In this document: positions 1 through 64,000 of the stretch, piece after piece | How the letters are laid out: every line of letters begins with the position of its first letter | How positions within the stretch are numbered: the first letter of the stretch is position 1 | Source of the DNA: Cystobasidiomycetes sp. EMM_F5 | Lineage: Eukaryota | Reading direction: 5' to 3' | Length of the DNA: 64,000 nucleotides | Assembly (NCBI GenBank): GCA_051047955.1 | Contig: JBPGPT010000024.1 | Location: 124,001 to 188,000 of the forward strand | Notes under the pieces: generated by a model | The model's database searches: none | What the model saw: the letters and a program-made list of their open reading frames with translations, nothing else | What the model was told of the DNA's origin: nothing | Made by a program: the position numbers and the translations under genes

Positions 1-158
1 GGTGCTGGCGAATATAAACGCCCTGCAGGTCCATAACTTCATATGAGGCAGCGGTTGGTTTCAGTACAACAGTGTGCGGGGCTTCTTGTACGACATGAGC
101 GAGTAGAAATGGAAGACTGCAACTGACCCAAGTTGCCCGGTTTGCGTTGTACGCTCGT

Positions 159-3100
159 CTACGTCTGCCCGCGAAGACTGCTGCATACCTCAAACACACC
201 CGTTCCCGTGTAGGCAGACTTGCCCATGACGATGCTCGCGCTCGGACTAGTGAGATCCTCATAGTCGCCGTATAGCGCTGCATCCGCGACAAAGGTCGCA
301 GTAGTCTCAAAGGATGCTTTGAGGAATGGCGACGGAGAGTTGGCTAAACCTGTGCGGTTGAAAGGCTTGTATCCTCCTTCTGACGTCTGTCGAACAAGCC
401 CGTCAGTAAAAGGTGAGTAAGAGAGTGCAGTAACCGAGACACACCATGTAGTCTGCAATCAGTGTAAGATGCCGTCTGTCGACGCCGATGCCGTACACTG
501 AGAAGACGCCCTGAATCTCTTTGATCAGAACGGAGCGTGCCGCCTCAACACCATAAGTTCGGAGGAAAGCTGCAATGTCGTTACTGTAGATGGTGTCCAT
601 ATTGATGACTCCTTGTGCAAAGCTCCACGCCCCAGCAAGGTTGACTCCCTCCGTGACAACGATGTCGGGGTCGCTAGGCTTTGCCGACTTTTCTCGATTG
701 GCAACAAAGCATCGGTTGATGAGTGGAGCCTGGTGGACAACCGCAACGCGGCAGCAAGCTTCGATGATGCCGACAAGAAGAAGTTTGGGCTGCTTTGCCC
801 CGAATTTCAGGTCGAGCTCGCACCACGCTCCCGCTGCAGACTTGTCGAAACGAACAGCCGTGAAGAACTTTGAATGACCTGCAATGAATTCCTGGATGCG
901 CTCTAGCCGCTCGACGCGTTCTTTCTCTTCAAGGCGAGACGTCTTTCTTGAAGTGGCTTCAGCACTCTCTCCATCGATATCGTCGCTCTCAACGTCCGAA
1001 ATCGCATCCGCAGCATTCTCTTCCCCTTCATCCGCTGCAAAAAAGGCATCTAGAGCTTCTGTGTCCATAGGAAGACCATTCGCTTCTTGTTCGTCGTCCG
1101 ACTCGTCGTAGTCTGCTTCGTCTTGACCTTGTTTGGCTCGTCGCGCATCGTCTGCGTCGTTATCCACCTCTTCCGCAGTTGACTTTGGCAACGCCATTTC
1201 GTCCTCTACGGCCCCTTGCCCATCACCGGCCTCAATGTCGTCGCCAGTCTCGGTTCGCTGATTACTCGAGCGTTCCTTCTGTCCTTTTCCAATCTCCGAC
1301 AATCGGGCACCTTTCATAGAGTTCTTCAAGCCCTTTGCGACCTCTTTATCGAAAGCCGGGGTAAAAGTGCGTTGTATGCAACGAAGAATCTGTTCGGGCG
1401 TCGTGCGAAACTCCTCTTCGTACTCTTCACGGGGGAAGAACTTCATCTTGACAGTGTATAGCTTGTCGCGCGAGTAGGCGTTGTCCGAGTCTTTCGTAGA
1501 CAGCCGTTCGTTTACTGTAACTTCTTCTACCACCTGTGACAAGGTGACTTTTGAGGCCATCTTGCACAGCGTCTCTACGTCCTCTTGCGACACACCTGCC
1601 GCAACTTCCATCCTCATTGTTGGCGTCTTGATGTTAGCAGAGGCAGTCATGACAATCTCTCGCAGACGAGGAATACCCAGCGTGACGTTGGCAGCACCGT
1701 GACCAGCAAAATGGAAAGTATTCAGAGTCATCTGAGTGGAAGGTTCGCCCACACCCTGAGAAGCGAGCAGCCCAACAGCTTCTCCGGGATCTACCAGACT
1801 TCGCATATATCGCACATTCATGACGGTTGTGTATGCATTCGGATCCAGCAGCTCTCCGTTCCTTTTAAGCTCCCACTCGTGCCATAATTTGCGATCCTTC
1901 TTTTTCGACTTGATCAATTTCTGTGGGTTTGAGGTCATGTAGTCCGACAGGCTGACGGCATACCGCTCAGAAACGCTGCCGATATGTCGTGCCGGGGAGT
2001 AGAGGGATAGTGTTGGATCGGCCACTTCGACAGACCTGGGCTCTTCCGCCAAGACTTGCTTTGTGCATTGTTTGAGCGTTTTTCGCATGTGCTCTTGCGC
2101 CTCAACTTCGTCCATCCTGCCGGCTAGATCAGCAAGACTGTATCTTTGAACGTAAGCGTTCATGTTGCGAGTAGCGAATTCGAACTGCATGAGTGTCTTT
2201 TGCCTGATGACACAGAGCATGCTCATCAGTACGGGCAAAGACAACTGAACCATCAGTAGGCTTACTTCGTGACATCCAAGCCATCTTCGCCATAATGAAA
2301 CTGTATGACGGACTGGTCCGCATTCCGTACAGTATAATCGTAGTTGACCTTGATGCCCTCAAGATGCTTGATGAGGCATCTTTGCAAGTATCCAGATCGC
2401 GAAGTTTTGACGGCGGTATCGATCAATCCTTCGCGCCCAGCCATACAATGGAAGTAGTATTCTTGCGGTCGGATCCCGGTCAGGAAACGTTGAGCTACGT
2501 ATCCACCAGCTCGCGGAGCTGTGTCGAATGCTCTGAAGGAAGGTAAAGTCTTTCCGGATACCATCGTCGGCACTCTTCGGCCTTCTAAGGATTGCTGTCC
2601 AAGCATGCACGAGATTTGCGAGGCATTGACATTTGACCCCTTTGCACCGGATATGGTCATGGTCTGCATGTTGTTATGCGGAAATGGCTTCACCAGACCA
2701 GAAGGAAGGCAGTCTTTGATGGTCTGCGAAGTGAGCTCGCCTACCACGGACGTGACGACGGCATCAAGTCCTGCAAGCTTCATGTCATCACGCAGAATAC
2801 TCTCCAACCGTACTTTCAGATTTTCTTTTGTCTCCGCTGAGTGTATATCCTCTTCCTTATCTAGCTGTACCACCTTCAAGGCGGCCATGTAACCACGATC
2901 TTCGGCAGTTTTGACATGCTTTGTCCGAACGCTGTTACCTTGCTTTGTTAGAATTAGATCATCCATTCTACAGGAGAAGGCCCGATGCTGAAGATATTTC
3001 GTGAATAGCCGACTGAGCATTCCCAGCAGTTTGCCAGCAACATCTGCTCCGTATAATTCATAGCAGGAGTGAACCAAGCCATAAGATGTTGCCCCGAATT

Positions 3101-6100
3101 GCGATTTGTCTAAAGTACCAGTAATCATATGCCCATTTACAAACTGAACTGTCCCCTCCTCCTTGTTGGCTGGACCCCAGGCATCGGCTGGAACTTTTGA
3201 GCCAGACGCCATATTCAAGCCTTTCGCACCAAGAGGAGTGATGTTCATCAGGATGGTCGTAATGACCTGTTTACCCGTCCATACAGCTTGAGGTTTCCAG
3301 ATGGCTGGGTCAACAGTAATGACTCTGCCTTGGCCCGAATAGCCATCCTCGGGCCTCAATGCGCCGTATATGAGCTGGTAGTACTCTTCGCGAGAGAAGA
3401 AGGTGTCCTTGCTGGTCATCCATGTCCCGGCAACTACGTGATCTTGGATCAGACCGCGAAGAGGATTACCGGATGTCGGCACAAGATATTGATTGTCAGT
3501 GTTGGCAATCAACCTCGCTTCCGCCTGCGCGATGTATGATTGCGGAAAGTGCATATTCATTTCGTCACCATCAAAGTCTGCATTGTAGGAATTACTGCAC
3601 GCCCGAAATGTATTAGTCCCGGAAGGATGTCGCCGCTCGTCCTGAAGATGTAGACTCACCAATTGGCGTAATGCATTCGTATTGTCTTCTCGCCACGCAA
3701 TATCTTGGCCCGATGGCACATCATACTGGGCTTATGCAATGTCGGTTGTCGATTGAGGATAAGAATATCACCATCATCGAGATGTCGGAAGACTTTACGA
3801 TTCACTTGTGGCGTTTTTGTATTTGGTAACCCCACGTCTGGTCGGTCGTAACCTCCCATATCAATCCTACTTGACGGAGTAAGGAGCTGTTGCGCTTTAG
3901 CATGACGTTCCTCGTCCGACATGCGGTCTAGCGATACCATACTTCCGTCTTCCATCTGGATATACGCTGCTCCGGGATGTATCTTCGTTCCATTGATGAC
4001 CAGTTGCATCATTCGTCTCACATTATGCGGTGTGACGGGCTCCGGAAAGGTCAATTTCTTGGCGAATACTGGCGGCACACCAATCTCATTTGTTTCAATA
4101 TTGATATCTGGTGAAATGACGGACCGCGCGGCGTAGTTGACACGCTTGCCCATCATGTTCTTCCTGAAAAGACCTTCTTTCTTCTCGAGAATCTGCTTGA
4201 TGCCCTGCGGCGGTTCTTTGCCTTGTCGAACGATCGTCGGATTCTTTGAGCTATCGAAGAGAGAGTTTACAGCTATTTGCAGACCAATGATTGCTTCGAG
4301 AAGAAGACCGTACAGTCGTATCCTGTCTTGCCCTCCAGCCAGCACAGCTTTACTAGTCAAGTTGGTCTCGCCATTGATAGTCGGCGGTTTCTTGGCTGTT
4401 GCTTGACGATACAGCGCCAACCTGTCGCGAATGAGCAAGGTGGATTTGAGAACGCCACCTAGCATTTCGCTCTGCGGGTTTTCGAACTGCATATCGCCCA
4501 TCGATGCAGCCGGTCGAAAACGACTGGGCGGGACTGCAAGCGTATCGAGAAAGAACATGTCCGCGGAAGCGTTACCGAACTGTGTAGTGACTGAGCTGCT
4601 GCTTCGCCCTTTGCCTTTGATTCGAGCGAGACGGGCGGCTTCTGTCAAGCGTCGCGAAGCCAAGGGCCCGTGACCACCGTAGATGAGAGCACATATCTCT
4701 GGCTCGTTATCGAACAATAGTCGGAGATGCTGCCTGCACTCGTCTGGCTGGACCATACGCTCCGTCTGCCTTAATCGTGTTTGTTGAGCAGGTTGCGGTT
4801 CCTGATTTGAAACGGTTGCCAGATCCGCTTCCAGCTCCTCCTCCTCGCTATCGTCTAGTCCGTTATCTTCCGTAGCTTCTGGTACGCTGCTAGCTTCACT
4901 GGACGAACTACTAGCAGGCGAGGCTGCGCGACCATTAGGTGCTTCAGGCTCATCACTATCCGCATCAGAGTCGACCTCGTCTGCATTATATCCTTGTGAA
5001 GCTTCCTCGTCGCTATCGTGTCGTAGCTGTTTGGCAGTAGCGGTATCTGATGCTTGTGACTTGCGTTGCTTCTCCTTAGCAGCTGCTGCTTGGACCATGA
5101 GGATGTGTTCCCGCTTTACTCCCGCGACTTCGTCCTGAGCTGTCTGCTTCGCTGTTAACGAGTACTCCATAATCTTGGTATGCCCTTCTTTTCGCATCCG
5201 GTGATGGTGTCTGTGAGCAGTTACGGGCATCAGCACGGAGCTCCCTGCGTAAGTGATTAATTGAATATGGAGACATACGCCTGACAGTTTGAGCACTTTT
5301 TCCGAATAGTCGATTTCAGAAATTCGTGTATGAGATCTTTCCGCTTGTCGAAACATATGGCCGACTTGTACGAATCGCGATCACAATTAATGCCTGCCCT
5401 CTTCGCCTTCTTGACTGCGTTTGTGATGTGCTTCCACAGCCTCTCCTCGTACTCTACCAATGATTCGCCAGTGTCGTCGCCCTGCCCTTCTCTTGCGGCT
5501 TTCGCCTTGGCTAGCGGCTTCACAGCTTGAATGTTGACGGATGCGAGGTCGTCAGAGTCTGTAACCAGCCCACGTTCTAGCAGAATCATTCGCGCTTTGT
5601 ATTGTGCTACTCCAGCTGCCGGCATAAGGAAACGATGACAGACAAAGCACGATCCGCGGAGCAGATTGTATGTCTGAGTGAGGAAGAGAGGGTGAAAGAC
5701 GGGCGTAGGGAGGTCTGAGGTGGCATTCCAAAGAGGCGGATTACGTCCATTTCAGCAATGAGTTTCGAAGGCAACCTAAAGAATCTATCGTGCTCACCGA
5801 TATGGCCATAATGACCGGGACAGTCAAATGATTGTAGACTGCATGTTGCACAGCTATTCCATCAGACGGATATCAACACAAGCGTCCGTTAGCTATTTCC
5901 ATTCGAAAATCTTTCGTTTTGGACGGGCTTTTTGCGCACATGTCTCCCCGTTTGCTAGGCCCCAGAGCAGGGTCGTACAACCCACCGAGGGTAGGGTTTC
6001 CGAGCGTATCAAAGAGGGTAGGGTTTGTGATTTGCTTTACTGAAATGCTCTTTACATCCTGCGACGTCAGAAAACTGAAGCTGACGCTCGACACCTGCGT

Positions 6101-6127
6101 CGAGACAGGATGGGCAGGATCAGCCAT
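159..6127 (-). CDS. RPA190: DNA-directed RNA polymerase I largest subunit (multi-exon)
   Basis: N-terminal [10 protein letters not shown], then spliced [13 protein letters not shown] zinc clamp, [20 protein letters not shown], catalytic NADFDGD (intron 3595-3659 just upstream), [20 protein letters not shown] and [32 protein letters not shown]. Acidic expander-like region and no CTD heptads indicate Pol I. Confidence 0.97.
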
Positions 6128-6387
6128 GGTGTTACAGGGTTGTGGCCGTCAAGGCATGTGTGGTGAGTCCGCAATCCATGTATCCACAGGCTCTTCAAAT
6201 GCAAGCTGTTCCCAAAATTTGGTGATCAAGCTTATGGACATTCTCAGCAGCACATCAGATTATTCTACGATACATCTGCCTTCTAAACTAATACGGAACT
6301 GCGCATAACAACATCACTCAATACTCTTTGTTATCTTCTATTATCTTCCGACAGAACTGGCTACGTTCATCTGAATCTGCCAACTCC

Positions 6388-7370
6388 TTACGCCTGATGA
6401 GCCTGGTAATTGACTCGCTTCAACCAGGCCTCGAACGATCCCTTGCCAGGTAGATTAGGAATCAATTCGCGGGTCGGTTCTAGGAATTCTCCGAGGTAGT
6501 ATCCGTACGCATTGAACAGTTTGATGGTAGCTTGCAGTTCGGCGACAGGCACAGCAGAGACCGGGATATGTCCAAAGGTGACCTTTTCGCCAGTTACTGC
6601 CGTGAATGCATCTGCCATCTGCGGAACGGTAAGGTACTCGCTTGCAGCTAGGATTTTGGTACCGTTGAATTTCGAGGGATCGGCAAACAAAGGTGCAACG
6701 AATTTGCCTGGTAATTGACGGAATGTCGTTAGTTGTGTAGAGTTATTAAGGGGATGTGAGATGCGACTCACCAAAGTCCTGCTCAATATCAATCAACGGC
6801 AGAGCGACATCTGCACGGACAGCAGTGTCAAGCACTACTTTGTCGCCTTTACGGGTTGGAACGCCGAATGGGGGAAAGTAGACCCAGTTCTGCATGTAGA
6901 AGCCGGGATACACGAAGGCTGCCTGGAGAGAGGTTTCGTTGCGGATATACTGCTCCACTTTATTCTTGTTTGTAAAGTGTCCCACGACCAACGAGCCCTT
7001 GGCTACGCTGTCAACATCGTGCAAGGACGACCATACGATGAATTTGACAGTCTTGGCTTCGACTGCTGCATCGACCAGCTTCTTGAATCCAATCCGTCTC
7101 TGGATTGAGCTGTGCTGTCGGGTCCCAGAATGAGGTTACGAGGAAGGCGCCAGTCGCTCCTTCGTATGCCTTTACGAGACTCGAAACGTCGTTTGCGTCT
7201 CCCGAGACAACTTGCACTCCCTGCTTTGACAAGGCTTGAGCGGCCTCGGATGATGGGTTTCGAGTTACTGCTCGGATATTGTACTTTCCGGCTGCCTGCA
7301 ATTCCCTCACAACGCTACCGCCCTGAGCTCCAGTCGCTCCGAATACGACGACAGTCTGAGTTGACGACAT
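6388..7370 (-). CDS. NmrA-like NAD(P)-binding protein (multi-exon)
   Basis: VVVFGATGAQGGSVV Rossmann motif, IRAVTRNPSS, HFTNKNKVEQYI, GFYMQNW, and D.G.FVA..F..P across ORFs 7011-7370, 6746-7024 and 6388-6792. Confidence 0.9.
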
Positions 7371-7470
7371 TGATGTTGGTTGTAACCGTAGCGAGGCGGG
7401 ACTGATTGGACTGGATGAGTGGAAGAGTGAGGAAAGTGAAGAAGAAGAGCAGACACTCTGTACTTCCCGC

Positions 7471-7477
7471 TTTTATA
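7471..7477 (-). promoter_or_regulatory. Putative TATA box of the NmrA-like gene
   Basis: TATAAAA on the minus strand about 100 nt upstream of ATG 7370, followed by a pyrimidine-rich tract. Confidence 0.45.
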
Positions 7478-8226
7478 CTCCAGAAACGGCTTTGTCATGG
7501 TCGACGTGTTTGCATTTATCCTTGCTGATTGTAATGATTGCGTGCTTAATGCCGACCTTCCCGCGACTTTAAATAGATTAGTCAGCGGCTGACCCACACA
7601 GCGATAGAGAGTATGCATCTGCAGTCAGCATGGTGAGGAGGAAACGTCAGTAGTGGTGAGTAAGTCGATGACGATGGCTGATATGCTATTGCTCAGCAGA
7701 AGCGGAGAAAGCTGCAGTCTTTGAGTATGTGAAACGTTAGGAGTTCTCTGAAGCTGCAGAAGAAAGCAAGGCGGGCTCCCACTGTACGCCGATATTCATG
7801 GTAGACCTGCTTCGATAACCTCGAAAAGCTACCAGCCCGTGCTTTTCTTCTTCTTTTCCTTCTGCCCCGTCTACGCGCACTCAGCCGGTCAGTGACCAGC
7901 ACTAACTCTAGTAGCGGCCCAAGCTTTCTCGATCACCCTCTGAAGCGACCGCTGATTCGCTGGATGCCTACAAGGTTGGCTTCTAATCCTGCCGTCATGT
8001 GTTAGCCTAAGTTACGGGTTATGCGCAATCATACGGCTGGGTCAATTACGGGACGCGTATAGTTAGTCGTCGCATACGAGGGAAATAGGTACAGGGCGAG
8101 AAATTTAAAGAAAGAGGGATGGTCCGAGGAGGAAATGAGGTGGTGGGCAGGGAGAGGGCAGTGGATAATAACCGTGTAGCTGTAGCCGTGTAGCTTGCTT
8201 CTCGACGTCTGGCAATCCGTACAGAA

Positions 8227-10228
8227 ATGGCGTACCAGCCGGGGACCTGGCTGCCAGACATTGTCACTGCGGTCCAGCAGGCCCCAAAGGACGCGGTCAA
8301 CCCGTTTCTCTACTATGCGGAGCAGCTCTCGCTCAGCGTCTTCTCGGGTATCGCAGAGTGGAGCAAGCCAGTCTTCCTGGTCGTCGGCGCTGTTGCCTTG
8401 ATGTGAGTTGATTGTGGTCTCCACTCCGTTTTACAACACGTTCCTGACGCGTAGAGTGGGGCAACTTTCGACAGCAATGCCGCAGTCACAGCCTTTACGC
8501 TATGGGTCAGGTATCGCAGAGAGGGCGGACTACCAGTGTACAAGATGCTCGCTCATCGTGACGGAGGAAGATACATCGTCCTCAACTCCAACAACGTCTT
8601 TCTCGTCTTTCACCTCCTCACTTCCCTCGCCTTTACCACATGGTGCGTTCTCCACGTCTTTCAGTACGCAAGAAATGGAGATGAGACGGCGTGGATGGAG
8701 ATGACGTGGTCGACGCTCGTGTGGCTCGCTCCTTACATGGGCCTACTCCTCGCATGTCTCGGATGCTTGTATGGCATCCTCGCGACACCATACTCTCACG
8801 CAACCCACATCAACGATGAAGGAGTCATCTCCCATACCTCTGCACCACTCGCGTCTGTACCGAGCTGGATACTCAACACCGTCGTCGTCGCTCTGCCCCT
8901 GCTTCTCGTTGCGACCATCGTGGCACCCGGTCTGCTGCTAATTCTAGCCATCCGAGATACTCAAGACGTGTCGCGTGAGTACATGACGCGCGTGTATAAT
9001 GGTGTCGCTGACTGGTATGCAGTCCAACTGATCGCTACGCTGAAACAATGGGCACCCATCTATGCAGACGGCACTGCTCCCTCACAAGCTGAGCAGATTG
9101 CAGGTTTATCTCAACTTGGCACTCTCAGCCAGCTTGGAGAGTTGACAGCGACTCGATGGCGACCTGTATTTGTTGTCTGGTCAGTCTCAATCTCGGCCAA
9201 ATGATTCGTTCGCAGAAAGATTGATGCATTATCCCGTATACAGGGCAGTATGGGTCGGTCTGGCTTCTGCATTGGCAATGGCTGCGACAGTCACGGTGTA
9301 TCGCGTGACCAAGGCTCGGTACCGCTTGATGGCCATACAGAGCGAGAGTACGCTCGTTGGGACTGCAAGTGGACAGAGCGGCGGTCTTCAGGGTAGTACA
9401 GAAGCGTCCGAAGTATACACTGGCAGTAACGTAACGAATCGATCCTCGCTGGAGAAGCTCACTACTCGACGCGGCTCTCTACATTCGTCATCGCACTTGG
9501 GCAATAACGGCATGGGTGGTAGAGAAGGCGGAAAACAGATGGAAAGGGCAAGATGGGAGCATCTGAATCTTACCATCCAATTCGCGGCAGCCGCGGTACT
9601 GCTCCTCCTGGCCGAAGTCGCCATGCTCTTCAATTGCATATTGGGCTATAGGGTACACATGCAAATCAACCTCTTTGCAGTATCGATTCTCCTTCCCATG
9701 ATTTCGTACGTCGGATGGGCGAGTGTGGGATTGGTCTTGATTATGGTGAGCAGCGCATTCAAGCAGTAAATTCTGTCAGGAACATGTATGCTGACGTGAT
9801 GTCCTTTATAGCTGAGAGCCGTACAAGGTAAGACGGAGCCAACCGCCCCGCCGACTACACCGAAGACGTCCCAGTCTGCCCGCTTCAGTACCGACGCGAC
9901 CTTTATGAGCGAGAAGAAGCAACGGGGCGTTTCTTTCGATGCTCCTTCTCGCCCTGCACGAGCGATCAGCAAAATGAATGCTGGTATTGTCTCGCTTGCG
10001 AATGGAAAGTCGAGGAACGAAGGCGCTCTATACAAACCACCGACCAAGGAGATTTACGTGACGACCGTGACTAGGACGGCTGTTGAAGCGGATGCTGCAG
10101 ACGAAATGCCAAAGCCTGAAATCATCGTCGACGCTGCAACTGCGGAGATTCCTGTCAGCTTTCTGGACTTCCGATATACGCCTGCTATAGAGACGGACAA
10201 CAAAAGTCAATATGGACAGGCTCTGTAA
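8227..10228 (+). CDS. Multi-pass membrane protein of unknown function (about 6-7 TM, cytosolic tail)
   Basis: ATG 8227 MAYQPGTWLP..NPFLYYAEQL..LVVGAVALI, spliced (GTGAGT..GACAG 8474) into the 8536-9204 frame. Further hydrophobic segments in 9170-9769 and a Ser/Thr-rich tail to 10228. Confidence 0.7.
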
Positions 10229-10766
10229 GGGAGACGGGAAAACCAAACGATTAAAGTGATGGAATGAGCTTTACGATAATGATGTACGAGGATACGCCTC
10301 GGAAATGGCGTAGGGTAAGATAATGTAGCTGTAGAGTCTACGACGTTGTCGGTTGGCATATTTAGAAATCATGCGACTCCGACTTTGCATGTACGGACGA
10401 TGGGCTTGTGAGAGGCGCTAGCCTCTGCTGTACCTTCTCTAAATCTTTGCAAAAATTAAAGGCGTTGTTAGACGTTTCGTCAGGGCTTATCAGAGACCCT
10501 TCCGGATCCCCGTCCGTAAAATCCGTTCACTGTTCAAGGTTACGATGTGATGCACAAAGTGATACCACGCGCTCAGTCGACACACTTTCACAACCCACTT
10601 TCTCTGAGCCCTCTCCCGTTCGTTTTTATCCAGGTCTTTGCATCAGGTTGGCCATTGTGATGAATCCCTGCCGAAGAGCCGGATCAGCTTGTCTGACTTG
10701 TCTGTGACGTAGTAATTCTGTTCTTCCACTTTCTCCTCCCTCTCCTTCGTCAACACTTCAAGCACG

Positions 10767-12059
10767 ATGCCGCAACTCAACGTCCTCGTCTCGGGAGCTT
10801 CGGTTGCAGGACCCATGACGGCGTACTGGTTGGCGAGAGCAGGCGCCAAAGTAACAGTGGTCGAGCGATTTCCGCAACTACGCAGTGAAGGGCAGAGCAT
10901 CGACATTCGAACGACTGGAGTTGCCGTAATGCGCAAGATGGGAGACATGGAACAAAGAGTCCGTGCCAAACATACACAGATCGAGGGAATGTGCATGGTG
11001 AGGACAGACGGCCGTGCTATTGGGACTCTGCGCGCAAGTGGAGATCCAGACCAGCAGACTCTGGTCTCCGAGTATGAAATATTCAGAGGCGACCTCTCGC
11101 GAATCATACATGACATGTCTGTAGAAACGGGCAACGTCGAGTACGTTTTCGGCGAACAAATTGCGTCCATGTCCCACTCGACCCTTGGCGAAGGACAAGA
11201 CAGTGGTCCAATCACAGTTGAATTCGCCAATGGCAAACTTCCGAAAGCACAATATGATCTAGTCGTTGCGTGCGATGGCTCGGCATCAAGGACAAGAGCA
11301 ATGGGGTTAGGGTGTGCAGCGCGGGATTATGTCCACTCGACTAATGGATGGGCAGCCTACTTTTCGATACCCAAAGAGATGATGGACTATGGCAAGAATA
11401 TAGCGCACGGTTACAGCGCCCCCGGCAGTCGTGCCCTCTTTGTAGGCGCCGACCCGACAGGTGGGTCTCGGGCAGTCATGATGTGCTTCAATCCATCGAC
11501 AGTGCAGCCATTCCGTGAAGCCTTAAAGGGTGGAGACGCCAACTTGAAGCGTTTTCTGGCTAAACTCTACTCTGGGACTGGCTACATGAGCGAGGATGTC
11601 ATCGAAGGGCTCATGAATACAAAAGACCTGTATGCGAGCGAGATTGTGCAAGTCAAGAGTCCTGCACTGTCCAAAGGCCGTTTCGTAATGGTCGGAGACG
11701 CTGGGTATGCTCCTGGTCTGAATGGCACAGGAACGACACTTGCTATGACTGGCGGATATATCCTGGCAGGAGAAATTGCCAGACATAGAGGCGATCTATC
11801 AGCAGCCTTGCGAGGATACGAAGTACAGATGAGACCGCTCATCACCGACATGCAGCAAACGCCCAGATTCCTGACAGCAATCATGGCTCCACAAAGCGCC
11901 TGGGCACTCGCAGTGAGGAACGCTGCGTTTACCGTTATTGCCAATGTCGCGTCCTGGGTCGCATGGACGGGCATTTTCGCGTACGCGCAAGGCCTGTTTG
12001 CGTCGGCCTTTGCCAGCGGCGAAAAGTACAAGCTGCCAGAGTATGAGTGGGAGAGGTAG
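10767..12059 (+). CDS. FAD-dependent monooxygenase (UbiH/salicylate hydroxylase-like fold), intronless
   Basis: VLVSGASVAGP (GxGxxG-like), YDLVVACDG (DG motif) and GRFVMVGDAGYA (GD motif) in an uninterrupted 430-aa ORF. Confidence 0.92.
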   Translation: MPQLNVLVSGASVAGPMTAYWLARAGAKVTVVERFPQLRSEGQSIDIRTTGVAVMRKMGDMEQRVRAKHTQIEGMCMVRTDGRAIGTLRASGDPDQQTLVSEYEIFRGDLSRIIHDMSVETGNVEYVFGEQIASMSHSTLGEGQDSGPITVEFANGKLPKAQYDLVVACDGSASRTRAMGLGCAARDYVHSTNGWAAYFSIPKEMMDYGKNIAHGYSAPGSRALFVGADPTGGSRAVMMCFNPSTVQPFREALKGGDANLKRFLAKLYSGTGYMSEDVIEGLMNTKDLYASEIVQVKSPALSKGRFVMVGDAGYAPGLNGTGTTLAMTGGYILAGEIARHRGDLSAALRGYEVQMRPLITDMQQTPRFLTAIMAPQSAWALAVRNAAFTVIANVASWVAWTGIFAYAQGLFASAFASGEKYKLPEYEWER

Positions 12060-12337
12060 TGCATGAAGGGAATCGATAGAGAGCATTATTAGACACCCAA
12101 TTCAGCATTGAACATTGCGGGGTTGTATTTTGACATATGCCCATGTTTGACCAGAGCATACTGAGACTGGCCGTCAATTCAGTCAGCACTGCGCATTCAA
12201 ACATGCAGTTGCATTGACGCTGAGCTATGCCCATGCCATTGATAACTGACCTCAGCTCACCCCGGCCCTTCTCATTCCACGCTACCCTCACTTCGACAGC
12301 CTGGACTTATGGGTCTCTGCTGAGCCTACAGCCGCAA

Positions 12338-15281
12338 ATGAACACGCCGCAAGCCAACACTGGCAGCATGGCGTCCACGAGCAACGAAAGTGCAAGCGCC
12401 AGCTTCCTGTTCAGCGACGACGACGAAGACGAAAACAACAAAGTCGCTGGCAGTGTCGGGGCAGAAGATGTGCCAGACTCGTCGGGCGAGCAGGACATGC
12501 ACGACATGATGGACGTCGATATGCCCGGCGTGGGTAACCTGCTGCAAGGGCACGTCCAAGGGCCTTTCCATCGCCCGCTTCGTCAGTCGCCTTTGCGTTC
12601 AAATAGTAAACACGTCGAGCCAGACTGACGCGTTTTGCTCTGCAGCTGATGTGGCAGGACCCTTCACTCGACGAGCAGACAACCCAGCATCCTACGACGA
12701 AAAGGCAAGCTCTGGATCCAATCTCCCGCCTCGAAGCCCGTCTGTTGCGACAAGCACGGCTACCCATCTCCTTCCATCGCCACCGAGCAAATCGACCTCT
12801 GCAAACAAAACAAGCAAGAGCGGCAGTATGTTGCTAAAGTCTAGCACAAGTCGCATCAGTCTAGTCCCGCTCGCCTCGTCGACAGAATCTCCACAAAATG
12901 GACCGACGTCTTCACAGCGTGAGATACTGGAAGAAGTAGGCTTCAACAGGGATATGAACAGGAGACGCGCTAGACCCGCTGCGTCTAAAGGCATTCAAGA
13001 TAATGAAGGGCAGAGTAGTCGCATTCTCGTTCGAACAAGCGCTTCTGTGAATCTCCCAACCTCGGATGATGAAATGCAATTAGGGCAACCCTCATCCAAG
13101 AGCAACAGCAGAAAACAGTCTACCAAATCCAATATGTCGCCAAAAGCTCAGGCTAAACCATCCACAAGCCGAGACGAAACAGCCTCATCCAAGACAACAA
13201 TTCCAGTACAACAAATTATCGATATCGCATCGTCGGATCCAGCCGAACAAGACGAAGGAAACGATGGCGACGACAGCCTGTTGCTTGAAATTGAGCGCGC
13301 TCAGGCTAAAGAGTCGGACGAGGACGAGAGCTACGACGAGAAGGGTAAAGGAAAGGGTAGAACTCGATGGGAGAAGAAAGGACCAGATCGAAAGAATGCG
13401 AAAAGGAAATCGTCAAAGACTCTTGGTGACAAGGTGGAAGAACGAGATACAAGGCCAAAGAGGGCGACCAAACGAAAGAGACAAGCAAGTGGTGGAGAAG
13501 AATCAGCGACGTCTCTGCCTACGGTTAGTACGAGCGTGGCAAAAGGAAGGAATGCAGCACAAGTCAGAGCGGAAGCTAAGCGAGCGCAACGTGAAGTTGC
13601 AGAAAATAGTACTCCCGCCGAAACTGTCGTCATCGAAAGCGAAGGCGATGTACTCACAGTCGCAAATGGTCCAGGGGCGCGGGTCCTGAAGCAACTGTCC
13701 GAACAGGGAAGCTCAGAGAACGTCACTGAGTCGACAGTGGATAAAGCCGAGCGCACGCAGAAAGCGAAGGCCGTGTCCAAGAAGGCCAAAGCCGATAAGG
13801 CCATCACTAAGGGCAAACTCCCGAAATCCTCGGAACTCGTCGATGATGAAGATGTGGAGACTGAGGCTGCAGCTGCAGCTGGTGCTCCTCAGGCACGAGA
13901 TGAAGCTACAGCCGAGGCTACAACACCACTCGTCGTATCGTCAATCGCACGCAAATCGAAAGGCAACAAGGCCAAGAAGGTAGTCGTCGACTCATCCGAA
14001 GGTGAGGGAGACGAAAAGGACGAGCCGAAGGATGGAGATGCTCCTGAGGAAGGTAGTGAATCGGTGGCATCATCACGCTCGCACGCTAAAGCGCTGTCCA
14101 CAACCGCATCGGGCAAAGGGACCAAGATTGTCGTGGAAATCCCTGTCAGAAGAAGCATGTCGCCACGGAAGCCGACAGCGACGAAGCGTAATTTGGAGCA
14201 AGATTCGAAGGATGTCGCGAAAGACAGTCCTCACTTCGGTAATCCGCACGAAGGTGCCGAAAGTAGCGGCTTGGCAAAGGATGGGGCAGGTGTCACCGAA
14301 GACATAGTACCGACAAAGTTCTCGGCGGGCAAGAAGCGCAAATCGCCAACAAAGAAATCTGAGACTGCGCCACGCGAGAGGAAGATTGTGCAAACAGATG
14401 ATGATGACGACGATGACGATGAGGAGGATGTGGGCGATATCAGCGAAGCGGAAGAGAGTGATGATGAAGCTCCTGCCCAACCTCGAGCAACGTCGAAACC
14501 CACAGCTAAAGCAAAACAATTGAAGAAGTCGCCCGGAAGGAAAGGGGCGTCAAAAATTGACCAGAAGGCACGTGTACCGAGTGCAATGCCTGCTTCCCAT
14601 AGCGCTGCAGAAACGTGTCCAGCACCTGCGGACGAGCCTGTAGCGTCTACTTCTACAGTCGTTACTAAAGATGAGGCCAAGAGCGGCGGCATAATACAAC
14701 CCAAAGCAAGCAAGAACGCAGTGATCAAGCGTAAGTTGCTTGGGTTCAGCGTGTTATACCAGTCGAGCTTATACTGCTGCACACAGCGCTGCTCTCGGTT
14801 TGTCACAAGATAGGAGGAGCCCTAGGGGTGAAATCGCAAGGCATGAGCAAGAAGCATCGGCCGCCGCCACTTCTGTCTTTCAGGGGCGAACCGCCAGCTA
14901 AGCGACCGCCTCTGCCTGTCGGTAAATCGGCTTGCCTGGGAGTGACATCGCGCCGAACTGAGATTACGATACTGTAGAAAAGAAAAAGCTGAAAAAGGGT
15001 CAGGAAATCTATTCTGATGAAGATCAGGAGGAATTGAAGGATCAACCAGAGGGTACGCTGGCGTATTTCATTTCGAATGCTGGACTGACAGACATTTCAT
15101 GGCTGCAGAGTGGTGGGACCGCGAGGACTATGTCGAATGGGAGAAACGCAAACGTAAGCGCATGAAGGCACGCGGAGAGCTGGATGACGATTCGCCCCCC
15201 AAGAAGAAACATGAGGCTATCGCCGGTCCTAGCGGTAGCGGTAGTAATGCAGCAGATATGGAAGAGCACTTTAGTGATTAG
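12338..15281 (+). CDS. Large low-complexity, highly charged (S/K/E/D/A) protein, probably disordered and nuclear (multi-exon)
   Basis: 720-aa central ORF with Lys/Arg clusters and acidic runs. Canonical introns near 12606-12645, 14731-14812 and downstream; C-terminal EWWDREDYVEWEKRKRKR. Confidence 0.7.
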
Positions 15282-15432
15282 TATGTAGTCAATTCGCGTT
15301 TCATCGGCTGTGTCCCACATAGGGTTTTGCAGCTCTGTATGCAGTATGACCCACACAAGCGACCTGACGAAAGTCGGCTTCTGCACATACATGCGATGTC
15401 GCGCAAGGGGGTAAAAGATACGTCACATGCGT

Positions 15433-17918
15433 TCATCCGCTGGGATCCCACTCTTTGAATGCAGCCTTGAAAGACTGACAGTCTTTGGCCTCTTCATCAT
15501 CAGGCCGTGCACAGGCCTTCCAATCAGCTCTCGCTGGCACTCCGAGCAATAAAGCAGCTGTTTGACGTCCGAACTGTAGGCTGAAGCGATCCGCGGGCCT
15601 GATCCGGTGGACCAGCTTACTGCCATCTGGGAGGTCGACCCTGAGATAGTTGCCTTCGACCAACGTCTTGGCTATCTCTTCCTGCATATGCTCATTTGTA
15701 TCGGAGACGAGCGTATAGCCAGCTTTCGCGCCCTCGGCTATGAAAAGTGCTTCCGCACCGGTTGCAAGTCGCCTCGGCACAGGGAGGATTTGTACATGCG
15801 CATGGCCGGCTTTCCCGACCCCTGTTCGAGATACTTCCATTGCAAGAGGCTGACAGCCGTATTTGTCGTAGCATGACCTTAGAGCGCGCTTATAGGCATC
15901 AATCTCTGCATATATTGGTGCTGACAGGTCACCAGGTACTTGCGACAAGGTTGGATAGTGCGCAATCTGGAATGATGACATACTGTCAGTAGGTGCTTGG
16001 CCAGCGTCGTGGACACAGCAGCATACCGGAATAATTAGGCAATGGCCGCCGCCTGGCACAGGAGTTGATGGGTCTTCTGGATCCCACACCTGTCCTTTGG
16101 GAAGAGTTAGGTACGTTTCTGATCCTATTGACGCGATGAGATGTTTTGTAACGTTTGGATTGGACAAACAGAACCAGCACTCTTCCGCTGGTTGGTATGA
16201 ATGACTTCAGCTTCATATACTGTCAACGACTATGGAATAGCTGCTCACGAGCAATCTCCTTTTGTGATCCGTTGGTTCGCCGAGGTCTATCTTGATCTGC
16301 CTGGCCAGCTTCTGGACAGTCCTGAATCCAGTGACCGGGTGTATTCTTAGAGGCAATGTTAGCCTTTGCTTTGAATGCTGTCGTTTCTAAGGATCACTTA
16401 CGCAGAGTCGACAAGTATACGTATCTGGCGGAGGCCGTCTCTGACCTTTGTCATGCCCAAAATCTCTACCTTTGCCACGAGCGCGCCTATCGCCATTTGC
16501 ACCACCGAAAATGTAGTTTGGCGCAGTATCCATGTCGTCAAAAGCATTCGTTGCTGATTCGGATTCTGCTATACTCCGCTTGGTCCCTCGCGTTTGTCCG
16601 TTTTCTTCCGTGATGAATGGATATGGCGTCGCATTTGGCGGTATGTCTTGATGCGCCTCGCTTGAAGAGGGCGTGACGGAGAACGCGTAAAACCAGCGTT
16701 GTTTTGTCGTATTTCCAAAATAACCAAGAGACAAGAAGCGTGTAGCACGCGATGTAGACGCTGTCGACCCGTTACTCCCATTGACAGCAGGCGCATACGT
16801 ATACGGTTCCCGTTCCCAAAAGACATTATGTGCCGCTGCAAAGTGGTATTTTGGTCTACAGTGCTGTAATACATGATGCAAAGCCGGCGTTGCGTTCTGC
16901 TCGAAATGCTGCCGTGATATAGACTCTGATAGCGGCTTATCGCTGCCTCGTAGAATTCCAGATGGCGCGGCGTGAGTGAGGAGAATGTCGAGATTGGCAG
17001 CAGAGTCTTGCGATGCGAATGCGGTCAGAGAAGCGGCGGAAAGGTATGCTGAGTCTGGCGATGATGTCTGTTCGTTGAAATGTTCCGGAATATATGCCCC
17101 ACCGCACACTCCAATCTTGAGACCCGACGCGAGGGTGAAGACGGTCTGCTTGCCTGTAGAGTAGAGAAGAGAAGGCATCAGCTCGGTTATATTGTAAAAT
17201 AACCGCAAAGCCAGAGGAAACGTGGAGGCGTCTCATATTAGATCAAGAATGTATACGTCGAGCAGGTGAATGCTAGACCGAGAGCTATGCGGAGATATGA
17301 GAGATGCAGCGAGCTAGGCGGTTGTCGGAATGACCCAACCCTCCTTCCTGGTTCAACTGCATCCTTGCTGTCTGCCAGCTTTGCGGCATTCACAGCACCT
17401 GGAACCGCACATCCCGCCGCATGATTTCTCGATGCAGAGAGATGACACGAGTTCTTCTCGTTCTAGTAAGGAATTCGAGACTCTCATTTCAAGTGTATAG
17501 GATTAATCTTGGACGGTTTTCGATGAATGATGATGGATTCAAACGTTCTGCGTACCGAGGAATGTCAAGTTTTCGCACACCTCCCCAGCATTACTGTCCA
17601 CCTTATCCTTGATGGCAGCAGGCAGAGCTCTCTCTCCGAGCATAAAGTACGTCGGGGCCGTCACTTTCAGCTGGCCATCCAGCAAAGCCGTCACATCTTG
17701 GTCGTCCTGGCCTTCCTTTGCGGCTGGAAAGAGGTCACCGCAGCACACCACTGCGCTGAATGGGCCATGCTTTGCGTTGATGCCGGCTGCTTTTGCCAGC
17801 AAGCCAGACACTGAGCCAGCGTTACTCCCGACGACGAGGCTGCATCAATACTCCCTCATCAGCCTGTAAGCCAGCCGTACGAGCCATAGTATACCGACAT
17901 CTTGTCGCGAGCAGCCAT
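15433..17918 (-). CDS. DRN1: CWF19-like protein 1 / Drn1 (pseudo-metallophosphatase + CwfJ domains)
   Basis: INAKHGPFSAVVCCGDLF, PTYFMLG, NLTFLG|KQ, DILLTH, CRPKYHFA, FWEREPY, TRFLSLG, RWFYAF, CLSNPNVTKHLIASIG, GGHCLIIP, HAHVQILPVP, LQFGRQ, RADWKAC. Confidence 0.92.
17154..17555 (-). ncRNA. Candidate intron-hosted structured RNA (snoRNA-like) within a 402-nt DRN1 intron
   Basis: Intron is several times longer than typical here. Nested inverted repeats: 17266-17273/17386-17393, 17303-17309/17357-17363, 17320-17324/17336-17340. Family not identified. Confidence 0.4.
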
Positions 17919-18144
17919 GGTCTTGTCAGTTTTTGAATTGGCTTGTAATTGAAAGCCGGCATTAAAGACCGTTTCAAGGTATTCTCATTACCAATTCATG
18001 CCAGATTAGAAAACTGCTTGGATATCCTGACTATGAACCTATGAGTATGCACTGGCTGCTACTGTAAAGCCCTCCTGCAGACCAATGTCGCGGAATTGCC
18101 AGTCTTGTTGCAGCGATAATTGGCAGAGCTGACCGGCCCAAACG

Positions 18145-21100
18145 ATGGCAACGACGGCCAACGGTGCTTCAGCACCTCAGCGGCTCCAAGTAACGCTGTC
18201 CTATGTGCCAGCCACGGCCGTCCAGCAGAAAGCGCTCAAGGACGAGATTGAATCGCATCTGCCGCTGTCAGACCTCGTATGGCGGTCATCGACGAGGGCA
18301 GTCTCGAGGACTATCGAGGGTCTCCAGCTCGACTTTAGAGACTTTCACCACGCGATGAGCGAGGCCGCAAAGCCTCAGCAGATCCCAATGACTCTCCTCG
18401 ACCGGCCGTATCTTCATATACTATTCATCTTCTCGGATGTACGGCACTGTTACGTGCGCTCTACGTGTCCTTCTAATGCCTTCCTCTCTCAACAGGACAA
18501 CGAACAGTACCGCGCAATACTCCGCCAGAAGGTCCGCGACTGGCTAGACAGTCTATCCAGCAAACGGCAAACCGAATGGCTCATCGTACACGTAACAGCT
18601 CAGAAGAGTGGCCCACGCAAGTTCTACCAGACCAAAGGGAGTGTCTTCGACAAGCTGCGCGCAGATTTCAACACTGGCAAACGGGATCGATGCGTCCAAC
18701 TACCGCTTCCTGGAGCTCCAGCATCCGAAGAGGATCCGACAATTTGGCGAGATTTTGTAGCAAAACTCAAAGAGCTCCTCGTAGCTTCCATTGACGCCAA
18801 CTTTACGTCGTACGAAGACGATGTCCGCAGAGTCGATGCACAACGCCAGATGCCAGGCTGGAATTTCTGCACCTTCTTTGTAAACAAGGAAGGTCTGGCG
18901 CAATCCTACGAAGCTATGAATCTGCTCGAAGACGCGCTTGTCCAATATGACGAGCTAGAAGCGTCGTACGCTCTTGCAGGAAAGGGTCAATCACTATCTT
19001 GGTTCTCGCAGCTTGGAGGGAACGAGCCAGGAGATGACGCCCTCAGCATCCTAGACATGACAAAGAAGCCATACAGGCAGCTCATAATGCAAAATAGTAT
19101 ATCCATCTTTGACTTTCGGATATACCTGTTTGCAAGGCAGGCCGCTCTCGTTTCGAGCATGGGCAAAGTAGCAGAGCTGGCGAAAAGAGCAAAGCCATTC
19201 ATCTATAGCATCTCAAAACTCCTGCGGGCTCATGGAGTGTGTTTCAATACTCTGGGCCGTATCCCGATGTACTGACATACACGAAAACAGGGTGCGCTTC
19301 AACGTAACTTTCTCGAGTACTTTGTCTTTTCGGCATGCATGGAGGTTGTAAATATCTGTACAAGCATGGTCAAAGCTCGGAACATGAATTCGGCTGCTAT
19401 TCCCGGCCTTCTACCACTACTGGCTGAAATGCTGGAGTTGGCCAGCCGACAGGCCGAGAAATTCGGCATCTTTTTAAATTATCTGCCCAAACACCATCCA
19501 TTTACGATGAGTGCCGATGTTAGTATGATGTTGGACGGCGACACTGAAGAGGGAGAAGATAAGCGCCCGCTGCCAGTTCCTACCAGCCCCGTCCTCCGCC
19601 AAATGCTTGAGAGTGAATCGGCATTCGATGTCATATACAAAGATCTGCTGCAGCAAGCGTATAACGCGTGGACTGATAGTGGTCGACCAAGAACAGCAAT
19701 AAAGTTACGTGGATCTATGGCGGCTCTAGAACAGTAAGCACAGAGGATATGAGAGAGGCAATCCGGACTGATGCAGAGGCAAACAGAGGTCGAAAGCAGT
19801 TTCAAACCGCAGAAGAGTACTACGGTTCTTTATCTCATCGATATAGTGAAACACGATGGGTCGCTATCGAAGGGCAAATCCTAAGACAGTCAATCATCAT
19901 CCAGGAACAGCTGCAAAAGCCACGCGATAGACTTCTCTCGACGCTAGCTCTCCTTCGATCCGGAATAGAGAAGGGCTCCGTCAGCTGGACAGTCGGACGA
20001 GCGATGGGAGAAGCCGAAGATCGAGTGGCTGCTGCCTTGATTGCAGAAGTACGGACTTTATCCCTGCTTCTCGAAAAGGATCTAGCCTCGAATGCTTTCC
20101 CTGTCTTTGTGCTTGACCTAGTCGGGCTCCAAGGCCGGCAAAGCGATTCGGACGAGGATGGGCCTAGGGTTGCGGTTCACGTTACAAGCTTTCTGCCATG
20201 CGATGTTGAGGTGGACGAATTACGCTTCAAATTCGTTAGCGTGGCAAACGGAGAGCCATTGTGGCTCACCTCTCCGGCAACGACGCTTCACACAGGCAAG
20301 GCTACCGTCTACGCTAGTGCAATTGTACGTCATGCGCGAATAAGACTGTCTCCTAAGACTGATGCTCTCGCAGACTAGCGTGACAGGTGCATACGCATTG
20401 GACCTTTCACAGATACGATTCGGCAAAGTCGTGTTCCAGTATTCGCATCGGCCACAGTCTCGTGCTGCTGTGCCATCCGCCAGCGCAGCTCACCCGGATA
20501 GCGTCACTACTGGAACGCAACCAATCGTAGTATTCCCTTACGATGCTTTGGCGGTCGAAGTCAGCTGCAAGGGTTCTGATGAGAGTCAGTTGTCATCTGC
20601 AAAACGCATTCAGGCTGCGAACTGATCTTCACTTTATTTCCAGTACATCTCGACCAGCCTCGGAGACTCTTGGTGACGATACGACAAGGCCGTAATGCAC
20701 TGTTGGACGCGAAAATCCGTCTTGGTGATCCACAAAAGCGCCTTTCGTTCCATATGTCCGAAACTGCAGCAATCACGGATGGTGAGATACTCCGAATTCT
20801 GCTCACTTGCAATGCGATACTAGTACTGACACATCGAAAAAGCTTGTGTGGTCGATACATCGTTAGAAGGAACAGTTGCTCTCTCTCAAATCGTCTCTGG
20901 CTCCTCCATGGAGCTTTGCATACCGTACAATGTCAATACCGCTGAAAACATTGTTGATGTTCGTATCTATCAGCTTATCGAAATACACTCACTGACATCC
21001 GTGCTGCAGGTTCCGGCTACGCTTGAGTACTGTACGGTAACGCGACCAAATGCAAAGCGGCAGCTCCGGACGCTCCTTCGTGTACGTCTGGCCCTGCCGT

Positions 21101-22466
21101 TGGCGGTCAACGTTCAAGACTTTCTTCGCGACGACTGCATCATATCACGATTTACTGTAGCTACCGATGACCTTCAGCCTATCACGATTCGTGACGTTGA
21201 CGTCGCATCCACCGAGGACTATACAGTCACGCCTGCTGTATTACACCGCGCTGAACCTGTAGTAAGTGAAATCAGCAAAATTGATTGAGCACGGATTAAT
21301 GGGCTGTACAGTCTTTCCATGCCTCTATGCCTTCTAATTTCATCTTTCGCATCCGTCGTAAAGATTCACATGCACGTCAAATACCACCGTCTCCTTTGCG
21401 AGTTCGCTTCCACTATCGTACCTCTCGCGGAGGCAAGTATACTTCATCCGTGCATGCTCTAAACTGACTGTTGCGATGCACATATCCTACAGGCATCAAC
21501 GCTCTTTTGCGTAATCATCTGTCCGCCGTTTTTGCTAAGCATCAGCAACCTCTATCAGAACGATGCCGCTTGGCCATCATTTCCGGTATTATCGCCATCC
21601 CAACTGCTATCAAACAGCTACTTCACGCACTGGACAATGCCGGTACATTGTCTGATGTACAGCTCGAAGCGTTTGATCCCATATTTTGGCGAGAGCGCCT
21701 TGCGTACTTTATTGCAGGCGAGCCAGAGTGGCATTCCTTCGAATTTGCCCTCTCAGACGTTTTCAAGGTAAGGTATCGCTGGCTATCAAGCGTAATTGCG
21801 AACGGCTTAGCCGACTATCCATTTACGCCAGACACCGGTATCACTGGCGTGCTTAGATAAACAACCATGGAAATTGCTGGCCATTCCCTTTGAAGTGCCA
21901 TACGTTTCCGTCAGTATCTTCTGCTTCTCTTGGCTGGTTGCGGTAACTGACGCGCGTCCCAAAATTGACAGATATATAATCGCGTGCGGCTGGATCTGTG
22001 CCCAGATTCATCTCAGCGCATAGCAGTCGGAGATCTAGTCCCTGCTATTCTCCGCATACACACATCGTATAAATGGGCCTCAGCCGAACAACGCATCGAT
22101 CTCTTAAACAGGACGCAACGACTACTATATGAAGTTCTACCGGTAACTGAGGACTGGTTGTTATCGGGCCGCAAAAGGGCGGAATTTGCTCTCGAGCCTT
22201 CCGACAATGGAGAAAAGGATATCGAGGTTCATCTCCAGCTCATGCCGATTCGAACTGGCAGGATAATCCTTCCCAGCGTAAGCGTTGTACCCTTGGTAGG
22301 GCTCAATCACCAAGTGGACGGAAGTACTGGACGACCTGGATTACCGACAAGCGAGATGTTCTACGTCAATGCTGCATCTAGTATCGAGGTCATTCCGGCA
22401 GAATCTGAATATACTAGCGTCTACTTCGACAGGCGAGGTCAGGCGGAAGTCATTGCCGGAGTGTAA
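18145..22466 (+). CDS. TRS130: TRAPPII subunit Trs130 / TRAPPC10 (multi-exon)
   Basis: LPLSDLVWRS, EWLIVHV, SVFDKLRADFN..RDRC, YEDDVRRVDAQRQMPGWNFCTFFVNKEGLA, ISIFDFRIYLFARQ, and C-terminal DWLLSGRKRAEF..LMPIRTGRIILPSV. Confidence 0.93.
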
Positions 22467-22670
22467 TCAGTGTGGTAAACTCAGGGTGTCCCGAATTATT
22501 GTTGTTGTCTCCACGCCTCTATACGCAAAGCTGAATCGAACACTGCGTAACGTTCAGCTCAATCTCTATCACTGCGTCGCGCTTGCAATTGCTCCGATAA
22601 GCTGACTTCATGCAGCGCGTCGATATCAGACCCGACCCCACAATATGCATTTTGAATCCGCTTTTCAGTC

Positions 22671-23603
22671 ATGTCTGCTGAAGGAGACAGTCTAACAAGA
22701 TTGCGAGCTATTCTGACGCCTGAACTGCTCTTGAAGGTCAACAAGCTCGTCATACCTGCTCCGCACACGGAACCCGCAGAGCTTTTCGACAGATTTTACG
22801 GAGACACTCCAGACTTTGTTGGCGAGCTCGGTCGCATCACTATCGAGCCTGTCTTCAGACCACTATCCCTGATACCTATCCAGTCTTATCCTGCTCGCTT
22901 GTTGGACCTCTTGCCCCTGGCCGAATCGTCAGATTTCCTCGAACAAGCACTGGGACTTCACCTCTTGCTGGATCAAGCTACCCGGCTGGTCTTGAAGCGT
23001 CATAATGTCCGGTGGTGCTACGGTTTCTTCGGGCCGCTCGCAACACAACTGGCACAAGATTTTGAGACCCTCCCCCAACACCTGCGACCAGACAGAATGT
23101 CGCGATGGATGGAAGAACTAGGGTATTCCTGGCAGGAAGCTGCACTACGCGCTACCATTTTCGAAACTGCTTTTGTACACTCCGAAAGCGTGCAGGACAA
23201 TGCCATTTCAACTGTCAAAGCAGAGGAATTTCGTAAAGACATCGAGAGGATAACAGGGATGCAAGATCCAAGCAGGACAGCCGCTAAAGCCCTGGCAATG
23301 GAGCACGAAGTCGATGCCCTGCCAAGACTCGTTATGGCCGATCTGATACCACCGGTCTACTTTAGTAGAGATAGTTTTCAAGACTTTTTCTGGTTCGACA
23401 TGCAAATCAATCGAGTGCACCAGCCCATACTGGAAACATTTGGGCGATACCCATGGAGGAATGCAGCGCTTGGTCGAGATCTCTCTCAAGAGGAAAACGC
23501 ATACATGCTGAGTATTCGGGGTTTCGCGGATGTTGATCAAGCCATAGCGCGCGACATAAGAAACGATGCACAGAACGGGATCTGGAGACCCTTGACTAGC
23601 TAG
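22671..23603 (+). CDS. DUF924-family protein, intronless
   Basis: LLLDQATR, HSES and H..ILETFGRYPWRNAALGR motifs typical of DUF924. Confidence 0.85.
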   Translation: MSAEGDSLTRLRAILTPELLLKVNKLVIPAPHTEPAELFDRFYGDTPDFVGELGRITIEPVFRPLSLIPIQSYPARLLDLLPLAESSDFLEQALGLHLLLDQATRLVLKRHNVRWCYGFFGPLATQLAQDFETLPQHLRPDRMSRWMEELGYSWQEAALRATIFETAFVHSESVQDNAISTVKAEEFRKDIERITGMQDPSRTAAKALAMEHEVDALPRLVMADLIPPVYFSRDSFQDFFWFDMQINRVHQPILETFGRYPWRNAALGRDLSQEENAYMLSIRGFADVDQAIARDIRNDAQNGIWRPLTS

Positions 23604-23674
23604 TCTATACGACCCACCAAGTCTAACATCCTAGAAGGAGCACCCACTCTCGTGGCGCGGGACGTGAAACACAA

Positions 23675-23956
23675 CTAGTGTGCAGACCCGGTGGACGTGG
23701 CCGAGCTCGAGGCTGTTGAAACAGCGCTACGTGGGTCGTTCTTGGCTGCTCCAGCACAATCGGCATCCAGGATCAGAGTGGAGCCATTCTGGGTCACCGT
23801 AATGACAGTCGCTCTGTCAGGTTCGTCGATGGTAGTGGTGACTGTGACTCCATCCTGAGTGTACGTCGTGAGTCGCCCGGGCATAGGAGCTGCGTAAACG
23901 GATCGCAGCGAGAAAGCTGCAAGGACGATAGAGACGGATGCAAGCTTAGCTAGCAT
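23675..23956 (-). CDS. Small secreted protein (93 aa), distant member of the 25909/26831 family
   Basis: MLAKLASVSIVLAAFSLRSVYA-AP signal peptide; QNGSTLILDADCAG resembles DNGSTKVLEGDCPD; TATATA upstream near 24074-24080. Confidence 0.65.
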   Translation of the reverse strand: MLAKLASVSIVLAAFSLRSVYAAPMPGRLTTYTQDGVTVTTTIDEPDRATVITVTQNGSTLILDADCAGAAKNDPRSAVSTASSSATSTGSAH

Positions 23957-24446
23957 ACTGAAGATGTGACCGATAGAGAACGTGTTATGAATTGATGATT
24001 TCGAAGTCAAAAACGTATGGAATGATGGCGAAAGTGAAAGTGAAGTCAACTTGAAAGCTTAGAAATGGCAAGCATATATACTCAAGACAAGGTCCCTGCT
24101 AAACGGGTGACAGAGCCAGAATAGCAGTGCAAGCAAACAGAAGGGGCAATTGACAAAGAATGTGCACTCACTTTCATTGTTGTCACAAAGGCAGATAGAC
24201 GGTTCGGCGTGCAAGCGGTCACTGCCACCCTGCTAAATATCTGCTTGTCAAGAGAGAGTCAGCTGGTCAGCAACGGGGAGCAATGGCGATTAGGCATCAG
24301 GGGATGGCTAACAGGAGTATTCAGCAACGGGAATATTTAATTTATCGCAATTTTTGCCATGTCTAGGTCAAGTTGATGCAACAAAAGGTCGCTTTCTACA
24401 AACCCGATGACTCAACGATGTCATTAAGACACTTGTCAAGCTGTAA

Positions 24447-25167
24447 TCAGTGTGGTGGCATGCCCTCGAAGCCCTTTGGTGCTCGCTGGGTTACGACTGG
24501 CAGAACATCCTTGAGGTAGATGTCTACAGCCTTGGAGGCCTGGAGCTTCTGCTTTGTTTCCTTGTCGAGGATACCAGCCTTGACTGCAACGATATCAGGT
24601 GCAGCCTCTGGCGAGTGGATGATGGGAGAGCCACAGCTGGTGAGACTTGAAGTCAGCAGGGTCGACGGAGATATGAAGATCGTCTCAGCGTACTCTCCGC
24701 AAAAGACGCGGTGCACAGGCTTGCCAGAATCGCCTGGCTTAGCGTAATCCTTGTCCTTTCCGGTGATCTTGACCTTGTCTAGATGCAACGGAATGTCAGT
24801 TTAGACCATGTAGCGAGACGAGCATTGACGCTTACCCTTGGGGCAGACCAAGACGAGCGAGTAAGCAGACCCGGTTTGCCGTTGGCACTGTTGCATGTAT
24901 CCGAGAAATAATCAGCAATGGGCGTCACAGGCTCCTCTGTGCCTGGACGTACAGCATCGCAGTGACTGGAAAGCGACAAGAGGGCATCAGCTACGACACC
25001 GAGCTCATAAAATAGCGCCCACTCACTCGAAGCCTAGTGTTGCATCCTCGAGTGCGATATCGATTTCAATCTTGGTCGCTCCACAAAGGCTGCCCAAGTT
25101 GCTTCAGGTCAGGTCGCCTCGCATACTCTGACAGGACGGCGGCTTACCAGTGACCTGAGAGACCCAT
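24447..25167 (-). CDS. GFA/Mss4-like zinc-binding protein (6 exons, including a 13-nt micro-exon at 24953-24965)
   Basis: Spliced product MGLSGHCLCGA..DHCDACQRQTGSAYS..GDSGKPVHRVFCGDCGSPI..VAVKAGILD. Confidence 0.88.
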
Positions 25168-25908
25168 GTTTGGAGGCTGATATATTTGCTAATGTCGATG
25201 GTGTATACACGCTGACCTGACGTTTACGAGCAGAGAAGAGCCGTCGTTGCGCTTTCGGCTGATGGCTGACGATGATCTGCACTCCGCGCACGCTGGTCCG
25301 CGGGATCAGTCAATGACAGCAGCAACGCGCGGCGGACGATGTTAAAGTGTGCAGCTAACTCCCAGCATACGGTGAGTGGACTTCTCCTCGCAGTACTTGC
25401 ATGCTTGACCGCTCGTCTAGTCTCGATAAAATTGCGGGGCAGCCACTTGATGATGCTATAACTACGGGAACGCAAGTTACAAGCACTTCCTTCCATGATG
25501 CGTTGTTTACGCAGGAGACCCGTACCATTCGAGCATTCACCTCCAGACGTGGCTGGAGATGCCTGGACTCCGCGAGGCAGTCTGTGGTGCTCCGGCTCAG
25601 CAGCTTCTCGCATGCTCCGACGTTCGGTGTACACCCTTCAATCCCTTTGACGCGACTGCTTCTGCCAGGCAGTCGTCCAATCTCCCTTTGTCTTACGAAA
25701 CAAAACCATGCCCGGTGGTCCCGCGCATCTCGTCCGGACCCTTTGACTGAAAAAGCGGATGTAAGTCTCGTGATCCTTGTGCAGTCCTGCCCTTTTCATG
25801 CGGGCACCTTTGCCTGTACGAGGCCATAGCGACAATTGCTGTCCTATAATCCTCACCAACAGAAAATTCAAACTGAAGGACGTAGCATTCGATCGCAAAG
25901 ATACAAAC

Positions 25909-26268
25909 ATGCACTTCTCCGCCGCTACCTCTCTATTCACCTTGTCCGCTGTTGCTCTGATGGTCACCAGGTCGATTGCAGCTCCAGTAGCTTCATTCAC
26001 GGGCGAGACAAAAGTACTCAAGAGCGCCATTACAGCTGAACTCCTTACCATTGTGGAGAATGGCACAGACAAAATCCTACAGGGGGATTGCCCTGGTGTA
26101 GCGATTGGAGGTACCGGGCCAGGGTGTACTACGGCCACTATGTATGTAGCGCCTGCGGGCGCTACTATATTCAACTTTCAGGAAGTGGACATGTCCAATC
26201 CCCCCGATATCTACGTCCGGCCTCCTATTTGGGCCGCCGCCGCGACAAGCACTCTCAGTGTCAGCTGA
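25909..26268 (+). CDS. Small secreted protein (119 aa, 2 Cys)
   Basis: Signal peptide MHFSAATSLFTLSAVALMVTRSIA-AP; clear paralogue of 26831-27175. Confidence 0.8.
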   Translation: MHFSAATSLFTLSAVALMVTRSIAAPVASFTGETKVLKSAITAELLTIVENGTDKILQGDCPGVAIGGTGPGCTTATMYVAPAGATIFNFQEVDMSNPPDIYVRPPIWAAAATSTLSVS

Positions 26269-26830
26269 GAGCAGTTCCCGCTACCGGACGCTATCCTCTG
26301 CTCAGAGTAACGTGTTCTGAAGCACTGCGCGCTGACCACCGCAACTTCGAGCAGCCTTCAGTGTGTTCCCCATGATTCATTTAGCAACATTTTTAGGTTT
26401 CATGTAGTTAGCATACACCCCATCTTACTACCGAGGGTAGATTCTTCGACGTCTTCTCCCCTTCCGGCTAACGCGCTACACTTACGTTGCTCCTGTCGTG
26501 CAGCAATGGCTCCATGTAAACTTTGATCCTTCCAATGGTTCGCACTAAGCCCTGCATTAAATTAAGCTATTGCCACTATGACAGCATCAAGATCTCAGTC
26601 TGCCGTTTGTTTCGCAGATCTCACAGCGGCTACGGGATGTACTCCGAAACAGTACCTCCCGCGCCGTCATCCCAGGCTTATTTCCGGCGCCCCATTGATT
26701 CTGTTGTGAGTTGCACAGTCACTTACTATAGTGATCGTCTCAGTCTGGTCGCATAATCGCATAAGGCAGGCCTGATCAAATTGCTCTCTTACAATCACAC
26801 GTTTCACTACAGTGCCGTCAAAATCATATC

Positions 26831-27175
26831 ATGCGTGTCGCGACTTCCATGTTCTACTCCCTTTCGGCCGCCATCCTCACGATCAGCAAAAGCGCCGCCG
26901 CTCCACTATACAGCGTATCCATCCTCGAGAGCGCAGTCGCTGCTGAAGTCATGACGATCGTCGACAATGGCTCAACCAAGGTACTAGAAGGCGACTGCCC
27001 GGATGTAGCAATGGACGGTAGTGGTGCAGGGTGCACCACGGCGACCATGTTCAAGGCACCTGCCGGCGCAACTCTTGTGTACAATGCCGATCTAAAGTCT
27101 TTCGGCGGCTCAAAGGCAATTGTAGGGCATCCAGTTTGGGTAGCAGCTGCGACCAGCACTGTCAGTGTTACGTGA
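26831..27175 (+). CDS. Small secreted protein (114 aa, 2 Cys), tandem paralogue
   Basis: Signal peptide ending SAA-AP; shares AE..TIV.NG..K.L.GDCP.VA..G.G.GCTTATM..APAGAT..P.W.AAATST.SV with the 25909 gene. Confidence 0.8.
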   Translation: MRVATSMFYSLSAAILTISKSAAAPLYSVSILESAVAAEVMTIVDNGSTKVLEGDCPDVAMDGSGAGCTTATMFKAPAGATLVYNADLKSFGGSKAIVGHPVWVAAATSTVSVT

Positions 27176-27383
27176 AAGATCTGTCTCTGCATCTGCACGA
27201 TCAGCGTCTATCAGTCGCGTTGGATTAATTCGCCAGCCCCTGTAACGTGGAAAGAGTATCAGGTTGTTTTCAAAATTATGCGTACGTTGTATGTCAGCGT
27301 CAGTGCCCTATCATCGTAGAGCGAACCTATGAAAATTTTGCGTGTACATGCCATGGCTTAGTCAGCCTTAGTGGCGGTCTACC

Positions 27384-29069
27384 ATGACTGTGCCGTCACT
27401 TTTTGCACTTGACTTCAGCGTAATATCTGCGATATCGGGCGACACGATGGACAGCAATCACCCATTCAGCTGCCTCACCTGCCAGCTCGCATTCGCTGCA
27501 TCAGCCGCCCAGCGTGCTCACTATTCTACAGACCTCCACCGCTACAATGCAAAAAGGAAAGTCGCAGAACTGCCGCCAGTCTCCGCCCAGGTCTTCAATG
27601 AAAAGATTGTCGAAAGAAGAGAGAAGCTCGCCAGTGTGTCGGGAAAAGGTATCGCAGAAGCGGCGTCGGAATCGACGACAGCTCAGCCAGAGAAATTGTC
27701 ATGCAAACCATGCGGGTGAGTTACGGTCAATTACTAGAAACGTGAATGATCTGACAATTTCGGGACTCTGCAGCAAGGCTTTCAATTCTCAAAACGCTTA
27801 CGATGACCATCTAAAGAGCAGAAAACATCGAGATAGCGTTTTCAAAGCATTCGGACAAGTCAAGCCAAATGCAGCGAGCACTAGCGACAAGAAGGATGAT
27901 TCCACAGAGGTTGTAGAATCAGCTAACGAGTCGTCACCTATGGTCGCATCAACGTCCTCCCAAAGCCTGCCAGAAGCCAAGCACGCCGAAGGGTCCATGC
28001 CATCCATTCCGCCAAATGCCTGTCTCTTTTGCACTCGCTCATTCACAACCCTAGAAATCAACCTCAATCATATGTCCCGCAATCACGGCTTCCATGTGCC
28101 AGATCAAGCCTTCTGCTCAGATATTCCTGGGCTTCTCGCGCAGATTGCCGATGATATCTCAATGGGCAATATCTGCATTACCTGTGGACTTGGTTTCGGT
28201 GGACATGTGACTGGTAACGAGTCGGATGCGCAACTGGTGAAGCGGGCTAGGAAAGGCTTGGACGCCGTACGATCGCACATGATCGACAAAGGCCATACAA
28301 GATTACCCTGGGATACCGAAGACCAACGTCTCCGATATTCAGACCATTACGACTATCGATCCTCGTATCCCGACTATGTAGCCGGACGAGACGGTTCAGA
28401 CGGAGAAGCGCCCGAGATGGAAATTGATGATGCAGGCGCTGGAGACTGGGAGGATGCCGACGACGAGGATATCGACGAGGACGACGAGGTGGTAATGGAC
28501 TATTCTGCTGTACGAAGAACAATACGCAAACCAATGGAAGACGACATGGATTATCGTCTAGCCGTAGCGAATGGCGATTATGAACTCATCTTACCCTCTG
28601 GCGCCAGAGTAGGTCACAGAGCGCTGAAAGGCGTATACAAGCAGAACATTATGCGTAAGGAGTCGTTTTCACATATCACTAATTCTGAAATTGACTGACC
28701 AATTCAAACGTAGCCTACATTGACCTGTCCGAACCGAAAGACAAGGTATCGCGCCTAGCAGCTGCTCTGGAAGCACGGTCAGCGAGGAAGGACGCCTCTT
28801 CATCTGCGCTAGTCGAAACCAAGAAAGGCTTGCCCCTCGTCGTTGCTCGCAATGCCGGAGAAGCGAAATATGCACGCAAGGCCATCCGCGAGTTTGCCGA
28901 CTTTAGAAAGATTCACGAGCACAGAAATCGTATCGCTAAGAGCGGTAACAATCAAAAACACGTGAGCCACCTTGCTACAACCGAGACATCGTTCATTTAT
29001 ATTGGCTTTCTAATTCCTGCAAACCCTCTCTTTATATGTGCGCAGTTCCGGGATCCACTCTTACAATGA
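27384..29069 (+). CDS. REI1: Cytoplasmic pre-60S maturation factor Rei1/ZNF622 (multi-exon; start may be ATG 27446)
   Basis: C2H2 fingers CLTC..QRAHYSTDLHRYNAKRKVAELPPVS, CKPC..H..SRKH and CLFC..HM..HGF; LILPSGARVGHR; C-terminus NNQKH|FRDPLLQ. Confidence 0.93.
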
Positions 29070-29318
29070 TTGCATAGCATTAGCACGGCTCGGTCGTTAT
29101 GCGGACGTTAGTTGTAATGTGCGTAGTTTTGGAATAATAATTGCAATTTCTGCAAGCGTAGCCCTTCTTTGACGATTGAGTTACTTGAGATTGTTTGAAG
29201 TCGCTCTGCAGGCGTCCGAGAAGCCATGCGTAAATCCACTTTTCTTCACATTCCTTTTGTGCGGAAGGTGGCCGTCTAGCAGCACAGGCAAACATGCTCA
29301 CAATACGCCACAGTCTGT

Positions 29319-31433
29319 TCACGAGCGTGAAGCGGGAGGTATAATCACCCTCGGCCGCTGTGGCTTCCCTGGACTCCCTCTCGCGCTGGCTGCGGGTATG
29401 TCGCCTTCTTGAGCGCTGTCTTCGACAACTATCCTTGCACCGCTTGGCGCAGCGGACTTGAATTCAGACGTCACAGATGGTCTGACTGGCGGGTTGCTAT
29501 AAGGTCGGGAGTGGACGCTCCAATCCGTGATTGCTGCACTCGTAGGCTGCGACTGTACCCGCTCTGATTCTCTGCTTGAGACTGACTGCGCTGTGGCTTG
29601 CATTTCCCGAGGAGGGCGAAGAAGAGGACTCTTGAACGTGACATTCTGCCCATAATTCACTGGCAACGCCGACAGATTCCCGCTTGGAACGGTGCCAGGG
29701 TACTTAGATGCCCTGCGCGCGGAGGGCAGTACGCGGTTGGCATTGTCTCGGGCGGCGTAGGGGGCATATTTTGCACTTTGTGTGCTGTTTGGAACAACTC
29801 TTCGCGCAGAGAGAGGATGCCCTCTTGCGGGTATTTGCGTGGGATTCGGAAAGCCTGATTGTTGAGTCTGCGGAAAGCCCGCATAGTATTGAGCTCTTTG
29901 AGAGCATGTGACGCATTGCCCGTACTCGTTCCCGGGTACCCAATCCGACTGACCAGTATACATGTTGTACGCATATCCACCACAGACATGATCGAGTGGC
30001 AGTCTTTGATACTGAAAACCGCTGGGATATGCGGCAGGGTGAGGAACGTCAGGCTGCATGCTCGTCTGCTGCGGCGCAGAATGTTGGAAAACATTTGTTT
30101 GTGGTGGTGCACCTGATCCTGTGCTACGCCCGGTCGAGACATTCCGATATATTGAAATTGTTGGACTCGAACGGTTCGTTTTGAGGATGCCTGGCGCCCG
30201 GCGCGACTGCCCACCTTGTGATGATGTGCCGCCTTTGCGCGGTGACGCTGTAGCGGGCGTTGGCGTTCGGCTGGGGGAGGGTTGTCTGCTGGCCGGGTGT
30301 TGCAAGGTGTTTAGGAAGATCTCTGTAGAATCCGGAGTAAAGAAGCTGCCGCTCGAATGAATAGGCGAAGGTAAATTAATGTTCGACCGATGCGAGCTAG
30401 AACCATCTGCGGAGGTTGCGGGAGACGAGGACCTCGATTGTTGCCAGAACCTCGCCCTTACCAAGATATCTGAGCGCTTCGGATGCGAAACCCATCTGTA
30501 CCTGGCGTCGGAAAGCGTTACTTTCATTCTTCTGCCTTGCATATCAATCGAAGGACTTTTCCCGCCAACAGACAGACGCACGATGTCATATATGGTTGAT
30601 GGTCGGTCCGACAACAGTTGCGCAGTGCGTCCCTTCCTACCACGATGGCGTGCCGCTAGATAACAGTCGAGATACATCGTGTTTGGACTTGTCTCGTGTG
30701 GGATGCTCTTGACGAGCTCAACGTAGAATTCATAGCTTTCCTGGCGGGACTCCAACTGGAGGGCGCATGAGTCAAGGTACAAATAGCGATAAGCAGTACA
30801 TACCCTGTCCGGATTGTGACTAATCCATCTGGCGTGGAGACATCGGTGTACCTTGTACGCCACTGCTGTATTTGATTTGCCGCTCATGGCACTGGCTTGA
30901 CGAAGGCCTTTAGGGAACGGTTGGACGAGAATCTCGACTTCACGGTTCTCCATTTGTGGGTGAGCTATTTGATGCCATGATGCACCGGCTTCAGCGATAA
31001 TGTGTTTGCCACATTGTAAGGCGCAGATGGCATGATATCTACCCTGAGAGTTGGGAGAGTCGCCATCAAGTAAGACGAGTACGACCGCTGTTATGGGAGT
31101 GATGAATTGTGGCAGACCCTTGTGCCGCTTGCGAACAACAATCCCGTTCCCATGACGTATATGCAGCTGTACTTCTGCGGTGCTTAGGCCTGCTCTACTG
31201 CTACTGCGGGAGAGGAAAAGCCTTTCATTTATCAAGGCTGCCGAATGAGTGTATACAGGGATGTAGGACCCAAGCAGGTTCGTCTCTGCGCGTGTATGTC
31301 TCGCAAAGTTGAGGTGTCCATTACCATCTCTGAGAATGAGATAAGATGTGCTGGACTCTTGTTTCGACGTGTAGTAGCCAGTACATTCCAGGTACTCTAT
31401 CGCTGTAGATTCCGTCATGGCTGTCGGGTGCAC
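29319..31433 (-). CDS. Hypothetical protein, unrecognised family member A (in-frame intron 30756-30803)
   Basis: 704-codon ORF. N-terminal domain shares YLILRDGNG..FAR, STIYDI, RYRWV and VRARFW with neighbours; S/P/Q-rich tail. Confidence 0.7.
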   Translation of the reverse strand: MHPTAMTESTAIEYLECTGYYTSKQESSTSYLILRDGNGHLNFARHTRAETNLLGSYIPVYTHSAALINERLFLSRSSSRAGLSTAEVQLHIRHGNGIVVRKRHKGLPQFITPITAVVLVLLDGDSPNSQGRYHAICALQCGKHIIAEAGASWHQIAHPQMENREVEILVQPFPKGLRQASAMSGKSNTAVAYKVHRCLHARWISHNPDRVCTAYRYLYLDSCALQLESRQESYEFYVELVKSIPHETSPNTMYLDCYLAARHRGRKGRTAQLLSDRPSTIYDIVRLSVGGKSPSIDMQGRRMKVTLSDARYRWVSHPKRSDILVRARFWQQSRSSSPATSADGSSSHRSNINLPSPIHSSGSFFTPDSTEIFLNTLQHPASRQPSPSRTPTPATASPRKGGTSSQGGQSRRAPGILKTNRSSPTISIYRNVSTGRSTGSGAPPQTNVFQHSAPQQTSMQPDVPHPAAYPSGFQYQRLPLDHVCGGYAYNMYTGQSDWVPGNEYGQCVTCSQRAQYYAGFPQTQQSGFPNPTQIPARGHPLSARRVVPNSTQSAKYAPYAARDNANRVLPSARRASKYPGTVPSGNLSALPVNYGQNVTFKSPLLRPPREMQATAQSVSSRESERVQSQPTSAAITDWSVHSRPYSNPPVRPSVTSEFKSAAPSGARIVVEDSAQEGDIPAASARGSPGKPQRPRVIIPPASRS

Positions 31434-31895
31434 CGTCAGATGATTATGCAGCTGTCCTTTTGGTCTAGAAGCACTTGCTGGAACGTGGGGCAGCAGTACG
31501 TGAGCAAAAGAGGAAGTGACAAGCGAATGGAACTACGAGAGGCTGATGGAGGCTGAAGACAGAAACAAATGCGCAATGACTCGATGACGCGACGCACAGC
31601 CCAAACTGGTCGCAGGTTGCGGCAATGAAATTAGTAAAGCATGCATACATGCTGCGCCGAAGTAGAGGTTGATTTCAGTTGAGTACTTTCACCAGCTCAC
31701 GACATGCCCTGCTAGTGAATATTGCGAAAGTGACATCTGCCCTTTCAGATATGTTTCCAGAGATCCGCTGTAGACGAAGTGCAATTGTAGTCTGCTTGTA
31801 CTAAGGTGCAGAGCTACAAGCCTGTCTTGTCCATCATTGCGCTTTCCAACGATGGTTTGGGCACAGACCGGTGCTGTCGACTGTCGGTGTGATTG

Positions 31896-33450
31896 TTACA
31901 TCGGGGGGTACTGCTGATGATAGTTCGATGCAGGATACCATGGATAGCCTGCATGCGTCATCCCTGGCGCAGAGCCAGAGGTGCTGAACAGCTGATACGA
32001 CGGATAAAACATCGTGTGTGTCGCGTGGCCGTAGGTATGTTGCGGCCCAGGATGATGCTGCCCAGAATACTGTGGCCAAGGATACTGCGGCCCAGGTTGT
32101 TGCGGCCAAGGTTGTTGCGGCCAAGGTTGTTGCGGCCAAGGACGTTGCGGCCGCGGATACTGCGGCCAGGGTGATGTCTGCGGTACTTGGGTTTGCTGTG
32201 GTGGTGCTGTTTGGGCAGCAGCGGGCGGCGGAGTATGTCTAGGTAGCGGACGAGTGCTGCGAGTGCGTCGCTTTGGGGGCCGACTCTCGTCTGAGGAGGT
32301 CATTGGTGCGTCGCCTGATGCGGCGGGGTCTCCGTCAGAAGGACGCGTCCGATGTTGTCCGCGGGCAAATTCGGCATGTCGACGAGAGGTTCCGGGATCC
32401 ATCGGCCCTGGGACTTCATTACCAGTCCTTACACGAACTGGAGGGCTCTGACGTGCTGTTGCAGATCGACTGGAATTCGTCGAGCGAGAACTTCCGCTAC
32501 CAGAAATGCTGCCTTGTCGCATTTCCATTTCCCACACCCGCGCTCGGCTCAGACAACCCGGATGCTGCGGATTGTCGATGAAAAGGTAACGTCTTTTCGA
32601 TGCGATAACGTTCAGCGCTTGTCCCTGTGCTACTTCATAGTGGTATGGAACGCGCACTACATCGATGACATGCGGTAACTCGTAATTTAGGAGGTTGTTG
32701 GGAGTTTGTTGCAGGTATACCCATTTTGCGCGCTCGCCTTGCATGGGACGAAACGAGCTAGCATAAAGCGTAGCGTGAGTATGTTCAAATCTCTGTGGAC
32801 GCAGCATCAGCGATAGATCAACCTCACAGCAATACACATACGCCAGGGTCCTGCTTTCTGATTCGTCGAATCGTATGAACTGGGTCACCCGAGCCACCAG
32901 ACACGTCGAGAAACACCTCAATGTTGGCTTCTAACGAATAATCCTTAGCGCTGAGGATGGCTAGAAGATTGCTTCCAGATTTGACCGCTGCCATCACGAT
33001 CGCGCCCGTTTCCGTCATGCAGCAAGCCATTGTCGCTCCGTTGTCGTAAATATTTACATGTTGTATTCGCGCATTGATAGACCTGATTGGCTGAATAGGA
33101 TACCTTTTAGATATGGTGACATATCGTATTGTTTCCCGCCTCTTGCAGATAGCCGAAAATATGGTACTGCACTCTTGCTGTGACTGCGGACGAGCTGTCA
33201 AGTAGACAGTTAAGTCTATTGAGATTGCGGGGTTCGTTGGATACCAGGATCCCACGTCACCGAGTGACCGTCTCGGAGGCGCTTTTGCCAACGAGTACTG
33301 CCCGTCGGTGCTTTGCAAAAGCATGTGGGGCTCTTGCCAAGCCTCAATTCGCAGCCGTGTTCGGCTTCTTGTCGAGATAGAAATGTAGTGCCTCCTGGGA
33401 ATCCCGTAAGGCAACATCTCCATACATTGCAACCAGATCGGTAATGGCAT
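31896..33450 (-). CDS. Hypothetical protein, unrecognised family member B (intron 32793-32841)
   Basis: ORFs 32824-33450 and 31896-32921 join in frame through a GTATGT..GCTGAT..CAG intron; strong motif identity with member C; P/Q/W-repeat tail. Confidence 0.75.
32036..32170. repeat. Coding minisatellite, about 9 x 15 bp (GTTGTTGCGGCCAAG-like)
   Basis: Three exact GTTGTTGCGGCCAAG copies at 32096-32140 plus degenerate flanking units; encodes P[W/G/R]PQ[Q/Y/R/H] on the minus strand. Confidence 0.9.
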
Positions 33451-33769
33451 AATGTGCTTTCAGGGATGAAGCAAAGACGGGAGGCGATGGTATTTGTGTA
33501 TGAGCGCCTATTAGCGAGAGGTGATTGACGTCTGGAATGAGCACAAGAGAGCGAGCGTTTGGCCTGGTTGAAAGACGGAGCGTATTCTGCATTGTCGTGG
33601 CTGTGCGGGTGTATGCGTGCGAACAAGGAGCGAATGCGGCATACGTCTGACTGACAATAGTGCGAGAACGGTATGTTAGATTCGAGCGGGGTTGTGCGAT
33701 GGAAGTATATGGGTGTATTTCAGGTCACTGTTAGTCGGGGCCATGTTTCAGCATCCGACAGACCAGGTA

Positions 33770-34939
33770 ATGGCCTACAACAAGCTTGTATTCGACAGCT
33801 CGGGCGGCGTAAGTCAGCATCTGGCGCCGTCAGTCTCGTCGTAGCCCGTCAGTGCATCAGCTGAAATATCTATGCCCAGGTCACGGAGGACGAGTTAGCC
33901 TTCAAAGGTGCGGCTGCGGAACCATTGCTCGTCCCATCAAGATCCATTTGACTGAGCTGCGACTGCGATATGGACTCGCGCTGCAGACTTTGGCACGTCG
34001 TCCATTCCCGCAGACGTCGGGGGACCCAGGACTTCTTCGAATGGAGCTGGAGCCAGTCATGCTGCCGCTGCTGGGCGGATGAACGATGCGACGGCCCGTC
34101 TCTATGAGCCCGATATCGCAATGCACAACCAGCTCGGTGGTGCTGCACCCTCTGGCGCGTCTGGCAGGTTTCTGAGCCTCGACACCTATGCTGGGTGGTT
34201 TGATGTCGATACCGCGACCGTCCTCGAGAGATCCTGGCGGACAATGTACCCAAAGGACGACTACCTCAGCGTAACTCTGAACAACGCCCCAGATCTCTAC
34301 GGCCCGTTCTGGGTGCCGACCACGCTCATTTTCGCACTCTTTCTCAGCTCGTCCCTCTCGTCGTCCATCCAGGCCTACCTAGCGGGGCACACCTACTCTT
34401 ACGACTTTACCAAACTCAGCGTGGCAGTGTCTGTCATCTACGCATACTCTCTCGCCGTTCCTGCAGGCTTCTGGGCGATGATGCGGTACTGGGCCGGGGT
34501 AGACGAGCGAGGACCCGTCGAGATTGTCAGCATCTATGGGTAGGTAGGCTGACATCAGCAGAAGCAATCACCCGCTTACAAGTCTGCTCTTGTATTCTCC
34601 AGGTATTCCATGACCGTCTGGGTTTTCGCTGCTCTATTTTCCATCCCACCCGTCCTTATTGTACGCTTCGCTTTCTCCGTCACGGCCTTCGCCCTGTCTG
34701 GTTTCTTCATTCTTAGAAAGTGCGTGCTGTTGCAGTCCTTGCGTCGTGATCATACTGACTCCTTATACAACAGCATCTACCCGATACTCTCGGCTGCGCA
34801 GAGCAAAGCTGCCAGGATACTCATTCTCGGCGTCGCATTCCTCCACTTTACGTTTGCCGTACTTTTGTGGTTCTTGTTTCTCAATGCAGGCGATATCGGA
34901 AATCCGGGCGGAATTCCAGATGGGAATTCGCGTCTGTGA
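33770..34939 (+). CDS. Yip1-domain Golgi membrane protein (YIPF1/2, Yip5-like; multi-exon)
   Basis: Y..WFDVDT..VLER, PDLYGPFWVPTTLIFALF, YSYDFTKLS, IYG|YSMTVWV and several TM segments. First exon at 33770 inferred from splice signals. Confidence 0.9.
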
Positions 34940-37101
34940 TGCGAATAGCCTGGTGCGGACAAATTGTGGCCAGTGCTTGAGTGATCTGGTATGCATCTAA
35001 TTACGTCCTGTATCATCGGCGTTGTCGAGCACAATGACATCTTGAAGTCTGTGCAGCCGGCGGGTCCGCCTGTCTGCAGGACATGTTTGAAGATGACTTT
35101 CCTTTGCGCTAGAGATTTTGTAAAGACGTAGACTACTATCGGTGCGCGTACGGATCCTAGACAAAAGCTGGCTAACAAGCTGAGGGACATACACAAAAGA
35201 CAAACGCTCAATGTGCTGATATACGATCTGCCGTCGGGGCTTCTCAATGCACATATGCGGGATCTGCTTCTATCGTCGCCGCGGGTGATACGGTTGGCCA
35301 ATGTATGACGGCATTCCATGATAATAGCTTGGGTGCAGAGGGTGTGATGACCACAGCCATGGATGTGGCCATGGCCATTGCGGGGGTTGGCTGGGAAAAG
35401 GGTACGAAGGTGGCGGTCGTTGTCGCTGTCCTGTGAACCCTCCGCCATACTGTGGCCAACCCTGAGGTAGCGTCGGTCTCGCTGAACCTCTGCGTGCCGG
35501 CCTGCTCTGGAAACGTGCAGCAGAGATCTAACAAATTGCGAAGTCTGGTCCGGCATATCCCAAGGAAACGGCCCACTGTATCTATCGTCTTGCGGCCTGT
35601 TAAAATGACTCTGGGGCTGTCTTACGTCCCACTCGTCAGGCTTTCTCCCACCCCGATACTGCGATCTCTGGAAAGGTGGGTGCCCGCGATGCCCATGTCG
35701 ATCACCCCAAATAAAGGAATCAGGCGAGAGGGTTCGACCTTCATGCACTGTACCGACTTGCGGCCTGAAGCCGGTCTGGCGCGGGGTAAAATCAGTGTGT
35801 ACGCGCAGATTTGGCCGGTCGTTCATGACTTCTGGGTTAAGCCAAACATCATCACTGGCAGTAAGAGATGCGGCTTCTTTTGCCTTGCCTTTGTCCTGTC
35901 GTGGCTTACGCTCACTGGGACTGGGAGCCGAGCGCCCGCGTAGCTCATCGGACGGGTCGCTCATCCCCCCAGTCGAGGAGGGCGAGCTACTATACTTCGT
36001 AGATGACGCTGATGAGCCTTCATATGGGTTAGTCGACACAATGCGCCACATACGCGCGCGGACCATGGCGACACCTCCGTCACGAGCAGCGATCTCGTTA
36101 GAAGCGTCTATAAAACGATACCGCTCTGCCTGCGGTTTGGCAAAGACGAGTGCCCTCCCGTGCATGCCAACGATCCTGAAGTACTCTTTAGCTAGCTTCG
36201 CAGGTAGAAAGCCTATGTCCCAGATCGTAGAATCATCAGGTTGCAAATGTGAAGTGGCTATGGCAGCAGAAGACTGCCGAAGCACCACCCAATATCCGGC
36301 CGGTTCAGAGTCGCTTGTTGCGGTGTAACCTTGGGCGAAGAAGCTCGTGCTGGACGAAATGTATCGCTGTATATCGTGCGTGAGTACACGCCTGCTCACA
36401 CACGCCTGCTCATGAATAGGTGTACTTACCAGCTGGCTTTTGCGCTGCTTTCTGACGGAGTGTAGCATATATGCCCAGTCGGATCGTTCTTCATCCCACG
36501 TTTTTTGGAGAAGGACTTGTACTGCGGCTTCGTGACAATAATGCTCTCCTCGAAGCAAGGTAGGCAGTAGTCTCCTCGAACCAGCTGTGACAGCTGCACC
36601 AGTTGCAGTGATGCAACATGCTTGCCAAACGCCGGAAGATGATTGCAGCTTGACCACTCGAGCAACGATAGGCTTGTATTGCAGTGACTCAGCGCCTTGT
36701 GTCAATTCAACGTATCCAAAGGACTCTCCACGTTGAACAACACTTGCGAAGGGTGTCTCCCGGTAAACTCTACCTTCTCCATGTAGTAGAGCACTGAAAG
36801 AGATTTCGAGGTCGACGGCAGGTGTGACTGTCACTGAATACCAGCACCCAACCACTCCAACCACAGGTCTTCGAGACGAATGCCGGAATCTAGCCAACTG
36901 GAATGTACCTTCGGTGCTGCGGAGTAGTAAATGCACGTTGCGGTAATTCGACACTTGTAACTTGAGGTTGATGCTTCTGGATTGACGTCGAGGGCGAACG
37001 CGGTGGGATTCGGGGAGGCCTTCGTTGAGGATCTGTATACACTCATGCCATGTTTTGTCTGGCATCTTCAGTTGGGTTATTGGCGAAGGGAAGGCCTCCA
37101 T
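34777..37101 (-). CDS. Hypothetical protein, unrecognised family member C (in-frame intron 36367-36429; true 3' end uncertain)
   Basis: W.EC..IL..GLP..H, HLLLRSTEG.FQLA, GVVGCWY, ACCITATGA, VRKQ, STIWDI, RYRFID, VRARMW. Confidence 0.7.
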   Translation of the reverse strand: MEAFPSPITQLKMPDKTWHECIQILNEGLPESHRVRPRRQSRSINLKLQVSNYRNVHLLLRSTEGTFQLARFRHSSRRPVVGVVGCWYSVTVTPAVDLEISFSALLHGEGRVYRETPFASVVQRGESFGYVELTQGAESLQYKPIVARVVKLQSSSGVWQACCITATGAAVTAGSRRLLPTLLRGEHYCHEAAVQVLLQKTWDEERSDWAYMLHSVRKQRKSQLVSTPIHEQACVSRRVLTHDIQRYISSSTSFFAQGYTATSDSEPAGYWVVLRQSSAAIATSHLQPDDSTIWDIGFLPAKLAKEYFRIVGMHGRALVFAKPQAERYRFIDASNEIAARDGGVAMVRARMWRIVSTNPYEGSSASSTKYSSSPSSTGGMSDPSDELRGRSAPSPSERKPRQDKGKAKEAASLTASDDVWLNPEVMNDRPNLRVHTDFTPRQTGFRPQVGTVHEGRTLSPDSFIWGDRHGHRGHPPFQRSQYRGGRKPDEWDVRQPQSHFNRPQDDRYSGPFPWDMPDQTSQFVRSLLHVSRAGRHAEVQRDRRYLRVGHSMAEGSQDSDNDRHLRTLFPANPRNGHGHIHGCGHHTLCTQAIIMECRHTLANRITRGDDRSRSRICALRSPDGRSYISTLSVCLLCMSLSLLASFCLGSVRAPIVVYVFTKSLAQRKVIFKHVLQTGGPAGCTDFKMSLCSTTPMIQDVIRCIPDHSSTGHNLSAPGYSHHRREFPSGIPPGFPISPALRNKNHKSTANVKWRNATPRMSILAALLCAAESIG

Positions 37102-37549
37102 CGAGCAGACGCTGAAGCTTATGTGGAGATAGGTCAGTTGCAGATGTAGAAACCGTCAAGGCGATGCGTGCCTGCGATATCGGTGATGGCTGTTCACGTC
37201 ACACGTGAGACACGTCAGAATCGTCAGTACCGTGCGTCAGTGTGACAGGGCATGCTGCTGTTGGAGAGGCAAGTGGACGCATTACGCATATTCCGCTGTG
37301 TCCAGCTTCTAGACTCGTCGAGCTGAATTGGTGTGTGGTGCGAAATGCAAACGCGAGTATCCGGGTCCATGCCTAGTGAGATCCATACTGCTGTCGAGAT
37401 GTCAAAGCAAGACATTCTTAGCATTGCCGCTGCTGACCGGCGAGGTTGGTGTTGTCAGAAAGGCATCTTGGTCGTGATAAAACACAAGCCGTGAGTGGAA
37501 GTGGTGAACGGCAGGTCGTCTGCGAGTTAAAAGTATGCATCGATAGTAG

Positions 37550-39376
37550 CTACAACAACAAACTATGCATGGGATATCCAATGTCTTCTGCTTTGGCGGA
37601 TACTTCAGAGCCATCCCGCTCACGATCCAGCGTCTTTTTGCCCTTGCCCCGCCTGCGCACAAAGCTCTCGTACGTACAAGATTCGCTGGCTTGGATAAAG
37701 AGGGCAGCCTCTTCAGGGGTCGCGTCCGAGTTGAGCTTGATATGCTTCTCGATACAGGACGTGCAAGGTGTTTTGCCATCACCTGAAATACAATTGTCGT
37801 TAGTACGCGCCCACGGCAGAAACATGGACAAGCAATACTTACATCGCAACCGCGTCTTGCGACAAGCCGCACAGGCAATCTTGCACCGAGCTACTCGCGG
37901 CTTTTGCTCTGATGTATCAGGCGATTCTGTCGCTTGCGCAGAAGGCGAATTTGATTTCCGATCTACCTTCTTTGATCGCTTCGCACCTGGGCTGCTAGAT
38001 GGTGATTGATACGGCAACCTCTTACCAGTCTTGAACGGTCGCGCATACGGTATGTAAGGTGTAGAATACTCGACAGACAGGGCTGGAGGGTGATAGTCTC
38101 TGCCGTCTGGGTGATCAAAGTAGGACTTCGGAGACGACTCGCGAAAGTCCGTTGAGGAAACAGATGGCATAGTCGCGGTACCAGCATAGACAGGCGACGC
38201 AACGTACGTCGTAGTAGCGGCATTCATCGAAGCGGGCGGGAACGCGGTGGTCGAGGGAGGCTGAGGTGTCGACCAACCTCGTGACGACAGGAATCGAGCA
38301 TCTTGTCTGCCCATCATTGGCGTGGTTGGCGCGGAGTGCGGAGCCGATGAAGGCAATTGCGGACTAAGGCCTACGAATGTCGATTTGGGGGGAAGATATG
38401 CAGAACTTGGGATGAAAGTCGAATGGGATGTCGTATGCGTTGTCGTTGACAAAGACTGATATGCAAGTTGAAAGTTTGGAGACGGTGACGACATCGATGC
38501 ATATTGATCGTTCGTATGCGATGATTTTGGTGGTAGCGGCACACTATGGCCGTGATTGCTCAGCGGGTGATAAATGGGGGCGGTGGAGCAGTAGGAAGGA
38601 ACGGGTGCCGGCAAAGAGGATGAATGTGTCGGTACTGGCGGAAAATGGAGGTACGGCTGCTGAGTGTGGTGGTAGCCATGGTCGACCGTGCTCATTCGGT
38701 GGTCAGAAGCTCTGCTACCCTCGGTGAGACCAATATTGGCATCATAATCCGAATATTCACGAGGATTACTGTAGCTGCTTAGCGAGATAGTCGGGACCCC
38801 CGCTACCCGTTCTGCAAAGCTCGCGACCGATTCCGATCCTGAAAGACCTTGATGAGCAGGCATGGGCGATGAGTAAGCTGAACCTTGCTCCTGATACGGC
38901 GTAGTGGGATATGCATGCGAATTCTGATAAGCATCGTACGGCGTAGAAGGGCCGCTGACAACAGCGGTGTTTGTCCCGTCCTGGGACATGTGCATTCCCA
39001 TCGGGTACATTTGCATTAAAGCAGAGGAAGGAGATGGGGTGCTTGGAAATGAGGACGTTGACGGTTGCAGATATGAGGTTGTCGCCATGGGAGGAAAGCG
39101 GTAGGTGGGCAATTCCATATAGGCTCGTTCATCTTCTGCAGGATGTTGAGCAGCGATCTCCTGCCCTAGGTCTACTTGCTGCACTTGCATAATTGCATCT
39201 GGAGACGAGGCTTTGTCCGTTCCCTGCATAGGGAGCCGCTTCGTAGCCTTGTGAGAGGAGAAGCCTGGCGAGTGAACGACGCTTGATGACGAGGGAGGCG
39301 AGGAACTTGAGGAGAAAGATATGGTCGGTGTAGGACTATGGCCGCTGGAGCCTGACGCGGAAGGATGCGTCTGCAT
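37550..39376 (-). CDS. Zn(II)2Cys6 fungal transcription factor with C-terminal zinc cluster
   Basis: IACAACRKTRLRC|DGKTPCTSC...CTY..VRRRGKGKK after removing an in-frame GTAAGT..CAG intron (about 37783-37842); long S/P/T-rich N-terminus. Confidence 0.88.
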   Translation of the reverse strand: MQTHPSASGSSGHSPTPTISFSSSSSPPSSSSVVHSPGFSSHKATKRLPMQGTDKASSPDAIMQVQQVDLGQEIAAQHPAEDERAYMELPTYRFPPMATTSYLQPSTSSFPSTPSPSSALMQMYPMGMHMSQDGTNTAVVSGPSTPYDAYQNSHAYPTTPYQEQGSAYSSPMPAHQGLSGSESVASFAERVAGVPTISLSSYSNPREYSDYDANIGLTEGSRASDHRMSTVDHGYHHTQQPYLHFPPVPTHSSSLPAPVPSYCSTAPIYHPLSNHGHSVPLPPKSSHTNDQYASMSSPSPNFQLAYQSLSTTTHTTSHSTFIPSSAYLPPKSTFVGLSPQLPSSAPHSAPTTPMMGRQDARFLSSRGWSTPQPPSTTAFPPASMNAATTTYVASPVYAGTATMPSVSSTDFRESSPKSYFDHPDGRDYHPPALSVEYSTPYIPYARPFKTGKRLPYQSPSSSPGAKRSKKVDRKSNSPSAQATESPDTSEQKPRVARCKIACAACRKTRLRCKYCLSMFLPWARTNDNCISGDGKTPCTSCIEKHIKLNSDATPEEAALFIQASESCTYESFVRRRGKGKKTLDRERDGSEVSAKAEDIGYPMHSLLL

Positions 39377-41930
39377 CAGCGTCAGACGTCAAACCTCTTG
39401 TAGGTTTGCTACAAGGCGGTGGTTGAATTCGTATTGTGGTGCCCGCAAGCACACTGAGTGATATCGGAATCGCTAATTCTTGTTGAAACGGCTTTGACGA
39501 AGGCCCAGCGAAGGCTAAGGTGCGACAGCACAGAACACGCCGGATTCGGAAACTTTTGGGGGAGCTTGTAATGACCGCTGCTTGTAGAGAAGTAGCTATA
39601 TAGATCGCAGTCAGGATAACATGATTCAAGAATGGTCAGTAGAGTGACAGAGAAAGTTGGCGCTCCTTATGCAGAAAGGTCTTCGACAGGCATTACCGCA
39701 AAAAGGGCGGCAGGGCGGGCTCACTCACCGAAAATGATGAGTGCGTCGACTTCCCGTCTTTGGCAGGTGATCGACTTTTTTGCCACCACTTTGCCCTGAA
39801 GGCTGGTAACCCCGCGTAAAGAGCTCTTGTGTTGCCTCGCTCGCCGATAATGCGGAGAGGTTGACTACCTGCTGCTTGAATGATGCTTGCAGATACGGAC
39901 TTCGAAGTGTTTTGTTCGCGGCTGATGGTCAATTATTCGAGAGAGTCGAACGACTGGCAGAGATCGTCGAGAAACGGAGGAGTACAGGAAAAACCTCGCT
40001 CAGACGTGTATCGACTGGATGTCTTTCTGATGCGTATACTCCGACCGCTCGGACCGTGAGTTTGAAGCTGTTCGCAAGGCGGTGCGTTGGCGAGATCCGC
40101 CAAGGTATTAGGTGCGTCTAGGCTTGCAGGTACTGCTGGAGTCTAGCCTTTCAAACAGAGCACACTTTGTGATTGTCAACGTTGACCGAGCATTAGCATT
40201 GGTGACCTCTAGCCCTCTTAGCTGTTGACTAGCGCTTTGCATAAACAAGGGACGCGCTTAGCCGGAATAGGCAGGGGAGATGAAGGGACGAGCGAAGGCG
40301 CTTATTGCATCGGTGCGCACGGAGGGTCTTTGCTTGCAACCACAGCGCTGTCAGTATATCCTGACACTTCATCTGATCTCGACTTCAGCCATTCTATGAT
40401 CCTCTTGCAGTGCAAGTGTGCCTTGAAGTCGCGTACACCTATCAGGCACTGACACGCGAGCTGCATGATGGACAGAGGCGGAGTTTCCATAATTTTCAGC
40501 GGTGCAATCAGAACTTAACGCCGGGCTGTTGTTCCAGCTGGAGCGAGGATGCGATGTCGATGATGCGCGTTTGCGCTGCGACGTATGACATTTTCATTTT
40601 CAGGCGGAAGAGCAGGACCATCCTTCAGCAGGATTATTGAGACAGCGGAAGTCGGAGGGAGACCCGCATCACTGGCATAGACATCGTCAGGCTTTACTTC
40701 TCTGCCGGCGTTTGGCTGTGCATTTTGAATTGACTGGAAAGTGCGAGTTTGGCAAAGCGGCCACTGAAGCTAATTCGAGGCAGCCGTCACTGAACCTGAA
40801 CTAATCGGTCATCAGCAGCCTTTGCAGCAAGCAGTAGCCAATTATAACAACTTCTTACGCTCCTTCCAGCCGCATTTCAAGTCGAACGTAAATGTGAGCA
40901 GATTTTTCAAATTTGGTTTTCAGCGGGTCGATGGTAGCATTTACGCGGTTCTGACCATCGAACAGCAGCAAAGACGCCTGCTATCAGCTCTTGAAGGCAG
41001 TCGTCAGCCGCAACCCGTCCACGATGACAGACTTCACGAAACAATCCTTCTTTTATAAGTTTACGATCTCTGTCCGGCCGGTTTGATCTGACAGCTTGCA
41101 ACAGCGAGTCCATGCAGTCGGCTGGATACGCATTCCCTTCATGAACATAGACAACCCAGGCGAAATATTCCTTCTCTTTGTGCCAACTATGCGATGCCCA
41201 CAAAATTGGCCATCGAGACAGAATGCTGACTGTCATGACTGAAGAACCTTCTTTTCGCATACACAACACTGAAAGCTGGTCTGGGGATGGACCAGGCCTG
41301 CCACGGAGTGTCGATGAGTACCACCTATGGCAAGCAGGTCGGCCACTTGAACGGCGTGGGTTCTTCTAGGGTTGCACAAGCCCGTCAGAACTCGGCACGG
41401 CAATGCAATTGCATTCGTAATCACGTATTCCAATACAGTACGCAGGCTGGTGCCTCTGCAAGTCTGTTTCATCGTCAATGAGGATATCAGCTGCACATTA
41501 CATACGGAAAAAATGATCCCATGAACCACGAAGGTCAGCGATGTTTCAATACAATGCTAGCAATCCCAACACGTTGTCGAGACACGGCCATTGTAGTGGT
41601 TAGATTATCCGACGCACCTTGTAATGCAAGTCACAATTTCTAGAATAATCAGTCCCAGTCCTTAGATCAGACGTCAGACTTTGACCGGGTTGACCTTCTT
41701 TGCAAACCACGTCGACATATCAAACGCAGCCTACGTCGGGTAAGGTCAGCACGCTCATGGCCCAACCAATTCTGCATTCTGACGCGAATGGCCATTATGC
41801 GGTCTCCAGGCTAAAATACCAAACATACTATTCGCAACCACCTCGACAGTCACATACGTTGCTGCCTTCTGAGCACATCCAATACCAAAACTCCAGTCAC
41901 AGACTCTGCACATAAAACAGCCTAGAGAAC

Positions 41931-43749
41931 ATGTCTGGACTGTCAGCCGGGCTCAAGAACTGGCACTGGCGCAGCAAGGGCACAAAACCATGGGCTGAGC
42001 AGTGGTTCAAGGATCAGCTGACTACGGTGTCGACATCAAAGACGAGAATTACTGGCGTCAAAGAGGTGGAGGGAGATTCGGATCTCGGTATGCGCAAGAG
42101 CAAGGTACGTTACTTCACGCTCCATTCTCGTATGCCGCCAGCAGGAAAACTCATGCTTGGCTCATTCACACCCAGCTCGTTACCATCTACGACCTGAAGG
42201 TTGTCTGCGAATGGGAAGGCAATCTCGCAGACGGTACCGTCGTAAAGGGCACGTTGACAGCCCTAGAAGTCGAGCACGACATGGATGAAGACGAATACAA
42301 ATTCGAAAGTGCATTCGACGACGAGAGTGCACATGGCTCAAATACAGAAGCTCTCGCGCTGAAAGAAGATGCCCGCAAAGGTCTGGCAGACAAGTTGAGA
42401 CCCAAGTTTCAGCAATTCCCCAAAGCAATGATAGAAGTACACGGGAAGGATCTTTTGGCAGAGGCTGAAAACGGAACGCCCTCAGGCAGCGGTACTTCTA
42501 CCCCGGCCGCTGCCCCATCTGCCCCGAGTGCTCCGGCTGCATTGTCGGGAACGGCTACATCGACAACGACAACACAGAAGAAAGCCACTAGCAAGAGAAT
42601 ATCTACAGCAACAGTTCGAGCGGAATCGGAGTTCCAGATTGTGCGCGAAGTGTCAGGCACATTTGTCGAACGGCAAGCTGATGATACTGTTCCTTTTCGT
42701 TTTGCCGTCAATGTCCCCTCAGACTGCAGCGGATCTCTTTGACCTCCTCACAAACTCGCAAAAAGTACCGACTTGGTCTCGCAACCCCGCAATAATCAAG
42801 CCTGAGGTTGGATCACCCGTACAGCTTTTCGGTTCGTCACGGGGAGGCCTCTACATGCGACAATTTAGGGTAACTTGCTGATTTTGATACGATGTTACCA
42901 GGCGGAAATATCGTCGGCAAAGTCACGTCCGTCGACCCGCCGAAACGTTTTGTCCAGACTTGGCGTGCACCGCAGTGGCCAGAAAACCATTTCGGCACAT
43001 TGACTATCGGATTCGACCAAGGTTCCAGCTCGACCAAGCTCTCACTAGAGCTGGAAGGAGTCCCCGTTGGAAAGGAAGACGAGACGGAAAAGGGTCTTGA
43101 CATTTATTATATTCGGTCTTTGAAAGTGAGTTTAGCTCGTTTGACATTTCATCCAGCCCTCTCCGCGATGTTACTGACATACGGCGTGTGCTTGTTTGTC
43201 GCAGCAAATCGGGTCAGTACTAGTTTCTGATGAAGATGACTTTGAAGTCGCCGCCGCTACCGCTTTCAAACGCCTCTCCAATGCTCCTCTCCATCCCTGG
43301 GCCTTGCCAGGCTTCAGACCTACTCCTGCTCCATCTTCCACTCAGCCACGGCGCTTCGATGTCATAAAAGCTACGTCTGCCGTCGCCTCTGTGCTTGTGC
43401 CAGCCGGCCTGGTGGCCATCTTTGCGTGGCTGCTCTATCGAGGCCCAACCTTTCAGAAGTGACTGTAACGGGCGTGAGGTTGTTTTCCCGCTAGGCAATT
43501 GCCGGGAAATATGGCTTTACCGCGAGCTGCACTCTATGAACCGAGTGTAGCTGGGAATGGATTTGCAAAAGGCTGAAGTCCGGCAAACACCCACTTGAAA
43601 GCTTGTCGATCACGCTGTTCAGAGCGAAGCCCCTCCAAGACAAGCGCGGCATGCACTTCAAATCTAGGTCGAAGAGCTATTCTGACATTGTGCGTTCTCC
43701 TTCCCCTTTTCCGCATTCCCACTTTGACAGGTTGGGCACAATGCTATAG
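41931..43749 (+). CDS. AHA1: Activator of Hsp90 ATPase Aha1 (multi-exon; soluble isoform ends QIGLGTML* at 43749, alternative TM isoform ends at 43462)
   Basis: NWHW motif, VEGDSDLGMRKSK|LVTIYD, START-like C-domain LFGGNIVGK..FVQTWRAPQWPENH, GVPVG, YYIRSLK. Confidence 0.93.
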
Positions 43750-43981
43750 CCGTACGAGAATAATTAACCGCACTGCAACGCGCCTCATCGCATTCGGTCA
43801 CGGTCAAGTCGTGTCAAGAGCAAGCTGGGTCTGAATTCGCAAATGCCAATTCTTCGAAAGTAAAGGTATAGACTACTAGAGTGCTATGGAAGACGGTTTA
43901 CGAGGGCTGTTGTTACGACAAAGGAAGACCACAACGAGTCATCAGCCTCTTTGGCATTACCGGTAGTTGATTACGGCCCGC

Positions 43982-45111
43982 TTAAGCCTTCTTCGCGCGT
44001 TTCTGCTTCTTTGCCGGTGGAGCTGCCTCGACGTGCGAATCCTTCTTACCGCCAAAGAGCTTCTTCTGCATTGCCTCGAACTCTTCTTCCGTAGGTTCAG
44101 CTTCTACAGCCTTTGCTCCTCTCTTATTGGCACCCTTCTTGCCCTTGGTTTCGGTTGCACCGTTGCCATACCGACTCTCCAGACTCTCTATCAAGGCTCC
44201 CATCCTGTTCTCCTTCTGGTTGCGAGACTGTATCAAGGCTTTGAGAGCGTCCTCATCAACACCATCTTCGTTGACCTTGCCCTTCTTGCCTCCCTTCTTT
44301 GCGGAGGAAGCCTTGTCGCCCTTCTTTGAACCGTAGAGCTTGTCGTGTATCCCCATCTCCTTTGCCATCTCTTCAGCTTCCTTTGCTTCTGACTCTGCAG
44401 CAGCTTTGCGCTTCTGTCGTCCTTTGGTGTCCTTCACGTCCTTTTTCCACTGGGGTGTAGATTTGAGATCTCCAGCCTTTATAGCTGATTGTACAATCTC
44501 GATGAAGCGTTCCTCGTCTTCTAGCACGTTTGAGCACATTACATTTTCGAAAAGCGCATCTAGGGAACCTTCGCTGTTTGTATATGCTTCGAGGATATGT
44601 GTACGTTCTTCATCGGACCCTGCATAGCGTCCCAAGTGTATTGAGCGACGGGTCGGACTCCTGATGCATTGTCGTAGCGTTACGTACCCTTGTACTCCAT
44701 GCGGAACTCGTCGAGCGTCTGGCCGTTCACTTCACCACTCCAGAGCTCCTTGAAATAGGCATTCCAGTCGGCCTCGCCATCAAACATACTCTCATCCGTG
44801 CGCCCAGTATTGTCATACTTTTTGCGCCGCTTTTCGTCGTTAAGCACAGTATACGCGAAGCCAATTTGATGGAATTTCTGCGTGTTCTCCTCGGATGCGC
44901 CGACCTTGTCAGGATGGTACTGGAGGGCCAGCTTGCGATACGCCTTCTTGATCTGCGAATACATCGTTAGTCGTGATATGGGAGAGCTCGGATATATTTC
45001 GTAGCCCACTTCGTCGACTGTCGCCTTGTCGGTCACTCCAAGCGCCGCGTACAAATCTGGCTCCTCATCGTCTGGGAAAAAGGAGTAGATGGGATCCTTT
45101 TCGTCGTTCAT
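43982..45111 (-). CDS. DnaJ-domain protein, DNAJC9-like (multi-exon)
   Basis: DLYAALGV, IKKAYRKLALQYHPDK, YTVLND..RRKKYD.TG, W..YF, Y.GSDEE, DEERF..I, EAKEAEE.AKE.G, L.ALI..R. Confidence 0.92.
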
Positions 45112-45346
45112 GGTTTGGTCAGGACTGGCTGGGTTGACTGCGGTCTCCAAATTGCACTGGCGCCTGCAATCTTGTCGGAGCAGAACAGACCCGTGCAAAT
45201 TGTCAACAAACGCGTCCAGGGACCGTGGCAAAAGTGTGGAGCGCGTAGAGGGGCAACAGAGCCACGATGCAAAACATACAACATGCACGAATGGCTACGA
45301 GGATACAGTAGAAAATGTCGAGGCCTACTCAAAGGCGGTGGCTAGA

Positions 45347-45813
45347 TTAGCAGTACTGTACGTCCCCTTCAATCTTGGCCGGAGCATTGCAGTAAACCTC
45401 ATTGAGATTGCCATTGTCTGAGCAGCATGGCGCAGGTCTAGATGATGCACCGTATAGCTGAAGGGCCGGTAAGTGAGCATAGCGCGTCAAATGCCAGTCA
45501 ATGTATGCATTTGTGAAGGCACCCACTAAGCAAGATGTACCCGCAGTGAAAGGATCCTGTATCCAACCATTGGCAGGACTGCACACCCAGATGGACGATC
45601 TGTCACTGCCACAGCGTCTGAGAGTGTGTCAGTGGGGTCAGCAGAATAGGGTGCAGAAGCAGGATTACTGGCTCACTTCATTCCCGCTTGACCTTCAGCG
45701 GCAGGTGTCTCACAGGCGATGGAGGGATGCTGAGCAATATCTGTAACGGGCGTGAGGTCGTCACTCCGGACTCCGAGTAGCATAAACATTGCAACGGCAA
45801 GATGAGCGAGCAT
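45347..45813 (-). CDS. Small secreted cysteine-rich protein (8 Cys, 3 exons), copy 1
   Basis: Spliced: MLAHLAVAMFMLLGVRS-DDLTPVTDIAQHPSIACETPAAEGQAGMKRCGSDRSSIWVCSPANGWIQDPFTAGTSCLLYGASSRPAPCCSDNGNLNEVYCNAPAKIEGDVQYC*. Confidence 0.82.
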
Positions 45814-46098
45814 GCTGTTTTCCAGGAGTATGGTAAGGAAGCTGAATAACAAAGTCCTGCGCTTATAAACAGTCAGGACAGTACCGGTATAGTCAATGTA
45901 TAAACACTGGAAGCAGGGAAAAGTCAGTCTAGTATGGATGGTTGCCGACGGTCATCGTACTTCGACCGCGCTCCGGGACAAAGGCATTCGGGAAGAGAAG
46001 CGATACTGCTGGGTACTTCAGTATGGTTATAGAGGCACAAAGTGGAGCCACAAAACACGCGCGGATAGAGTTACAGCAGAGAAAGTAACGGCTGCCAT

Positions 46099-46561
46099 TC
46101 AGCAGTACTTTACGCCTCCTTCATTCTTGGCGGGAGGGTTGCAGTAGACTTCGTTCAGGTTTCCATTATCTGAGCAGCATGGAGTAGTTCTAGACGGTCC
46201 GTCAACCAACTGGTGAAGCATAGAGTTTGGTGCGCCTCAGCTAACAGCCAGTTGATGTACATTAAATGACACTCACCAAGCATGATGGAGTGTGAAGATC
46301 TGCAATCCAACCTTTGGCTGAGCTGCACACCCAGATTGATGATCTATCACTGCCGCAACGCCTTTGGGCCAAGATCATCAGCAGGAGCAGCAGGAGCAGC
46401 AGGAGCAGTGTTGCACATGCTCACCTCATTCCCGACTGGTCCTTAGCGGCAGGAACGTCGCAAGCGAGAGTGGGATGCTGAGCCACATCTGTGATTGGCA
46501 TAAGGTCGTCGCTTCGTACGCTCATTAGCATTATGATCGTTACAGCGAGGTGTTTGAGCAT
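46099..46561 (-). CDS. Small secreted cysteine-rich protein (8 Cys, 3 exons), copy 2
   Basis: Spliced: MLKHLAVTIIMLMSVRS-DDLMPITDVAQHPTLACDVPAAKDQSGMRRCGSDRSSIWVCSSAKGWIADLHTPSCLLVDGPSRTTPCCSDNGNLNEVYCNPPAKNEGGVKYC*. Same intron positions as copy 1. Confidence 0.82.
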
Positions 46562-46862
46562 GCTGGTGATACTGGTTTCGGCATGCGGAGATAGAGGGTC
46601 GGTTGGAACAGAACAAGCGACTCAGGAGAGTCGGAAGAGTGCTGCGAAAGCAGAAGTGGTTGACACGGGCAAGACAAGGGTCCGTCGTTTGAAAGCGGAG
46701 AGTGCCCGGCGGTCGGTTCCCATCGTCCGGGCAGCCGCGAAAACGTATGGATATGTTGTCCGTAGTAGTAAGCAAGACTTCTTTCAGTGTCAGTGCGTCC
46801 AATAGGCGATCAATGCACGACGACAAGGGCGTATCGCAGCTTCGCCCCATTTCGACATTATC

Positions 46863-47855
46863 ATGAGTGACTTGGGCCAGGCTGATGGATACGCGTCTCC
46901 CAAGATCCGGCTGATACTGATCCGTCATGGAGAGGTGCGCTGATGAGCAGGGTTCCCAGCAGTGACATGGGCTAACATTTGGTCTTCACCGTCAGACGGA
47001 CGATAACGCTCGTGGCATTATTCAGGGTCAAAAAGACACCCTTTTGAACGACAATGGCATATTACAAGCAAAGATTACAAGAGACTACCTGAAGAAGAAT
47101 GGAACTGTCATCGATGTGTGCTTCTCAAGCCCGTTACAACGAGCTAGAAAGGTGTGCTCGTTGCCTAATTACGATCCAAACGGCTAAGCACGTCACATAA
47201 GACCGCCGAAATCATTATGGAAGCATACCCTGGCGTATCTCTGATTAACGATGACCGTATCAAAGAGAGGGTATGGGATCAAATCGGACGATGGTGAAGA
47301 AAGGGAACTAACCTTGCTCGTCCATAGTATTTTGGGCTGGTTGAAGGCACTGCTTATTACACAGCGTCTGCGGCCGCTCGAGCCACTATGGAACCCGCTG
47401 AAGTATTTCATGGCCGTCTCCTTTCCTTCTTTGACGCGCTCTTCCCGCCGAAACGGCAGACGCAGTCAATATACCCGGATGTGCACACTAGGGATATCAA
47501 CATACTCTGCGTAACTCACGGAGCGGCCATCAAGACCTGGTTACAGCTACTTCTTCATCATCGAAGGATAGCCTGGCAGATTGAATCCGTAAGTGAAGCC
47601 CAAATGAGCATCTTGCGGATACACAATTGCAGTCTGTCCGAGGTTGGGCTGTCTTGGGGAAAGCACGATGCTCAACCTAGCGCGTCATGGCAAGGATGCA
47701 TCACTCGGTGGGTTGCAAACATCAGGCGGGCAGACCAGACGATGTCTAACGCTCATTATCTTAGATACGGAGATGATCGTCATTTCGAACTGGCCCGTGT
47801 GGAAGTCAAAGACAACACGGAGGCTGATTCAGCAGCATCTCAGAACGCGGAGTAA
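46863..47855 (+). CDS. Histidine phosphatase / phosphoglycerate mutase family protein (multi-exon)
   Basis: LILIRHGE|TDDNARGIIQGQKDTLLN, SSPLQRA, DDRIKER, ILCVTHGAAI, IHNCSLSEV. Confidence 0.9.
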
Positions 47856-48060
47856 GGCATCGTCAGTCTGATGCACATTCGACGTAAAACCGATACTAGA
47901 TGAGGTAAAATACTTGTAGACAAAGTCAGTCATCGTCCGCCTCGAGCTATACACAGAGCAGTCATTAGTACAGTATCTACACATTATTGATGTTCAACGA
48001 CACTCTTCTAATAACCGCACTATCACCACTTCCACCGTTGCTTATCTTCGTGCATTTCCA

Positions 48061-51000
48061 CTATGGCGTACTTTGGGCAGGTGGCAGGGGATCGACTGAG
48101 AGCTGTCGCTGTGGAGTGCGAGGCATCTGAGAGGGACTCATTGTCACCTGTGCAGTGTTTGGCACAGACTGAGCTGGCGTCCGAATGACGGAAGCTCTGG
48201 GCGATGTGGGCGATTCTGCCTGCTCGTGGACAGTATTGATGGTGCCTGAGCGTCCCTTCTTCCTGCGTAACGTATTTGGGCTTTGCAGAACAGGCAGTGA
48301 GAGGTTCATGGGTCCGAGCTTGATAGATCTAGATCGCTTGCGTCCGGCATCTGCTGTTTGCATGTTCCTCAGCGAGCTAGGTCGGCTGCTCGTCGACAAT
48401 CTCGGTCGTGGGTCTTCATCGAAAGCAAAGCCACGGCTCGACATTGGCACAAGCGCTCCGGAAGTGTCTGTCATTCTTCTACCCTGTTGACCAAGAGATT
48501 GCAGGGGAACGCCCTCCGGGTGCGGAGCAGGGGCCGGGGCGTGATACTTTTGCTTCTGCCGCATGGCTGGCATATTAGGATCGTGCTCGAAGTCATGATG
48601 AGGATCCTTCTTGGCTATATACTTCAGTACGTCTATATCGTTTGCCCGGTAATTCTCGTTCCAGTAGCGCATGAAGTATTTTGGCAACATACACAAGAAG
48701 AAGCAGAAAACTACACAAGAGAAGTCAGCTTACAGCACCTCAGCCGCTTCAGTGCTTTTGAACGTACGCATTCCGAACCAAAAGTATGCCGAAGGCCATA
48801 GGAACTTGTTCAGTCCGTATACGCTTGTCCAGATCCATCCGGGCGAGATGGAGGCATACACGGCCGTGTAGCATAGAATGAGGACAGGTCCCAGCAGGAC
48901 ACCAGCCAATACCCACCAATTCCACGAGTAGGTGTTGAAACCATTGTAGAAATTGGCCGTGATGACTGCAATTATAGCCATGACGGTCGAGAACTCATAA
49001 ATGTAGACGCTGTATCCATCTGTTCTGGCTGTCGTCGTATTGTATGTGTAAGCAAGGAAGAAGTATATGACGGCAGACTATGCGGACAGTCAGCCGATGC
49101 GCCCGACTCCTTAAATTTATTTCATGACTTACAGCGTATACTCCGTCAATCATGTAAATGCAGAAGCGCTTCAAGCCAAACCACAGGTTTGCGATACCGT
49201 AGCGATAGATCTCTGGCACTCGCATAATAATATCTGCACCCAGGTTTCTATCGAAGACACCCATGGCGATCACGGGCACGAGAGTCCAGAAGACGTTCCA
49301 GAACAGGATGTACTGCGGAATGATGTTAATACGAGACCCACTGCTATGCAATGAAGACTTACGGTATATTCGTAGACTGTCGTAGTTGAGAAAGCACAGT
49401 AGAACTGGAAGAAGAACAGAATCCCGATGCCAATAATTTCCTTGTAGAAGAAGTTTACAATCATACTTGGAACAAACGAGTCAGTCTGCTGGTAATCGTG
49501 CTGTCACGAGCCTCGACTCACTCTGAGTTTCGCATGTACGACCAGTGACCGTGTACAAAGAGCAGTTTGCAGAGGAAACGGAACTGTCCGATAGCGTAAT
49601 CCGATGAGTTTACGGCTTGTAAGCCTTCTTCTCCAGCAACGCCCACGCCAACATCTGCAGCTTGGATCATGGAGACATCGTTGGCACCGTCACCGATAGC
49701 CAAGCACATGGAACCAAGACCTTCCTTGACGAGCTTGACGATGAGTGCTTTTTGTAAAGGCGAGACACGGCAGCAAATGACAGCTTTGCATTGAGTCGCC
49801 AGGTAAAGTAGCATTTCCTTGCTGTAATCCTCGCCAAGCGCATGGGTAAGCGACGAGCCGTCTATGACCAAACCGAAACCTCCGGGTTTCCTTCCATTGT
49901 CATCGTCAACAAACTCCGAAAGTCCCGACATACCAGTCTGCACACGCTGCAAGCCGTTCGGCTGGCTGCGGCGCCGGCTAGACTGGCTGCGTCGCATGAC
50001 TGGTCGTCCATCATAGTCAGGTGGCTGATATTCGAACGCATCAATCTCGTCCTCGGCGTGGAAGAAATTGATGAGTGCATTCTTCATCTGTGAGTATGCG
50101 CTACGAGGCTGCCCGTAAGCTCCACCTCGGATGACAATGAGATTCATGTCGCGGGCGAGTAGGTTTGAGCTCATTCCGATGGCAATGGCAGTTTCGAGTT
50201 TGTCACCAGTGGCAACCCAGACCTTGATGCCAGCTCGCTTGAGATCAGCAATGGCCTCAGGCACGCCATCTTGTAGCTTGTCTTCAATGGCAGTGGCTCC
50301 AAGTAGAGTGAGTTCATTCTCAATGTCGCCGGCCACACGCTCAATCTCTTCGTCGCGATTGTCAATCAACAGCGTAGCTTCGTGGTATCTTTGCGCCCAA
50401 ACCCTGTAATCCTCCTCGGGAACGTGCTTCCAGGCCAAAGTCAAAGTTCGTAATCCTTCGCTTGCAAACTCCTCGAGGTGGCCATCAGTCGTCTTCTTGA
50501 GCTGATCATTGCCAGCAGTCAAGCGTTCAAAGATAATATTATCGGCTCCTTTTGCAAAGAGGATAATGGGCTGCTTCGCCGTCGTGCCATCCTCCGGAAT
50601 CTTGCGCAGAAGAACAGACATACGCTTTCGGGCACTGGTGAATTCCAGAGTGTTGAGAAGTTCATACTTGTCCAACGTGGAGCTTCCAGGTGTTTGCAGA
50701 TGGAGTATATTGCTATCACGACCTCGGAAGACAAATCCTACGTCCGCTGCCGCCTGCACGAGCGCCGCTTCATCCGGAGACTGAGCCTTGTATTCAATCT
50801 GACCATCACTAAAGCTGGCGAGAACGGTATGACACAGACCGAGATTGGTGAAAAACATCGTCACGCGGTCTGCTTCAGTACCACCGGCAGCCAAGACTTG
50901 GTCGATAGCAGCATCGTGGTAAGGTGCAGCCACTTCAGCGGGCAGTTTAGTCTTCTTCTTCTCGTCGTTGATGTCAGCGTGCACCTTGGTATGTTCCTCG

Positions 51001-53381
51001 GAAGAAGCAGAATCACTACCCGTGGACAGCTGAGCATTTTCTGCAATGTCTTGCCGCAGAGCCTGTTCCTTGCCTGCACCTTTTGGCACAACAGTCCCGG
51101 ATGGCGTCTCGCCGTCACCTTTGAATATCCGACCGCCAACTGAACAATGACGGAACTGCATGATATTCTGAGTGAGGGTACCAGTTTTGTCCGAGAAGAT
51201 GTATTCAATCTGTCCGAGATCATCTGACAAGTTCCACGACCGAGCAAGCGTTCGTCGACTGGTCGGCTCGTATTTGATGTCGTCGTCTGCCCAGATGAAG
51301 AATGCTTGCACCGTTCGCACAAACTCGATGGAAATGTAAAGGGAGATGGGAACAATATTCTGGAAAGTAATCATGGCGTTTGCGAATGCGACGAGTCCGT
51401 TTATTTGCGGGTTGTCGTCACTTCGATTGGCGCCGTACTCCCAGTATGCATTTCGGTCATAGTAGTAGACTTCCATGAAATGGTCGCCGATAGCGCACAT
51501 GATACACATGAGTGCCAAGAGGAACAAATTGAGGAAAACCATTGGATTCATCTGCCTCTCCACCTTGCTTCGCTTGGATGGGGTGCCACCAGAGTTCATG
51601 ACGATTTTCGTATCGATTCCGGTAAAGACGACGATTCCAATCACCCAGTCTGTGTTTCTCAATACACATCCTCGAAGCAGGGTTGTAGTGAGGTTGGCAG
51701 GAGCCCGTAGTGGCTGACCTTCGGAATCCTTTCGACCATCGGCAATCTCGACTGAGGCGTTATACTTGAACATATTGACATCTGGTGCTTCGCTCTTGAT
51801 GAGGAATCGAGCACGCGCTGCATCTTTCGCCGATCGAATATGCGTGAGCTCCGGGATAGCTTGACGGACTTTGAGATTCGTCTCGCCGTCCAGATTCTTG
51901 GTTTCAATATAGCAGACGTTCTCTTCCTCGGATGTAGAGCAGATGATGACGTCGGCAGGGATGGAATCTCCGTCTGTCAATCGGATGAAATCTCCGACGC
52001 GAACGTCCTCCCACCGTTCGCGCTTCCAGTGCGCATCGTGTTCACTTCTAGTCTTCTTTTCTGCCGAAGTCTCTGGTCGCACAACTCGATCCGTAGAGGA
52101 GACGGAGTGGACTTGATTGTATGCGTTAGGCTCAGACCCCAGCGAAGCTGTCCCGGGCTGGTCTTCGTTGTAGTCGAAAAAGACGGTATCTACTCTTGGA
52201 GCTTGTGGTCTCTTAGCTGGAGTGGAGGGTCCAAGACTGAGCCCTCGCTTCCTTTTACTACCTGTCCCCTTCTCAGATTGACCGTTGCTTGTAGCAGTAT
52301 CCTTTGGCGTATGTTTACGGCTGCCCCACCAGTGACGCTGGACCTTTGAACTCAAGATTTCATCACTGTCATTGGAGCCATTATCAGGCAGTCCGTCTCG
52401 TGCAGCTTCGGAATCCTTCTCGGCACGCTTGGTGGCGCTCCTGCCCAGGAAGGGAAACAGCGTTCCTACCCATCGCATACTTATTGCACGAGTCTTGTTT
52501 GCCGTCAGATTGACATTGTGGACTGTCGGGCCTGCCAAGACGTGACAGCCGAGGTTGTTGATGAACCTGTCCGATTGATGACGCTTGAAGTCTTCGTAGG
52601 CATCCTTTAGTGCAGTGATGGCAAGTACGACGAGCAGTGGCATTGCTGCGAGAGCAGGAGAGACGTTGGTAAACCGCGGAAAGAATTGAAGAATGACGAG
52701 AATCAAGAAGAAGATGTTTGCGATACGCCGAAACTGCTCGAGCAGATTCTTGGGAAGAAACGTGACGACATTGTATTTTGAAGTCAACACCTGCGTAGCG
52801 AATGTCTGTTCTTAGTAAATGTTCCCCGCGATTGCGCATGATGCAGGGTATGCCCACCTGATTGCTAGGGTACTGCCAGTTCTTATCGGGCGTCTTTCCG
52901 ACCTTGCGCTCCACCTTTTCCGGGGCGACACCATCCTTGAGCTGCTTCTTGCCTGTTCTAGTAGGTTCCCAGCATATTTCCGGGAGCGGGACATCGACGT
53001 AGACTGTTCTTGGGACTGGCGGTCGTCGTTTCGGCTCAAACAGAGCCAAGAGGTCAAAGTTTGTCACTGCGGGGGGCGGATAGCAGCAGGAGCAGTGTCA
53101 GCGCGTGTCCGTGGGATATATAACATGCCCGCGCTGCTGAATATCGCCTGCGATATCGATCCACGGCATGGCCGAGCCAAACCTCGGTGAGCGTTGGCAT
53201 CGGCTGGGCTTAGGACTCGAGTGCTTCGCTGCCTCTCAGTAGGACACTCCGAGCACTCACGCTTGTCTGTTGTCCGAGTGTACCAGTTGTTGGCGCGTCT
53301 CTTTCGCTTTTTCGGGGTAACCTGGACATCCTGTGGCCGCTCGACGTTTGCGGGCGTCGAGCCCGTCCCGAAGAGGGGCAT
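48061..53381 (-). CDS. P4-type ATPase phospholipid flippase (Dnf1/Dnf2-like; multi-exon)
   Basis: TSKYN..TFLPKNLLEQFRRIAN, ETKNLDGETNLK, VPISLYISIE, DKTGTLT phosphorylation site, AQSPDEAALV, TGDK, CCRVSPLQKA, IGDGANDVSMIQ. Confidence 0.96.
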
Positions 53382-54177
53382 GGCCGTCGGGTGGTGCTGC
53401 GAGTGATTGCCCGAGTATGCCTGTTTATTGGGGACTCTTGACTGTCTTCTTCAATATGGCCCACAATTGCTGCTGACTGACCGACAGCAACGTGATTGAG
53501 TGTCGTACTGCTCTCCACCGGGGCAGTGTCTAGTCAGGTAGTGCTGATGCCCAGCCAGCCAGTCAGTGAGTAATGCCAGATATTCAATATTGAAGTCCAG
53601 TCGTCGCAGCTTTGACAGACTTTCAATTTGGCTGCCAGTTTGAGATGCCGCGTCAAGCAAGAGTTGACTAATGCAAAGAATTCCGCATTATGTGCGAGAA
53701 TATACCAATCCGCAGGCTGATGCACTGACAACGACTGCCAAGGTGTAAACACGCTCACTCCCGTTGTCCGCGTACGCAAAGCTTCCGATTTGACATTCGT
53801 TGACGGGTATTACGCTGCTATCTCCGCAATCTCAAGCGGCCTCGTTCATGGCACTATCGCCTTCAGACTCTAACGTATATCAGATCTGTAGCACCGATAA
53901 CGCTTCACCCTCCCCGGCCAAGTCCCCCGGGCTGATTCCGCCGGCAGGTCGCCAGAACACCACTTATTGATGAGAACCTGTGGATGATGTAGAGTCTCCG
54001 CACAAAGGCCCGCAAGACTCTTTGTTCCCATTCACGAGAAACTACAGAGACTCTACACCTGTCTGGTCTTCGCATTCTCTCCATTCATTCGACATTCACA
54101 TTCATTCGCCATAAATCTACTTGCAGCATTTGACGACTGCAACTAATAACATACGCACCCCATCTCACCAAAACACG

Positions 54178-54542
54178 ATGCGATACACTTCAAACATCCT
54201 CTCCACATCCGCTATGCTCGTGGCCGGGCTATCATCCGTCTTTGCCGATGGCGCTGGATATGCTGAGGGCGCCGGACATACTATCGGCGCACCCTGTCCA
54301 ATAGAAGGTCAGCGAGGAGTGAGTGGATGTGTTATACCATGGCATGAGGGTCCTGCATAGATTACAGACTGATCTTCCTGCGCTCGTAACAGTGCGAGTA
54401 CTTTGGCGCCCACATCACCCTCGTCTGCGCAGATGGCGCCTGGAAGCAACGACTCGACTGCCATCAAGGTGTCTGTAGCCTCTTTGGAACGTGTGAAATG
54501 TTGGAAAAGAGGAGGTTGGCCACACCTGCACGTGTATCGTGA
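54178..54542 (+). CDS. Small secreted cysteine-rich protein (6 Cys, 2 exons)
   Basis: MRYTSNILSTSAMLVAGLSSVFA-DGAG..CPIEGQRG|CEYFGAHITLVCADGAWKQRLDCHQGVCSLFGTCEMLEKRRLATPARVS* via a GTGAGT..CTGAT..CAG intron. Confidence 0.75.
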
Positions 54543-54786
54543 GGACCAATGTCTGGTCAAGCCCATATATCATGGTCATTGACATCGCCATTGAGCAATA
54601 TCTGGCTCGCAGAAACATTGACAATAATACGAAGTTTCCTTGTTATTTATATTAAGCTCAGACGTTGTTAAACATAGTATGCACGACATCTCAGGCCAGG
54701 TTTCGTGAATTACGCAAGATCTTCGGATCTACCAATCGCTGCGTACACCGCAATACAATTTTGCGAGATATTGGGGAAAAGGCAGT

Positions 54787-56449
54787 CTATTCGCACATGA
54801 CCTCTACGGACTGGCCACAATCCAGTGCCATAAAGCTACTATGACCCGATGCATGGGTAACTGCTGGCGAGTCGTGTAGCCTGGATTGGTGAAATGCAAT
54901 GTCCTTCCGTTGACATGCTTCGTACAGTCCTTCCAAGGCTTGTAAAGTCTGCGAGATGCTTAGTCAGTTCTGAGACTATTATAAGCCGACGGCATAAATA
55001 CCTCCAAGGGACTTCCTACGAATGTACCGAAATGTATCGCAATGCTATGCTTGCTCTTCAAGTCAATATGCATATCCACGGCATCTTTCGGTGTCGAATG
55101 CACACTCCTCGTGAATGATTCAGGTTTAAGCTGTGGTGTAGTCGGTATCTAAGTTTGATGGCGTTTACGAAACTGAGACAGCTTACCGCGATCCCAAATT
55201 TGGACAGAAACGATAGTGACGCGCCACGCCAGATTGGGATAAAGGATAGATCGAACGGCCCATAGCGCTTCGCGATGGCTGTGAAGGCCGAAAAGACAGG
55301 TCCGTCATCCTGCGCACGATATCCTGTATCCCTGTGTCACATTGACTTTAGCATTCGCAATACGTATGACCCATTAGTAGTGTCCTCACCCTCCAAAGAA
55401 TACGCTCGATACAACGCTCCTGTTCCTAGATCGTGTACGCACTACCCAGCTTGACCACAGTGATTTGTTCCAGTCAAATATTGCTCGTGCTGTCGAATTT
55501 CCGAAGTTCAGTAGTGTACCCGCATCTACTACGGCCGAGAGACGAACAGCTGTTGTGTTGCGCAGGTGTGCATGCGACCTCGAGATATGAATGATGACAT
55601 TCCGAAAGAATGCATCCACAAGTGTGGAAATGCAGCTCCTCCCACCAGGCCAACTCGTGAATCTGATCACTTTCAATTGCAATCTTCTTGAGAACATCAC
55701 CGTTGCCTGTTTGTTGAGCTCGTCAATTTGGAAGCCGTTATAGATTGTGCAGATCATACCAAGGGGGACGCAGTAGAGTATGTCTGGCTGCAAGTTATGC
55801 AGTGCCTGCAGCGTCGGTGCGTCCAAGTGATCGTAGCTGTCAATCAAAGCATGAACACATGAAAAGCAGCTGGGTCGATAACAGCTTACTGATTGTGACT
55901 TAAGCACACAACGTCGATGCTAGGAAGGTCGACTACTTGACACGGCGGTTCCAGCAGTCTCCTGGGCCTTTTCGTAGATGATTTAATTTTCCGAAAGATT
56001 TGACAGACAAGTTACGCACCCTATGAACGATAAGGGAGAAGCTCGTTCGCTAAATATGGGATCAAACAGGATCTTGAAAATGCCATCTGCCGTCTTCAAC
56101 TGTACAAGAATAGTCTATGGAGTGCTTCAGCGGTACGAAAGTCGGCTAGCAACTGAAAGACTTACTGCGTGTCCGAGCCAAGTCGCTCTACAGCAACTTT
56201 GCCGAGCAGGCGCCGACATATCCGGTATGATGACATTTGTCGCTAACACCACGATGAGCCTGCACTAGCAACACCGCGGCGCAAGGCAGCTTTCATACCT
56301 CTTACGGGCACAGATGCTTCTTTGATGCGTACGAATGGATTTCGCGATAGTTCCCGCCGCAAGGAGACTTGTGCTGACTGCTCGGTGAGCCTCCATCGGC
56401 CTGATTTGCGGTAGAGGCTGGCTCTTCGATCAGGTATATCGGTCACCAT
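54787..56449 (-). CDS. Metallo-beta-lactamase-fold hydrolase, NAPE-PLD/Fmp30-like (many exons; start uncertain)
   Basis: ILFDPIFSERASP, VLSHNH|YDHLD, TPAQHNS, LWSSWVV, FFGG|DTGY, YGPFDLSFIPI, HSTPKDAVDMH..SIAIHFGTF. Confidence 0.85.
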
Positions 56450-57046
56450 TTGATCAAGTTTGTCATGCGTGAAAGCTCGTATTGATGATATATGCCCCGA
56501 CAGGATCTGTAATGAAATTTATCGAGTGACTTCATACAGCTTGACTGTCTCTCCGTCGGGCAGGGCCGTGTAAGCATGTCAGTGAGACTTTTGTCGACAG
56601 TAAGAGTCAGCATCTGCCGTGAAAACACGTTTCAATGGGATGTCTTTTCGTTGTGAACTAGTTAGTCCCAGCCATTGCGACGAACACCCTTATGCGCCGG
56701 CCAGCAGCCGGGAGCCAATCATCAACTGATGGGCATGGTAGACGTGACTGAAAGCAGGAGACTCATGGTTGATATCGGCTGCCACTCCGTCCAAAGACTG
56801 TCGTAGTTTCGTAAAAAATGTATGATATTCATTTACGTTTGCAGAGCCTGATCCACGGCATCGCCCAGGGCAAACATCCGACGCAATGTGAATCAGTAGG
56901 ATGTGAAGAAGTGTAGCGTACTGCATGGATAATGCTTTCGTGACGATAGTATGCATGCTCCCAGTCCGCGCTGCATGCATGACGTAGTGATGAGCCGGTC
57001 GACGCAGCCTTCACGAAAGCAAGGGCTCCCTCGCTGTCCACCAAAT

Positions 57047-57977
57047 ATGCGTATACTGGTTCTGGGCGCGTCCGGTAAGTCCTGCTGTTCTTCATTGCCT
57101 TGCTTTAGTCTAACCGCATTCCGTGATTATGGTGCAGGCGCTTCTGGTCTGGCCTTCATCCAAGAAGTCGTCGCACATAATGACTTGGAGCTCGTATTAT
57201 ACGTTCGCAGTCCCAGCAAGATACCAGACGAGTTCACATCATCGAGCAAAGTCAAGGTCGTCACTGGGCAGTTGAATGATTCCAAAGCCTTGTCCGATGC
57301 ACTCGAAGGCGTCGATGCGGTTGTCAGCTTCCTGGTCAGAATGCTCATTCGCCTCTGATAGCGCAGTCCTGACGCTAATGCTTCTTTCGATAGGGCCCAG
57401 GTCCCTCGTTCGCCAGCGTTGGCCATGCAATTTTCAGAATGCCACCGACTGTGTGTCATCAGATACTGGCAGATCGGTCGCATTTCCTAACGTTGGATGT
57501 ATTCCCTAGCCCATCGCCGATGCATTCCCAGCCCTCTTCGAAGCTATGCGGATGAAGGGCGTGAAACGCATTCTTGCGCTATCTACACCAAGCTATCTGC
57601 TTTCTGGCGAGAGAGTGTGCTGACCTCATCTTACACGACGCACATCTTCAGGAAGCCTGACGTTACCTCTATAGATTGGACCGTACTGGGCAGGAATCAT
57701 CACGGGCATCTGGGCAATAGCTCCGCAAGGTCGGGCTGAAATGCGAGGGATCGCACAACATATGCTAGTCCAAGATGATCTAGACTGGACCGTCTTTCGC
57801 GTTCCAGTACTCACAAATGGTTCTGGTGATCTTCCCGTCTCCGCTGGGTTCCTAAGCAGCTCCGACTATGCAGGTGGAGGATGGTCGTTGAGCCGAGCAA
57901 GTCTCGCAAAGTGGGTTATCGAGGAGGTCAAGAGTCCAAAGTGGATAAAACAACTGCCAGCATTAAGTAACAAGTAG
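57047..57977 (+). CDS. NAD(P)H-binding atypical SDR (NAD_binding_10 / flavin reductase-like; multi-exon)
   Basis: MRILVLGASG.SG, LYVRSPSKIP, GVDAVVSFLGP, GVKRILALSTPS, LDWTVFRVP.LTNG, LSRASLAKWV. Confidence 0.88.
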
Positions 57978-58221
57978 GGGCTGTATGCAGGAAAGGATAC
58001 AGGCTAGGAGATGGAAGCCAAAGTTCTGCATATATCATTCAAGCAACAAAGACGAAATGTGACATGTCATCTAACTCGGTCGATGCTCTCTTCTATGTTT
58101 GTTACAACGACTCGTATGCAAGTCGGTCTTCATGGAATATTCCAAGTATTGTCAGAAAGGGTAGCATCGAGCCTGGATCCTGAAGCCGGTTAAGCTATAT
58201 AGCCCCATCGACAGACCCGCG

Positions 58222-60618
58222 TCAGTGCATACTGGCCGGGAAGTGGCACTTGTTTCCGCTCTTGCACTTTGAGCCTTGTGGGCATTTATGGCCAAACACG
58301 CACTCTTCTCCCGACATGCATGGTTGACCTTGCTTGCGATAAACGCATGCAGTCCGTGCAGCTCCACTCCTGTTTACACGCGAAGTATGATCAGACAATC
58401 GGACCATAATCGTGAAGACGAAACAAAAAGTTACCTCATTTCGTCTAGCTGTTTCTCACTGAGCTTGTATGAATGCGAATAATTGCACTTTGGGTTGGTG
58501 CACCCTCGCTTCGTCAGATAAAATTGGTTGCTGAGCACGGCCTCCGAATCAGACTATGTCAAGCGGATGAAGTCAATGCTCAACACACCAAGGTGGTTTC
58601 TTCTGTTTGCAGAGCGATACATTCGGATCAAGGTTGACGGGCTGGAGTGGTGCTTGCACTGCGTACGATACGGTTTGAGTGTGAGTCAGTTTGATGCAAC
58701 GAAGAAGTCAAAGCGTGATCGTCTTTACCTGATTGCATATCCTTGCCTATTATTGTGACCTTGGCGGGCATTCCAACTGTAGTATAAGATGCTGGCTGGC
58801 TTGCCGCCCGTTTATGTACGCTCGTGTGCGCGCGAGTAGCATCATGACCAATCTTGCTGGTCGACGAAGCCAACGTGTCGCGATATACTAGTACGTGTGG
58901 CGATGTCGTATTTGACGGACTCGCTTTATGACCTGACTTTGTCGCTGCACTACTGCCATTACTGCTACCGGACTTGATGCGAGACATACTTGATGCCGTC
59001 GGGGTAGCGAGACCATCTTCTGCTTCGCCAGTTGCGGTAGGTATGCTAGAAAGAGACAATGTCGGGGAGCGCCTAGGACTTAACAAAGGCAGACTAGTAG
59101 AGGCCGATATGTTTGTTGTAGATTCGCCAGCCACAATCTTCTTCTTGCCGTTGCGGACAATCTGAGACCATGCGGATCCTGATGCTAATGGCGCGGTAGC
59201 CGTCGAAGAAGACACGCTGGCTTGTTCGAGTACTAGAGGAACAACATCCTCTACCTTAGAGGTCAAATGCGTCTCACTGGCCGGTAAAGGTTCCGATATG
59301 GTCAAATCTTGCATATTGCTGAGTGCAGGCTGTCTAGAGTCCGCAAGTACCGCAGCATCGGTGGGCGCGGTGACATACTGCATGCGGATAGATCTCAGTC
59401 AGAGATTCTGCAGGGAAGATCGGTCCAGTCAATACCCACCGTGTGCACGGGAAATATATTACCAAAATCCATATTCTCAATGTCTGCAGTTATGATTCCG
59501 GACTCTTCGAGTTGGGTGATCACGCATTGCTTCACATGAGCCATGATCTGTGAGATTGCTGACGAGGTAATCGTCGACATCGCGACATCCACCAGGAGGG
59601 TCAAGTTTCGGCGGATATTGTCTATAATCGACTGGCATGGCACAATAGTTGCTGCCGTGCTGTTGGAAAAGGACGAAGAAGCAGTCGACGATCTATGTCT
59701 ACCGCTTCCTATACTTCCATGAGTGAAAGCGGTTGGCGACGACGTGGTGGAGGAGGAGGATTGTGTTTTGATATATGTATGCGGAGAGGCATTACTTGCA
59801 GAGGCCGCCGACTCGATCGCAGAGACTATGATATGTGCAAGAGTGGATACGAAAGGGTCATTACCATCCAAGACGGCACTCGGCATCAGTATATACAGCT
59901 GCAAGACATGGATGGATGGGTAAAATTTGTCCATTGCGCCTGACAAAAACGAAGCGCGCCACGGATTTTTGTGAGTCATTAGAGACGCAGCACCGAGTAC
60001 ACCGAGTGTAATGCTCACTCTTCAGCTTGTCCACGCCCTCTGCTTCTACACTCAGCACGTCTGGATGGCCATTGAAGCCGTGGTCAAAGTCACGTGATTT
60101 CTGGGATCGTCTTGCAGCGTCAGCCATGAAAGGCCAACGAGGACCTGTTCAGAGGTTGGCAGAGAACCCACAGCATCGTTTGAGGGAGAGCTCCGTCGTA
60201 GAATCAGCACGGAGGGTGGGATATCGCTGCCTGTTGTCGCACAAGTACGCGCTCGGACTGCCCCGGCAATAGCGACGGCGGCTGCTTGGCCAGCTTCGCG
60301 TGAAAGTGACGAGTTTGGGAGACGGGACGGGGCGACGACGAGCGAGAAGGCCTGGCTCGATAAGTAGTCGTAGTCTGAGCTCTGTGGAGTGTACGCCAGT
60401 TAGCGCGTGGTCAATACTGCCGTCAGCCATCGTTTGCCTACCAGTTTGCAGTAGGCTGCCTCTGTAATTTTGGCCCTCTTTCGACAAGCAGCGAGTTCAG
60501 CCTGCAGCTGGTCGATTATACTCTGCTCAGCCTCCGCATAGTCGTCGATATCGTCGTCGTAGTGGCCTTCCAGCTCGCCGTTGCTGCCAGAGTCGCCAAA
60601 GTCGAGCTGCCCAGGCAT
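58222..60618 (-). CDS. CCCH-type zinc finger protein (multi-exon; 5' structure uncertain)
   Basis: C-terminal C.QFYLTKRGCTNPKCNYSH finger plus CVFGHKCPQGSKCKSGNKCHFPASMH; S/T-rich ORFs 58628-59383 and 59395-60018; plausible first exon at 60618. Confidence 0.65.
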
Positions 60619-61274
60619 TTTGTGAGGCCAAACCTGCGGGCTGTCTAAAAGTTATGCCTGCCAGCCGGCCAGCACCGACGGGATCGCCCAAGTCCTGATT
60701 GCGTGTTGCTGGGTATATATTGTCGTCGATATTGGCTGGTCCAAGTGCAGAGTAACTTGTTGGCCTTGCAGTAATCCTGAGAGAATAGAGTGGCAAAGGC
60801 ACAATCCAACTTGAAAATTGATATCACCGCTTGTCTCCGCTCCATCCCGATCTACGCTAACAAACTCGAGCCAAAGTGACACGCTGACGAGACTAATATC
60901 GACTGACGCCTCGCTCCGTTTCTGCTGACTCGCAGCTCGATGCATCTACAGCCGCACGAGCCATACATGCGCGTGTGGAAGAGTCTGAATACTCTGATGC
61001 GCCGGCGCGTTGATGTACCAGGCGGCTCGGCACTGCTTTCCCTTATTTATCCAGGAAGAGTCTGCGAGCGCATGCTCGATTGCCTTTTCAATCTCAGCTG
61101 CACCGTGATTACCGCTACGCGGTAATTTCAGTCAGCAGTGGTATGTGCAGGCTATGTTAGAGGCTTACGTATATCCCCTCTCCTGACCGGGCAACGTCCA
61201 CTCGCCGACAAACCCACCGAGACCTCGGTCTTTGACAAGTGCATATTCGGATTCCGACCATCGTGACGGATCAA

Positions 61275-62071
61275 TCAGTGGTCGACTAGCCCAGAAGAGG
61301 TGATGACTGTGGTGTGTTCAAAAGTCAATACATATGACTTCGCCTTGAGCAACGGGCCTGTCACGGACATCACTACATGACCCTCATCATCTACCGTAGG
61401 TCCGTAAGGAAACGGACACTGCTCAAGCTTGCAGGAGTCTGCTTCCGTAGAATCAAAGGACTTGCTTGCATCGTATGGCAACAGGCCGACTTCTTCAATG
61501 ATCCGATCGGTATGCTGTAAGACAGTCGAGGACGTTCGAGACGCAATACGCCAAAATATCACAGCTAACACTCACGGAAACTCCGCTCACTTGCTCGAGG
61601 CGCTCGGAAACCCGTTTACCGAGGTGGCGTTGCTCCAACGTAGTTTGGTCAATCTGGCGCCTCTCAAGATCTTTAAATTCAGGATCGTACGTCTTCTTCT
61701 CGGCTACGAATATATACGTATCCTACGTATTCAGCTTCTTCCTAATTGCACTACGTCAAGGACGCACCGAACGCTTGTACAAAGGCCTGCCAGAACGCAA
61801 CGAGCTCTTCTTTCTCTTTACTCTCCTCGCTGCTTTTAATCTTCCTCTTGTTTTTCAGACTCTGCCCATAACTATATTCTGCAGTCGCTTGTCTCAACAG
61901 ATGTTTAATCTTCTTGAGCTCCTTGACGCTCTTCATCGCGTCTATATCTTCCTTGCGAAGGGTACAGAGATATTGCAACCACGGACCACCCCAACAAAAT
62001 TGGGTCGACCAATCGGCTTCATCGTCGGAACTCGATTCATCCGCAAGCAGCGCTTGTGCCGAGTTTGCCAT
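61275..62071 (-). CDS. Hypothetical protein (spliced; boundaries uncertain)
   Basis: ORF 61751-62071 joins through GTGCGT..TAG and GTGAGC..CAG introns to AEKKTYDPEFKDLERRQ..RLEQ and HTDRIIEEVGLLPYD; no recognised motif. Confidence 0.45.
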
Positions 62072-62694
62072 AGTATCGTCGACGGTCGAGTCTTACAGTC
62101 TGTCAGAAGCACGTCGAAGTGGCCTAAAACCCGCAGAATATGAATCCTTAAATGGAGGGAAAGAAGAGATACTGTACGCGACAATTCCATGCCTTTGTCG
62201 TCCGTCTGACAGATGTGTAAGGCTTGTCCTACCGAGATTCGAGACTGTCACTTCCGTGTCAAACAGTCAGAAGACAATGTCGTGCATCTCTTTTCAGGGT
62301 CTGGTCGCTGTTGCATGCGTCAATTACAGGAGTAATAACCGATACTACACTAATTCCTTCTTCTTTTTCCAATGCTTTGCTTCGTTCTCATCATCAGCAA
62401 AGACATCATGTTCCATGACTTCGAACAACGATTCGAGGGCGCTATTAATTGCTGCTTTCCCGGTATCTATCCGCCCCGCTGCCGGGATACGGTGCTCTCA
62501 CCATGCTCCTGGCACTTTACTCAAGAATGCTGATCAACTGAGAGTGCCTATCACGAATAATGCATTCCATGTGTGATGCGATTGCATTGTTTCTCAGACC
62601 GATATTAAGTCTATTCATACTCAGCTGAGATGATGGCCAACTTTCGAAGATTATCGCATACTCCTGTTATGAGCATGAGAAGCGCAACTTCAAC

Positions 62695-63718
62695 GTGTTG
62701 AAGGACATTGAGGTAGCACATAGACGTGGCACCTTTGTCGCGCAAGCAAGGGCTCCGGCCGGAAGACAATGTCAAGGCCAAGATGAGGCGCTGAAAAGCT
62801 TTGTCCAGGGGCTCTTGAAGCGTCAAAAGGTGCTGCGCGGCCGGATGTCGATGACCGAGTTGCCTTTGGTTCGCCACAGTCTCCGCACGACGGTGCAGCC
62901 GTCGAATCCAGAGGTTAGACGGCCATCGCCGAGCCATGAAGAGACGTCAAGTCGCATCTACGATTAGCTCATCCTACCTTTCCTTCGCTATTCGTCCAGC
63001 ATAATCCATCTCGTTAGCATATTGATTTCGATGTCTGCTCCAAAGGTACGATCTGATCACGAAACCCATACAGATGCGATTAGGTACGTCACAAATGCTA
63101 CAGGCTGGCCGAGAGAATACCAACGAGTGGATGAACAGCCTGTTCAATCTACTTAGATTGGAACAAGAGAGCTTTCCCATATCAAGCTATGAAGAACGTC
63201 CGGATGGTTGGCTCACGGCGCCGAGTAGTCTGAACATCTGCCTTGAAGAGGAAGTTCCAACATCTTCGCTACCTGCGTCAGCATCCGGGTCATCCGCCTC
63301 CGATGCATCATCGGATCTATTCAGCGAAGTCGACTCGCCCCTGGTCACACCCGCTGAGATCGAGATCATCAACGATGTTGAACGACTAATTCAGCTCAAT
63401 CTGGACATCAGAGAGTTGTCTGCAAATCGGCGAGCGAAGCTCACGCTGATCGATTCGATGAAGTTCGTCACCGCAAACGAAGAGGGAAAGCATCAATTGA
63501 GCGCATGATGGAGGGATCTAGTGGAAGCTATAGGTGGGACAACTGCACAGCGGCAATTGGTTTTGGCTGACAGCATCTTTAGCAACGAAAAGTACAGGCG
63601 CCAAGGATTTCAAAGAATCAGAGCGAGCGCAACTAGATACTACTCTGCTGGAACATCGAAACTTGTCAAAGTGCATTTCGAAGCGTCTAGCGATGGTGTC
63701 AGGCGTGCCGGTGAGTGA
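62695..63718 (+). CDS. Hypothetical protein fragments (possibly one spliced gene or a remnant)
   Basis: Three successive protein-like ORFs (62695-62967, 63074-63508, 63521-63718) with candidate donors; no recognised domain. Confidence 0.3.
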
Positions 63719-64000
63719 CGTAACAATGAGCTGGGTGCGATTTTCTAATATGTATCGCAGCTTTCTGAGCGCATGGCAATGGAAGTAGGGCTCTCATCCT
63801 ATGATGGCAGTCAGGTCTTTTCGGCCAAAGACGACAATACCTATAGGATCGCTCTGTGTCCCCTACCATATGGACCGACTGTCGACGACGACGGGCGCAG
63901 GGTTGAGTAAGTGTCAAGGATCAGTGTCGATTTGACGCGCCTTCCTCTGATTGTTCGGGTACAGACACCGTCTAGTATGGGCTTGCCGACCGCTTCTTGA

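Follow-up and report, generated by a model that had tools for sequence, protein, structure and literature searches.

The AHA1 gene lies on the plus strand at positions 41931–43749 of the window, i.e. the whole 64,000-nucleotide stretch of contig JBPGPT010000024.1 of Cystobasidiomycetes sp. EMM_F5. The features of the locus are listed in Table 1. Both Aha1_N matches, in exons 1 and 2, are above the gathering score, and the AHSA1 match in exon 4 scores 49.8 bits against a cut-off of 22.1. Exon 2 also encodes an interdomain linker rich in Ser, Thr, Ala and Pro. Two stretches of the translation, NWHW close to the N-terminus and RKSK within the N-domain, are presumably the known Aha1 motifs NxNNWHW and RKxK. 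By inspection, the protein begins with a non-hydrophobic N-terminus (MSGLSAGLKNWHWRSKG), and the remainder is the soluble Aha1 fold. The last intron is 6–7 times longer than the other four, which measure 71, 82, 70 and 79 nt. Its acceptor region consists of CTGAC (43682–43686), a pyrimidine-rich tract and CAG (43728–43730), and its donor hexamer GTCAGT also occurs at positions 9180–9185 of the window. The original prediction had described an 8-nt exon following YYIRSLK and an ordinary intron, then the GTCAGT donor and an acceptor 518 nt away, and all of these coordinates proved correct. An Rfam search of 43100–43990 returned no match at E ≤ 1, giving no sign of a known RNA hosted by the intron.

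Table 1 Features of the AHA1 locus in the window.
Feature	Positions	Strand	Remarks
AHA1 exon 1	41931–42104	+	ATG at 41931; start of Aha1_N (PF09229, E 8.4e-08, profile 2–49 of 136)
AHA1 exon 2	42176–42640	+	Remaining Aha1_N (PF09229, E 1.1e-16, profile 51–136 of 136)
AHA1 exon 3	42723–42831	+	TAADLFDLLTNSQKVPTWSRN...QLFG; first part of AHSA1 C-domain; matches P0002
AHA1 exon 4	42902–43125	+	Ends YYIRSLK; AHSA1 (PF08327, E 5e-13, profile 51–121 of 125)
Intron 4	43126–43204	+	Ordinary, 79 nt; GTGAGT...CTGAC...CAG
Micro-exon	43205–43212	+	8 nt, CAAATCGG; Q, I and first two bases of G; common to both putative isoforms
Last intron	43213–43730	+	518 nt; donor GTCAGT 43213–43218; acceptor ...TTTGACAG
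In-frame coding extension inside last intron	43213–43462	+	82 codons and TGA stop 43460–43462
HPWALPGF motif in tail linker	43292–43315	+	H, W, L, P and F invariant in 6 aligned cystobasidiomycete tails
Predicted transmembrane helix	43370–43438	+	ATSAVASVLVPAGLVAIFAWLLY; 23 uncharged residues; Kyte-Doolittle 19-residue mean 2.35
Non-coding remainder of last intron	43463–43730	+	268 nt; carries CTGAC, pyrimidine tract and CAG
Last exon	43731–43749	+	Third base of Gly, then L G T M L; TAG stop 43747–43749

Removal of the last intron yields a protein of 332 amino acids ending in ...SLKQIGLGTML. A protein of Cystobasidium minutum (P0002, 333 amino acids) shares 76% identity with the window gene in exon 4, and the spliced ends of the two differ only in M for I. 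Residues 9–333 of P0002 align with residues 7–350 of yeast Aha1 (PDB 6xlb), and the alignment reaches the last residue of both proteins (...KQ-IGLGTIL and ...KLTFGFGAVL, respectively). The proposed resemblance of the spliced terminus to the ends of Aha1 proteins is thus borne out through this relative. Judged by its two domains and by collinearity through the C-terminus via P0002, the window gene is a member of the Aha1/AHSA1 family. The same type of terminus, (Q/A)IGLG(T/S)(I/M)L, closes P0002, P0004, P0006 and P0008 (Mixia). P0004 (334 amino acids on a 1138-nt contig) and P0006 (329 amino acids on a 1148-nt contig) join the micro-exon to this short end, and both are regarded as transcript-type sequences because their contigs are intron-free. 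By this reading of the contigs, spliced AHA1 transcripts exist in relatives.

If the donor at 43213 is skipped, the frame stays open through 82 intron codons and the predicted protein has 409 amino acids; the remaining two frames of the last intron close after 2 and 5 codons. Micro-exon and extension together encode an 85-residue tail (43205–43459), which contains AVASVLVPAGLVAIFAWLLY followed by RGPTFQK and the stop codon. The linker, hydrophobic segment and terminal RGPTFQK of the original prediction are therefore all confirmed. The predicted helix is followed by only these 7 residues, with a net charge of +2. An AlphaFold2 (AF2) model places a helix at tail residues 48–79, with mean pLDDT values of 85 and 87 for the two 10-residue blocks of residues 61–80. 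The model and the Kyte-Doolittle value both support the transmembrane segment that had been suspected from the peptide. By prediction, the tail has the architecture of a tail anchor, a single C-terminal transmembrane helix with few residues beyond it. Hydrophobicity and flanking charges do not discriminate the ER from the mitochondrial outer membrane. There is no Met in the window tail and no conserved Met among the other tails described below, so the tail is translatable only as a continuation of Aha1; LSNAPLHPWALPGFR is a tryptic peptide specific to it. Searched against Pfam, the tail matched no family at E ≤ 0.01, and relaxing the limit to E ≤ 1 added nothing but sub-threshold single-member matches (VEGFR-2_TMD, 0.25; DUF5389, 0.024; DUF1376, 0.23). 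The best score of a protein-atlas search with the tail was 0.80, which is the chance level.

Relatives carrying the tail were sought with phmmer, using the 85-residue tail against 1.84 billion representative sequences (E ≤ 0.001). Four of the five matches (P0009, P0005, P0010 and P0011) are open reading frames continuing from the QIG of AHA1; three of them also include the last part of exon 4, and P0010 begins within intron 4. The fifth match, P0012 (E 1e-4), is an 850-residue repeat protein that looks unrelated. Profile searches added the tail-bearing P0007 and P0013. All six relatives are protein-only genomic open reading frames that were found by, or are recognisable through, tail similarity, which is an ascertainment bias. 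Alignment A1, of six tails, has 21 invariant columns, comprising QIG, P..H.W.LP.F and WLLY.GPT. QIG is invariant in 6/6 tails and is also present in the spliced relatives. The C-terminal hydrophobic end is the most conserved part of the tail, the linker is variable, and the frame is kept across indels. Since tail identities to the window are 38–55% in A1, these relatives are not near-identical strains. The close pair P0005 and P0013 contains an internal control: exon 4 is identical at 65/68 positions and the tail at 63/76 without gaps, whereas intron 4 read in frame is identical at 5/30 with 6 gaps. Exon 4 of the spliced transcript P0004 and of the genomic, tail-bearing P0007 is identical at 67/68 positions, which indicates that the two C-termini coexist in one lineage. 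Among the 8000 candidates scored, those with the most shared words, there was no full-length intron-free protein that combines Aha1 with the tail.

A metagenome scan was queried with exon 4 only and was thus free of tail similarity. It returned four loci, of which three (L001, L003 and L004) are distinct, L002 being a truncated copy of L003; these three are more distantly related than the tail-bearing relatives above. All three distinct loci possess K-x-I-G, a GT donor, an in-frame linker, a hydrophobic helix, YYGP(S/T)G and a stop codon, and after this stop they continue with a CAG acceptor and (G)LG(T/S)(M/I)L followed by a stop. Together with the window and the six protein-only relatives, 10/10 tails have a 19-residue Kyte-Doolittle mean of 1.71–2.52 and end 2–9 residues after the uncharged stretch. 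Early stops or the lack of a hydrophobic segment in orthologous introns had been named as grounds for abandoning the idea, and every relative readable downstream of the donor, namely the six open reading frames and the three loci, keeps the tail. The three loci all have the in-frame transmembrane segment, but K-Q-I-G in L001 is continuous with the preceding exon. The 8-nt micro-exon therefore belongs to the cystobasidiomycete lineage and is not part of the mechanism, which corrects the emphasis of the original prediction. The HPWALPGF motif is absent from L001, L003 and L004, and their tails have no Pfam match at E ≤ 1. L004 and the window share a convergent AHA1/DNAJC9 neighbourhood. An hhalign comparison of the cystobasidiomycete tails with those of the three loci gave a probability of 16%, an E-value of 0.0015 and 19 columns, which is weak homology; a common origin of the two groups of tails would be argued mostly from position and architecture.

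The length of the open frame by itself is not significant in any of the four loci. In-frame open reading frames at least as long were obtained in 1057 of 20,000 mononucleotide shuffles of the window intron, and in 2350 (L001), 3988 (L003) and 3653 (L004) of 20,000 each; the GC-rich loci have other frames that stay open over at least the same length. The pattern of substitutions was compared between L003 and L004. In a 38-codon block, 39/114 nucleotides differ (9, 7 and 23 at codon positions 1, 2 and 3). Read in the Aha1 frame, these differences amount to 16 synonymous and 9 non-synonymous codon changes. Of the five remaining frames, four have 0–1 synonymous changes and one has 9 but contains two stops; the three minus-strand frames have 1, 9 (the one with two stops) and 1. 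The dN/dS over the whole tail is about 0.30. Plain nucleotide identity fails to separate the tail (142/240) from the non-coding remainder of the intron (59/117 aligned columns) in this pair. GC3 in the L001 tail is 0.85 versus 0.89 in the exon upstream, and the first and second codon positions have 0.62 and 0.63. Sequence comparison thus shows that the tail is under protein-level purifying selection in several species. Both C-termini are under selection, because the tail is conserved, synonymous changes are in excess in the Aha1 frame and the two ends are kept together.

Database models and reads of the gene were also inspected. The translation of exon 4 (74 amino acids) matches an NCBI protein of Cystobasidiomycetes sp. 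EMM_F5 at 100%. The NCBI model, P0001, carries the tail but leaves out exon 3 and is wrong in exons 2–3. It does not count as evidence for the tail, having been built ab initio by funannotate with no RNA data as input and being mis-spliced elsewhere. Two sequencing runs (X1 and X2; 80% likeness) yielded three short contigs only (43067–43274, 41900–41939 and 41922–42072), with no splice joint among them; the contig 43067–43274 is unspliced across intron 4 and thus DNA-like. Atlas clusters of Basidiomycota Aha1 have representatives of 391 and 406 amino acids, which we note as a lead. Predictors that pick one end or the other leave the databases with a mixture of "Aha1" models of ~330 and ~400 amino acids.

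The reading that we favour, with a probability of about 0.7, is that AHA1 is dual-coding: splicing of the last intron would give soluble Aha1, and its retention would give a tail-anchored form tethered to an organelle. The first 250 nt of the last intron would then form an alternative coding end of the gene. Use of the donor at 43213 would yield the canonical soluble protein. If this donor is left unused, either by intron retention or by polyadenylation inside the intron, translation would continue from the same Gly codon into a flexible linker of roughly 50 residues, the single C-terminal transmembrane helix and the 7 residues beyond. In the anchored isoform, the remainder of the intron (43463–43730) would serve as 3′UTR, and intronic polyadenylation may occur there. 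The tether would hold both Hsp90-binding domains on the cytosolic side of the ER membrane or of the mitochondrial outer membrane. The central claim of the original prediction, a single AHA1 gene with a soluble and a tail-anchor C-terminus set by its last intron, is supported by the conservation of the tail together with the canonical end, and the one gene probably makes free and membrane-tethered Aha1. We infer that this yeast makes and translates the unspliced mRNA, that the product inserts into the ER or mitochondrial outer membrane, and that it would activate the Hsp90 ATPase there.

It is very improbable that the long last intron is merely open, and hydrophobic by accident, with only soluble Aha1 of any importance. 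An open frame of this length is reached by 5% of the shuffles for the window and by 12–20% for the GC-rich loci, and a preprint describes hydrophobic C-termini as a frequent outcome when non-coding sequence is translated (bioRxiv 10.1101/2022.07.20.500724). Such an accident is already strongly disfavoured by the sequence comparisons: the tail is conserved as protein in nine other sequences with its frame kept across indels, only the Aha1 frame has more synonymous than non-synonymous changes, and the P0005 and P0013 tails far exceed their neighbouring true intron in identity. Even harder to credit is that the tail belongs to something else, whether an independent small gene lying within the intron or a different transcript, from one strand or the other, that uses it as an exon. 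A minus-strand open reading frame of 98 amino acids does overlap the region (43220–43516), yet its strand has few synonymous changes outside the frame with two stops, compared with 16 in the Aha1 frame, and the tail always starts exactly at the K-x-I-G donor of AHA1 and in its frame. The missing Met and the empty Rfam search likewise speak against a nested gene.

The conserved tail could also have a role other than anchoring. It might be a hydrophobic C-terminal degron for the product of unspliced mRNA, or a means of tuning Aha1 dosage via splicing efficiency. This is unlikely in our estimation, though the greater conservation of the hydrophobic C-terminus than of the linker would fit it, as would the surveillance of translated non-coding sequence proposed in the preprint (bioRxiv 10.1101/2022.07.20.500724). 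Invariant residues beyond hydrophobicity (WLLY.GPT, and HPW.LP.F in the linker) suggest more than a generic degron, the helix lies strictly 2–9 residues from the end in every tail, and a simple early stop would control dosage more cheaply. Conversely, the anchored form might be the main or only product in EMM_F5, the downstream acceptor and LGTML being a relic; the 8-nt exon beside an atypically long intron might splice poorly, and P0001 ends in the tail. We consider this quite improbable, since the branch-like CTGAC, the pyrimidine tract, the CAG and an intact LGTML are all present, the short end is kept in all four DNA loci and used after the micro-exon by the P0004 and P0006 transcripts, and P0001 is the faulty ab initio model described above.

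Among the known accelerators of the Hsp90 ATPase Aha1 is the strongest, and it is regarded as a freely soluble protein of the cytosol. A known parallel from basidiomycetes is given by glycolytic enzymes of Ustilago, whose peroxisomal isoforms arise via alternative splicing or stop-codon read-through. There, too, a choice at the RNA level equips the product of a basidiomycete gene with an alternative targeting signal at its C-terminus; the Ustilago signal is a short PTS1 tripeptide, while that of AHA1 would be an 82-codon extension with a predicted membrane anchor. Yeast Aha1 (PDB 6xlb) and human AHSA1 (PDB 7dme) consist of the same two domains, Aha1_N and AHSA1. The Aha1 proteins solved or studied end at the short soluble tail, and the window gene adds a second conserved C-terminus with a predicted transmembrane helix. 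No membrane-anchored Aha1 was found in the literature searched.

A precedent for the dual-coding reading is PTC7 of the Saccharomycetaceae. Functional proteins are reported to arise from its spliced and its unspliced mRNA alike, retention of the intron adds a predicted transmembrane helix and changes localisation, and the in-frame intron is conserved across species (PMC3597508). The intron-encoded peptide of AHA1 is likewise kept in frame across species and has a predicted transmembrane helix. The two systems differ in gene family and fungal phylum. The PTC7 intron is near the N-terminus, has a length of 3n without a stop and is translated into the next exon, whereas the last intron of AHA1 has its own stop and replaces the C-terminus, so that a tail anchor stands in place of an N-terminal anchor. 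That Hsp90 regulation can be tethered to a membrane has a functional precedent in FKBP8 (FKBP38), described as an ER-anchored Hsp90 co-chaperone that couples Hsp70–Hsp90 to folding of membrane-protein cytosolic domains (PMC13470449). Unlike the putative anchored Aha1, FKBP8 is an unrelated TPR/PPIase protein, is constitutively anchored and is not an ATPase activator.

PTC7 is described in the same article as the sole known case in S. cerevisiae of an unspliced mRNA encoding a second functional protein (PMC3597508); AHA1, if the dual-coding reading is true, would be among very few such cases in fungi. A broader proposal, which we put forward tentatively and would sooner doubt than adopt, is that the anchored isoform is an old and widely conserved basidiomycete invention, a dedicated activator of Hsp90 at the organelle surface (mitochondrial outer membrane or ER). 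Its share of total Aha1 would be set by the splicing efficiency of the long last intron with its coding-constrained donor, and heat or another stress that interferes with splicing would automatically move Aha1 out of the cytosol and onto the membrane. Splicing would in that case act as a spatial switch of the Hsp90 cycle, one without a described counterpart. An anchored Aha1 could act where the cytosolic domains of membrane proteins fold or where precursors pass to organelles, and a conserved membrane-tied isoform, if true, would imply a spatial organisation of the Hsp90 cycle in some fungi.

The gene at 41931–43749 on the forward strand is AHA1, which encodes an Hsp90 co-chaperone (Pfam: exons 1–2, Aha1_N; exon 4, AHSA1). 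Our six-exon model agrees with the Cystobasidium minutum protein P0002 along its whole length. The micro-exon, donor, CTGAC, acceptor and both protein ends described in the original prediction were each found in place, and the donor hexamer also occurs at 9180–9185, as it noted. Joining exon 4 directly to 43731 alters the frame (end ...SLKVGHNAIAVRE*), so the 8-nt exon must be correctly used for the canonical end.

Features of the AHA1 locus
Feature	Position	Strand	Detail
Exon 1	41931–42104	+	next intron 71 nt
Exon 2	42176–42640	+	next intron 82 nt
Exon 3	42723–42831	+	next intron 70 nt
Exon 4	42902–43125	+	next intron 79 nt
Exon 5 (micro-exon)	43205–43212	+	CAAATCGG, 8 nt; next intron 518 nt
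Last-intron donor	starts 43213	+	GTCAGT
Read-through stop	43460–43462	+	TGA after 82 codons; contains AVASVLVPAGLVAIFAWLLY, then RGPTFQK
Last-intron CTGAC	43682	+	pyrimidine tract follows
Acceptor CAG	43728–43730	+	
Exon 6	43731–43749	+	
Spliced-end stop	43747–43749	+	TAG, after QIG-LGTML
DNAJC9-like gene	43985–44731	-	Pfam HTH_DNAJC9, E 7.3e-25

Four full-length relatives, P0002, P0004, P0006 and P0008 (Mixia), end in (Q/A)IGLG(T/S)(I/M)L. P0002 aligned with yeast Aha1 (PDB 6xlb) from residue 9 through the last residue, with ...YYIRSLKQ-IGLGTIL pairing with ...YYVRSIKLTFGFGAVL; judged by sequence, the short end is the canonical Aha1 C-terminus. P0004 (334 aa) is complete on a 1138-nt contig and P0006 (329 aa) on a 1148-nt contig; both are thus intron-free, transcript-type sequences, which indicates that the micro-exon and long intron are truly spliced in relatives. 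Over all 74 aa of exon 4 used as query, an NCBI protein of Cystobasidiomycetes sp. EMM_F5 is 100% identical. The deposited NCBI model of the window gene, P0001 (392 aa), has the read-through tail as its C-terminus. The EMM_F5 genome was annotated ab initio by funannotate from DNA only (PMC12697161), and P0001 is mis-spliced upstream: its exon 2 extends into intron 2 (VREVSGTFVERQADDTVPFR), and exon 3 is left out (region 42641–42901), so that part of the AHSA1 domain is missing. Its tail ending therefore carries no evidential weight.

An equally long open frame was present in 1057 of 20000 shuffles of the window's last intron. For the introns of the GC-rich relatives, 12–20% of shuffles reached the ORF length, and other frames stayed open equally long or longer. 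Open-frame length by itself does not exceed chance, and the case depends on comparison. With the 85-aa tail, the extension from QIG into the last intron, as query, a full phmmer scan matched P0005, P0009, P0010 and P0011; a further hit at E 1e-4, the repeat protein P0012, is apparently unrelated. P0007 and P0013 came from word-indexed profile searches. All six tail-bearing sequences are genomic ORFs with QIG followed by the tail; five extend from exon 4 across intron 4 to QIG, and P0010 begins within intron 4. A six-tail alignment that leaves out P0013 has 21 invariant columns, mostly in QIG, P..H.W.LP.F and WLLY.GPT, and the frame is preserved across length differences. The window's tail contains no Met and none is conserved among the tails, so the peptide could be made only as a continuation of Aha1. 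In the close pair P0005/P0013, exon 4 is identical at 65/68 positions and the tail at 63/76, gap-free, while intron 4 read likewise as an internal control gave 5/30 with gaps. Exon 4 of the spliced transcript P0004 is 67/68 identical to that of P0007, a genomic tail ORF; thus, the two ends coexist within one lineage.

Intron 4 (SLK to QIG) of P0005, P0007, P0009, P0011 and P0013 is 3n long without a stop, and gene callers pass through it, unlike the frame-shifting 79-nt intron 4 of the window. This regularity in the five relatives probably reflects ascertainment by ORF calling; intron 4 sequences of the relatives show no conservation.

All 10 tails have a best 19-residue Kyte–Doolittle mean of 1.71–2.52 and an uncharged stretch of 23–35 residues, followed by 2–9 residues to the end. 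AlphaFold2 with a six-sequence alignment predicted a helix at residues 48–79, with pLDDT 85–87 across residues 61–80 and low confidence elsewhere (residues 1–9, pLDDT < 50). The tail matched no Pfam family and the intron gave zero Rfam matches. Soluble Aha1 domains upstream, an N-terminus that is not hydrophobic on inspection and the predicted C-terminal helix together make up tail-anchor architecture, in which a linker of ~50 residues would hold the Hsp90-binding domains on the cytosolic side. The helices are moderately hydrophobic and contain Pro/Gly, and one or both flanks carry positive net charge in 9 of 10 tails; such features favour neither the ER nor the mitochondrial outer membrane.

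A metagenome scan seeded with exon-4 peptides only, the tail not being in the query, yielded four loci, one of them (L002) duplicating L003 in truncated form. The three distinct loci (L001, L003 and L004) show 44–62% exon-4 identity to the window. In each, a GT donor (GTTCGT, GTCAGT, GTCAGG) interrupts the Gly codon of K-x-I-G, and a linker rich in Pro and Lys/Arg follows in frame, then a hydrophobic helix and (L/F/M)YYGP(T/S)G; the stop lies 2–8 residues past the uncharged stretch holding this motif. The 79–170 nt of intron left after the tail stop end in a pyrimidine tract and CAG, after which come (G)LG(T/S)(M/I)L and a stop. Of the features proposed for checking at other AHA1 loci, the long last intron (399, 278 and 332 nt) and in-frame hydrophobic helix held in all three; the micro-exon did not, as KQIG in L001 has no preceding intron, making the micro-exon a lineage detail. 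The DNAJC9-like gene of the window is convergent with AHA1, 235 nt (43750–43984) past its stop, and L004 has the same convergent pair, with its DNAJC9-like gene at 1023–1703 on the minus strand (tblastn 39% identity, E 3e-34).

In a 38-codon block, L003 and L004 differ at 39 of 114 positions (9/7/23 by codon position). Read in the Aha1 frame, 16 codons changed synonymously and 9 non-synonymously; of the five alternative frames, four have 0–1 synonymous changes and the fifth has 9, but with two stops. Whole-tail dN/dS for this pair is ~0.30 (Nei–Gojobori). GC3 in L001 is 0.85 in the tail and 0.89 in the upstream exon, with tail positions 1 and 2 at 0.62 and 0.63. Plain nucleotide identity did not distinguish the tail from the remaining intron. 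Profile–profile comparison of the cystobasidiomycete tails with those of L001, L003 and L004 gave a weak match (probability 16%, 19 columns) at the helix end and Y.GP(T/S); it is mainly their identical position and architecture that suggest a shared origin for both types of tail.

The dual C-terminus put forward in the original prediction is supported by several species, in which the tail is conserved and bears coding signatures. Use of the donor at 43213 would give soluble Aha1; its non-use would give anchored Aha1, by retention of the last intron or polyadenylation in 43463–43730. Since this intron is the last, no exon junction follows it in the retained form. Read as codons, the donor G/GTNNGT (GTCAGG in L004) specifies Gly, then Ser/Phe/Leu, then Val/Gly, and is under coding constraint. 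Last introns of 278–518 nt are 3.4–7 times longer than the other four of the window gene (70–82 nt). A coding-constrained donor and a long intron would make incomplete splicing plausible. Expression, membrane and function of the anchored isoform are proposed from sequence.

Full-text literature search found no paper on membrane-anchored or tail-anchored Aha1. In the closest mechanistic precedent, yeast PTC7, retention of an intron that encodes a TM helix redirects the protein (PMC3597508); the closest functional precedent is FKBP8, an ER-anchored Hsp90 co-chaperone (PMC13470449). The AHA1 tail would bring together these two known kinds: intron retention that is functional, and an Hsp90 co-chaperone tethered to a membrane. 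In the ESM Atlas, Basidiomycota Aha1 clusters of 50 and 64 members have representatives of 406 and 391 aa, respectively, exceeding the 320–334-aa spliced forms by 60–80 aa. From these lengths, tail-bearing gene models may already be present in databases, unremarked and widespread.
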